A DNA stretch of 64,000 nt. Source: Torpedo marmorata. Lineage: Eukaryota. The position numbers and the translations under genes were made by a program. The notes beneath the pieces are model-generated. The model worked only from the letters and a program-made list of their open reading frames with translations. It did no database searches and was not told the DNA's origin. Every line of letters starts with the position of its first letter. Positions within the stretch are counted from its first letter, which is position 1. The stretch is taken from contig OZ360232.1 in assembly GCA_977017645.1 (NCBI GenBank), positions 20,832,001 through 20,896,000 of the forward strand, read 5' to 3'. Of this stretch, positions 1-64,000 are shown in pieces.

Positions 1-679
1 CAGATTTAATATCATCACTCATATGCTTCAATATCAACTACATTGTGTAGATAAAATGTAGGCTGGCTCTGTTATACTTATGACAATGCTTAATGTAAGA
101 GAATAAAGAGGAATTTCTATGGAGGTAAGAAAAATAAGGGCCTCTGCATCAGAAGCATTATCATGCAAAAACATTTTAAAAGCTGACTTGATCTGCAAAG
201 ACCTGCCTCATTGTCAATGCTTCACACAGCTGTCATTGAAGTTTTTCAAGTATGACCTAGGACTTGTTCCATCATGGACAGCTTTGTGATGGTGAAGGTT
301 TAAACAACATTAAATTTCCATACTCCTGGATCTTTTTGACCTATCACAGGCGACATTTGTCAGTTTGAGCTATCTGCTGAACTGTGATGTGCCAGAAACA
401 TTCTCTGCCAAGCAACACATTAAATTCCTGTCCCTAGAGGAGGGGCCCAGTATTTTTATTGTGACAGGTTTCTTAAAATGCAGACTCTTGTTGATAAGTT
501 ACATATGGACACCTGCACTACTCACAGAGGGATTTTGGCTTCTAAAAATAGAGAATAATTTCAGTACAGTATATAAATGTGCTGGCAACTGTAGCACGAG
601 GGGCATATAAAAATGAGGTGGTGAAGTGGTGAAGCTGTAACACAAGACGGCATATGTGCTGAATAACAAAACCTGTATT

Positions 680-797
680 AGATAGATAGCCCTTCAGCTC
701 AACTTGTCCATGCTGACCAACTAGAACCACTTGCCTTCTTTAAGCCCATATCCTTCTAAACCTTTCCTATCCACATACCTGTCTAAATGTCTTTTAT
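680..797 (-). mobile_element. Degraded CR1 LINE 3'-end fragment
   Basis: cccatatccttctaaacctttcctatccacatacctgtctaaatgtctttt resembles the reverse complement of the CR1 ORF2 end and 3' UTR seen elsewhere in the window. Confidence 0.6.
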
Positions 798-1039
798 GAC
801 GATCGCATAAAAGCATGACAGGTCTTTCAATTTTGTCATAAATGGTGATAAAAATTTATGTGGCTCACTGGAGAAGGAAACTCCAAGCATATCTCCATCC
901 TGTGAGTATCAAGGCTGAAAGGTTTCCAGTCACATTCAGCAAATGGGTTGGGCGAAGCACCTCTTGTAGAGCCACAAGTGTCAACCAAACTATCATAATG
1001 TAATAATGAGATACTTCTGATTCTCCAAGGTAAAATTTT

Positions 1040-1729
1040 ATCCAAGGGGACCAATATCCTGGCACAGAGTTTTTCTAGTCAGGAGGGTTTAAACTAGATT
1101 GGCAGTGGGGTCAGGGCCAGAACAGAAATGAGATGGGGTAAAATAGTGTACTCAAAGAGAGCAAGTTTAGGCAGCAGCACAGCAAAGAAAAAGGAAAGAC
1201 CAAGTGTTTAAACTGTATTTATTTCAATGCAAGAGGTTTAACAGGTAAGGCAGAGTGTGGATTGGCTCAGGAAACTCTGGAGTATTCTAGACCTAACAGA
1301 AACATGGCTGAGTGAAGGGCAAGACAAGCAGCTGAATGTTCTGTGTTACAGACATTATGAGCATGATAGAGGTGCAGATAAGAGAGGAGCAGCTATTGCC
1401 TTTTTGATGAGGGAAGACCTAACAACAGGGAAGCTATGTGGGTAGGACATAGAAACAAGATGGGAATGATTATTTTAAGGGACTGTAATGTAGGTGCCAC
1501 AGTAGTCAATGGGAATTGGAGAAGCAGATATGCAGGGAGGTCACAGATGACTGAAAGAACAATAAGGTAGTATTACTGGGAGATTTTAAGTTCCATAATG
1601 TTAATTATGCAAAGAGCTCGGGCAGGGTATTATTTGTTCAAGAAAATCTGCTAAATCAAAACATTAAGGGCCCTACCAGAGAGGGGGCAACACTGGACCT
1701 CCTCTTTGGGTACAAGTAGAGCAAGTTAT
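1040..1729 (+). mobile_element. Old CR1 LINE, first segment (ORF1 end, endonuclease start); host of the L1 insertions
   Basis: gagggtttaaactagattggcag (ORF1 end), CIYFNARG, LTETWL, GDF and LDL motifs with many stops. Resumes at 9468. Confidence 0.8.
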
Positions 1730-3396
1730 AATTGTATTAAAATGAATATCTTTCCAAGAGTTCAATACCTTTTTCAATCTATACCTTTTGGAATTCCTCA
1801 AAAATTTTTTAAAGATTTAAAAATCATTGTTAGAAAATTTTTATGGAAAGGAAAATTAGCAAGGGTAAGTATGGATAAATTAACTTGGGAATATGAGATG
1901 GGTGGATTACAACTCCCTAATTTTCAATATTATTATAAGGCAGCACAATTAAAGTTTATTAATGATTTTTTTGATTTAACTAAATCTACTGCTTGGATTA
2001 ATATAGAATTGAATAATATAGGGGAAAGATATAAGGAAGATATTATTTATAAATGGAATTCTAAATTATTATTAGTTAAAAAGAAAAAATCACCGATTAT
2101 TAAACATTTACTGGAAATCTGGACTCAATTAGACAATGAGATAGGACGAAAAGGGTCATTATCTTTGAATATGCCATTGTATCAGAATTTATTGTTACCT
2201 TTTTCTATTGATAATCAATTTTTAAAATTATGGTTTCAAAAAGGAATTAAGAAGATTAAAGATTGTTTTGAGGCTGGAAGATTTGTTACATTTTCTAGGT
2301 TGAAAGAAAAATTTGGAATAATGGATAATACGATTTTGGCTTATTATCAGGTTAAAGGATTTTTAGTTGAGAAATTGGGGAATCAATTAATAACTCCTAG
2401 ACAGGATGGATTAGAATTATTAATTACTAATGGAAATGTTAACAAGTTTATATCACAAATGTATAGATTACTTCAGAGAAAGATGCTTAAGGTAGGATTG
2501 CATAAATCAAGATTAAATTGGGAATCAGATTTAAATATTAATATAGATGAAAAACATTGGAAAGAATTATGTAAATTGAGTATGACCAAAATTATTAATG
2601 TTAGATATAGATTAGTACAATATAATTTTTTTCATCAATTATATTTAACACCTAAAAAATTAAAGAAATTTAATCCGGCACTATCAGATATGTGTTTTAG
2701 ATGTAGGGATGAAATAGGTTCTTTTGTACACTGTACATGGTCATGTTTAAAAATTCAAAATTTTTGGTCTAAAGTTAAGGATTTTTTGGATAGAATTTTT
2801 AATATTACGGTTCCAATGGACCCTATGTTATTTTTATTTGGAGATATTAAAAAATTTAGTATTAGAAATAGATTGAATATGTATCAAATAGAATTTTTAC
2901 GAATTGTTTTAGCGGTTTCAAAAAAATGTATCGCTATTACTTGGAAATCAGATTTAGATTTGAGTTTAGATAGATTACATGCAGAATTACGTTCTTTTAT
3001 ACTATTGGAAAAAATTATATATAATTTACGTGATAAATATCATTTCTTTTTGAAAATTTGGAGCCCATATATCAGAATTATGGGTATGAATTAATTCTCT
3101 AGAAGTTGGTACCGCTGGCAAAAATAACCTCCAATATATAAATAGAATTAGCTTGTAATTTGTTTTCTCCTCACTTTAACTCTTTAATTCTTTATTATTC
3201 AACTCTTTTCTTTTCTTTATAACTAACATTCTTTTTTTTTCCTCTTTTACAATAGTGCTGGGGGGGTTGGGGAGGGAAGGGTGGGAGGGGGGGAGGTAAT
3301 ATATCACATGTATTTTAAATGATATACTATTTTTGATTCATGTATTTTGTGATTTTAAAATGTAAATAAAATTATAAAAAATAAAAAATAAAAAAA
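1730..3396 (+). mobile_element. 5'-truncated L1 (subfamily B): ORF2 C-terminus, 3' UTR, poly(A)
   Basis: Open frame to 3094 with GGLQLPNFQYYYKAAQ and the Cys knuckle CFRC..HCTWSC. G-rich tract near 3258-3296, AATAAA plus A tail, TSD agtagagcaagttat at 1715-1729 and 3397-3411. Confidence 0.95.
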
Positions 3397-3706
3397 AGTA
3401 GAGCAAGTTATTTTTTTAAAATATTTTATTTAAAATTTTTAAATCACAAAATACATAAAATAAAATATGAAATTATCAAAATATTTGTGATACATTTTCA
3501 CTCCCCCTCCTACCCTCCCCTCCCCAACCTTCCCAACCCCACTAATCTAATAAAAATAAAAATATAAAATAAAAATAGAAAAAGAAGAAAAAAAAAGAAG
3601 AAAGAAAAAGATAAAGAGAATGCCAAACTAAAAAAAAAGCATACATCTATAAACTAATTCTATTATGGAGGTCAGGTATGCCAGTAGATCCGATACCCAG
3701 AGATCT

Positions 3707-6700
3707 TCAAATCCTTAAACCAACAACTTTCATATATGGGCTCCAAATTTTTAAGAAAAAATGATATTTGTTACGTAAATTATAAGTAATTTTTTCAAGT
3801 GGTCTACACGAACGAAGTTCTGCATGCCATCTTTCTAATTCTAAATCTAAATCAGATTTCCAAGTAATAGCAATACATTTCTTTGAAACAGCTAAAGCAA
3901 TTCGCAAAAATTATATTTGATACATGTTTAATTTCATCTTAATACTAAATTTTCTAATATCTCCAAACAAAAATATCATAGGATCCATTGGAAATATAAT
4001 CTTAAATACTTTATCTAAAAAAATTTTAAACTTTCAACCAAAAATCATAAACTTTTGGACAAAACCAAGTAGAATGTACAAAAGAACCTTCCTCTTTATT
4101 ACATCTAAAACATAAACCTGATAATGTCGGATTAAATTTCTTTAGTTTTTTAGGTGTTAAATATAATTGATGAAAAAAATTGTATTGTACTAATCTATAT
4201 CTAACATTAATAATCTTCGTCATACTTAATTTACATAATTCTTTCCAATGATTTTCATCTATTATTACATTCAAATCTAATTCCCATTTTAATCTTGATT
4301 TATGAATTCCTACTTTAGGAATTTTCCTCTGAAACAATTTATACATTTGAGAAATAAATTTATTGACATCTCCTTTAGTAACTAATAATTCTAATTCATT
4401 CTGTCTTGGTAAAATCAAAGCATAACCTAATTTCTCAATCAGAAAAGCTCTAATTTGATAATAAGCAAAAAGTGTATTATCTAATATATTAAATTTATCT
4501 TTCATTCTTTGAAAAGTAATAAATTTCCCAGCTTCAAAACAATCATTGATTTTCTTAATTCCTTTTTGAAACCAAATTTTAAATAATTGATTATTAATAG
4601 TAAATGGAATAAGTCCATTTTGATATAAAGGCATCCTTGAAGAAATCAATCCTTTTCCTCATATTTCCTTATCCGTCTTATTCCATATTTCTAACAAATG
4701 TTTAAGAATAGGAGAATTTTTCTTTCTTGTTGATATTAATATAGAATCCCATTTATAAATAACTTCTTCTTTGGAATCTTCTCCTATATTATTTAATTCT
4801 ATTTTACTCCAAGCAGAAGATTTCGTTGAATCAAAAAATTCATTAACAAATTTTAATTGAGCTGCTTTATAATAATTTTGGAAATAAGGAAGTTGTAAAC
4901 CACCCATTTCATAATTCCAAGTTAGTTTTTCCATACCTACTCTTGCTAACTTTCCTTTCGATAAAAATTTTCTAATAATTGAATTTAAATCTTTAAAAAA
5001 TTTTTGAGGAATTTCATAAGCAATTGATTGAAAAAGATATTGAATTCTTGGAAAAACATTGATTTTAATACAATTTACTCTTCCCATTAAAGTTATAGGT
5101 AAATATTTCCAATTTTCTAAATCTTTTTTTATTTTCACAAATAATGGTAAATAATTTAATTTATATAAATTAGCCAATTTTGTGTCAATCTTTATTCTCA
5201 AATATTTAATTCCTTCCTTTGCCCATTTAAATTGTGTAATTTCTTTACATCTACTATAATCCCCTTGTGATAATGCCATAATTTCACTTTTATCAGAATT
5301 AATTTTATATCCAGATATTTCCCCATATTCTCTCAATAACACAGACAATTGTACTAAAGATGTAGTAGATTTTGTCATATATATCAATACATCATCTGCA
5401 AATAAACTAATTTTATGCTATTCCATTCCAACTTTAATACCAACTATTTTAGGATCTTTTCTAACTGATTCTACCAAAGGTTCTATCGCCAAAATAAATA
5501 ATGCTGGTGACAAAGGACATCCTTGTCTAGTAGATCGAGTCAAAGGAAATTTTGAAGAAATTTGTCCATTTGTAACTACTTTAGCAGATGGTTCTTTATA
5601 TATAGTTTTAATCCAATTAATAAATGTACTTCCAAAACCAAATTTCCCCAATACCTTAAATAAAAAATTCCACTCTAATCTATCAAAAGCCTTTTCGGCA
5701 TCTAAAGTTAAAACTAATGGTAAATCTTCCTTCTTTTTATGTAGATTAATTAAACTAATTAATCTAGCTATATTATCTTTTGAATATCTATTTTTAATAA
5801 AACCAGCTTGATCTACATGAATTAAATCTGGTAAATAATTAGCCATTGTATTTGCGAAAATTTTTGCCATTATCTTAAAATCTACATGTAATAATGAAAT
5901 AGGTCTATATGATTCAGTTTTCAATACATCTCTATCTTTTTTTGGTATAACTGTAATTATTGCATTTAAGAAAGTATCTGGTAATGAGCGGGTTTCTGTA
6001 ATTTGATTCAATACATCCATTTATGGAGGTATTAATAAATCTTTAAACTCTTTGTAAATTTCTGATGGAAATCCATCTTCACCTGGAGATTTACCACTCT
6101 TTAAAGAAGTAAGAACTTCATTAACTTCCCACATTGAGAAAGGTAAATCTAAAGATTCTCTACTTTGGGTATTTAATTTAGGTAATATAATTTTAGATAA
6201 AAATCTAGTAATTTTAGAATCATCTTGATCAATCTGAGATTTATATAAATTCAAATAATAATCTTTAAAAGAATCATTTATTTCTCGATGTTTATAAGTT
6301 ATTTCTCTAGAGTTCTTTTTCCTTATAGCATTTATAGTTCTAGAAGTTTGATCTTTTTTTAATTGCCATGCCAAAACTTTATGAGCTCTTTCCCCTAACT
6401 CATAGTATCTTTGTTTAGTTCTTTCAATTAATTTTTCCATTTTATATGTTTGTAATAGATTATAATGTAATTTCTTCCCAATTAAATTGTTCCTTTTTTG
6501 AACTGATCTGTTTTTTTGTAAATCTTTTTCTAAACACTCAATCTCCTTCTCTAAATTTTCTACTTCCCTAAGATAATCTTTCTTAATTTTTGCTGAATAA
6601 CTTATTATTTGACCTCTTAAATAAGCTTTTAAAGCTTCCCAAATAATAAATTTATTATCAGTAGAATTAGAATTTATTTGTAAAATTTCCTGAATTTCCC

Positions 6701-7492
6701 TTATATAATCACAAAAATCTTTTCTTTTTATTAAAGAAGAATTAAATCTCCAGCTATATACTAGTTTTTTCTTTTTCCGGAATTATACAAGATATTAATA
6801 AAGGTGAATGATCAGAAATTATTCTCGCTTTATAAGATGCTTGCGTTATTCTATCTTGAACCTGTGAGGACAATAAAAATAAGTCTATCCTAGAATATGA
6901 ATCATGTCTAAAAGAATAAAAAGAATAATCTTTTTCTCTAGGATTCAATTTCCTCCAAATATCTATTAAATTTAAATCTTTCATCAAAGTAAGAACTCTT
7001 TTAGCAATTTTAGTTTTAGCAAGTGATCTTGAAGTTTTATCCATTATTGGATCTAAACAACAGTTAAAATCTCCCCCAATTAAAATATTCTCATTAGCTT
7101 CTGACAAATGTAAAAAAGAATCTTGAATAAACTGTTCATCATCTGCATTTGGCACATACAAGTTCATAAGTGTCCAGAGTTCTGAATAAATCTGACAATG
7201 TACCAAAACATATCTACCTGCCACATCTATAACTACCGATTGTATCTTAAAAGGTAACTTTTTATTAATTAATATAGCTACCCTTCTTGCTTTAGAATTA
7301 AATGAAGAAGCCACCACTTGACCAACCCATTCTCTTAAACTTTTGATGTTCCGAATCTATCAAATGCATCTCTTGTAAAAAAGCTATATCTACATTCAAC
7401 TTTTTAATATATGCTAAAGTTCTCTTTCTTTTAATCGGATTATTAAGCCCATTTATGTTAATACTTACTACATTTATTTTCTTACTATCCAT
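3707..7492 (-). pseudogene. L1 ORF2 (APE endonuclease + reverse transcriptase + Cys-rich C-terminus), fragmented
   Basis: Consecutive ORF fragments carry SININGLNNPIKR, LQE, GGDFN, SRID, SDHSP, SYRPISLL, LDAEKAFD, RQGCPLSP, FADD (near 5400) and CFRC. Multiple stops and frameshifts. Confidence 0.95.
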
Positions 7493-7774
7493 CGTAACTA
7501 AATTTTATCAAATCTCTTTCAATCAAATCTACCAGCTTTTTCCTCCAAAATTGTAAACTATTTGGCATCTCCTTAAAGAAAATGAGGAAAAATAAAAAAG
7601 AAAAGAAAAAACAAAACCCCGATGAATAAAATACTGGTACAGTTACCCCAGTATTACCCCCCCTCCAGTGCTCGAGAAGTGGCTCTCGCCACTAAAGTGG
7701 TGTATGGCTAGGAAGAAGAGACAAAAAGTCCACCTCCCCCCAACAGATTTTACAAAACATTTTTAATCATAACT

Positions 7775-9344
7775 TCATTTAACTGTTCCAATGTCCACAT
7801 TGTCTTGATCTTCTTCAATCTGGACTTGAATCTTCTCCTCTTTTCGTGAAGTACTTGGCAAAGAAATTTGTAGTGGTGAACTCTCTTGACCTTGTTGATA
7901 AACCATCTCATCTTGATCTTTGATCAAATAAGGAAGAGCTTGTGCATGCCTTAGCGCTTGTTGGGGATCCATAAAAGTAGTAAAATGATTTTCTTCAATT
8001 TGAATTCTCAAAGCCGCAGGGTATCTAAAGGAAAACTTATATCCTTTTTGCCAAAGAAGCGCTTTTGTTGAATTAAATTGTTTCCGACTTTTAACTACCG
8101 TAGAGCTCAAATCTGGATAAAAGAACACTCTATTATCATTAACCATCAGTGGAGATTTTTTCATTCTCGCATTTTGAATGGCTGCTCTTAATATTTTTTC
8201 TCTATCTTGATATCTGAGACATTTAATGAAAACTGGACGTGGTCTTTGATCCATCTGTTGATTTCGTCTCCCAATTCTGTGTGCTCTTTCCAACTCCACT
8301 GGCTTATCCAAAGGCAGAACCTGCAGAAGCCAATCTTGAAAAAATTCAGTTAGATCTTGTTTTTCAAAATTTTCAGGAAGTCCCACTATTTTAATGTTAT
8401 TTCTCCGGCTTTGATTTTCCAATTGATCCAATTTTTGTAGAAGTTGATTTCTTTGTTGTTCCCAACCTGTAAATGAATCTTCTATTTTATCAACTCTTTC
8501 CTTATGATCCACCAATTCATCATAATTATTTTTAACTTCTTCCTCAATTTCTTGAACTTTATGTCTCACTGCACTCACAGTATTTTTCAAAATTTTCATA
8601 TCTTGCTTCACCTCTTTAATTTCTTCTGCCATTGAATTAAATCTAAATTCCATATGAGATTCTAACTGTGCAATGGCCTGAAGTATTTGTTGTTGAGTTG
8701 TTCTTAATGACGAGAATTCTTTAGCTGGGTCCTCAGGGTACTCCTCAAATTCTTCCATCTCTTGTTCCAGGATTTGTTGTATTTCCTTGTCCTTTCCTTC
8801 TGAATCTGACGATGTTTCCTGCTCCACAGTGTATTGCAAAGTCTGTGGAGCGTCTCTTCTTCTGTCAGATTCGTCTGACAGTTCACGTTGTCTTTCGCGC
8901 ATGCGCGGTTGATCCAACATCATTTTTGTAGTTTTCCTTCGAGCGCCGGCGCCATCTTCCCCAGCTCCCTGGGAGAGTAGCGCTGGCGCTACAGTCTCTC
9001 TCAGCACCCTCGATCGTGCCGATTTCGGGGGAAGAAGTACCTGAGTCCCAGGCTCCAACGGACCGGTAGGCCGTTTTTCTTCTTGAAGTAAAGTTTGTTT
9101 GTTTTTTTTGGTTTTTTTTTATTATTTTATTTAAATTTTTAAATCTCAGATTACATAAAATAATTTTGCATATATTTCAAAAAATACATGTGATTTACAT
9201 TTTCTCCCCCCCCTTCCCACCCTCCCCTCCCTAACCCCTATATCCCCCTTACTCTAAAATTAAAATAATATATAGGTCTTGAAGTAAAGTTGATTGTAGC
9301 ATAACTTTCTTTGCTTTTTGTTCTCTCGTTTTTCTAGAGGCCAT
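7775..9344 (-). pseudogene. L1 ORF1 (coiled coil + RRM/CTD, Transposase_22-like), interrupted near its N-terminus
   Basis: ATG at 9344 gives MASRKTREQKAKKVMLQSTLLQ, which joins EEKRPTGPLEPGTQV in frame once the 9096-9291 insertion plus TSD is removed. Motifs LENQSRRNNIKIVGLPE, ERAHR, FYPDLS. Confidence 0.9.
9096..9276 (-). mobile_element. Short L1 3'-end insertion inside L1 ORF1
   Basis: L1-type G-tract, 3' motif and A-rich tail, flanked by the 15-bp TSD tcttgaagtaaagtt at 9081-9095 and 9277-9291. Confidence 0.9.
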
Positions 9345-9576
9345 CTAATAATGACTTTTAATTTATTTTTAAACTGTATAAAGTTATTTATAAAGACTTC
9401 TTAACTAAATCTGTGGGGAGAGGTGTATTCTCATGTCCTCCACCTACGCCATCACGCCACGCCCCCCAGTAGAGCAAGTTATTGATGTAACAAGTGACAG
9501 GGAGCACTTTAAGGCCTGTGACCATTATTCTATTAGTATTCAAATACTTATGGCGAAAGACGGGACTGGTCCACAA

Positions 9577-9821
9577 GGCACGGTTAGTGTAGCAGTTAGC
9601 GCAACGCTGTTACAGCGCCAGCAACCCAGGTTCACATCCGGCACTGTCTGTAAGTAGTTTTTATGTTCTCCCCGTGTCTGCGTGGGTTTCCTTCGGGTGC
9701 TCTGGTTTCCTCCCATCCTTCAAAATGTATGGGGGTTGTAGGGAATTGGGTGCAATTGGGCGGCACGGGCTCGTGGGCCAGAAGGGCCTGTTACCGTGCT
9801 GTGTGTGTAAAAAAAAAAAAA
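9577..9821 (+). mobile_element. tRNA-derived SINE with V-domain-like core (V-SINE/HE1-like)
   Basis: tRNA-like head ggttagtgtagcagttagc..caggttcacatcc, core tgttctccccgtgtctgcgtgggtttcc..gtgctctggtttcctccca, CR1-like tail and A run. Second copy near 44160. Confidence 0.85.
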
Positions 9822-9889
9822 TTAAAGGTCCTAAATTGGGGCAAGGCTGATTTTGGAGTAATTGGAAAGGAACTTGCAGAAATTGAAAA

Positions 9890-10058
9890 TTAAATCATGA
9901 AAATCTGTGGACACCGTGGTTGAAGTAAAAAACAGAAATGCTGTAGAAACTCAGCAGGTCAAACAGTGTCTTTTATGTAGCAAAGATAGAAATACATAAC
10001 TGATGTTTCGGACTTGAGCCCTTCATCAAAGTATGAGAAAATACCGGCAGGCGTCCGA
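9890..10058 (-). mobile_element. Penelope-like terminal fragment with hammerhead-like core
   Basis: aaatgctgtagaaactcagcaggtca..gatgtttcggacttgagcccttcatca. The same repeat end is linked to GIY-YIG C-terminal remnants elsewhere in the window. Confidence 0.6.
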
Positions 10059-11911
10059 TTGGGACAGGATGTGTGCAGGTAATTAGATGGCTGGAAAGTG
10101 GGAGCCTTCTAAAAGTGAGATAGTAAGAGTTCAGGCACAACACATTACCGTTAGGGTGAAAGGCAAAGCTGGAAAGTTTAAGGAACCCTGAATGATGAGG
10201 GAGATTGAGGAATTGGTCAGGAAAAAGGAGGCATCCTACAGATTTAAGCAGTGTAGATCAAACAAGTGCCTTGATAAATACAAGTATAGGAGTATGCAAT
10301 AGGGAAATCAGAAGGGCAAAAAGAAGACATGAGGTGGAGATGGCAGGTACGTATAAAGGAAAATCACAAGAGATACTACAGGTACATTAAATGTAAAAGG
10401 ATGGCGAGGGAGAGAATTGGTCCCATTAAAGATCAACATGGTTGTCTTTGTCAGGAGCCACAGGAGATGGGTGAGATTTTCAATGAATATTTCTCTTTGT
10501 ATTGATTATCTCTTTTTAATTTAATATGTACTATTGTCATTTTTTTTAAATTTAGTACCTGTTTGGCTGCAGCAAATAAGAATTACAGTGCATATGAAAC
10601 ATGCAACGTGCATGTCAATAAACTCATTATCATTTAGGCAGTTTCAGATTCCAGTTTTCTGATACCATCTAGTCTTTTCCTTAATTAACTATTAAATCAC
10701 TTCTATTTTTTCTAATAAAATATCAATTTATCTGATTTATTATTTGATATGTAAGATGCAGAAGCTAATTTATGAAACACAGGTACAGTAGGTGAATATG
10801 AAATCATCAGACCCCGTTGTACTGCCACAACCATCTGACACTGACTATAGAAAGGTATCTCCACTGAGAAATTTAGCAGAGCTACAAAAATAACTTGCTA
10901 ACTAAAATTCACAATATCATGTTTCATGCCGACCAAGTTGGCAATCTGGGCTCGTCCCATATACCTGCATTTGGTCCGTATCATAAGTAACAGTGGAAGC
11001 GGTTAGCTTCTTCGTTGCCATTACAAAATTTGAGTCAAAATGTACTTTATTACCATATCTACAATTTTTTAATATAAAAATAAAGCTCTTGTGTACTGAG
11101 AGGGAGCCTTCAGAGAGGATTTCAGTTTTTAAAATTAAATCTTCAATGGAATGATTGGTCAATTTTGAAGGGTTAGTAAAAAGAAGAAAAAAGTAATTAA
11201 TTTTTGCTCAGTTAAACATCCAGACGAGTCCAAAATGCCAACTTGGTCAGCATGGAAAGTAATATTGTGATTTTCACAAGCTACTGTATTGGTACTTAAC
11301 CGTGAGATTCACCATTAATGCATATGAAAGTACCGGTACTTACAAGAGATACACATCCTTAACAATGCAGAAAAGATCAACAGAGTGCTGATGTACTTTG
11401 GTATAAATGAATAATTAATGGTCTTAATTATTACTGAACCATCTCTTGGCTGTTGATAAATTACTTTTCATGTGTGCAGAATTTCATTCCTTGAGATTTT
11501 AATTACTGTTAGAGGTATATAAAATATTACTGTGAGAGGTATATAAAATATTCTTTTATGAATTTTATGTCTCTCTTACATTTCTCACCCACTTTCCCCT
11601 CCATTTATTTCACCTTTTCTACATGTTTAGATATTAAGTTAAATACTTGGATTTCCCAGTTTAGATGAATAATTCAGCAAAGGTTCTTTGTCTAACTAGT
11701 TTTAGAACACAGTAATTCCATACTGCTTACACACAGAGGACTCTAGAACTCAGTGAAATGGGTTTTTAATTAATGTACTGTCAACTGGCATATAAAAGCC
11801 CTATAAAGTAAGTGAACAGCTGTTAGCAGAATGAATAGCAAACACCTTTCATTTGCCATTGTCTGCAAAATTTAAGTCATTATTTTTAATGTAAGTGAAG
11901 GACTCATTTAA

Positions 11912-12103
<192 letters not shown>

Positions 12104-12964
12104 TAACCATGAGCTTTATACGCATAAAATATTCAAATTATCCTTTATCAAAAAGGCATTGAAGTTAAACACTGCATTCTAATTCAGCTGCATTCTCTTG
12201 CAAACTATTTTGTCTATTGTTGTTTCCATAAAGAGACAATGAGTGTGTAAAGTCTTATATGTTATTTCTTGGACATATTTGAATATGGGAATGAAAACTC
12301 TGCATGTTTTATTTTATGTAGAGGATTGAAATGAATTAATGCAGATATGGGAATGGTGTGAAATGAGTTAGCAGCATGTAATTGGAGTGACACACACTAA
12401 AATCTTCATGAGATCCAGCAGTTGCATGTCCATTTAAATGTATTTAACCTGGAATTTCTGTCAAAAGTTTAATTTTGACTGGTGGCAGCAGAGTTTTGAC
12501 ATGTCTTATGTCTTAAAGTCATATTTTGATGCCTTAATTTTCAATTTAGTAGCCTTGGTGAACTGCTGTTAATACACAAGAAATTATTTCATCGGCAAAT
12601 GCCTTTCTAGGAATCAAACCTATTCATTCAACAAACCATGTACAATTTGATATTTAAGTCGGAGATAATGAACTGCAGAATTGGAAATTCAAAATTGTTT
12701 CTTTTATCCTCAATTAAGGGAGACAAAATGTCCAGGAATTTAACACAACAGTTAAAATACTTACTTTTCAGTTTAGGAAGCATTTCATCCTGGTTAATAA
12801 GGAGTTTATGATGGAACTGTATTTTTAAAACACAATGACCATGTAAATGTATTGAAATATACAAATTGCTGTTAGAGGGTATCAATCTCTAAATGTTCTC
12901 CTTCAATGAAAATGAGTATCATGTAAAGAAATTACATTCTTGGGTATTAAATTTTATACTATTG

Positions 12965-13183
12965 CAGTAAAACCACTGTTATCCAGAATTCAAGCAACCG
13001 GCAGCCTCAAGCAACCAGCAAAAAAATTGCAGAAAATAAATAGGTAAAAAATACGGAAGTTTAAAATGCCGTGCCTTGCCGTTAGTTTGCCAATCACGCA
13101 GCATGCAATCTCAAGCAACTGGAAAATTCACTTATCAGGCATCTACCAATCCCCATAGGTGCCGGATACCAGGTGTTTTACTG
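12965..13183. mobile_element. MITE, Tc1/mariner-pogo (Tigger-like)
   Basis: Imperfect TIRs cagtaaaaccactgttatcc / ggataccaggtgttttactg, flanked by tg/ta (degenerate TA TSD); 219 bp, non-coding. Confidence 0.8.
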
Positions 13184-13279
13184 TATTTCAAACCAGCTTC
13201 AAACCGCATTTGATAGTTTTGTTATTTGCTTTGATTCTCGTAACTGGCATATAACCAGATTAATGCCAAAGCAAAATTT

Positions 13280-13560
13280 ACTATTAAGCATGAAACACTC
13301 TACTGGAACTCAGTGTGCATCTGTGGAGGCAAAGGGATTGTTGATATTTTTGGTCAAGTCCCTTGAATAAGGACTGAGAGTGTTGATGGAAGGTAGCCAG
13401 AATAAGGAGGTGAGAGGAAGATGTGAGACAGGTAATATGTGGAACCAAGTGAGATGGGGATGATGGGCAGATGGAGCCAGTTGGGAGAGGCGGAAGGGTA
13501 AGGGTTGATGGTGAGAGATGATGGCTGAAAATGATAAATGAATCGGTTAAGGAAAACAGG
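13280..13560 (-). mobile_element. Penelope-like element, left segment (split by CR1)
   Basis: gcatctgtggaggcaaaggga..cccttgaataaggactga followed by a purine-rich tract that resumes at about 18571. Confidence 0.55.
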
Positions 13561-14418
13561 ACCATATAACAATTACAGCACAGAAACAGGCAAGTTCGGC
13601 CCTTCTAGTCCATGCCAAACACCTTCTCCCACCTTGTCCCACTGAGCCGCACCCGGCCCATAACCCTCCACACCTCTCTCATCCATATACCTATCCAATT
13701 TTTCCTTAAACATTAAAATTGAACCTGCATCTACCACTTCGGTCGGAAGCTCGTTCCACACTCCCACCACCCTCTGAGTGAAGAAATTCCCCCTCATGTT
13801 TCCTCTAAACTTTTACCCCTTCAATCTCAATCCATGCCCTCTTGTTTGAATCTTACCCACTCTCAATGGAAAAAGCCTGTCCACATTGAGTCTATCTGTC
13901 CCCTTCATAATTTTAAATACCTCTAACAAATCACCCCTCAATCTTCTACACTTCAGGGAATAAAGTCCCAGCCTGCTCAACCTTTCCCTGTAACTCAAAC
14001 CCAGAAACCCTGGCAACATTCTTGTAAATCTCCTCTGCACTCTCTCTATTCTGTTTATATCCTTCCTATAATTAGGCGACCAAAACTGCACACAATATTC
14101 CAAATTTGGCCTCACCAATGCCTTATACAACTTCAACATGACATCACAACTCCTGTATTCAATACTCTGATTTATGAAGGCCAACATACCAAATGCTTTC
14201 TTCACCACACTATCTACGTGTGACTCAACTTTCAGGGAATTATGTACCAGAATTCCTAAATCCCTTTGTTCTACTGCACTCCTCAATTGTCTTCCATTTA
14301 ACATGTATGACCTTTGCTGATTAGTCCTACCAAAATGTAGCACCTCACATTTATCAGTATTAAACTCCATCTGCCATGTTTCAGCCCACTCTTCTAACTG
14401 TCCTATATCCCCCTGCAA

Positions 14419-15178
14419 CCAACCAACCACCCAGTCGACTGCCGTCAGTTCCGCACGGGCTTTCAACGGTCCGTTAAAGGAGCCGACAGTGGTTTTATTT
14501 GAGATCCGACGACCGCGGGGTCTGCGCCCAAGATTGCAGCGCCTTTTAATCGGCAGCAGCCACAAGGGGCTGCAGACTCCAGAGAAGCGGGGTCTGGAGC
14601 AGGGCACCAGAGAATGGGAAGATCACCCCCCGTCTGAGAAGGAGAAGCGGAGGAGATGACCCATGGGACGGTGACAACGGCGGCGGACCGGTGAGGGGCT
14701 CTGAGGCTGAAGGACCAGTGCATGCGGCGGGCTGCTGGCAACTCGAGGCGAGGAACCCGCGGAGGCTGTGGGCTGCTGGAGACTGCGGTCGGGGACTCAC
14801 GCCGGGCTGCGGACTGCTGGAGGCTGGCTTGAACTGGCTGGAGGAGTACCAGGTATCGGACTCGGGATGCGAGGGGGTGCCGAGGGCGACCTGACCGTGT
14901 TGGAGGTTCGGGTATGGAGCTCGGGATGCCGATCGTTTGGACTGGAATCTGTGTGGCTGCGGAGGCTGCGGAAGTGCTGGAGGCGAATCTATGGACACTC
15001 GGTGACTCTGGGGGGACTCTCTTTTGCTTCTCTTTCTCTGACTGTAAGGAATGTTAGAGGCGCTTAGGCAATTTCTGCCGGTGGCGAATCTGTCTGCCTT
15101 GCAGCAGGCAAAAAGAAATTTCATGGAATATGACACTGTCTTATTACTATGACAATAAATTGAATCTTGAATCTTGAA
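14419..15178 (+). mobile_element. GC-rich non-autonomous retroposon, copy 1 (Rex1-like tail), inserted in CR1 RT
   Basis: Removing it restores the CR1 reading GYQILQGDI. Ends gacaataaa(ttgaatc)n. Colinear with 19838-20600. Confidence 0.85.
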
Positions 15179-17019
15179 GATTTGATAACCCTCTTCACTG
15201 TCCACAACACCACCAATCTTCGTATCATCTGCATACTTACTAATCCAATTTACCACCCTATCATCTAGATCATTAATATATATGACAAACAAAAATGGAC
15301 CCAGTACCGATCCCTGAGGCACTCCACTAGTCACCGGCCTCCAATTTGACAAACAATTTTCCACCACTACTCTCTGGCATCTCCTATCCAACCATTGTTG
15401 AATCCATTTCACTACTTCGCCATTAATACCTAATGCTTGAACCTTCCTAACGAGCCTCTTATGTGGAACCTTGTCAAATGCCTTACTAAAGTCCATAAAG
15501 ACAACATCCACAGCCTTCCCCTCGTCATCCTTCTTAGTAACCTCCTCGAAAAACTCTATAAGATTTGTTAAACATGATCTACCACGTACAAAACTGTGTT
15601 GACTACTCCTAATCAATGCTTGTCTTTCCAAGTAACTGTATACACCATCGCTAAGAACACTCTCCATTAATTTACCCACCACCGATGTCAGACTCACAGG
15701 CCTATAATTTCCAGGTTTACTTTTGGAGCCTTTTTTAAACAGCGGGACAACATGAGCTACCCTCCAATCCTCCGGCACCTCCCCTGTGGCCAGTGACATT
15801 TTAAATATTTCTGTCAGAGCCCCCACTATTTGTACACTAACCTCCCTCAGGGTCCTCGGGAATATCCTGTCAGGACCTGGAGACTTATCCACCTTTATTC
15901 TCTTTAAAATAGCCAATACTACCTCCTCATTAATCTTTATATTATCCATGACCTCACTACCGGATTTCCTTACTTCACCTGGCTCAATATTCTTTTTCTT
16001 GGTGAATACTGAAGAAAAAAAATCATTTAAATTTTCCCCCTTCTCTTCTGACTTCTCACATAGCCTACCCATCTGATCCTCAATGGTCCCAATTTTATCC
16101 CTCACTATTCGTTTACTTTTAATGTACCTGCAGAAACCCTTTTGATTTATTTTTACCTTGCCTGTCAAAGCAGCCTCATATCTCCTCTTAGCCTTTCTAA
16201 TTTCTTTCTTAAGATTTGTTTTACACTCCTTATATTCCTCAAGGCCCTCATCTATTCCCTGCTGTCTATACCTCTTGTACACATCCCTCTTCCTCCGAAC
16301 CAAATTCCCAATATCCTTTGAAAACCAAGGCTGCCTATATTTTCTAACTCTTCCTTTAATCCTCACAGGGATGAACCGACTCTGTACTCTCAAAATTTCC
16401 CCTTTGAATATCCTCCATTTATCTGTTACATCCTTCCCTGAAAATAAATTATCCCAATCCACACAGTCTAAATCCTTTCTCATCTCCTCGAAATTTTCCT
16501 TATTCCAATCGAGAATCTCAACCTTAGGCCCAGCCCTATCCTTCTCCATTATCAACCTAAAACTAATGGTATTATGATCACAAGACCCAAACCTCTGTCA
16601 CCTGACCTATCTCGTTCCCAAATAGGAGATCCAATACTGCCCCCTCTCTAGTCGGTTCTTTCATGTATTCATTTAGAAAACATTCCTGAACACCTTTTAT
16701 CCCCCCTGTTCTATCACGCCAAAAACAACGGAATCCTCAAATATTTAGCTGCCATTCATGCCCCTCCTCCAACCAAGTTTCACTGATGGCTACAATATCA
16801 TATTTCCATGTGTCAATCCATGCTCTAAGCTCATCCACCTTTCTTACAATGTTTCTTGCATTGAAATATATACACATAAGAGAATTTCCCTCACATACAC
16901 TCCTTTGATTACCCTCTCCTACATTAACTTTAAGATTCTAGTTCCTCTCTTCCTTCAATTCTAGGTGTTCTTCTACCCTAATCTCTGCATTCTCATTCTG
17001 ATTCCCACCCCCCTGCCAA

Positions 17020-17958
17020 ACTAGTTTAAACCCTCCCCAACAGCTCTAGCAAACCTACCCGCCAGGATATTGGTCCCTCTCCAGTTCAAGTGCAGCCCGT
17101 CCCTTTAGTACAGGTCAGACCTTCCCCAGAAGAGATCCCAATGATCCACAAATGTGAACCCCTGCCCCCTGCACCTACTCTTTAGCCACGCATTCATCCT
17201 CCACATCTTCCTATTCCTACCCTCTCTAGCGTGTGGCACAGGCAGCAATCCTGAGATTACCACCCTAGAGGTCCTGCTTTTTAACTTCCTTCCTAACTCC
17301 TTATATTCCTTCTTCAGGACCTCATCCCCACTTCTTTCTATGTCATTGGTCCCCACGTGGACCATGACATCTGGCTGCTTGCCCTCCCCTTCCAGAATGC
17401 TGAGTACTCGATCAGAGACATCCCTGACCCTGGCACCTGGAAGGCCACATACCAACCGGGAGCTCCGATCTTGTCCAGCAAACCTCCTATCTGTTCCTCT
17501 AACCAGCGAGTCCCCAATTACAAGAGCTCTCCTCTTTTCCCCCCTTCCCTTCTGAGCCGAGGGGCCAGCCCCCATGAAAGAGACCTGACCCCCGTGACTT
17601 GTCCCTGGTAGGTCGTCCCCCCAACAGTATCTAAAACAGTATACTTATTATTGAGGGGAATGGCCACAGGGGTTCTCTGCACTGTCTGTCTCCCCCCCTT
17701 CCCTTTCCTCACAGTCACCCAGTTAGCTGACTCCTGTCTATCTGGGGTGACTTCCTCCCTGAAACTCCTATCTATGACTTCCTCTGCCTCCCTCATGATC
17801 CGAAGTTCATCCAGCTGCAACTCCAGGTCCCTAACGCAGTCTCCCAGGAGTTGCATCTGCATGCACCTTTTGTAGGTGTGGTCATCAGGAACATTTGTGC
17901 TGTCCCTGACCTCCCACATCCTGCATTCGGAGCACATGGCTGCCCCAACTGCCTCCAT
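17020..17958 (-). pseudogene. CR1 ORF1: zinc finger/leucine zipper + SGNH esterase domain, frameshifted
   Basis: CSECRMWE..(Y)KRC..LELQLDELR in one frame, then VIGDSLVRG, LPGARV, HVGTND and FVDHWDLFW in another; frameshift near 17610. Confidence 0.88.
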
Positions 17959-18223
17959 AACCCCCTCTTAACTTCAATTAGATTAATTAGAAATAAACTT
18001 ACCAACCTTACCTCACTGGTAGCACTTCCTCAGCTCGCCTAAGCCTCTCGAGCCAAACCCTCAGTGCTCCACTCCTTCCCTATGCCACACACTCCCTGGG
18101 CTACTCCTCACTGGCCGCTCCCTCAGCTTCCCTCTTCCTGTTATAGGTCACTGCCAATCTAATCAATTACCCAATTTCCCACTCCAACAAATCAACACTT
18201 AACTTAACCCTTTACCCTCTGCA

Positions 18224-18570
18224 CCCTTTTTAAACTACTCACCAACTCCGATCACCACTCGCTCCTCCTACAGCAATTCCTCGATTGACCCAAAGGCCCG
18301 ACTCCCAAAAACGAGCCCTTTTTAAACTACTCACTTACTCCGATCACCACTCGCTCCTCCTACAGCACTCCCTCGATTGACCCAAAGGCCCGAATCCCAA
18401 AAACGAGCCCTTTTTAAACTACTTACCAACTCCGATCACCACTCGCTCCTCCTACAGCCTTTCCTCGATTGAACCAAAGGCCCGACTCCCAAATACGCGC
18501 CCTTTTTAAACTACTCACCAACTCCGATCACCACTTGCTCCTCCTACAGCACTCCCTCGATTGAACCAAG
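18224..18570. repeat. 92-bp tandem monomers in the CR1 5' UTR (about 3.8 units)
   Basis: Units starting ccctttttaaactac at 18224, 18316, 18408 and 18500. Confidence 0.95.
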
Positions 18571-18960
18571 GACGGATCGAGCCAGGTGAGGAAGGGAAAG
18601 GTAGAGACAGAGGCTGGAATGTGATATAAAGTACTAAATAAGGGATGGGTGAGGAGAAGATAGAAGCAGATTGGGGAGGGGATAGTAGAGACAGGCCAAG
18701 GGAGAAGAAACTCAGGTGGATAGGCATGTAGGTTATGAGCAGATGGAATGAGGTGCGGGAGAATGTCAAATCTAAATGAAAGATGGGGGGGGGGGGGTTG
18801 AATAAAGGGAGAGATTATCTAGGTGGACGTTGAACCAGAAAAGGGACAGAAGGATGCAGGTTTCCTGAAATTGGAAAATCTAATGTTCATACCCTTGGGC
18901 TTTTGGCTACCTAAGTAGAATATGAGGTATTATTCTTTTGTATGCAGTATCTTGTGTCTC
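18571..18960 (-). mobile_element. Penelope-like element, right segment with GIY-YIG C-terminal remnant
   Basis: Minus strand of 18860-18940 reads YLIFYLGSQKPKGMNIRFSNFR, matching the Penelope-type E..LIF.LG...P.G.N motif. Confidence 0.7.
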
Positions 18961-19334
18961 CTCTTAACCGTAAGCATCTAGTGTCGAGAGAATGGGCCAC
19001 GTCACAATTTTATGCAACATTAAAACATGTCATCTGTGCATGCGTCAGAAAAACAAAATTGTTGATTTATTTTTTTTAATGTAAATTCCGTGAGAGTGAA
19101 TTTAATTCCGTATCTCAGATTTTTGGGGAGTAATTTGTAAGGGCAAACTTCCATATGGCTGTGAAATGGGGGTTGCCTGTATTTTATTTGTTTGCTAATA
19201 TAATATTAGAGTTGCTCTTTAATTATGATATTGGTGATCTTATTTTATCTTTGTGCAAATACTTGATGTCCCACTGTGGATCAAAGCTAATTAAGTCTTT
19301 TTGAATTGTATTTATTGATGTAGTATGGAGAAAC

Positions 19335-19575
19335 ATGGCAGGCACTTTTCAAGCAGCAAAGACTCCAAACAGTAGTGAAATAACTTGCCATCTTATCTTC
19401 TTTAGGCATTCATGGGTATCAGCCTGGACAACAGGAAAATGGTCTTGCTCTTACTTGAATATTGCAGTGAGATGTTATTTGACCACATGAAAGGGAAGAT
19501 GGGGGTCCAAGTTTAACATCCAAAGAATGTCACCTCTGACAGTGCTGCCTCCCTCAGTACTGGACTGATGTTCCA
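19335..19575 (-). mobile_element. Ancient Deu-domain SINE remnant (SacSINE1/AmnSINE-like)
   Basis: gtttaacatcc..cacctctgacagtgctgcctccctcagtactggactga resembles the recalled Deu-SINE consensus. Highly diverged; strand uncertain. Confidence 0.5.
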
Positions 19576-19837
19576 GTTTACTGTCTGCTCCCTTAGGTGA
19601 CAATATAAGATTTTATTCCATAGAAGAGAACGAGGATAATCCTGGCCAATATCAATCGCTGAAACAACAGCTACATTTGAGTTGGTTTAAAGTTCTTTAG
19701 AATGTCTTGAGATTGTGCAAGGTACTATGAGCTTAGATTTTAGGTTCAAGTTGGCAATGCAACTTTATGTAATGATTTACTGCCTCATTGGCAAATACTT
19801 TCACAGAGCCAAGGCATCTTAAAAAATATATGTTTGT

Positions 19838-20600
19838 GCTGCTGGAGTTGCTGTAATGGCAGCCTGACCGCTGGTGCGGACCCGGGAGAGCGGGAAGCGG
19901 AGACACAGCACAGCTCCGCAGGGCCCTACTGCCTGGTCATGATTCCGACGGCTCCATGCAGGCTTTAAATGGCCTGTTAAAAGAGCCAACAGTTTTTTTT
20001 TTAATCCTGTAACCACGAAGGTCTGTGCCCAAGGTGACAGTGCCTGAGTTTGGCAGCATACCACAATGGGTGGCAGACTCTGGGGGACCAGCAGAAATGG
20101 GGAGAACAGCCCCCCCTCCACCCATTCAGAAGGAGAAGCATGGGAATCAACCCTACAGGACGGTGACCATGGCGGTAGACCAGCGGGGGGCTAAGCCGCT
20201 GAAGGATAACACAGGCTGCTGTGACTGACTTATGGGAACCAGGTTCCAGAAATGGGATTCAAGAGGGTTCTGAGGGCAAGAAGGAGTCCCGAAGGTCCTC
20301 GGACGCTGAAGGCCTCCTGATAGCATCAAAGTTTGGATCTGGCGCTTGTGTTGCCGATTGTTTGAACTGGAGTCTGTGCGGCTGCAGAGGCTGCAGGAGC
20401 ACTGGAGGCGAATCCACGGACACCCCAGTGTCTCTGAAGGGACTCTCTTTTGCTTCTCTTTCTCCTATTGTTAGGGGCACCGGGCAATGCTCATGGTAAC
20501 TCTTTGTTTGCCTTATGGCAGACAAAAGTTGAAGTATATCATGTATATTATGCTTTTAATATATTATTATCTGACAATAAAAGGAATCTTTGAACCTTTA
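19838..20600 (+). mobile_element. GC-rich non-autonomous retroposon, copy 2
   Basis: Shares blocks with copy 1 (gttaaa.gagcc.acagt, ggtctg.gcccaag, gaaggagaagc, ctggaggcgaatc, ggactctcttttgcttctct). Ends gacaataaaaggaatctttgaacc. Confidence 0.8.
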
Positions 20601-21339
20601 ATATAGCTATATAGTTACTGTATACCAAGTGATAATCCCGAAAACCTATTCAAATCAACAACTTGAGCCAGTATCACCAGTCTGTGTTATAAAAGTGGAT
20701 CTTTAACTTTTAAGCTCTATTTAGTAATCACTATGTGGCCAAAACATCTGAAAAAGCTAACCCTCGGTCTATTGTTTATTCACTGCACAGAACAAATGTC
20801 AAAATATACTCAGAACTTAGCTATCATGTAACATTGGTCAGCAGTGCTCATGAGATGAGAATCAGATCCAACGGGACCTCCAGCACATTTTATTTATCTA
20901 AAAGCTTTGAGGAAAATTTAGTTTATATGATGAATAGAGCTCAAGTGCATCCCAATCTGATTTCACTTTCATCCAGTGGGATCTATTACAGACAGTATTT
21001 TAGCTTTCACAGTGAGGTCCAAATAGATAGTTGCATCTCCCTTTGCTGCTAAATCTTTGACAATGTTTAAGCTCATTGATTGTCACTGAAAACACAGCCA
21101 AAAGAAGCAATGTAGTATATAGAAGTAAATCCAGGAACATTGGTGTTATCATTGAAAGCAGTGATTTAAAATGCAAGAGTATAATCTTCTCAGGACCACA
21201 TTGTGAATTGACAGTAATAATGAGTAAAACATTGCTAAACAAATAATCAGAATAAAAATAATGTTTATAATGCACCTTTGTCAGAAATCATTATTTGAAA
21301 TTATTTGAAAATAACATTTGATATAATATGAAATATGTT

Positions 21340-22052
21340 TTTTTTTATATTTTATTTTAAATTTTTTAATTTTTCACAGTAATACAACATACGTATTATA
21401 CATTGTTAATTCTAGTACATAGAAAGACATAATTTGTATTACAGTGTATCTAACCCCTCTCATAACCCACCCTCTATAAAGTTGCCCACCCTCCACCCTT
21501 CCCCTCCCTTAATTCCCTCCCCTTCTAAAAACTAAAAGAAAAAATAGAAAAGAAGGTATTAATATTTCTTATCCAATATAACTGAACGGATCGCTGCTGG
21601 GTCCACGGCTCGACGCGTGGTATTCAACAGTATTTATTCTTTAAGTTTGAGAGAGTCAATAGGGTCCAGGATGTAGAGCAACACATTTAAATATTCATAC
21701 CTAATGATTGGATATATGGACGCCAAATTTGCAAAAATATCCCATATTTGTTTCTCATATTATATGTTATTCTTTCCAAAGGAATACAGCCTTGCATCTC
21801 TGAATTCCATCTATCCATGCTTAAACTTATATCTGATTTCCAGGTTACTGCTATACATTTCCTTGCTACTGCTAAAGCAATTTTTACAAATTTCAATTGA
21901 CATGTAGATAACTTCAACTTTGGTCTAGTTCCTTCCACATTTCCTAATAGAAATAAATCAGGATTCTGTGGAAATGTAACACCTGTAATTTGCTGTAACC
22001 GGTTCCCTAACTATATCCAAAAACCTATAACTTTAGAACATGACCATGTTGT
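21340..22052 (-). mobile_element. 5'-truncated L1 (subfamily C)
   Basis: ORF2 C-terminus IALAVARKCIAVTWKSD, G-rich UTR and poly(A). TSD atatgaaatatgtt at 21326-21339 and 22053-22066. Confidence 0.92.
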
Positions 22053-22071
22053 ATATGAAATATGTTGACTA

Positions 22072-22702
22072 GAAACAGAATTTATTGTCATGAACAAGTC
22101 ACAAAATTCATTGATTTGCGGCAGCATCACAGTGCAAACATTATATAAACTACCTTACAAAACAAATAAAAAATAGTGCAAGAAAAAGAAAAAGTCAAAG
22201 TAAGGCAGTGTCTGTGATTCATTATTCATTCAGGAATCTGATGGCAGAGGGGAAGAAGCTGTCCTTGTGCCGCTGAGTGCTCATCTCAGGTTCCTGTACC
22301 TTTTTCCCGATGGTAGCAGATTGAAGAGGGCATGGCCTTGGTGGTGGGGGTCCTGAGGATAGAGGCTGCTTTCTTAAGACACCGCCTCTTGTAGATGTCC
22401 TCGATGAAGTGAAAACTGGTGCCCATGATGTTGCAGGCCGAGTTACCAACCCTCTGGAGTTTTTTCTTGTCCTGAGTGTTGGCACCTCCATACCAGACAG
22501 TGATGCAACCAGCCAGAATGCTCTCCACAGTAAACCTGAAGAAGTTTTCCAGAGTCTTCGGTGACATACCGAATCTCCTCACAAAGTATAGCCGCTGGTG
22601 AGCATCGATATGGAGGCTCCAGGACAGATCCTCGAAGATGTTGACACATAGGAATTTTAAGTTCTTGACCCTCTCCACTGCTGACCCCTCGATGAGGACT
22701 AG
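22072..22702 (-). mobile_element. Rex1/Babar LINE 3' fragment
   Basis: [32 protein letters not shown] and DSFFPSAIRFLN motifs; gacaataaa tail. Confidence 0.9.
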
Positions 22703-23594
22703 AAGGACTGCCTTCACTAGTCTGGCAGCAACCAGCAGATCTCCTCCTGAAGAGCATTGGATGATGGCTAGCAAATGGTAGCCTTGCTATTGACATTCAC
22801 GTTTTATGAATGAAATAAAACATGTTGAAATACATTGAGGAGTCCAGAACCGACTTGGGTCAGAGGTTTGCATGGTTTATGGAGCCCGTCCTTTCCTCCA
22901 TGAGACAATAGATACCTCATCCTCTAACTCCCCAATAAGAGCATTTAATGTTTAATACCATTAAAGATCTATAAAATATTTGACTTCTATGGAGAAGTTC
23001 AGACTATTGCCATCAGATCTCCAGGTACAACTTTACAAAGAATTTTCCAGGGATCCCTACAGCCGCTTGTTAGTCTTCAAAAGATTGTTAGGTTTGCCGA
23101 GACATTGCACGGAATGCAAGCTTGAATTTCTCTTTTTGTATGTCATCATTCCTGCTCCCCACCTTACCAACGCTGGTTTCCTTATTACCTGTTAGGTAGC
23201 CAGACTACTGGGGTCATAGCAAGCTGGTTCAGTTAAAAGCTGGACCTTCTTGGCTTGAAAACTATTTGTAGTTTCTTGGAACTAGAGGTTAGTAGCCTTC
23301 TGCCAACCATTGCCAATGTGTTCATACAGAAGATAAGCACACAGGAAAGCATGTAGTTGAATTATTTATTTTTCGTGACTTTTGACTGGATCTCCAAATT
23401 TATATTGGAACATACATTTCCTAATGGTTTAATTTTTGTGCGATGGAAAAGAGAACAGTGATATGGTCAGTGATTGAGGAAAGCTGGGGTGTGTGGGATG
23501 GTCGGTGATTTGGGAGATGTATTGACGTCTCCCAGTGCTCATTACCGATTGAATCACGTAAATAATCGGCAAAAGTAGGCTTTCTATATTGCAT

Positions 23595-23765
23595 TAAAAA
23601 TAGAAAATGCTGAAACCTCTCAACAGAAGTGGCAACATCTATGGAAAGAGAAACAGAGTTTATGGTAACTCTGTTTAGCTTTCTATAGATGCTGCCTGAT
23701 CTACTAAATGTTTCAAACATTTTCTGTTTTAGTTTCAGATTTTCAGCATCGGCAGTTTTTTGTTA
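23595..23765. repeat. Imperfect inverted repeat built from Penelope-type termini
   Basis: Centre aaacagagtt-tatggt-aactctgttt (23651-23676). Arms extend to agaaaatgctgaaac / gtttcaaacattttct. Confidence 0.7.
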
Positions 23766-24615
23766 CTTTCTATGAAGTAGGCTCTCATCTTCTGACTACT
23801 TCTCATGACCCTCCTGCACAATCTCTGCTTAGCATGGTACTCAAACAGAGTAGGTAAGGTGTCATCAGCAAACTTCCCATCAGAGCTACGTGTGCACAAA
23901 TTCCAGATCCCATTTTCAATTGCTTGAGGGCCAAAAAAAACACCTAAAATAACTATTAATACATAACTAAATGTATCCCCAAATGTTTTAAGCAAAACAT
24001 TTTTTTTGTATTCTTTCACATATTTTGGCATCTAAACCTCTAGAAGGATCATTTTCTTTTGCTACATGTTAAGGAGGCACCATGTTTCTGTTTGAGATGT
24101 TTCATTAGAGGGGAATTATTTCTTTGCTATGTTCCTTGCTCAACTAAAAAATACCAGAATACATCCTGGGAACCAGAATGTGAGGGCAGAGAATAGAGCA
24201 GAAGGTAGAGAGGATGATGCAATGTGTTGTGGGTTTGTGAGGAAGGACAGGCAGGGGAGGAAGCATAAATGTACTCAGTTGGATGGTTTGAAATGTGTCT
24301 ATTTTAATGCAAGGAGTATTAGGAATAAAGGAGATGAACTTAGAGCATTGATTAGATTGGCTGATGCAGGTACCGGGGTTTAAATGTTTTAAAAGGGATA
24401 GGATGGGGGATAAAAGGTGGGGTGGGGGGGGGGGAGTAGCATTACTGGTCAGGGATAGTATCACAGCTGCAGAAAGGGAGGATGCTGTGGAGGGAGTGTC
24501 GGCTGAGTCGGTGAGGGTGGAAGTCAGAAATAGGAAGGGAGCAATCACTGTATTGGGAGTAGTCTACACACCCCCAAATAGCCCTCAGGACACTGAGGAA
24601 CAGATGAGTAGGCAG

Positions 24616-26446
24616 GTTTCTACAAATACGTTAATGGTAAAAGGAAAGCGAGGGACAAAATTGGTCCCTTAGAGAATCAGAGCGGAAAACTGTGTATGGA
24701 GCCGAGAGAAATGGGGGAGATATTGAACAGTTTCTTTTCTTCGGTATTCACCAAGGAGAAGGATATTGGGATATGCGAGATAAAAAAAAGCAAATTGGGT
24801 AAATATGGAGAATATAGTGATTACGAAAGATGTAGTGTTAGGGCTTTTGAGGCATATAAAGGTGGATAAGTCTCCGGGACCCGACGGGATCTTCCCCAGG
24901 ACCTTGAGAAAAATAAGTGAGGAAATAGCAGAGGCTCTGACAGTGATTTTCCAAATGCCTTTAGAGATGGGGATAGTGCCGGAGGATTGGCGTATTGCGC
25001 ATGTGGTTCCGTTATTTAAAAAGGGTTCAAGGAGGAAGCCTGGCAATTATCGGCCTGTAAGTTTGACGTCTGTGGTAGGTAAATTAATGGAGAAAGTTCT
25101 TAGAGATAGTACTTATAAATATCTGGATAGACAGGGGCTGATCAGGAACACTCAACACGGATTTGTGAGCGGAAGGTCCTGTTTGACCAATCTGATTGAA
25201 TTTTTTGAAGAGGTGACTAGGAATGTGGATGAGGGTAGTGCAGTGGATGTTGTCTATATGGACTTCAGTAAGGCCTTCGATAAGGTACCACATGGAAGGT
25301 TAGTTAGGAAGGTGCAGTCTTTAGGTATAAATTTTGAGATAGTCAAATGGATTGAACATTGGCTGAAAGGGAGAGGCCAGAGAGTGGTAGTGGATAATTG
25401 TCTGTCAGGTTGGAGGCCGGTGACCAGCGGTGTGCCTCAGGGATCTGTATTGGGCCCATTGTTGTTCGTTATATACATTAATGATCTAGATGATGGGGTG
25501 GTGAACTGGATTAGTAAATATGCAGACGATACTAAGATAGGTGGAATAGTGGATAATGAAGAAGGCTTTCAAGGATTGCAGAGGGATTTGGGCTGCTTAG
25601 AAAAGTGGGCTGAAAAATGGCAAATGGAGTTTAATGCTGATAAGTGTGAGGTGCTTCATTTTGGTAAGAAGAATCAGAACAGGACATACGTAGTAAATGG
25701 GAGAGCATTGATGAATACAGAAGAGCAGAAAGATTTAGGAATAACGGTGCATCATTCCCTGAAGGTAGGAACTCATGTGAATAGGGTGGTGAAGAAGGCT
25801 TTTAGTATGCTGGCCTTTATCAATCATTGCATAGAATATAGGAGTTGGGAAGTGATGTTGAGATTATATAAGGCGTTGGTGCGGCCTAATTTAGAGTTCT
25901 GTGTGCAGTTCTGGTCGCCAAATTATAGGAAGGATATCAACAGAGTGGAGAGAGTGCAGAGAAGATTTACCAGAATGTTACCTGGGTTTAAGCATCTAGA
26001 GTACAAGGAGAGATTGAGCAGATTAGGTCTTTATTCTTTGCAGCGTAGAAGGTTGAGAGGGGATTTGATAGAGGTATTTAAGATTATGAAAGGGATAGAC
26101 AGAGTGGATGTGGATAGACTATTTCCATTAAGAGTAGGAGAGATTGAAACAAGAGGACATGAGTTAAGAGTTAAGGGGCAGAGGTTTAGAGGTAACATGA
26201 GGGGGAACTTCTTTACTCAGAGAGTGGTAGCGGTGTGGAATGAGCTTCCGGGAGAAGTAGTGGCGGCAGAGTCAATTTTATTATTTAAGAAAAAGTTGGA
26301 CAGGTATATGGATGAGAAGGAAGTGGAGGGTTATGGGCAGGGTGCAGGTAGGTGGGACTAGAGAGGAGTGTTTGGTTCGGTGCAGACTAGAAGGGCCTAA
26401 TGGCCTGTTTCCGTGCTGTAATTGTTATATGGTTATATGGTTATAT
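24616..26446 (+). mobile_element. Young 5'-truncated CR1 nested in the older CR1
   Basis: Uninterrupted RT frame and (ttatatgg)n tail. Host sequence EEQMSRQ|ILEWC rejoins across it. Confidence 0.93.
24805..26361 (+). CDS. CR1 ORF2 reverse transcriptase C-terminal portion (open frame, truncated element)
   Basis: 518-aa ORF with [47 protein letters not shown] and RGNFFTQRVV. Confidence 0.85.
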   Translation: MENIVITKDVVLGLLRHIKVDKSPGPDGIFPRTLRKISEEIAEALTVIFQMPLEMGIVPEDWRIAHVVPLFKKGSRRKPGNYRPVSLTSVVGKLMEKVLRDSTYKYLDRQGLIRNTQHGFVSGRSCLTNLIEFFEEVTRNVDEGSAVDVVYMDFSKAFDKVPHGRLVRKVQSLGINFEIVKWIEHWLKGRGQRVVVDNCLSGWRPVTSGVPQGSVLGPLLFVIYINDLDDGVVNWISKYADDTKIGGIVDNEEGFQGLQRDLGCLEKWAEKWQMEFNADKCEVLHFGKKNQNRTYVVNGRALMNTEEQKDLGITVHHSLKVGTHVNRVVKKAFSMLAFINHCIEYRSWEVMLRLYKALVRPNLEFCVQFWSPNYRKDINRVERVQRRFTRMLPGFKHLEYKERLSRLGLYSLQRRRLRGDLIEVFKIMKGIDRVDVDRLFPLRVGEIETRGHELRVKGQRFRGNMRGNFFTQRVVAVWNELPGEVVAAESILLFKKKLDRYMDEKEVEGYGQGAGRWD

Positions 26447-28863
26447 TTTGGAATGGTGCAGAAATAACAGGGTTGTTATTATGGGAGACTTCAACTTCCC
26501 AAATATTGACTGGCACCTCCTTACTGCAAGAGGGATGGATGCGGCAGAGTTTATCCGATGTGTCTGGGAGGGATTCCTGACACAGTATGTAGAGCACCCA
26601 ACAAGAGGAGAGGCAATACTGGATCTAGTACTGGGAAATGAATCTGGTCAGGTGACAGACCTCTCAGTGGGGGAGTATTTTGGTGAGAGTGACCACAATT
26701 CCCTAAACTTTAGCATAGCTATGGATAAGGATAAAAGCAGACAAATTGGTAAAGTGTTTAATTGGGGAAGGGCTAATTATGATGGGATGAGGCAGGAACT
26801 AGGGAGAGTAAATTGGGAACCGATGTTCTCGGGATAAAGCACAGAAGTAATGTGGAGGATGTTTAGGGATCATTTGCTCAGGGTTCTAGATAGGTTTGTC
26901 CCACTGACTCAGGGAAAAGTTGGTACGAAAAAGGAACCATGGTTGACAAAACAGGTGAGGCAGCTAGTTAAGAGGAAGAAAGACGCATACATTAGATTTA
27001 GGAAGCAAAAAACTTGAGAATTATATGATAGCCAGGAAGAAACTTAAGAAAGGTCTGAGGAGAGCTAGAAGGGCTTGGCAAGTAGTATTATGGAAAACCC
27101 TAAGGCGTTCTATGCTGCTGTGAAGAGCAGAATGATGGCGAGAGTGAAGGTAGGGCCACTTAAGGACAAAGGAGGCAACATGTGCTTGGAGGTGGTGGAG
27201 GTTGGGGAGGTACTAAATGAATACTTTGCTTCAGTGTTCACCAGAGGAAAGGATCTTGGTCAAGGTGAGGTCAGAATAGAACAAGCTTATGTGCTGGGGC
27301 ATGTTGAGATTAAGAAAGAGGAAGCTCTGTTTCTTCTTAAAAACGTGAGGATTGATGTCTCCGGGTCCAGGCGAGATATACCCCAGGTTGCTATGGGATG
27401 GGAGGGAAGAGATTGCTTGACATTGGCGATGATCTTTGCATCCTCCCTGGCCACAGGGGAGGTGTTGGCGGATTAGAAAATGGCAAATGTGGCCCCCTTG
27501 TTAAAAAAAACAGGTAATATGGAGAATCCTGGGAATTATAGACCAGTGAGTTTTACATCAGTGGTGGGCAAACTATTGGAGAGGATTCTTAAGGACAGGA
27601 TTTACGAGCATTTAGAAAAGTACAGTCTTCTCAAAGATAGTGTGACTTTGTGAGGGGAAGGTCATGCCTCATGAGTGTAATTGACTTTTTGAGGAGGTAA
27701 CAAGAGAAATTGATGAAGGTATGGCGGTATATGTGGTGTATATGGATTTTAGTAAGGCATTTGACAAGGTCCCCCATGGGAAACCCGTTCAGAAAGTCAT
27801 GAGGCATGGGATCCATGGAACCTTGGCTGTGTGGATTCAGAATTGGCTTGCCTGAAGAAAGCAGATAGTAGTAGTGGACGGAATGTATTCTGCCTGGAGG
27901 TTAGTGACTAGTGATCTATCCTGGCACTCCTGCTCTTCGTGATTTTTATAAATAACCTGGACGAAGAAGTAGAGGGATTGGTCAGTAAATTTGCGGATGA
28001 TACGAAGATTGGAGATGTGGATAGTGTTGAAGGTTGTCGTAGGTTACAACAGCATATAGAGAGGCCGCAGAGTTGGGCAGAAAAGTGGCAGATGGAGTTC
28101 AATCCAGAGAAGTGTGAGGTGATGTAATTTGGAAGGTCAAACTTGGAGGCAGATTACATGGTTAATTGTAGGATACTTAACAGTGTGGAAGAACAAAGGG
28201 ACCTTGGGGTCCATATCCATAGATCTCACAAGGTTGCCGCGCAGGTTGATAGGATAGTTAAGAAGGCCAATGGTATGTTGGGCTTCATTTGTCAGGGGAT
28301 TGAGTTCAGGAGTCGTGAAATAATGTTGCAGCTCTATAAATCTCCGGTGAGACCACACTTGGAATATTGTGTTCAGTTCTGGTCACCTCATTATAAGAAG
28401 GATGTGGAAGCTACGGAGAGGGTGCAGAGGAAATTTACCAGGATGTTGCCTGGATTGGAAAATATATCTTATGAGGCAAGGTTAGCAGAGCTGGGGCTTT
28501 TCTCTTTGAAGTGAAGATGGATGAGAGGTGACTTAATAGAGGTCTACAAGATTATGAGAGGCATAGATAAGGCAGACAGTCAGCACCCTTTTTCCAGGGC
28601 TGGAATAGCAAACACCAGAGCACATCTGTTTAAAGTGAAGGGAGGAAAGTTTAGGGGAGACATCAGGGGTACGTTTTTAACACAGTGAGTTATGTGTGAC
28701 TGAAATGCTTTGCCAGGGGTGGTTGTGGAGGCTGGAACAATAGAGGCATTTAAGAGACTCTTAGACAAGCACATGGATGAAAGAAAAATAGAGGGTTATG
28801 AGGTAGGGAGGGTTTAGTTTTTTTTTGGTAGGTACATGTAGTTTGGCCCAACATCGTGGGCTG

Positions 28864-28955
28864 TAGGGCCTGTACTGTGCTGTAATGTTTTATATATGGT
28901 GGTATATTTTAGGGCCTGTACTGTGCTGTAATGTTTTATATATGGTGGTATATTT
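28864..28955. repeat. Exact 46-bp tandem duplication at the CR1 3' end
   Basis: tagggcctgtactgtgctgtaatgttttatatatggtggtatattt at 28864-28909 and 28910-28955. Confidence 0.95.
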
Positions 28956-29064
28956 AATTCAGTAAAATTCCTGCACTAAATTGTTATTTGTTTGCATTCA
29001 TTGTAACTTCAAGGTTAAGATGAAATGAGCAAATGTGTGAAAACTTGCATTTCTAATCCTCTGA

Positions 29065-29460
<396 letters not shown>

Positions 29461-30198
29461 TAGTATTGCTTTTTGTTGTAGCAGTGATTACTTTAAGGGC
29501 CATATCACTGCTTAGAACTCTTAATAAAAATTGTTGTTAAATGTGCACAAACATGTCAGTTTGCACTCTGAGGTTTGACTTTTTTGCTTCTTGATCATTT
29601 ATTCTTCTACCATTTAGAATAAAGTGAGCATTTAATTTTCCAGATAAGTTAAATGAATAGATTCATCATGTAATTGGTCTAATCTTGTAGCAACAGGAAA
29701 ATTGCAAAGTGTGCACTATTTAAATTTTTAGCATTATGTTGCACTTGTGCTTCGTGCTTGTGTTTCTATCAATCCTTTAGTTGAAACTTCATTCCTATTA
29801 CAATCTTCAATATGCAATTTAACAAATGTAACTGTCAGTTGATTATTGTAACTGGATAATACTGAGTAAATCATACCATCAAACATTTTAAGTATTGCAT
29901 TAGAAGTAAATATATGTGCATTTATCGTGTCCATATATAAAAGAAACATTACTTTTGTTAGAGTATAGATAATGAGATGCATTTAATGTAATTATCCTTC
30001 TCAAAAGCAATTCCAAACCTCTTTCATGAAGTCCATGAACAAAAGCAAATGTTACTCGGGTTGGATCTAGTTTCCTGTATGACCATACATCATTTTTTCC
30101 TACTTGTTCTCTTGAGCTGTATCTACTTCTGCTCTATTTGCACTGTGTTCATAATAAGTCCCTTTAAGCAGTTTTCTGTTTTTGTTTTTTGAAAAAAG

Positions 30199-30222
30199 CT
30201 TCTACGGATGTTTTCATCAAAG
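30199..30222 (+). CDS. gabrg2: gamma-2L alternatively spliced 24-nt microexon (LLRMFSSK)
   Basis: ttttttgaaaaaag|CTT CTA CGG ATG TTT TCA TCA AAG|gtactt. Phase 0-0, 7 of 8 residues match mammalian LLRMFSFK, and it lies between the exon 8 equivalent and the terminal exon. Confidence 0.93.
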
Positions 30223-30976
30223 GTACTTTATATTTATATTTAATGACAAAATGTAATTTTAGAATGTATGGTTATTTCCGTAAAAATGTTTATTCTTTGA
30301 ATGTATGTCTGTTCCTCTCAGTTGTATGATTAACTTGTGTCAGTGTAGTCATGATTCTGTTTGTGGGTCAGATTTTGCTCCTCTTTAGCCAGCAGTCCTG
30401 TTGGTTGGCTGCAATCAGTGAGTGTTTCTTTATGTTCTGGACTTGTGTGCTTGCGCCCAGCACACCGGAGGTCAGATCCAGCCCTGGCTTCACCAACTAG
30501 TCCACTGGAATTTCATGCAGTGGTGTGCTGAGGGATCAGATACATTGTGGGTTTAGCCACTCAGTTCTACGCCAGTCTAGATTGACACACCAGCTGACCT
30601 TCATTAAAAATATAAGTGAAGGTCAATGTTTATATTTGCACTTATTTTAATACATCTTTATGTTTTAAGTTAACATGTACAAATTGAATTTGGTTTTAAA
30701 TGATTTTTTTCTCATATTTTAACTTTTTATACATCTTTAATTTTTTTAATTAGTTAACAGTTTTTAAACTGTTTCTATATGCCTCTGATCTTCAACAACA
30801 TTTGGAAACAGTGATAAGGTCTTTTGAGTTATCAAAAAGCCATCAGGACAGTTTAAGGTAGGGCCTTTGTTTCCATCATCTGAAGCCTAGTTACTTCTTG
30901 TTGACCTGTCTTCCTTTTGAAACAGCCACAGTAGCAAAACTAACAGGGCAATGAGAGTCAAATTTCTGCAGAATAT

Positions 30977-31247
30977 AAGTCAAGTCAAGAGTCAAATCAA
31001 GTCAAGTTTATTGTCACCTGATTGTACAAGTACAACCTGACGAAATAGCGTTCTCCGGTCCTCGGTGCAAAACATGCAGACACACAACCAGACATAACAC
31101 ACATACAAACAATACATATGCAGGACAAGTATTTGATCAATACAAATAAATAAATAAATAAATATTGTTTTGCACAAATGAGAGTCTCAGATGGTTAGTG
31201 TGAGCAGTTCCATTGGTTGTTCAGCATCCTCACTGCCCGTGGGAAGG
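30977..31247 (-). mobile_element. Rex1-like LINE 3' UTR fragment with (cttga)n tail
   Basis: (agtca)n then tttattgtca..; ends in ttgttcagcatcctcactgcccgtgggaag (reverse complement of FP.AVRMLN). Confidence 0.7.
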
Positions 31248-32559
31248 AGTCATCTGATGTGAGTGAATACAATGCATGATCTGGTCAAACATCAGAAGGA
31301 AAATGTATGTCCTTCCTGAGGAGAAGAAGCTGTCACATTTTAAATGTTATTTGATTTATTTTCCATTTTTTTTATCTAATAGCTGAAAGAACAGACCTGA
31401 CTCCCTGACTATAACCAAAACAGTGCAGTTTTGCAATGAATGTATGTGCTATTTGGCATTTAAATCCACCTTATTTTTCTCTTCTACAATCCTACCTGTG
31501 TTTTTTCTTAAACTCTCTGGGTATCTTTTTGCAAGTCCTTCCATCTTTACAACTATCTCTTCCTTTTCCTTCCTTTGTAAATTAGCTCTGCAATTTCTTT
31601 CCCACTATTTGTCACTTTTAATGGTGGGAATAATCTCTGACGCCTGCTGATATAGCATCAAATTTGATATGACATCATCAGACACCTAATGAAACTTACA
31701 TCTCTTCTCAGCATTCCCAGTCTCAGCCAGCTGTAGAGACAAAATAGTTGTTGCTAAGTTGCCAAATTCAATAAGATGATGAACTGGTTTTTCTAATTTT
31801 AATTGTGCTAATATCATGACTATCATTGAAGATGTCTAAACTATTAGTATTGAAATCACATAATTACTTCTGCTCCCAGTGAGAAAAAGGTAGGACTACT
31901 TCCATAATATTCTATTCCACCATTCCATATTCCCACTGGGCCATTATCTCTTGACTTCAAATAATCTCTTGATTTACAAGTGATTGTGAATTCAATCCAA
32001 GAACTAATTCCTAGTCGATTTAGGTTATCTAATCTTGCAATTACAATTTATAAGTGTGCACGCAGTAAACTGTCATAATGATGGTCACAGTTGAGAAACA
32101 TGTGAAAGGGGCACAGAAATATATGCTCGACTTCTCAATACAAGAGGCAGAGCAGAGTTAGGGGAAAAATAGCAAGCTGTTAAAGATGTACATTATGCAT
32201 ATTAATATACATCCATGAATGCATATTTTTCTATCGGTTTAAATCCATGTGGAGCTTAAACATCATAATAGACCTGTTGGATCAAATTCAGCGCTGTAAG
32301 TACTTTGTAATATATGGATTTGTAACACCTATAACAGGATTCATAGTGAGAACAGCTGGTACAAAAAGAAGGATTTGCAACTCTAATTGCCTTTTGTGAC
32401 CTCAGGGTGTCTCAAAGTGGTTCACAAATCCACAAAATACTTTGCAAATATAGTTACTGTTGAAATATAATAATAGCTTGAAACAGCAGGAGCAGCAGAC
32501 AGAACCGTCAAGTTTATCCTTCAACCTTCACAGAACCTTTTATGCTTCCTCCAATTAGA

Positions 32560-32838
32560 CTCAGAATCAGAATCAGAATTTATTGTCATGAACAAGTCAT
32601 GAAATTCGGTGTTTTGCGGCAGCATCATAGTGCAAACATTCATATTATAACCATCTTACGACATTACTATAAAAAATTATAAATAATAGTGCACGAAAAG
32701 TAAGGCAGTGTCTTTGGTTCATTGATTATTCAGGAATCTGATGGCAGCGGGGAAGAAGCTGTCCTTGTGCTGTTGAGTGCTCGACTTTAGGCTTCTGTAC
32801 CTCTTTCCCGATGGTAGCAGAGTGAAGAGGGCATGGCT
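32560..32838 (-). mobile_element. Rex1 3' fragment with (ttctga)n tail
   Basis: Near-identical in reverse complement to 43365-43648. Confidence 0.92.
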
Positions 32839-33819
32839 CTGTTCTAATACTAGTACCAAAATCCAAAAAATAACATTCTCATTTTTGACTCATGGTTGAG
32901 TTTATGACCCACGTGATTTTCATTCCAATTGAATCATAAAAAAACAATCTATACATTATGAATAAACAAATAATAGCCAATTTTCCTTTGCCTGAAAGGA
33001 TATACCCCAGTCTTGGTGACAATTGACTGATCTACAATGGAGCAAGTCTTCCTGACTATGGCCAATTGTTTTGGTGGGAACTACCAGTGTTCCAATGTTC
33101 AACCATTTGCAATAAAGTAAGTTCAAGGCTTAAACAATTCAAATAAAATCTATCGCTGAACTCTAATTAGTGTAGCATTGGACACCCATTTGGGATTCTA
33201 AGCCTGCAGAATGAGAAAAGTAAGTTTTATTTTAAGTTAGTTTAGTTTTGGTTGATATAGTTAAGTGTTTTATTCTGTTTAAACAAATCTTGGATTTTTT
33301 TTATTTTAGTGAAAATCATATTTTTATTATTTAGTCAATGTTAATACTTCTATGAAAAACCTCACAACTTTGACAAGCAAAGCTCTGCCCATATCTTTAC
33401 ATTCTGTTGAATGCAGACCTGTCGTTCTCCGTGTTCGACCTCTAGGGTCTACATGCTGTCTGGACCTCACATCCTGACTCCAGGTTGTGTTGCAATGGTA
33501 GAAACAAATACAAGGGTCAACTTCGAAATATTTTCCTCGACAATATGTGGTGTACTCAGATAGAAATTATGAAACATTTTATATAAAGTACTGTTGCAAT
33601 TGTACTGAATTGCAAACCAAACAAATAGCGAATAAAGACATTACAAGAGTAAACCATGATCTTTATTGATTCCATTAAGGGAGTTTATCAGAAGTCAGAA
33701 GGACTTTCAATTGCATCAATTACCATAAAGATACCCAGAGAGATAAGTAAAACATATGCAGGATCAAGGAAAAGAATAAATCCCATCCATCTGTCCCGAT
33801 CTCGCTTTTAAACCTTGCA

Positions 33820-36715
33820 TCTCACGAGATCACAAGATAAAGGAACAGAAGTAGGCCATTCGGTCCATCGAGTCTGTTCCGCTACTCCACCCTGAGCTAA
33901 ACTGTTCTCACATCTAATTCCAATTTCCGGCCTTTTCCCCATATCCCTTTATACCCTGACCAATCAGATACCTATCAATCTCCTCCTTAAAATCCCCCAA
34001 AGATCTGGCCTCCACATCTGTATGTGGCAATGAATTCCACAAATCCATGACCCTCTGGCTAAAGAAATTCCTCCTTATCTCTGTTCTAAATGGGTACACT
34101 CTAATTCTAAGACTGCCCTCTTGTCCTGGATTCACCCACCAAGGGAAACATCTTATTTCCATCTACTCTGTCCAATCCTTTCAGTATTCAAAATGTTTCT
34201 ATGAAATCCCCTCTCATTCTTCTATACTCCAACGAATACAGTCCAAGAGCCGCTAAGCATTCCTCATATGTTAGCCCTTGCATTCCAAGAATCATCCTGG
34301 TAAATCTTCTCTGTACTCTCTCCAACATTATTACATCCCTTCTAAGATAAGGGGCCCAAAACTGCACACAGTACTCCAAATGAGGTCTCACTAGTGCCCC
34401 ATAGAGCCTCATCAACACCTCTTTACTCTTATACATTATTCCTCTTGAAATGAATGCCAACATAGCATTTTCTTTCTTCACTGCCGATCCAACCTGGTGG
34501 TTTACCTTTAGGTTATCCTGCACGAAGACCCCCAAGTCCCTTTGCACTTCCAAATTTTGAATTTTATCCCCATCCAAATAATAATCTGCCTGTTTATTTC
34601 CTCTTCCAAGATGTACAACTGTGCATTTCTCAACATTATATCTCATCTCCCATTTCTTTACCCACTCTGCTAAGCTGTCCAGGTTTCTTTGCAACCTTTT
34701 GATTTCTTCAACACTTTCTACTCCACCACCTATCTTGGTGTCATCTGCAAACTTAGACACAAAACCATTCAATGCGTAATCTAAATCATCTATATACATT
34801 GTAAAAAGAAGCGGCCCTAACACCGACCCTTGCGGAACACCACTAGTAACCGGCAACCAACCAGAACAGGATCCCTTTATTCCCACCCTTTGCTTCCTGC
34901 CTATCAGCCAATGCTCCACCCAATCTAATATCTTTCCTGTAATTCTATGAGCTCTCATCTTATTAAGCAGCCTCTTATGCGGCACTTTATCAAAGGCTTT
35001 TTGAAAATCCAAATACACAACATCCACAGCCTCTCTCTTTTCCATCCTACCTGAGATCACCTCAAAAAATTCCAATAGATTGGTCAGGCAGGATCTTCCC
35101 TTTATGAAACCATGCTGGCTTGGACCTATCATGTCATTCACCTCAAGGTATTTCATAACCTCGTCCTTGAGGATCGACTCCAAAATCTTACCAACTACTA
35201 ATGTCAGACTAATAGGCCTATAATTTCCTTTTTTCTGCCTCCCTCCTTTCTTAAACAGCGGAAGTACACTTGCGACCTTCCAATCGTCCGGAATCATGCC
35301 GGAGTCTATTGATTTCTGAAAAATCATTTCCAATGCCTCCACAATCTCCAAAGCCACCTCCTTCAGAACCCGTGGGTGCACCTCATCCGGCCCGGGAGAC
35401 TTATCTATCTTTAGTCCATTCAGCTTTCCAAGCACTATCTCCCTAGTAATCCTAACTGTATTTAATTCTGTTCCCTGCGCCCTCTGACTGTCAGGTATAT
35501 TCCTATTGTCTTCCTCAGTGAAGACTGATGCAAAATACTCATTTAGTTCCTCTGCCATCTCTTGGTTACCCATTATAATTTCTCCAGCATCATTTTCAAT
35601 TGGTCCTATATCTACCCTTGTCTCTCTTTATATATTTTTTAAAAACTCTTAGTATCTTTTTGTATATTATTTGCCAACTTCCTTTCATAATTCATCTTTT
35701 CTTTCCTAATGACTTTCTTTGTCTCTTTCGGTAAGTTTTTAAAATTTTCCCAGTCCTCTGTTTTTCCACTAGTTTTTGCTTCTTTTTATGCCCTCCCTTT
35801 TGCTTTTATTTTTGTCTTAACCTCTCTTGTTATCCACATTTGTGCCATTTTTCCATTCATAATTTTCTTTTTTCTTGGAATATATCTATCCTGCACTTTC
35901 TTTATTTCTTGTAGAAATATCATCCAATTCTGCTCTGCCGTCCCTTCATCTAGCTTACTTTTCCAGTCAACCTGGGCCAGTTCTTCTGTCATACCACTGT
36001 AATTTCCTTTGTTCCACTGAAATATTGACACACCTGATCTCAGCTTTCCCTTTTCAAATTTGAAACTGAACTCAATCATTTTATGATCACTACTTCCTAA
36101 GGGCTCCAATACCCTTAATTCCCTAATCACCTCAGGTTCATGACACATCACCCAATCCAAAACCGCCGATCCCCTGGTGGGATTATCGACAAGATGTTCC
36201 AAAAAGCCATCCATTAGGCATTCTACAAACACTCTCTCCTGCGATCCAGTACATTCCTGACTTTCCCAATCTCCTTTCATGTTAAAATCCCCCATAATTA
36301 TTTTGACATTTTCCTTTTGACACACTTTTTCTATTTCCATCTGTAACTCGTAGTCCACTTCCCGGCTGCTGTTTGGGGGCCTGTATATAACTGCTAATAG
36401 GGTCCTTTTACCCTTGCCATTTCTTAATTCAACCCATAAGGATTCTACCACATCTGACCCTATGTACCTCCTTTCTAGTGATTTAATATCATTGCTTACC
36501 ATCAGGGCCACGCCACCCCCTCTACCTACCTGCCTATCTTTCCTATACACTGTGTACCCTTGGACATTCAGCTGCCAATCACATCCATCATTAAGCCTTG
36601 TCTCGGTGATGGCCACAATGTCATAACTTTTGATCTGTAGCTGCAGAACAAGGTCATCTACTTTATTTCTAATGCTCCGTGCATTAAGTACAGCACACTT
36701 AGTCCAGTATCTCCA
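33820..36715 (-). mobile_element. CR1 LINE ORF2 (endonuclease + RT), different subfamily, frameshifted
   Basis: ORF fragments 35786-36718 (LNARSIRNK, GDFN, SDH), 34188-35573 (YLDFQKAFD, FADD) and 33914-34162 (RRNFFSQRV); CR1 3' UTR. Confidence 0.93.
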
Positions 36716-37544
36716 CAACTTATTAATATATTTATTTTTCTCATGCCTACCATCACCCCTTTGATTTTATTTAGCCATTTAAGGGTTAAGTTGCAATAGC
36801 TAGCACTTCTTTGGGACATAAGAGGAAATGAGAGGACTTACAGAACCTGAGGTCAGGGACAAATCCAAGTTCCTGGAGCTGCCTACAATGTTACGTTATG
36901 AATATTGTTTCTGGCTACTTATCACGCAATAAAGAACGTGGATACAAATTGTAATCCCAGGCCAAATATCAGAAAATAAATAAATTCTACTGAATAAGAA
37001 GCAAAATATTGACCAATCACTTTAGTTCAGTAAATGAAATTCATTGGGGGAAATGGATTCTCTTGAAGATAAGTTTTCTGATTCTTCAGTTTTCTGATGA
37101 ATGTGCTTTCATTTGATCTGTCCCCATGATAAATTCACTTTTTCCAAATGATTTGTAGAATGTCAGACTCTAAATATCAATGAGGTCAGATTGAACTTTC
37201 ACTGCTAAAGCATCATCTTGAATCTTGACAATTCATCTGGAAAATTAATGCCATTTCTCATCCCGGTTGTTTTCTTATTACTATTATCAGTCAATTGTAA
37301 CTTCAGCTAGAACTAATGCGATATCTTTAAATGGTGTGTCAATAACATCTAAAGTGAGCAATACATTTTATTGTTATATCTTAAAATGTGTTGTATTAGC
37401 CTGAAAATAACATTTTACTTGAGTTCTGTGAAATTGTAATAGATTTATTTGAATGAAATTTCTCATTACTTCAAAGTGCAATTGAAACCAAAGAGGAAGT
37501 GGTCAGATCAAAGCTCAGCAGTCCTGCCCCATTTTAGTTGCACA

Positions 37545-37900
37545 CAGTGGTGGACAATTAAATAGCAAACAAGAGGAAGAAGCTCCAAAAACATCTTCAT
37601 AATAAAATATGGCAGGGTCAAGCATATGAATTCTAAAGACAAAGTAGAAGCATTCAAACCATGCTCAGCCAGAGTTGCTGAGTGAATTATCCATTTTTTC
37701 TTCTTCCTGAGATATCACCACTGACCTCTGTATATAACTAATTCAAATCACTCCATGTGATATCCAAAATAATTGAAAGCATTGGCCATGGAAACAAACA
37801 ATATGTCAGCAATAGGACTGAAGATTTGCACTCCAGAACCTGTAGTGTCTCTAATTAACCTGTTCTAGCACTGACATTTCTCTGACAGTGCAAAAATATC
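37545..37900 (+). mobile_element. Highly degraded L2/CR1-group LINE fragment
   Basis: tggtggacaattaaa..aaagacaaagtagaagcatt..ctgaagatttgcactccagaac resembles a pre-RT LINE linker region. Confidence 0.4.
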
Positions 37901-38519
37901 AGCAGTAAAGTCAATGTACAATTTCACACCAATTGGTTTTGGAAGTTTCTGTTCCATTTTCACCCTTCAGACAGAAGTGCCCTCCATTCTAGTCATCCAG
38001 AATATATGACTTAAGATATTGTGATTCTGTAAAACAAATGACTTAAAATGGTCTAGAAATGGTGTAAAAACTTTAGATTGACTGCTTAGTTGGCGAGGAC
38101 TACTTTTGTGACTCACCATTTTTAAAGTGATGTGTTAATATCAAAAAGTAGACTACAAATATAAAATTCAAGCACATCATAACTGGGAAGTTATCTACAG
38201 ATGCCTCCAATAATGAGTGTGCTAACCATTTGGAGTGCAGTGTGTGAAGTGAATGGGATGGTTAGAGGCAGCATTTAGAAAGAGTGTGCACAATTTGTGG
38301 TCTAATCACAACACATTTGTCAATGTATCAAGTGATTTTTGAATTTATCTGAAAGGGGATCTCATTGAGATGATGGCATTAAATAGATTCAGCAATATAG
38401 CCAGAGTTATTTCTTCTCAGTATAACAGCAGAATGAAATTGTGCTCTTGGTGAATGTGTGGGCAAACAGAGCCCATTTCTAACCCAAGTTGCACAGGATA
38501 TAAAAATATAAAAGCAAAT

Positions 38520-39720
38520 TTTTGTTTTGAAAATGCTGAACATCTGAAATTAGAACAGAAAAAAAATTGAAATATTCATCAGGTCTGGTAGGATCTGTGA
38601 AAAGAGAAACAGAATGAATGTTTCAGGCGTATTGACCTGTCAATCAGATGACTACATTTTTTCTTCTGTGAGTAATCTGGCATCACCCTGTCAAGGTACT
38701 CTTTATCTATCCCTTGCCTACTCTTTCTCCAAGTTGAAACAAACGTGTTTTCTCCTGTTTTAATAAGAAAGCTGAAGGAACAGCATTTTATCTTCCATCT
38801 GCGCACAATGCAGCCTTCTGGATTTGATATCGATACAACTCTGAATAACTCACTTTCTCGATATTAGAAGTGGCCAGTTCTGCTGAAGGTCACTTTGGCA
38901 CAGATTTATTTTCTCCACAAGAACTGCCTAAGTTGGTGGGCATTTCTTACAGCTCTGCATTTTGTAGTTTTTACATTATTTTGTTTGTGTTTGCTTTCTC
39001 TAACTTGAACCTCTCATAAGAGCTGTTATTTCCTTTGTTCATGTTCTTCCTAGCTAGACACCCTCATTCTTTGATCACTCATTGACAGATCATCCCCATG
39101 AAAACCTTTCCCTCACCTGAGCCCTCCCTCCCCGTCAAACAGTTTTCTGGGGAAGGTATAAAACAGAATAATCATCTAAAATTACTGAAGAAAATGTGAG
39201 TGACATCAGCAAAAGATTATATACCTGAAATCTGAGAACCAATCATGAGTCTAGTTGGCCGTAACGCACCTGCTCTAAAGATGAGATGCTGTTCCTCAAG
39301 TTAACATTGAACTTAATTGGAGTACCAAAGACCAGAATGAAAATGGGTGGAGAATTTAAAGTGAATAGCAACAGCAACAGGGAATTAACTTGCAGATTGG
39401 AGAAATGTGTTTCACAGAATCGTCCAATCAACATTTTGCCTGCCTAATCGAAATTGTGTAACATTGTGAGCAGTGAGTAAATTATTCCAAACTGAAAATA
39501 ATTGAAGTTTCATATTGAAAAAAAATGTCCTTGGCTACTGAAGAGGGTGGAGTTAAAATGGCTAGTATTAACTCTCCTGCTGATGCATACGAAAGTGCAG
39601 TGACGTATAAGTCCTCGATATGAGCACTGGGAATGTTCTATGGAAATTAGTTTCTCTGGCATTTTGTGCATTTTTCCAGTTTCCAGCATCTGCAGTCTTT
39701 CTTGTTTGCCTATTGAAATA
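38520..39720. mobile_element. Cluster of degraded Penelope-like fragments in both orientations
   Basis: + strand KEQHFIFHLRTMQPSG near 38775-38825; minus-strand LEEQHLIFRAG near 39270-39300; ttccagcatctgcagt terminus near 39680. Confidence 0.55.
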
Positions 39721-39727
39721 ATGTTCT

Positions 39728-39756
39728 CCATCTTTGAGAGTATCATTGTTCTCCAT
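39728..39756 (+). promoter_or_regulatory. Candidate Nova-type YCAY cluster (distal intronic splicing enhancer for the gamma-2L exon)
   Basis: CCAT 39728, TCAT 39743 and CCAT 39753 lie 85-113 nt upstream of the terminal exon. This resembles the position of the Nova-binding element in mammalian Gabrg2. Confidence 0.45.
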
Positions 39757-39840
39757 CTATAAGAATGTGGTGTAATGTTTTTTTAAAATTTTATTTTCTC
39801 ACAGTACCTAATTAAAAATTATTTCTTGAATTGAATATAG

Positions 39841-40116
39841 GCACCTACAGTTGATATTCGCCCTCGGTCATCTGCTGTTCAGATGAATAATTCCTCCCAT
39901 CTGCAAGAGCGGGATGAAGAGTATGGATATGAATGTCTGGATGGCAAGGACTGCACCAGCTTCTTCTGTTGTTTTGATGACTGCCGCACAGGGGCATGGA
40001 GGCAAGGGAGGTTACACATCCGTATCACTAAAATTGACTCATATGCCCGGATCTTCTTCCCCACAGCTTTTGGTTTGTTTAACTTGGTCTACTGGGTAGG
40101 CTACCTTTATCTGTAA
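39841..40116 (+). CDS. gabrg2: GABA-A receptor gamma-2 subunit, terminal coding exon (M3-M4 loop, M4, stop)
   Basis: Acceptor aatatag|[94 protein letters not shown] then TAA at 40114-40116. Confidence 0.97.
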
Positions 40117-40401
40117 ACTGGAAGAGCAGACAGAAACATAGGCCTTATCTGCTGCTGATCCACAAAGATCACTTGTAAAAACACTTAACAGGAAAAGTTG
40201 TACACTTTTAAATAGGTCTTACACAGATTGGAGATTGAAAAAAATCAGTGCATGTTTTTATTTCTGTGCCAAAATTGCTATGAATTACTTTTTTAAAAAA
40301 TGTATCTCTAGAGGACTATCGTGGCAAGTGAAACTCATTTAATTACCCGTCTTCTTGCCAATTGTACTTAATTTATCTGTCCTCTTGGCGCATAAAGTGC
40401 C

Positions 40402-40407
40402 AATAAA
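40402..40407 (+). promoter_or_regulatory. Candidate proximal polyadenylation signal of gabrg2
   Basis: AATAAA about 285 nt downstream of the stop codon. Usage is not demonstrable from sequence; the 3' UTR may be longer. Confidence 0.4.
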
Positions 40408-41827
40408 GCACTTTGGAAAGAGTTTTGCACTGGAATCATGCAATGAATACCTGGAGCTGTGGATCATTGCTGGGGACGACACTTCCCTGTTGAAGGGACA
40501 AGAATGGATTACACAAGCCTAAGCATAACAATCTATTTAGGATTTCAAATATGTGGTTGCTATAATCAGTGCAGCAGTTGTAAATAGACAATATTAAACA
40601 TCTGTTTCTACAAAAATGAGTGGAGTGCAGTAAAGCCTCCTTATGGCAGGGTTTTAAAGTTAAATCAGAAAATGCTGTAAAACACAATATGCCTATTGGT
40701 TTCTCAAGCAAAATAGTAAATTAATAAGAGAAAACACTTCCTCAGCTTTGACAAGGCATAGTAATTAAAACTTAAAAGGCTGACAGACCTACTTTGTATT
40801 CCCAATTTCATTTTTATTTCTTTGTCATAAGATCTTCTGCCATCGTCCCCATGGGGGTAAAATTATTGATTTGTTTTGCTTGTTGGGTCTAACCTTAACA
40901 AGATGAATTACTCATAAGTAATGGTAGTTGATAAGAAGGCTAATTGCCCTGAGTTTGTGTTAATCATATTTCACAACACTCTGTCTTCTGTAATTTGATC
41001 TTTTCTCTCAACTGAGTCTTTGCATGAATGAACCATTGTCCAGCCATGGGAGACAGGCTGGTACCTTGTTCCCTGGCTAGTTCCTGTTCTACACCATGAC
41101 CAGTTGCAAGGAAGCAAAGGTGGGCAAGATATCCTTGGATCTAATCTGGTCAACATCATTAATTCTGGAAGGACTCAGATAGACAAGCAGTATCTGTGGA
41201 AAGAGACTCCTAATCTGGACTGTTATTCACCTTGGCGAGGTCCACGGTTTATATTTAGTATCCCTGTTCTTGCCTTACTCAATATTTGGAATTGAAATAT
41301 TTCACAATATGGTCAAAACGTATGAGATTTAACCTGTGTTAACAAAGGTTACAGTATCTGTCTCATTACCAGTGTGGTATATTTCACTTTTGGTATGATA
41401 GCGCTAATGAAAGAAACACAAATATGCTTACTATTTTGAGATTGCTTGAGATCTGGGCTCAAGATTTCTTTGCACACATGAAACTTGCGTGTTGCACTGT
41501 AATGATATTGATGCATATCCTGACAGTTTAATGTAAAGTTTTATACAATATCTGTAATGAAACAGCTGTAGCTGCCTCACATGGTGATATGAATAAAACT
41601 GAAGGAATAGACCTGTCCAGTCATGACACATTTTATGCTTAAACTAATTTGCAGCTACACTAATAATATTGATTGCAGTGGAATGTTGCCCCTTTCGATG
41701 ACACGCAATCTTTGCTCACTATTAATTTGGTTTATCATTCAGGAATAGTTTAAAACTTACATCACGTTGGTGAATTTTAACATATTTCAAGACTGTATGC
41801 TATCTAGATTCATAAATAACATATAAC

Positions 41828-43648
41828 ATTGTATCTTTACAAGAAGTCTAGTCACAACCTGCGGAAGGCCATCTCTGAAGGAAAATGGCAATTCTGGAGG
41901 AAGCTAGAGACAGAGACAGATACACGCCAGCTATGGCAGGGAGTGCAGGCCATTACAGCCTACAAAGCGAGGGCGAACACTATAGACGGCTGTGATGCTT
42001 CACTACCCGATGAGCTGAACACCTTCTATAGCCCGCTTTGAGAAGTAGAACAAAACAGTGCCTACTAGAATCCCTGAAAAGGCTGAGACCCTGTGATATC
42101 TGTCCCTGAGGGCGACGTCAGAACATCATTCAAGAGGGTGAACCCTCGCAAGGCGTCAGGCCCTGACGGCGTACCTGGCAGGGTACTGAAAATCTGCGCC
42201 AACCAACTAGCCGGAGTGTTCACGGACATTTTCAACCTCTCATTGCGGCAGTCAGAGGTTCCCACCTGCTTCAAAAGGGCATCAATCATCCCGGTACCCA
42301 AGAAGAGTAGTGTGGGCTGCCTCAATGACTACCGCCAAGTAGCACTAACTTAAACTGTGATGAAATGCTTTGAGAGGCTGGTCATGGCCAGAATTAACAC
42401 ATACCTAAGCAAAGATCTGGACCCACTGCAATTCGCCTATCGTCACAATCGCTCCACAGCAGATGCAATATCGCTGGCTCTCCACTCAGCTCTGGATCAC
42501 CTCGAAAACAGCAATTCATACATACGGCTGCTCTTCATCGACTACAGCTCGGCCTTCAATACCATTATTCCCTCAGTGCTGGTCAAGAAGCTACAAACTC
42601 TAGGCCTCTGTACCCCCCTCTGCAACTGGATCCTTGATTTTCTCATCGGAAGACCACAGTCAGTACGAATTGGAAACAACGTCTCCTCCTCACTGATTAT
42701 CAACACAGGTGCACCCCAAGGATGCGTGCTTAGTCCACTGCTCTACTCATTATACACCCATGACTGTGTGGCCAGGCACAATTCCAATGCCATCTACAAG
42801 TTTGCCGATGACACCACAGTTGTCGGCAGAATCACAAACGGCAATGAGGAAGCGTACAGGAGGGAGATAGATCAGCTCGTTGAATGGTGTAATGGCAACA
42901 ACCTTGAGCTCAACGTCAGCAAAACCAAGGAGATGATTGTGGACTTCAGGAGGAAGTCAGGGGAACACGACCTAGTCCTCATCGAGGTCTCAGTAGTGGA
43001 GAGGGTCAAGAACTTCAAATTCCTGGGTGTCAACATCTCCGAGGATCTATCCTGGAGCATCCATGTTGATGCAATCACAAAGAAGGCTCGTCAGCGGCTA
43101 TACTTTGTGAGGTGTCTGCGGAGATTCGGTATGTCACCGAAGACTCTCGTAAACTTCTACAGGTGTACCGTGGAGAGCATTCTGGCTGGTTGCATCACTG
43201 CCTGGTATGGAGGCGCCAACTCTCAGGACAAGAGTAAACTCCAGAGGGTTGTTAACTCGGCCTGTGACATCACAGGCACCAAACCTCACTGTATCGAGGA
43301 CATCTACATGAGGTGGTGTCTTAAAAAAGCAACCTCTATCCTCAAAGACGCCCACCACCCAGGCCATGCCCTCTTCACTCTGTTTCCATCAGGAAAAAGG
43401 TACAGGAGCCTCAAGACGAGCACTCAACAGCACAAGGACAGCTTCTTCCCCGCTGCCATCAGATTCCTGAATAATCAATGAACCAAAGACACTGCCTTAC
43501 TTTTCGTGCACTATTGTTTATAATTTTTTATAGTAATGTTGTAAGATGGTTAATATGAATGTTAATTGCACTATGATGCTGCCGCAAAACACCGAATTTC
43601 ATGACTTGTTCATGACAATAAATTCTGATTCTGATTCTGATTCTGATT
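41828..43648 (+). mobile_element. 5'-truncated Rex1/Babar LINE (RT), young
   Basis: 374-aa ORF 42357-43481 with [25 protein letters not shown] and KFADD; 3' UTR and gacaataaa(ttctga)n tail. Confidence 0.95.
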
Positions 43649-44159
43649 ATTTTGTTCATGGACATTCATCAAGTTCACCTTAATTACCTGCCTTAATGTT
43701 GAAGAAGGGTATTTGGGGAACTTGATTGCCAAAATATGCATCTTATTTTTAAATGGCATGAGATTCTATGATAATATTGTCCCTAAATTGGGAGACTGCC
43801 TGCGGGAAAGAAATAAAAATGTTTAGAGAGAAGCCTGAATTCAATTTTTTTTTAAGCAAAAGTATCTGTGACTACACTTAGAAATACATTTTGCATCGGT
43901 ATCCTGAAATAGTCACATAAATTTAAGTGCAGAGGACTGAGCATATAATTGCTTTGCTTTGTGTGATGAGCAATTTGTCAGAATTGAACAGAATTACATG
44001 AAACAAATTTTATATTTCTCGCCTTTCTGAGTTTTGATTTCCAATTTCAATAGCCTTTTTGATATTGTAGTTATCATGATGTGTGCCCTTAGTTTCAAGT
44101 GGGTTCAATTGAAACAAATATTCAAAAGGAAATCATTTATTTCCTAACACACAAGACAA

Positions 44160-45005
44160 CAACATGGTTAGCGCAGCAGTTGGTGTGATGCTATTACAGC
44201 GCCAGTGAATATGGTTGGAATCTAGCACTGTCTGTAAGGAGTTTGCATGTTCTCCCTGTGTCTGCGTGGGTTTTCTCTGAGTGCTCCGGTTTCCTCCCAC
44301 CCTCCAAAACTTACAGGGTAGTAGGTTAATTTGGGTGTAATTGGGCAGCATGGGTTTAAATACCGTATACTCGTGTAATTGTCGATACTGTGTAATAATC
44401 AACCTTCCTTTTTTGTCCCAAAAATAGGGTGTTTTCGTATGACCCGTACAAAAGTTGACCCCCTTATTTTTGGCCCCGACCGCCTGCCCATCCAAGCTCC
44501 CAACGCCCCGACGCGGACCCTTGCCCCGGCCGCCTGCCCATCTGAACTCCCGATGCCCCAGCCACCCACCCATCCGAGCTCCCGACACCCTGACCGCAGA
44601 TCCTCGCCCTGGCCGCCTACCCATCCGAGATCCCAACGCCCTGACCGCCTGCCCACCAGAGCTCCCAACGCCTCGGCCGCGGATCCTCGCCCTGGCTGTC
44701 TGTCTGCCCATCCAAACTCCCGACGCCCTGGCCACCCACCCATCTGAGATCCCAACCGCAGATCCTCACCCCGGCCGCCCGCTCATCTGAACTCCCGACA
44801 TCCTGGCCGTACCCCGGTCGCCCGCCAATCCGAGCTCCCGACGTCCCGACCGCGGACTTACCACCCGGTCTCGGCCATCCAAGCTCCCGACGCCTTGAAC
44901 GATGCAGATACTTATCGAGGTCAAATGTGGTCCAAAAAATTAGACGATTACACGAGTATATATAATGTAGCTGCAATCAGCTTCTTCCATGCTGTAAATA
45001 AAATT
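44160..45005 (+). mobile_element. V-SINE-like SINE interrupted by a MITE
   Basis: 44160-44360 is colinear with the SINE at 9577; a probable tail remnant resumes after about 44964. Confidence 0.75.
44363..44963. mobile_element. Non-autonomous Tc2/pogo-like DNA transposon with an internal GC-rich minisatellite
   Basis: ta|ccgtatactcgtgtaat ... attacacgagtata (14-nt exact inverted match). Interior has imperfect units ccgcctgcccatccgagctcccgacgccc at about 44475-44895. Confidence 0.75.
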
Positions 45006-45049
45006 TATATAGAAAAATAATTAGTTTAAAAAACATCATCCCATTTTCT

Positions 45050-45270
45050 TTTTTTATTTTAAATATTTTTTTTTAAATTTTTAAATCACACAATACACAG
45101 TTTAAAACGCAAATTTCTCAAATTACATGTGATACATTTTCACCCTCCCACCCTCCCCTCCCTAACCCTCCCAAAAAGTAAGAAAGAAGAAGAAAAGGAT
45201 AGAGTAAGGAGAATGTCAATCTAAAAAGAACAACTATAAACTGATCTTATTGTGGAGGATAGGCTCGCCA
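45050..45270 (-). mobile_element. Short L1 3'-end insertion
   Basis: L1-type 3' motif, C/G tract and T run; probable TSD cattttct at 45042-45049 and 45271-45278. Confidence 0.82.
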
Positions 45271-45754
45271 CATTTTCTGATGTCTGTAAGGACTGGAGTC
45301 CATTAAGTTTGTATCCCAATCTCAAAATGTTGGCCAAACCCGCTGCACCAAATCCTGTGGCTTTGGTCAGGTAAGGTTTCAATGGTAATACAGCTAGCTT
45401 CCAAGATCTGGCATTTGAGGTTGTCTACTAGCATGAGCAAGGCCACTCAGAGTGCCATTAAAATCTTAGCAGTCAACAACATGTTTCAATGAAATTACCA
45501 CGTATAAATCTTTTTATATTATCATCCAGAAAAATCCAATTTATTGTCTGTAACTACTGTCCTGTGCTGCACAGGATTAGATCAAGTATCAACCTTCTCA
45601 GATGGAGAGAGAAGGAGTAAAATAGTTAAGGAAAACAAGCAAGGCAAAGGAAGAGCATTGAAGCAGAAGAGATGGTGGAGGACAAGCATTGAGGTAAGAT
45701 GGGTAAACTTTGTTCTATTTTAATGCAAGGAGCCTGATTGGGAAACTGGATGAG

Positions 45755-45998
45755 TGTGGTAAACCACTGTTTGTGTATTGTATGTACTGCTGTCTGTCCC
45801 GGCGACTCCTCTCCCCTCCTTTGGGTGTCCAGGTAATCCCTCCCCTTTTCTCACCTGAATAAAGGCCTGTGTGCCACTGCTCCGCCCACAGTCCGGTCGA
45901 GATCTGCAGGTCTACTGTTGGTCTGTTTTATGTGTATTAAAGCCTATGGTTCGTTAACCCTCTCATAGTCTCTTGAGTGCTAATTGATAGGCATATCA
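45755..45998 (+). repeat. 5' LTR
   Basis: tgtggtaaacc...ggcatatca; no differences from the 3' LTR seen by eye. Confidence 0.97.
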
Positions 45999-46021
45999 AT
46001 TTAATACACATAAGAAAAATT

Positions 46022-47551
46022 ATGGAAGGCGCCCTCCGACCGGACCGACTGGACATCGACCCTTTAGCTCCTGATGCTGGCCATGCATTCGAACACTGGC
46101 TACGCTGCCTCCGATCATTCTCAAAGGAGGTCAAGGCCGAAAGCGACGAGCAGAAACTAGAGGTCCTAGTATCTAGGGTAAGCCCTCGGTTGTATTCAAC
46201 CACCTGGAAATGCGGGACGTACGACGAGGCGATGGAGGCACTGAGAAAGATCTATGTGACCCCTGTTAATGAGGTCTACGCGAGGTATAGACTATCGTTA
46301 CGAAAACAGCGGGCCGGGGAGTCAATAGTGGACTTTGTCAGGGACATCCAGTCCCTAGTGCGAGCGTGCGCCTGTAAAGCGCTGACTGAAGAACAACATG
46401 TTGATCTGCTGGAGAGGGACACCTTTATTATGGGGATGAGGTCAGTATACGTACACCAGTGGCTGCTGGAGCACTCTGACCTCGATCTCCGTTCTGCGGT
46501 GGCGATGGCTCGCACGCTGGAGTCCGCGCTGCAGAACTCCGACGCGATGCAGACGCGGGACCCCCAGGCTAATGCGTGGATCGCCCCGTTCCCCAGCCCC
46601 ACCGATCCAACTGTGGCCCGCGACCCGATTGCTGCCGCCGCTACCCGCGACCCGACCGCTACCGACGCTATTCTCACCGCCGCAGCTGTTAATCGCGAGC
46701 CCGAGAAGTGCTACTTCTGTGGGCTCGACAAGCATACGAGGAAACGCTGCCCGTCCCGCGACGCGACTTGTTCCAACTGCAGCAAGAAAGGCCACTTCGC
46801 AAAGGCCTGCCGCTCCAAGCCGCGCGCGGGCCCGAGTAGTGCCGCGTGCGAGAGATGGGAGCGGCCAACTTGCAGACTGGCACTTCCGGCGCCGACCGCG
46901 TGTGAGGAGTGGAAGCGGCCATCTTTCATGCTGGCACTTCCGGCGCCGCCATCTCAGAGCCGTACCTCGTTACTTCCTGCACTTCCGGCGCCGCCATTTT
47001 GTACAGAGACCTCCAGCGACACGTGCAACCCACGGGAGCGGCCATTTTTAAAGACCTCGGACCAAGACGACTTCACCCCAACTTTGGCATCCATCACCCT
47101 CGACCAGAACGTTCCCCACCAGCTGACAAGATCCATGATGGACATACTGGTCGAGGGACACAAGATAACGTGTTTATTCGACACTGGCAGCACGGAGAGC
47201 TTTATCCACCCGGATACTGTTCAACGCTGTGGCCTAACGATCGTACCGGTAAGCCAGAGGGTGGCCATGGCGTCGGGGTCCCACACAACAGACATCCGGG
47301 GGGCGTGTGTGGCGAACATTGTGGTACAAGGGACTGAGTACCGGCAATTTTCCTTGTTTGTCATGAACCGTTTGTGTGCTGGTTTGGATTTTCAAAGCCA
47401 TTTGCAGAGCGTTACAATGCGGTATGACGGTCCTCTCCCCGCGATCACTGTAGTCAACCACCAGTTTTTGGATAGCACGCCCGAAACCACCTGTGGTCTC
47501 TCCACCCTTAAGATCTCGCCTCCGTCGTTGTTTGTGAACCTGGGCAACTAA
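46022..47551 (+). CDS. Gypsy Gag-protease
   Basis: ATG at 46022 (MEGALRPDRLDIDP). Tandem zinc knuckles CYFCGLDKHTRKRC and CSNCSKKGHFAKAC; protease LFDTGSTESFI. Ends at a probable deletion/frameshift. Confidence 0.85.
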   Translation: MEGALRPDRLDIDPLAPDAGHAFEHWLRCLRSFSKEVKAESDEQKLEVLVSRVSPRLYSTTWKCGTYDEAMEALRKIYVTPVNEVYARYRLSLRKQRAGESIVDFVRDIQSLVRACACKALTEEQHVDLLERDTFIMGMRSVYVHQWLLEHSDLDLRSAVAMARTLESALQNSDAMQTRDPQANAWIAPFPSPTDPTVARDPIAAAATRDPTATDAILTAAAVNREPEKCYFCGLDKHTRKRCPSRDATCSNCSKKGHFAKACRSKPRAGPSSAACERWERPTCRLALPAPTACEEWKRPSFMLALPAPPSQSRTSLLPALPAPPFCTETSSDTCNPRERPFLKTSDQDDFTPTLASITLDQNVPHQLTRSMMDILVEGHKITCLFDTGSTESFIHPDTVQRCGLTIVPVSQRVAMASGSHTTDIRGACVANIVVQGTEYRQFSLFVMNRLCAGLDFQSHLQSVTMRYDGPLPAITVVNHQFLDSTPETTCGLSTLKISPPSLFVNLGN

Positions 47552-49915
47552 AAGCAGGCGTTACAGTGCCGAGGACAGAGCATTTATCAAGACGGAGGTA
47601 CAGAGATTGCTACAGGAAGGGATTATAGAGAAGAGTAATAGTCCCTGGAGAGCCCAGGTGGTTGTGGTAAAAGGGGCCAAGAGCAGAATGGTGGTGGACT
47701 ACAGCCAAACCATTAACAGGTTTACGCTACTAGACGCATATCCGCTACCACGGATAGCGGAGATGGTGAACCAAATTGCCCAATACCGTCTCTTTTCCAC
47801 CATCGACTTGAAATCGACATATCACCAACTCCCTATCCGTCAGGAGGACCGTTCATACACCGCGTTCGAGGCAGATGGCAGGCTGTTCCAATTCCTGCGC
47901 CTTCCGTTTGGTGTTACTAATGGTGTTTCTGTTTTTCAGCGGGAGATGGACAGGATTGTGGACCATTACAAATTTAAAACCACTTTCCCATATCTTGACG
48001 ACATTACCATCTGTGGTTATGATCGTCAGGACCATGACAACAACCTCCGGAGGTTCCTGCAGGCGGCCAAAGCTCTAAACCTCACGTATAACAAAGAAAA
48101 ATGCGTGTTTGGTACCACTCGCCTCGCTATTTTGGGGTATGTGGTCAAGAACGGGGTAATTGGACCAGACCCCGAACGCATGCGGCCCCTGCTGGAACTT
48201 CCGCTCCCCACCAATCCCAGAGCCCTTAAACGATGCCTCGGGTTCTTTTCCTATTATGCCCAATGGGTCCCAAATTATGCGGATAAGGCCCGACCCCTTG
48301 TGAAATCCACTGCATTTCCCCTTGCTTCGGAGGCACGTAAGGCGTTCGACCTTATAAAAGGGGACATTGCGCGAGCAACAATGCACGCAGTGGATGAGGA
48401 GACACCTTTCCAGGTGGAGAGTGACGCATCGGACTTCGCGCTGGCTGCTACCCTCAACCAGGCGGGAAGGCCGGTGGCATTTTTCTCTTGAACCCTTCAG
48501 GGCCCCGAAATTCGGCACTCAGCAGTGGAGAAGGAAGCCCAGGCCATAGTTGAAGCCATCAGGCACTGGAGGCACTATCTCGCCGGTAAGCATTTTACCC
48601 TGCTGACAGATCAACGCTCTGTGGCATTCATGTTCAACAATCAGCAGCGGGGTAAGATCAAAAATGACAAGATCATGAGGTGGAGAATAGAGCTCTCCAC
48701 GTACAATTACGACATCATGTACCGGCCCGGGAAGCTCAATGAGCCCTCCGATGCTCTATCCCGTGGATCATGCGCCAGCGCGCAGGTCGACCGATTACAC
48801 GCCCTACATGACGACCTATGCCACCCAGGAATTACCAGGCTCTTTCACTTCGTGAAGTCACAGAACCTGCCATACTCCCTGGAAGAGGTCAGGACAATGA
48901 TCAGCAGTTGCCGGGTTTGCGCGGAGTGCAAACCCCAGTTCTACCGCCCTGACAAGGCACAGCTGATCAAAGCTACTCGCCCCTTTGAACGTCTCAGCAT
49001 TGACTTCAAGGGGCCCCTTCCCTCCACGAACCGCAATGTGTACTTTCTGAACATTATTGACGAGTACTTGCGGTTCCCCTTCGCCATTCCCTGCCCCGAC
49101 ACTTCGGCTGCCTCAACCATAAAAGCTCTTCACCAGGTATTTACGCTGTTCGGCTTCCCGAACTACATTCATAGTGACCGGGGATCAGCTTTTATGAGTG
49201 AGGAGCTGCGCCAGTTCCTGCTGACCCGGGGCATCGCCACTATTAGGACCACCGCATACAACCCCCGAGGTAATGGACAGGTGGAAAGGGAGAACGCCAC
49301 TGTCTGGAAGGCGGCACTCCTGGCTCTCAAGTCCAGGGGACTGCCGGTTTCCCGCTGGCAAGATGTTCTCCCCGAAGCCCTCCATTCGATACGGTCCTTA
49401 CTGTGCACAGCCACCAATGTAACGCCCCATGAGAGATTTTTCTCCTTTCCAGGAGGTCCAACACCGGAACCGCCCTGCCTGCCTGGCTGACGTCTCCGGG
49501 GCCGGTGCTGCTCTGCAACCACCTCCGGAGCAGCAAATATGAGCCCGCGGTCCAGAGGGTGCAGTTAGCGCACGCTACCACGCAGTACGCCTACGTGGTC
49601 TTCCCGGATGGGAGAGAGGACACGGTCTCAATTCGGGACCTGGCGCCCGCGGGAGCGCCGGAGGAACCTCTCGACGGGCAAGACCACTCGCTGCGGCCCC
49701 TCCCTATTCCCTCTTCTACAACGTCAGACCAGGCACCCTCGATGGAACCCACAATCCTGCCATCTCACCCAGCACCACAGGGGGAGGCGACGGCCTTGCC
49801 ATCTTCCCCTGCACCACAACCCGCACCCAGGGTACCCCCTGCACCACAACCCGCACCCAGGGTACTGCGCAGGTCACAAAGGCAAGCCAAACCACCGGAT
49901 CACCTTGACCTGTAG
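47540..49915 (+). pseudogene. Gypsy pol (RT, RNase H, integrase), disrupted
   Basis: SNSPW, VDY..IN, YLDD, ESDASD, in-frame TGA at 48489-48491, EKEA, HHCC, IDFKGP, HSDRG, VEREN; frameshift near 49450. Confidence 0.92.
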
Positions 49916-50001
49916 ATTATGACTGTAAATATTTTGAATTCCTGTAGCGATTGTATTGTGGCCACTTCACCCCGCTGGACTCTTTTAAAAGGAGGGGTGA
50001 A

Positions 50002-50245
50002 TGTGGTAAACCACTGTTTGTGTATTGTATGTACTGCTGTCTGTCCCGGCGACTCCTCTCCCCTCCTTTGGGTGTCCAGGTAATCCCTCCCCTTTTCTCA
50101 CCTGAATAAAGGCCTGTGTGCCACTGCTCCGCCCACAGTCCGGTCGAGATCTGCAGGTCTACTGTTGGTCTGTTTTATGTGTATTAAAGCCTATGGTTCG
50201 TTAACCCTCTCATAGTCTCTTGAGTGCTAATTGATAGGCATATCA
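50002..50245 (+). repeat. 3' LTR
   Basis: Direct repeat of 45755-45998, preceded by the PPT. Confidence 0.97.
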
Positions 50246-50682
50246 ATGAGCTTGTGTAATTAGATTCAGAACAGTGGAATATTATACGCCATAACAGTTA
50301 TATAGTTGAAGGAGAACCTGAACTGGCAGCTCAATGATCTGGGGTACTGTAGTTACAGGTGTGATAAGAACAGCGAGAAGTGGGGGTGGGGGTTGTAATA
50401 TTAAGGAAAATATCACAGCCGTCATTAGAGATGACATTGCCAGAGAACTACTGTGTAAGGCAATGAGGGTGGAAATCAGTAACCAAAAAGGAGTAGCCAC
50501 CAAACTGTTACTGGGAGCTATAGGATCAAATATGCAGAGAGATTGCTGATATCTATAAAAAATAATAACGCTGCTATTGGAGGTGATTTTAACTTCCCTA
50601 ACATTGACCAGGAATGCCAAAGTATTAGAGGATTATGTGGAGTGAACGTTCAGTGTGTCCAGGAAAGTTAACTACAGAAATA

Positions 50683-53600
50683 TCTGAATCAGAATCAGAA
50701 TCAGAATTTATTATCATGAACAAGACACAAAATTCATTGTTTTGTGGCAGCATTACAGTGCAAAAATTCAAATAAACCACCTTACAAAAATAAATAAAAA
50801 ATAGTGCACGAAAAGTCAAGGTAAGGCAGTGTCTTTGGTTCATTGATCATTCAAGAATCTGATGGCAGCGGGGAAGAAGCTGTCCTTGTGCCGCTGAGTG
50901 CTCATCTTCAGGCTCCTGTACCTTTTTCCCGATGGTAGCAGAGTGAAGAGGGCATGGCCTAAATAGTGGGGGTCCTTGAGGATAGAGGTTGCTTTCTTCA
51001 GACACCGCCTCTATATATAGATGTCCTCGATGGAGTGAAGTCTGGTGCCTGTGAAGTCGCAGGCCAAGTTAACAACCTTCATTTTTTCTTGTCCTGAGCG
51101 TTGGCACCTCTGTACCAGACAGTGATCCAACCAGCCAGATTGCTCTCCACGGTACACCTGTAGAAGTTTTCGAGAGTGACATACCAAATCTCCTCAAACA
51201 CCTGTAATGGATGTGTTATTGTTAATATTAATATTTAAAGTTAAGTTATAGAATTATATATCTTAGTAAGGTTAATTGTGGGCTGGTACAGGGTCACACA
51301 CAGGTCACAGCACATTTGCGGGAAAAACCTATTACTCAGAGAGAGAGTTCAGTTTGGAGTTGCCGCGTCTAAGAAGACAACAGCCAATAATGAAACAGAG
51401 TGCATTTAAGTGATTTAAGGACAATGTGTGGTTTTTAAAAGCCTTATGATAGCAGCTTTTGCAAACTCAAGTGCCATTTGAGTGATGTGCCAGACTATTC
51501 AGAGTCGTAATCACATAATCTTGGAACAGAGATGAGGTCAGATGTTTTTGTGGATGTAAGTGATTTTGAAGAAAGGCATGAGGTAATGCTTTCGAAAATG
51601 AAACTAAAACTGTGGTGATGTAATGTCGCATGATGTCAGAAATATGTAATGAAAGCAGAGAGACATTTTGAAACAGATTGAACCAGACTGAAGAATTTTG
51701 ATATTCTGGAAAGGCAGAATCATTTTATGAGCAGTGATCTCTGAATGAATGGAGGTGCTGTTTCTGTGTATTATCCTTATCATAGGAGATACACCATATA
51801 AGTGGCTTTTAAAATAAGTAAGACCACTTTCAAATTGTTTCTAAGAAAAGAGGACATCACCGTATGTTACTCCTGATTAAGAAAGAAATCATCATGAATA
51901 TCACAGTTCCGTAACCCTAACAAGATAGGGGGAATCTTGTGAACACACTCGTATGAAGACTATCTCTGAAAGACCACTCATCAACAGACGTGTGAGTTTG
52001 ACAGAAATTGAATACTCCATTCTTGCTTTATAATAACTTCTGAATCACAATTTAAAGGGATCCTGAAGTTCAACAAAAGAAGTTGGAAACTGGACTTTAA
52101 AAATTGACTTTTTCAGATTTAAGTTTAAATTGAAATAGTTTGGACTTTAACACACACACATTTACATTTGCACATAGTGGGGTTTAAGTTAGAGTTAAGT
52201 TTAGAGATAAGTAAGATATGTTATGTTATTAATAGTTTAAATAAAAACTATTTTTGAATTTACCATTGTCTGGTGCATATTCCATTGCTGTTCCTTTGTT
52301 AGTAGTAACAGGGTTTGTTAGTTCGAAACACACCTCACAATGAATAGCCGCTGCGAGTCTTCTTCATGATTGCATCGAAATGGAGGCTCTATGACAGATC
52401 CTCGGAGATGTTGACGCCCAGGAATTTGAAGTTCTTGACCCTCTCCACTACTGAGCCCTCGATTAGGATTGGTTCATGTTCTCCTGACTTTCTCTTGAAA
52501 TCCACAATCATCTCCTTGGTTTTGCTAATGTTGAGTGCAAGGTTGTTGGTCTGATACCACTCAATGAGCTGATCTATCTCCCTCCTGTACGTTTCCTCAT
52601 CGCCGTCTGTGATTCTGCCGACAACTGTGGTGTCATCGGCAAATTTGTAGATAGCATTGAATTGTGTCTGGCCACACAGTCATTGGTGTATAGTGAGTAG
52701 AGAAGTGAGCAAAGCACGCATCCTTCAGGTGCGCTTGTGTTGATAGTCAGCAAGGAGGAGACATTGTTACCAATTCGTACTGACTGTGGTCTTCCGATGA
52801 GGAAGTCAAGGATCCAGTTGCAGAGGGGGGGTGCAGAGGACCAGGGTTTGGAGCTTGTTGACCAGTACTAAGGGAATAATGGTGTTGAAGGCTGAGATGT
52901 TGTTGATGAAGAGCAGCTGTATGTATGTGTTGCTGTTTTCGAGATGATCCAGAGCTGAGTGGAGAGCCAGTGATATTGCGTCTGCTGTGGAGCGATTGTG
53001 ATGATAGGTGAATTGCAGTGGGTCCAGTCCTTTGCTTATTTAAGTGTTAATTCTGATCATGATCAAGCTCTCAAAGCATTTCAACACAGAAGATGTAAGT
53101 GCTACTGGGCGATAGTCTTTGAGGCAGCTCACTCTGCTCTGCTCTTCTTGGGATGATTCATGCCCTTTTGAATCAGGTGGGAACCTCTGACTGCAGCAAT
53201 GAGAGATTTAAAATGTCCGTGAACACTCTGGCTAGTTGGTTGGCACAGAATTTTAGTACTCTGCCAGGTACGCCGTCAGGGTGTGACACCTTTTGAGGGA
53301 TCACCCTCTTGAATGATGTTCTTACGTCGGCCTCAGAGATAGATATCACAGGGTCCTCAGCCTTTGCAGGGATTCTTGTAAGCACTGTTGGGTCCTCCTT
53401 CTCAAAGTAGGCATAGAAGGTGTTCAGCTCATCGGGTAATGAAGCATCACAGCCATCTATGGTGTTCACCCTTGCTTTGTAGGCTGCAATGGCCTGCACT
53501 CTCTGCCGTGGCTGGCGTGTATCTGTCTCTGTCTCTATCTTCCTCCGGAATTGCCACTATGTTGCAGAGATAGCCTTCCGCAGGTCATACCAGGACTTTT

Positions 53601-54112
53601 TGTAGAGATTTGGATCCCCGACCTTAAACGCCCTTGATCTTGCCCTCAGTGGGTTGCAAATCCTCTGATTCATCCAAGGCTTCTGGTTGGGGAACACTCG
53701 GTATGTGCGCGTGGGCACACACTTGTCCACGCAGGTCTTGATGAAGTCGATGACACATGTTGCATATTCATTCAAGTCTAAGGATGAGTTCTTGAATATG
53801 AGCCAGTCCACCGTTTCAAAGCAGTCCTGTAGATGCTCCTCCGCCTCCCTCAACCATACTTTCACCGTCTTCACTGCTGGTGCTGTGGTCGTCAGTCTCT
53901 GCTTGTACGCCGGGTGTAGAAGTACCTCCAGGTGATCAGACTTTCCAAAGTGCGGTCGTGGTATGGCTCGGTAGGTGTTCTTCATGGTGGTGTAGCAGTA
54001 GTCGAGTGTGTTGGCTCCTCTGGTCTCACATGTGACATGTTGGTGGTAGTTCGTTAGAGTCTTCTTCAGGTTGGCCTGATTGAAGCCCCCTACAATGATC
54101 GGGAAGGCATCT
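50683..54112 (-). mobile_element. Long Rex1/Babar LINE (part of endonuclease + RT), disrupted, containing a solo LTR
   Basis: (ttctga)n tail, RT homologous to 42357-43481, PHFGKSDH and VFPNQKPW motifs. Confidence 0.92.
51203..52330 (+). mobile_element. Probable solo LTR (1128 bp)
   Basis: TGTAA...AAACA termini, 4-bp TSD cacc (51199-51202, 52331-52334), AATAAA near 52240. Rex1 sequence rejoins across it. Confidence 0.82.
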
Positions 54113-56394
54113 GGATAGACCCATTAGGAAAAGGGCAATATTGGATTTTGCACTGTGGAAAGTAGCTGGTCAGGAAACTAAGGTAGTGGTAGGGGAACAC
54201 TTTGACACTAATAATCACAATTCTGTTAGCTTTAAGGTAGTTATGGAAAAGAATAACAATGGTCCTCACTTTAAAATTCTAAGTTGGGGCAAGACAAATT
54301 TTGACAAGATTAGGCAGAAGTTAACAATAGTTGACTGGAAACAAATGTTAGAGGTGTTAAAAATGTGATAAAGATCAAGGATGAACATGTTCTCAGTAAA
54401 GGCCAGGAATGGCCATGTATATGAACCCTTGTTAACACGAGATATAGAGCCACAGATCAGGAACAACATGCCAGATACAGACAAACAGGTTCAATGAAAT
54501 GCCTTGAGTTAGGAATGTTGAAGCCGAGAAAAGAGAAAAATAAGGAGGGATAAAAGAGGTTATGAGATGGCTTTGGCAGACCGTGAAAGGGGGAAAGCAA
54601 ACAAATTTATTGGTATATTAAGAACAAAAGGGATATGAAGGAATGAATAGGTCCCCTTATGGATCAGGTGGAGAATATATGTGTAGAGATGGGGAAGATC
54701 TTAAATCAATACTTTGAGAATGTCTTTACTGTGGAACAGGATAAGCAGGAGTGGGAGGTGAAAGAGGTAACAAAATAGCCTAGAGCATGTCTGCATCAGA
54801 AATTAAGAGCTGTTGGCTGTCTTGGATTGTATCAAATGGATAAATCTCTAGTTTCAGACCAGGTGTATCCCAGAATATTGTGGGAAGGCAGGAATTAAAT
54901 TGTTGGGGTGTGACAAACATTTTAACTCATTGTTGAGGACAGGAGACGTTCCTAAGGGCTGGAGAATGGCAAATGAGTGCAGTTGCATAAAAAGTTCTGT
55001 GAAGATAATCCAGGCAACTACAAAGCTGTTGGAGGAAGTGGTAGAGAAACTGCTGGAGAGAATCATGAGAGATAGAATCTATCAACATTTGGATGGCTGG
55101 GGAATATTAGGGAGAGCCAGCATGAATTTTGTGAACCTGATAGAATGGTTTGAATAGGTAACAAAGAGGACGAGGATGTTATTTATATGGATTTTCATCA
55201 AGCATTTGAAAAGGTCCTGCAAGGTAAGTTGATATGAAAAGCTTCTGCACATGGGATAGGAGGCCAAGTGGATAAAATTTGACTCAGTGGTAAGAGTCAG
55301 AGAGTGGTTGTAGAGGGCAATTTTTCAGACTAGAGGACGTGACCAGTGGAGTGCCTCCGGCTTCTGCACTAGTGTCCTTGATTTTTGTAATACAGAATAC
55401 ATAATTTAGACAAAGATGTTTGTGGCAAGGTAAGTAAGTTTGTTGATGACACAAATATGTGCTACAGTGAACAATAAAGAAGGTTACCTGGGTTTGCAAC
55501 AGGATCCATACCAGATGGGGATCTGGATGAAGGAATGGCAGATGTAGTTCAACTCTGAGAAGTGTCGGGTACTGCATTTGGTTAAATCAGATGAGACCAG
55601 GACTTGTTCTGTTAACAGTAGGGCCCCAACAATCTTGTGGAACTGAGGGACCTCCGGGTGCAGGAATATAATTCTTCAAAGGTTGCAGCACAGGAAAACA
55701 ATAGTGAAGAGAGGATTTGGGATGCTTGCCTAGCCTTCATTATATTATAAAGTTGGAAAGGATGTAGAAGAGGTTTACAAAGTTGTTGGCAGGATTAGGG
55801 AAGTTGAGTTATTGTGAGAGGCTGGAAAAGCTAGGGCTGATTTCCCATAGAAGATTGAGAGGAGGTGTTATTGAGGTCCATAAAATCATAAGGGCCATTG
55901 ATAAGGTGAATAGTGACACTCATCCTAGAGTGGGAGAATCTAAGGCAAGAGGGCACAAGTACAAGTTGTGGGGAGTGGGATTTACAAGGGACGTGAGGGG
56001 ACAGTATTTCACTCACAGCATGGTGGGCATATGGAATGAGCTGCCAGACAAAGTGGTGGAAGCTTCCTTTAAGAAACACTTGGATAATTACATGAATGGG
56101 AGTGGATTTGAGGGATCTGGGCCTACTCTTAATGAGTTGATTCTTGGAAGTAAAAATATTTGCAATTGCTTCAATATCCAATTTTCTCATGTCCAACACA
56201 TCAAAGCATAAACCTTGACGTCATCTGAACATATTTCCTGAATAGAAATGAAACAGGAAATTTTCAGCAAGTCGGCTGGAATATCTGGATAGAACAGAAA
56301 AAAGGAGTTGAGATTTCAGGCTCAATACCCTTTCATTAGAAGTGTGGAAAGTTAACATTGAAGCAGTTTTATCTTGGCGAATGGGAGGGGTGAA

Positions 56395-57122
56395 GAGATC
56401 ATTTTAATGTTTATTGTCATATATATTGTACAATATATATGTGCACTAAAATTCTTTTGCTTTCTGCAGCCAAATAGGTACTTTGTTTTTAAAAGAAACC
56501 CCAATAATATACCTGAAATTGCCGTATTGTAAAAATATAATAAATACAAAACAGAGATAGATCATAAATATTCACAATTACAATAGTGCAAGAAAAAGAA
56601 ACTGGCATTACAATAGTGCAGACAGGCCTTTTTATGGTGATGGAATAGTTTGATTAGTGCAGTAAGAGGAGGTTAAAGACCATGATAGTTGTTGGAAATA
56701 AACTATTCTTGAATCTGGAATTTTGAATCTTGAATCAGGCTTCTGTACCTTCTTCCCAAAGGTACCAGCAAGATGAGGTTGTGACCAAGGTGATGGGGGT
56801 CCTTTATGATGTTGGCAGCTTTCCTGAGGCAGTTCCTCGTATAGATATCTTTAATGGATGGGAAGTTATATCCCGTGACGGACTTGTCTATGTTTGCTAC
56901 CATCTGTAGCCTTCTGCGTTCCTGGGCTCTCAAATTACCAAACCAGACTATTATGCAATCAGTCAGTATACTTTCCACAGTGCCTGTCAAAGTTTGTTAG
57001 AGTATTCAAGGACATGCCAAATCTGCTCAGACTTCTTAGAAAGTTCAAGAGTTGTTATCCCTTCTTTATGGTTGCCTCAACATGTTGGCTCCAGGAGAGG
57101 CCTTCTGATGTATGTACTCCTA
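56395..57122 (-). mobile_element. Older Rex1-like LINE 3' fragment inside a Penelope-like remnant
   Basis: GTVESILTDCIIVWFGN..IIKDPHHLGH..GRRYRS; tttattgtca tail. Confidence 0.8.
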
Positions 57123-57401
57123 GAACAAGAAGACCAGAAGAGAGCAGGAAAGACTGAATGACACAAAAGTAGTGGTGCCGAGAGAATGTTGAAGGTTTGT
57201 AACTCACAGCTGAGCTATCCGGAAGGAGATAAATTAGGTCAGAGGAATGAAAAATGCAGAGAGATAACTGTAAAATATAGACACCCCAGTTGCTAGAAAT
57301 AAATTAATGGTAATTCTGAAAATACTCAATAGATCAATCAACTTCTGTTGAGAAAAAAACTGAGATAACAGTAAAGGTTGATATTATTTTATCAGAACTG
57401 G

Positions 57402-58720
57402 CCTATCGCCCAGTAGCACTAACTTCTACTGTGATGAAATGCTTTGAGAGGCTGGTCATGGCCAGAATTAACACATACCTAAGCAAAGATCTGGACCCAC
57501 TGCAATTCGCCTATCGTCACAATCGCTCCACAGCAGATGCAATATCGCTGGCTCTCCACTCAGCTCTGGATCACCTCGAAAACAGCAATTCATACATACG
57601 GCTGCTCTTCATAGACTACAGCTCGGCCTTCAATACCATTATTCCCTCAGTGCTGGTCAAGAAGCTACAAACTCTAGGCCTCTGTAGCCCCCTCTGCAAC
57701 TGGATCCTTGACTTTCTCATCGGAAGACCACAGTCAGTACGAATTGGAAACAACGTCTCCTCCTCACTGATTATCAACACAAGCGCACCCCAAGGATGCG
57801 TGCTTAGTCCACTGCTCTACTCGATATACACTCATGACTGTGTGGCCAGGCACAATTCCAATGCCATCTACAAGTTTGCCGATGACACCACAGTTGTCGG
57901 CAGAATCACAAACGGCAATGAGGAAGCGTACAGGAGGGAGATAGATCAGCTCATTGAATGGTGTAATGACAACAACCTTGAGCTCAACGTCAGCAAAACC
58001 AAGGAGATGATTGTGGACTTCAGGAGGAAGTCAGGGGAACACAACCCAGTCCTCATCGAGGGCTCAGTCGTGGAGAGGGTCAAGAACTTAAAATTCCTGG
58101 GTGTCAACATCTCCGAGGATCTGTCCTGGAGCATCCACGTGGATGCAATCACAAAGAAGGCTCGTCAGCGGCTATACTTTGTGAAGCGATTGCGGAGATT
58201 CGGTATGTCGCCAAAGACTCTCGTGAACTTCTACAGGTGTACCGTGGAGAGCATTCTAGCTGGTTGCATCACTGCCTGGTATGGTGGCGCCAACTCCCCG
58301 GACAAGAGCAAACTCCAGAAGGTTGTTAACTCGGCCTGTGACATCACGGGCACCAAACTTCACTCCATCGAGGACATCTACATGAGGCGATGTCTTAATA
58401 AAGCAGCCTCTATCCTCAAGGACCCCCACCACCCAGGCCATGCCCTCTTCACGCTGCTTCCATCGGGGAAAAAGGTACAGGAGCCTAAAGACGAGCACTC
58501 AACGGCACAAGGTCAGCTTCTTCCCCGCTGCCATCAGATTCCTGAACAATCAATGAACCAAAGACACTAGTGCACTATTGTTATAATTTTTTTTATATAG
58601 TAATGTCATTAGAATGGTTAATATGAATGTTAATTGCACTATGATGCTGCCGCAAAGCACCGAATTTCATGACCTGTTCATGACAATAAATTCTGATTCT
58701 GATTCTGATTCTGATTCTGA
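57402..58720 (+). mobile_element. 5'-truncated Rex1/Babar LINE (RT), young
   Basis: 379-aa ORF 57431-58570, nearly identical to 42357-43481; (ttctga)n tail. Confidence 0.95.
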
Positions 58721-58807
58721 CATAAACTGTAAAAGATGATTTTCAGAAACTGTTGAATTTGTGCTTAGTTAGTTCAAGTGCTTCATTGAAAAATGAGATG
58801 GTGTTCG

Positions 58808-59112
58808 TTTTTCAATTTCAAGATTATTGTCACATGCAGCAAAATGAAGCGATGGAGCTTATTTGAAGAGCAGACATTGTACAAAATTAAAGAAGTGCAG
58901 AGTACAGAGAAATAGCAGTTGGTACAGAACAAAGGTAACATAATTTTACTATCTGTGGGTTCATTCAGGAGTGTAATGGCAGGAAAGATACTGTCCTTAA
59001 ATCTGGAGGTGCGTGACCTCATACTCTTGTATCTTCCTGATGGGAGGGGGTGAAGAGAGTGTGGCTGGAATTATTTGAGTGTTTAAATATGTTGGCTGCT
59101 TTTCCAAGGCAG
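58808..59112 (-). mobile_element. Degraded Rex1-like 3' fragment
   Basis: LGKAANIFK and RTSRFKDSIFPAITLLN on the minus strand. Confidence 0.65.
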
Positions 59113-62100
59113 TAGGAGTTATTGTTGTAACATGCAAAGAAGGCATGCAGACAAATCAGAGTCAGAGTGAGATAAAGATCAAGAATGACAGGTATTATTT
59201 TTGTTATTGATAATATGTTTGGCTTTAAAAAATACAAATAACTTATTTTTAATTTTTTTTTAAAGAATGACAGGTGACTGGAAGTTTTGTCAGCCTTGTA
59301 GGTTGAATGATATTCTGAAAAGCATTCACCGAACCTTCATTTTCTCCAACAGTGAGGAGATGATATTGTTATCATCAAATGGTGTTCACTAACTTGGAAG
59401 AAGCAAGTTGAATTGCAATTGCACTTTGGAAGGAGGTTTTATTTCTATTTCTCTGGCTGGTGGGAAAGGAAGAGATAAAAAGGCAATTGTATCTCCTCTT
59501 GGAAATTATTTTGAGAAAGGGGATAAGTGTTGGTGGAACTAGAAGAGAGTTGCTGGTAGTTGCAGAGGGAAAGACTCTTTAAGAAGGTTGAAAGAAGAGT
59601 GAAGGGGAAGATGTATCTGTTGGTAGCATCATAGCATCATAAAGTCAGAGTTGTACAGCACAGAAATTAGCCCTTCGGCCCAACATGTCTATGCCTGCCC
59701 ATCCGATGCTGTATAAGTAACTAGTTTGCACAATGTTAGTCTGACCTTGTGTGAGCATATTTGCACTGCCGATGCCAATGTTGAGATTATCTCCCCTTTA
59801 TTCTCTCAGTCCTGGTGCAGAGTATTGACACCTATTTTTGTCTATCTACCTCCATTTTAAAAATAGTCAGAAACTGCACAGGCCATTAAGGAAGAGAGTT
59901 CCAAAGATTCCCAATCCTCATCCGTTTTAAATAAGTAGCCCATTATTTTTAAACAATAACTTTTAGCTGTAGAGTTACCCATGAGAAGAAGCATCCTCTC
60001 CACATCTTTTCTGGCGAAACCCTGCAGGAAATTAAAGATCTCAATGAAATCTTCTTTGAAATTTTAATGGACGTCCATTATTTCCACCTGATAAAGGATC
60101 AATTCCAGACATTAGTCTGTTAAATCTATCATGCCTACTGGAGAAAAAGGTAGGACAAATAACGGGAGAGCTGTCTGGATGACCAAAGCAATAGGGAGTA
60201 AAATAAAATCAACCACAAATGATGGTAAAAGTGTGATGCTTGTGGAAAACTCAGAGATAAGGCTAAGAGGGGCAGAGATTAGTGCAATCCTAAAAAAGAA
60301 ATCTAAAAATCATTATTGCTTTATCAGTAGATACAAAATACTTTGATTTTTTTTTTCTCCCTGCTAATTGAAGACAAATGAGCAGTGTTTTCCTCTCCCA
60401 GAGGATTGTGGATCATTGGACTTGTCTATCCTAGCAAGCTCTCAAAGGTGCATCACTGAATATATTCAAGGTTGAGATAAATTTTTGGCCTGTAGGGGAA
60501 TCTGTGATTATGAGGAACAGGTAGAAAAGTAGAGCTTGAGGCCAAGATCTGTTCAGTCATGTTCTTATTGAATAATTGAGAAGGCTCAAGGGGCTATATG
60601 GCTAACTCTAGCTCTTATATTTTTTTTAATGTTGTCAGCTTCGCATGAAAGAGCCCAAAAATACAAAAAATAAAGTTGTCTGCATCCTATCATCCATCAT
60701 CTGTCACCACAAAGCCTATTTGAAGCGCATATTATCAAACTTTATATTCAGAAACTAGGTGAATCCATTTTTCATTTTGCATGACCTCAGTTCAGATCCA
60801 GGTAAGACTGAATATGTCTCCCCTCCAATGGATCGATGTATAAGTCTTAAATGAAATAGATCTGGCACAGCATTATGAGTAACTGGAAAACATCTGATGT
60901 AGTGAAATGTTTCTCCAACTGCAGCAATTCTTTTCCTTTTGAATTCCATGCTATTATTTTAAAATAAATCTCTTGGGACCTTTTCATGGTTCACTTTCCA
61001 GATATTGACATCTGCTTGAAGGGTTAAAGTAAAAACTGTTAAACAATTGAATTATATCTGTATTTTATTAATAAGATGACACCTTCCTGTTTAATCTTTC
61101 AACTATGTTTTTCAATATAGGCACTTCACCAAAAGTACTCATCAAATAAATCATCCTATATTGCAGTTGGTGAAACATCAGACCTCTTTCCTTTTGTTTG
61201 CTATTTCTTAAGGTTTTTTTGTTTCTCTGGTTTCCTTGAACATTTGTCACCCTCAGTTTTGGAGATGCACATTAGAATTGTATGTGGGCATTGCTTTTCA
61301 GTTTCACTGAACTCGATATTGGAATTGAAGTACAATGTGCGACCAGTGCAATATTCTTTATTTAGTGAAGGCAGCTAATATCCATTTCTCTTGAAATTTA
61401 TCATTTCATTAACGGAGACTGAAGACATAAACACAGATCTGAGGGAAGCCTTTATTAGTGTTATAACAAAAACAAATGCCCATTTATCTTAAGTGTGGTG
61501 ATTTCATCAGATGACCTCCTCGTGGGATAATAAATGGGCATGAATGCATAGTCACATACAATAAGTATTTTGGATAATGGCAAATAAATATAGATGACTA
61601 TGATTTATAACTAGTGTCATAAACAGAAAAGAGATGAGAATCTTAGAATTACATATACATTAAAATTGTTTTATTCTTCATTATGAATGTTTCTGACAGC
61701 CTGTTTACTTCAAGTGACTAATGAATAATGACATGAAGCATTAACAACTGCAATGCAATTGATGCATGTTTTGAAATAATAATATACAGTTGATTATTAT
61801 ACAATAACACAATCAGTGATCAATATATTTTAATATTTTTAAATGAAAGGCTGAAAATGAGATTCTATTTTAATTTTTCATGGCATTTCAGTTTTGTTTT
61901 CAGCTCGAATAGAGCAAGAGATATTGAATCAGGAGCTGACTATCAGCGCTGATGATTGTCAACTCAGCCTTCACTTAATTGCTATTTACTTAGCAGTCTA
62001 TCTTATTCCAGGCATGTTTGTGAACAAGTCAACATTTTTCTGGTTCTTTTATTGGTTTGCCAGAGTAAGCTGAATAGCTCTCTTTCAGTTATCATGGCCT

Positions 62101-62554
62101 GAATTTTAAATCTAGTTTATAAATTCATCTTAATGTAACCTAAATTGGGCAAGATGTGTGCAATTTTATCTAAAGCTTGATACTGTATTTGTTTTATTTT
62201 AGTAAACCAGAGATGGTCTTTTCACGCATGTTGGAATGTATCCGATAAAATGCCCAGGAAAACAATGGGAAAAAGAATCTGCTAACAGTAATCAGGCTCT
62301 CACTTCTCTTACATTGGATGAGAATACTGTCCTCATCTGAGTTTATTTTGTTGGTTTCAGACAATGATAATTTGTGAAATCAAGCAAGATGCAGAGCGTG
62401 TGCTCCAAGGGAGAGGGGCAGAAGTGGGTGCTTTGGTGGGAGATCTTGTCCATCCTAGATTCAGATGAAATCCCTATAGCAGCACAACAGGAAGGATCAT
62501 CGGACTCTTCTTCAGTAAGGGGGCCGTAACAGAAATATACCAAGTGTTGCAGAT

Positions 62555-62948
62555 GGGTGTTTATTGTCATATACATAAGTACAGTGTGCAGACACACCAA
62601 AAGTCTTACTTGCTAAGATACACTAACTACAATTGTATAAATTAAATTACCATAATATGCCAAGACAGAAAAATAAATCACAAATATAAAAGGATTGATA
62701 AGTAAATATTCACAGTTGCAGTTATTGCAAGAAAAAGACGATGTTTCAATAGTGCAGACAAATCTTTTGGTGATCCTGGAGTATTTTATGGTCAGGGTAG
62801 TATGGGAAATTTCTGGAGCCTGATAGCTATTTGAAAAAAAAAAATGGAGGTGCTAGACGTCAGGCCACTGTACCTTTTGCCTGAAGGTTGCAGCAAGAAG
62901 AGACTGTGACCAGGGTGCTGGGGATCCTTTATGGTGTTGGCTGTCTTC
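62555..62948 (-). mobile_element. Degraded Rex1-like 3' fragment
   Basis: tttattgtcata tail and tgtaccttttgcctgaaggt..gatcctttatggtgttggctg, similar to 56395-56830. Confidence 0.65.
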
Positions 62949-63358
62949 TTTTTTTTAAAATATTTTATTTAAAATTTTTAATCACAAAATACATAAAATA
63001 GAATATAAAATTATCAAATTATTTGTGATACATTTTCTCCCCCCTCCCTCCCTCCCCTCCCCAACCCCCCCCCCCCCCCGCACCCCCACTAATCTAGTAA
63101 AAATGAAATAAAAAGTAAAAATAGAAAAAAAAGAAAGAAAAAGATAGAGTAAGGGGAATGCCATCTATAAACTAATTCTATTATGGAGGTCAAGTGTGCC
63201 AGTAGATCCGATATCCAGAGATCTTCAAATCCTTAAACCAACAGCTTTCATATATGGGCTCCAAATTTTTAAGAAAAAATGATAATTATTACGTAAATTA
63301 TAAGTAATTTTTTCAAGTGGTATACACAAACAAAGTTCTGCATGCCATCTTTCTAATC
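62949..63358 (-). mobile_element. L1 3' end (subfamily A)
   Basis: Highly similar to 3412-3840; cut off by the next L1. Confidence 0.92.
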
Positions 63359-64000
63359 TTTTTTATTTTTTTTTTTATTTTATTTAAATTTTAAAATCAC
63401 AAAATACATAGATCAAAAATAATATATCATTCCAAATACATGTGATATATTTCCTCCCTCCCTCCCACCCTCCCCTCCCCAACCCCCCCCTACCACTATT
63501 CTAAAGAAAAAAAAAGAATAAAAAGAAAAAAGTTGAATAATAAAGAATTAAAGTGAGGAGAAAACAAACTACAAAGTAATTCTATTTATATATTGGAGGT
63601 TGATTTCGCCAGCGGAGCCGACTTCCAGAGAATTAATTCATACCCATAGCTCTCATATATGGGCTCCAAGTTTTCAAAAAGAAATGATATTTATTACGTA
63701 AATTGTACGTAATCTTTTCTAATGGTATACATGAACGTAATTCTGCATGCAATCTATCTAAATTCAAATCTAAATCTGATTTCCAAGTAATAGCAATACA
63801 TTTTTTTGAAACCGCTAAAACAATTCGTAAAAATTCTATTTGATACATATTTAATCTATTTCTAATACTAAATTTTTTAATATCTCCAAATAAAAATAAC
63901 ATAGGATCCATTGGAAATATAATATTAAAAATTCTATCTAAAAATTTTTAACTTTAGACCAAAAGTCCTTAATTTTAGGACATAACCATGTTGAATGAAC
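63359..64000 (-). mobile_element. L1 3' portion (subfamily B), runs off the window end
   Basis: ORF 63633-63911 is nearly identical to the C-terminus of 1706-3094; same 3' UTR. Confidence 0.93.

What the first reader, a model, noticed from the sequence alone, without database searches (positions are those of the whole stretch)
1715..9482. One 15-bp target site present three times: two L1s inserted tail-to-tail at the same staggered cut
Seen: agtagagcaagttat occurs at 1715-1729, 3397-3411 and 9468-9482. The arrangement is TSD-L1B(+)polyA-TSD-polyT L1A(-)-TSD inside an old CR1. Each element duplicated essentially the same 15 bp from the opposite strand. Known: in TPRT the first nick sets the poly(A) junction and the second-strand cut sets the other TSD end. 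Inference: the first-nick position of one event equals the second-strand cut of the other, suggesting both cuts are endonuclease-preferred sites. Alternatively, two independent allelic insertions recombined within the TSD. Twin priming would give only two TSD copies.
Basis: partly seen in the sequence, partly recalled or inferred. Interest (0 to 1): 0.7.

Follow-up and report, generated by a model that had tools for sequence, protein, structure and literature searches.

The report
Two L1s sharing one target site
Two different LINE-1 jumping genes sit back to back with the same 15 bases repeated three times around them, likely because the second landed by chance about 17 bases from the first and these elements almost always copy 14-17 bases of their landing site; this is an ordinary outcome, and similar overlapping triples occur elsewhere in the same genome.

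Summary
Observation confirmed. The 15-mer is exact at 1715, 3397 and 9468 and occurs only 6 times in the 6.2-Gb genome. It frames a 5'-truncated L1 (+) and a full-length L1 (-), 78.5% alike, inside an older CR1-like repeat. The inference that both cuts are endonuclease-preferred is not supported. In 71 insertions from a general sample, the poly(A)-side nick is TT/purine in 49, the other end in 3 (background 4.2%), and the duplication is 14-17 bp in 57. Tail-to-tail pairs are no commoner at short spacing than at 300 bp (48, 32, 44 per 31-bp bin). Of 38 pairs examined, 11 show three copies of target DNA; one is exact, one near-exact, nine offset; 24 stayed unresolved. About 1-2 near-exact triples are expected by chance. 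Best reading: two sequential insertions whose first nicks lay 17 bp apart on opposite strands, with a fixed-distance second cut. The middle junction is unchecked in reads. Earlier notes of this scan held no such triple. Ordinary; low interest.

The parts
1040..1713 (+). left part of the older host repeat (CR1-like; label recalled; left edge approximate)
   Evidence: about 70% identity to many genomic copies; continues into the right flank in 8 of 12 homologues
1714..1729 (+). target copy 1 (16 bp; core 1715-1729); 5' duplication of L1B
1730..3395 (+). L1B: 5'-truncated L1, 3' part of ORF2 (open, 454 codons to the stop at 3094), 3' UTR and A-rich tail
   Evidence: nearest fetched copy 97.2%
3396..3412 (+). 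target copy 2 (17-bp union of both duplications), between the poly(A) of L1B and the poly(T) of L1A
3413..9467 (-). L1A: full-length L1, ORF1 frame open, ORF2 in at least five pieces
   Evidence: nearest fetched copy 95.6% over the 3' 1.66 kb
9081..9291 (-). L1C: 181-bp L1 3' end (9096-9276) nested in the 5' region of L1A, with its own 15-bp duplication at 9081-9095 and 9277-9291 and a TT/G nick
9468..9483 (+). target copy 3 (16 bp; core 9468-9482); 5' duplication of L1A
9484..9570 (+). right part of the older host repeat, resuming after the target (later interrupted by other repeats)

Best explanation
Two L1 elements of different subfamilies flank and share three copies of one 15-bp target, likely because they inserted one after the other at two endonuclease sites that lay 17 bp apart on opposite strands, each copying about 16 bp by a second cut that is likely set by distance rather than by sequence. 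Shown: the anatomy, the TT/purine context of both poly(A)-side ends, the family's 14-17-bp duplication length and the lack of a motif at the 5'-side end. Inferred: L1A came first (top-strand nick at TTATT/GA), leaving a target copy beside its T-run; L1B later nicked the bottom strand of that copy (CTACTT/GT) and cut the other strand about 16 bp away, next to the T-run, giving the third copy. The reverse order gives the same picture; the order is only likely.
For: General sample: 71 of 106 tails given a duplication by one rule; length 14-17 bp in 57 of 71, median 16; first nick TT/purine 49 of 71; second cut 3 of 71 (95% interval 1-12%) against 4.2% background; no position above 0.14 bits at the second cut against about 1.05 bits at -2 and -1 of the first nick (same result on earlier, hand-filtered subsets of the same loci). 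Tail-to-tail counts per 31-bp bin: 48 at gap 22-52, 32 at 70-100, 44 at 300-330; 26 expected if 72.7 thousand tails per strand were uniform. Among 38 true pairs, 11 have three copies of target DNA; five with nicks 20-26 bp apart still have duplications of 12-17 bp that only partly overlap (L042, L053, L128, L134, L135), and in three with nicks 10-13 bp apart one duplication runs past the other nick site (L022, L026, L052) (read by eye). In L052, L027, L050 and L051, and probably L026, one duplication contains tail DNA of the other element, which shows sequential insertion. Expected near-exact triples (both lengths within 1 bp of the nick spacing) in the 48-pair class: 1.2-1.9; exact 0.2-0.3; seen among 11 resolved: one exact (L123), one near (L047). 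Order: L1A has a broken ORF2, a nested insertion and nearest copy 95.6%; L1B has an open frame and nearest copy 97.2%. Literature: L1-clade duplication peak of 13-15 bp across hosts and a fixed-distance second cut (PMC4245944, passages); no strong consensus at the second cut (PMC12809410, passages).
Against: Only 11 of 38 pairs were resolved at both ends, so a several-fold excess of exact triples is not excluded; L123 is exact at 13 bp, an uncommon length (3 of 71). One of 15 second-cut tests was nominally positive (TT/purine within -3..+1: 22 of 71 against 21.4%, p 0.038) and T is somewhat frequent at +2 (32 of 71). The visible 5'-side end can be shifted from the true cut by trimming or microhomology, which would blur a real motif. 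35 of 106 tails got no call, the sample comes from 3.7 Mb of one contig, and a few calls (such as L069- 2855, L084+, L118-) may be false. The middle junction is not confirmed in reads.
Confidence: 0.8

Rival explanations
1. The endonuclease picks its second cut by sequence, so sites with an endonuclease motif on both strands about 15-17 bp apart are reused from either side and give exact reciprocal duplications.
For: Both ends of the site are TT/purine steps in the window and in L123. A TNTN/AA second-nick motif is stated for human Alu (PMC2836564, passages, citing its ref. 39, not seen). Cryo-EM authors suggest the endonuclease may sample for a suitable top-strand site (PMC7617806, passages). 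One of 15 tests gave p 0.038.
Against: Both ends of any tail-to-tail spacer are first nicks, so TT/purine at both ends is built in. Second cut: TT/purine 3 of 71, TNTN/AA 2 of 71, neither above background. In the window the later element's second cut falls at a T/T step. Nine of 11 resolved triples are offset; no excess of pairs at short spacing.
Confidence: 0.1
2. The assembler merged two haplotypes, each carrying one L1 at this site, through the shared target copy.
For: An exact triple is what such a merge would look like. No read evidence spans the middle junction.
Against: The site is single in the assembly and lies on a contig of more than 100 Mb (places on C44). Ten offset or near-exact triples elsewhere, some with the first element's tail inside the second duplication, show that biology makes such loci. 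A merge would still need two insertions at the same site.
Confidence: 0.05
3. Two allelic insertions arose independently and were joined by a crossover or end-joining event inside the 15-17-bp target copy.
For: It predicts the same sequence as seen here: three copies, the middle one being the union of both duplications.
Against: It needs a crossover in 17 bp of identity between otherwise unlike flanks (inference), on top of the same two insertions. Sequential insertion is directly shown at other loci (L052, L027, L050, L051).
Confidence: 0.04

Closest known systems
Alu/L1 insertions within the target-site duplication of an earlier insertion (Cook et al. 2011, PMC3215922; main-text and supplement passages read)
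   Same: A second L1-machinery insertion lands inside or beside an existing duplication; 38,753 human full-length Alu pairs lie within 20 bp of each other.
   Different: The human cases are mostly direct (inverted:direct about 0.07 at 24 bp or less); here the pair is inverted, tail to tail, between autonomous L1s only 78.5% alike, in a non-mammal. The passages read do not describe an exact reciprocal triple.
Specific-cleavage (fixed-distance) model of L1 second-strand cutting (Yamaguchi et al. 2014, PMC4245944, passages; author name recalled)
   Same: Second cut about 15 bp from the first nick; L1-clade peak of 13-15 bp in several hosts.
   Different: The peak here is 15-16 bp, and the first-nick preference is (C/T)TT/(G/A)A rather than strictly TTTT/AA.
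Tandem Alu insertions at one endonuclease site (El-Sawy and Deininger 2005; recalled, not seen)
   Same: Sequential insertions at one site with repeated duplications.
   Different: Same orientation, reusing the same nick; here opposite strands and two different nicks.
Twin priming and synchronous two-RNA L1 events (twin priming recalled; bioRxiv 10.1101/2024.08.27.596794 seen only as a search listing)
   Same: Inverted L1 sequence at one staggered cut.
   Different: Priming both ends of one break gives two target copies and tails pointing outwards (inference); here three copies, tails pointing inwards, two subfamilies.

Membership tests
L1-clade LINE inserted by target-primed reverse transcription | APE endonuclease followed by RT and a C-terminal zinc-binding region in ORF2 | tested here: met
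   PF14529 (E 8e-8), PF00078 (E 8e-29), PF13966 (E 6e-4, below the curated cut-off) in order along L1A
L1-clade LINE inserted by target-primed reverse transcription | L1-type ORF1 upstream of ORF2 | tested here: inconclusive
   A 447-codon open frame lies upstream; Pfam gave only weak hits below the curated cut-offs; the likeness to L1 ORF1 is recalled
L1-clade LINE inserted by target-primed reverse transcription | A-rich tail, variable 5' truncation, 7-20-bp duplications, T-rich/purine first nick | tested here: met
L1-clade LINE inserted by target-primed reverse transcription | Placement in the L1 clade on an RT tree | not tested
   no tree built
Sequential insertion into an earlier duplication | Two distinct elements, three target copies, each element with its own poly(A)-side nick motif | tested here: met
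   nick contexts match the family profile
Sequential insertion into an earlier duplication | Order shown by intermediate alleles or by tail DNA inside the later duplication | tested here: inconclusive
   Shown at L052, L027, L050, L051; at this locus only age hints
Twin-primed single L1 insertion | Both arms from one RNA, two target copies | tested here: not met
   arms 78.5% alike, each with its own tail, three copies
Sequence-selected second-strand cut | Endonuclease motif at the 5'-side end of duplications | tested here: not met
   3 of 71 against 4.2% background; 14 of 15 tests not significant
Sequence-specific (Tx1-like) element with a fixed target | Insertions share one long target sequence | tested here: not met
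   the 71 targets share only the short nick motif
CR1 clade (host repeat) | CR1-type ORF2 and 3' end | not tested
   continuity of the repeat across the site shown; the clade label is recalled

The most novel reading that the evidence does not exclude
This fish L1 endonuclease fine-tunes its second cut to a nick motif whenever one lies within about 13-17 bp on the opposite strand, so such doubly cleavable sites become reciprocal hot spots; exact triples like this one and L123 would be fossil proof that one enzyme makes both cuts by sequence.
Probability: 0.1. Interest if true: 0.5.

Novelty: new member of a known kind. Interest (0 to 1): 0.2.

Why it matters
How L1 makes its second-strand cut is still open (PMC12809410, PMC7617806, passages). 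Had the triple shown sequence choice at both cuts, it would bear on that. The tests here point the other way: this locus is a chance overlap. What is useful is the by-product: a genome with more than 140,000 L1 tails, where tail-to-tail pairs give two known nick sites at a known distance, offers a natural test of the fixed-distance model outside mammals, and the small sample here supports it.

Tried and rejected
Reads: the best run (X1, assembled contigs, about 2.6% unlike the window in the flank, so probably not the same individual) has a contig on 1399-1727 that ends 4 letters further on; it neither bridges the left junction nor shows an empty site. X2 added nothing. The middle and right junctions were not examined in reads. 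The loose tail-to-tail pattern (135 against 22 for the reversed control) first looked like enrichment, but the next bin gave 136 against 193, and 16 of the first 40 loci fetched were not L1-L1 pairs; the stricter pattern replaced it. Twin priming and a sequence-specific Tx1-like target were rejected. A Pfam label for the host repeat was not obtained (frames full of stops). Paper searches found no description of an exact tail-to-tail triple or of L1 target sites in sharks and rays; the library lacks most subscription papers, and only one supplement was searched. Rows dropped: 7 of 45 automatic calls and 4 of 16 rescued calls were dropped by eye as false; one search used one rule and dropped none afterwards.

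Full report
Observation. The 15-mer is exact at 1715-1729, 3397-3411 and 9468-9482 and occurs six times in the 6.2-Gb own genome; the three other places have unrelated flanks. Between copies 1 and 2 lies a 1.67-kb 5'-truncated L1 on the + strand (L1B) with an open 454-codon end of ORF2. Between copies 2 and 3 lies a 6.06-kb L1 on the - strand (L1A) with ORF1, endonuclease, RT and zinc-binding pieces and the same G-rich 5' end as 8 other fetched copies. The two elements are 78.5% alike over 1,677 columns; their nearest fetched relatives are 97.2% (L1B) and 95.6% (L1A), so they belong to different subfamilies. The flanks are one interrupted older repeat: 8 of 12 homologues that reach the site continue from left-flank-like into right-flank-like sequence. 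CR1 is a recalled label. The organism is likely a cartilaginous fish; this rests on recall and on unchecked notes of this scan.

Junction detail. Copies 1 and 2 share one more A on the left, copies 2 and 3 one more T on the right. Each duplication is therefore up to 16 bp inside a 17-bp site. The poly(A)-side nicks read CTACTT/GT on the bottom strand (L1B) and TTATT/GA on the top strand (L1A). After the first insertion, one flank of the reused copy is a homopolymer. In either order the later element's second cut then falls at a T/T step, not at a T/purine step.

Test 1, both ends of ordinary insertions. I fetched 100 stretches around L1 tails from the first 3.7 Mb of contig C1. One rule gave a duplication for 71 of 106 tails. 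Lengths: 14-17 bp in 57 of 71, median 16. First nick: TT/purine in 49 of 71, profile (C/T)TT/(G/A)A, about 1.05 bits at positions -2 and -1. Second cut: TT/purine in 3 of 71 (background 4.2%), TNTN/AA in 2 of 71 (1.1%, p 0.19), no position above 0.14 bits. Of 15 motif-by-window tests on the second cut one was nominally positive (22 of 71 against 21.4%, p 0.038, widest window), and T is somewhat frequent at +2. Earlier hand-filtered subsets of the same loci (38 and 50 insertions) gave the same picture and are not independent. A few of the 71 calls may be false.

Test 2, how common are tail-to-tail pairs. A strict two-tail pattern gave 48 matches at gap 22-52, 32 at 70-100 and 44 at 300-330. With 72.7 thousand such tails per strand, uniform placement gives 26 per bin. 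Pairs are thus 1.2-1.8 times uniform at every distance, with no peak at short spacing. The short bin includes insertions into the tail itself and a few non-pairs.

Test 3, other triples. I fetched 40 of the 50 places listed of 135 (chosen by eye for tail-like ends), 15 of the 27 further places (those with a mixed-base spacer) and 5 extensions. 38 of the 55 loci have an L1 3' end on both sides. Read by eye, 11 have three copies of target DNA. Nick spacing and the two duplication lengths: L123 13 (13, 13; exact), L047 about 17 (about 17, about 13), L042 20 (17, 16), L134 20 (12, 15), L053 22 (17, 17), L135 23 (16, 16), L128 26 (14, 16), L052 about 12 (15, about 14), L022 about 10 (8 or more, 14), L026 13 (about 78, about 18), L043 20 (8, about 120). 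Three more (L027, L050, L051) are insertions into the T-run/A-run of the first element's tail. 24 stayed unresolved at one or both ends. Duplication length mostly stays at 12-18 bp whatever the spacing, and there is no cluster at 15-17. In L052, L027, L050, L051 and probably L026 the later duplication contains tail DNA of the earlier element, which shows sequential insertion.

Chance. From the length distribution and a pair density of 0.85-1.33 per base of spacing, 1.2-1.9 near-exact and 0.2-0.3 exact triples are expected in this one pattern class. One exact and one near-exact were seen among the 11 resolved; the window's own pair does not match the strict pattern and is a further case. The numbers are small: a several-fold excess is not excluded.

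Reads. The only run with a fair share of the flank (X1) is held as short contigs and differs by about 2.6% in the flank. One contig ends at the left junction without bridging it. The middle junction is unchecked, so a haplotype merge stays possible, at low odds.

Mechanism. Likely course: L1A nicked the top strand, copied its full-length RNA and cut the other strand 16 bp away, leaving one target copy beside its T-run. Later L1B nicked the bottom strand at the other end of that copy and cut 16 bp away, beside the T-run. Three copies result. The order rests on age hints only: broken ORF2, a nested 181-bp L1 tail and greater distance from relatives in L1A. The match of the two duplications needs only two short, common nick motifs 17 bp apart and the family's narrow stagger.

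Comparison with the literature (passages only). Insertion into an earlier duplication is described for Alu: 38,753 full-length pairs within 20 bp, mostly direct (PMC3215922). A fixed-distance second cut, with L1-clade peaks at 13-15 bp, is proposed in PMC4245944. PMC12809410 states that the second cut has no strong consensus. On the other side, PMC2836564 cites a TNTN/AA second-nick motif, and PMC7617806 shows top-strand nicking by the endonuclease in vitro and suggests sampling for a suitable site. Six searches found no paper on an exact tail-to-tail triple; the library is partial.

Verdict. Real structure, ordinary cause (0.8). The bold reading, a sequence-tuned second cut, keeps about 0.1. 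Interest 0.2.

Noticed in passing
window 9081-9291: A 181-bp L1 3' end is nested in the 5' region of L1A in the same orientation, with a perfect 15-bp duplication and a TT/G nick.
   Followed up: yes
window 62951-64000: Two L1 3' ends lie in direct tandem on the - strand; the joint is near 63358 and the outer element runs off the window.
   Followed up: no
L027, L050, L051 (about 4980-5020): Many tails of this L1 family hold a T-run before the A-run, which forms a nick site on the sense strand; later L1s insert there in the opposite direction, giving tail-to-tail pairs with no spacer.
   Followed up: partly
L126 and L134; L043 and L049; L057-L060 (each near 5000): The same few positions inside L1 ORF2 are hit by independent L1 insertions at different loci, suggesting hot spots within L1 itself.
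   Followed up: partly
genome-wide: Closely spaced inverted (tail-to-tail) L1 pairs are not rarer at 22-52 bp than at 300 bp, unlike the strong loss of close inverted Alu pairs reported in humans (PMC3215922); direct pairs were not counted, and these pairs are often 15-25% diverged.
   Followed up: partly
L043 (about 2610-2726 and 7422-7553), L026 (2628-2704): Long duplications of about 120 bp and about 78 bp beside L1 insertions; the second could instead be a third short L1.
   Followed up: partly
L022-L061, L122-L135: 5' inversions of the twin-priming type are frequent in this L1 family (for example L026, L042, L052, L053, L123); not counted.
   Followed up: no
window 9570-9825: A SINE-like repeat with an A-rich end interrupts the host repeat just right of the finding; a second copy lies near 44163-44354. 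The SINE label is recalled.
   Followed up: no
window 10905-10956 and 11223-11274: 52-bp inverted arms, 83% complementary, 266 bp apart; possibly a small non-autonomous DNA transposon.
   Followed up: no
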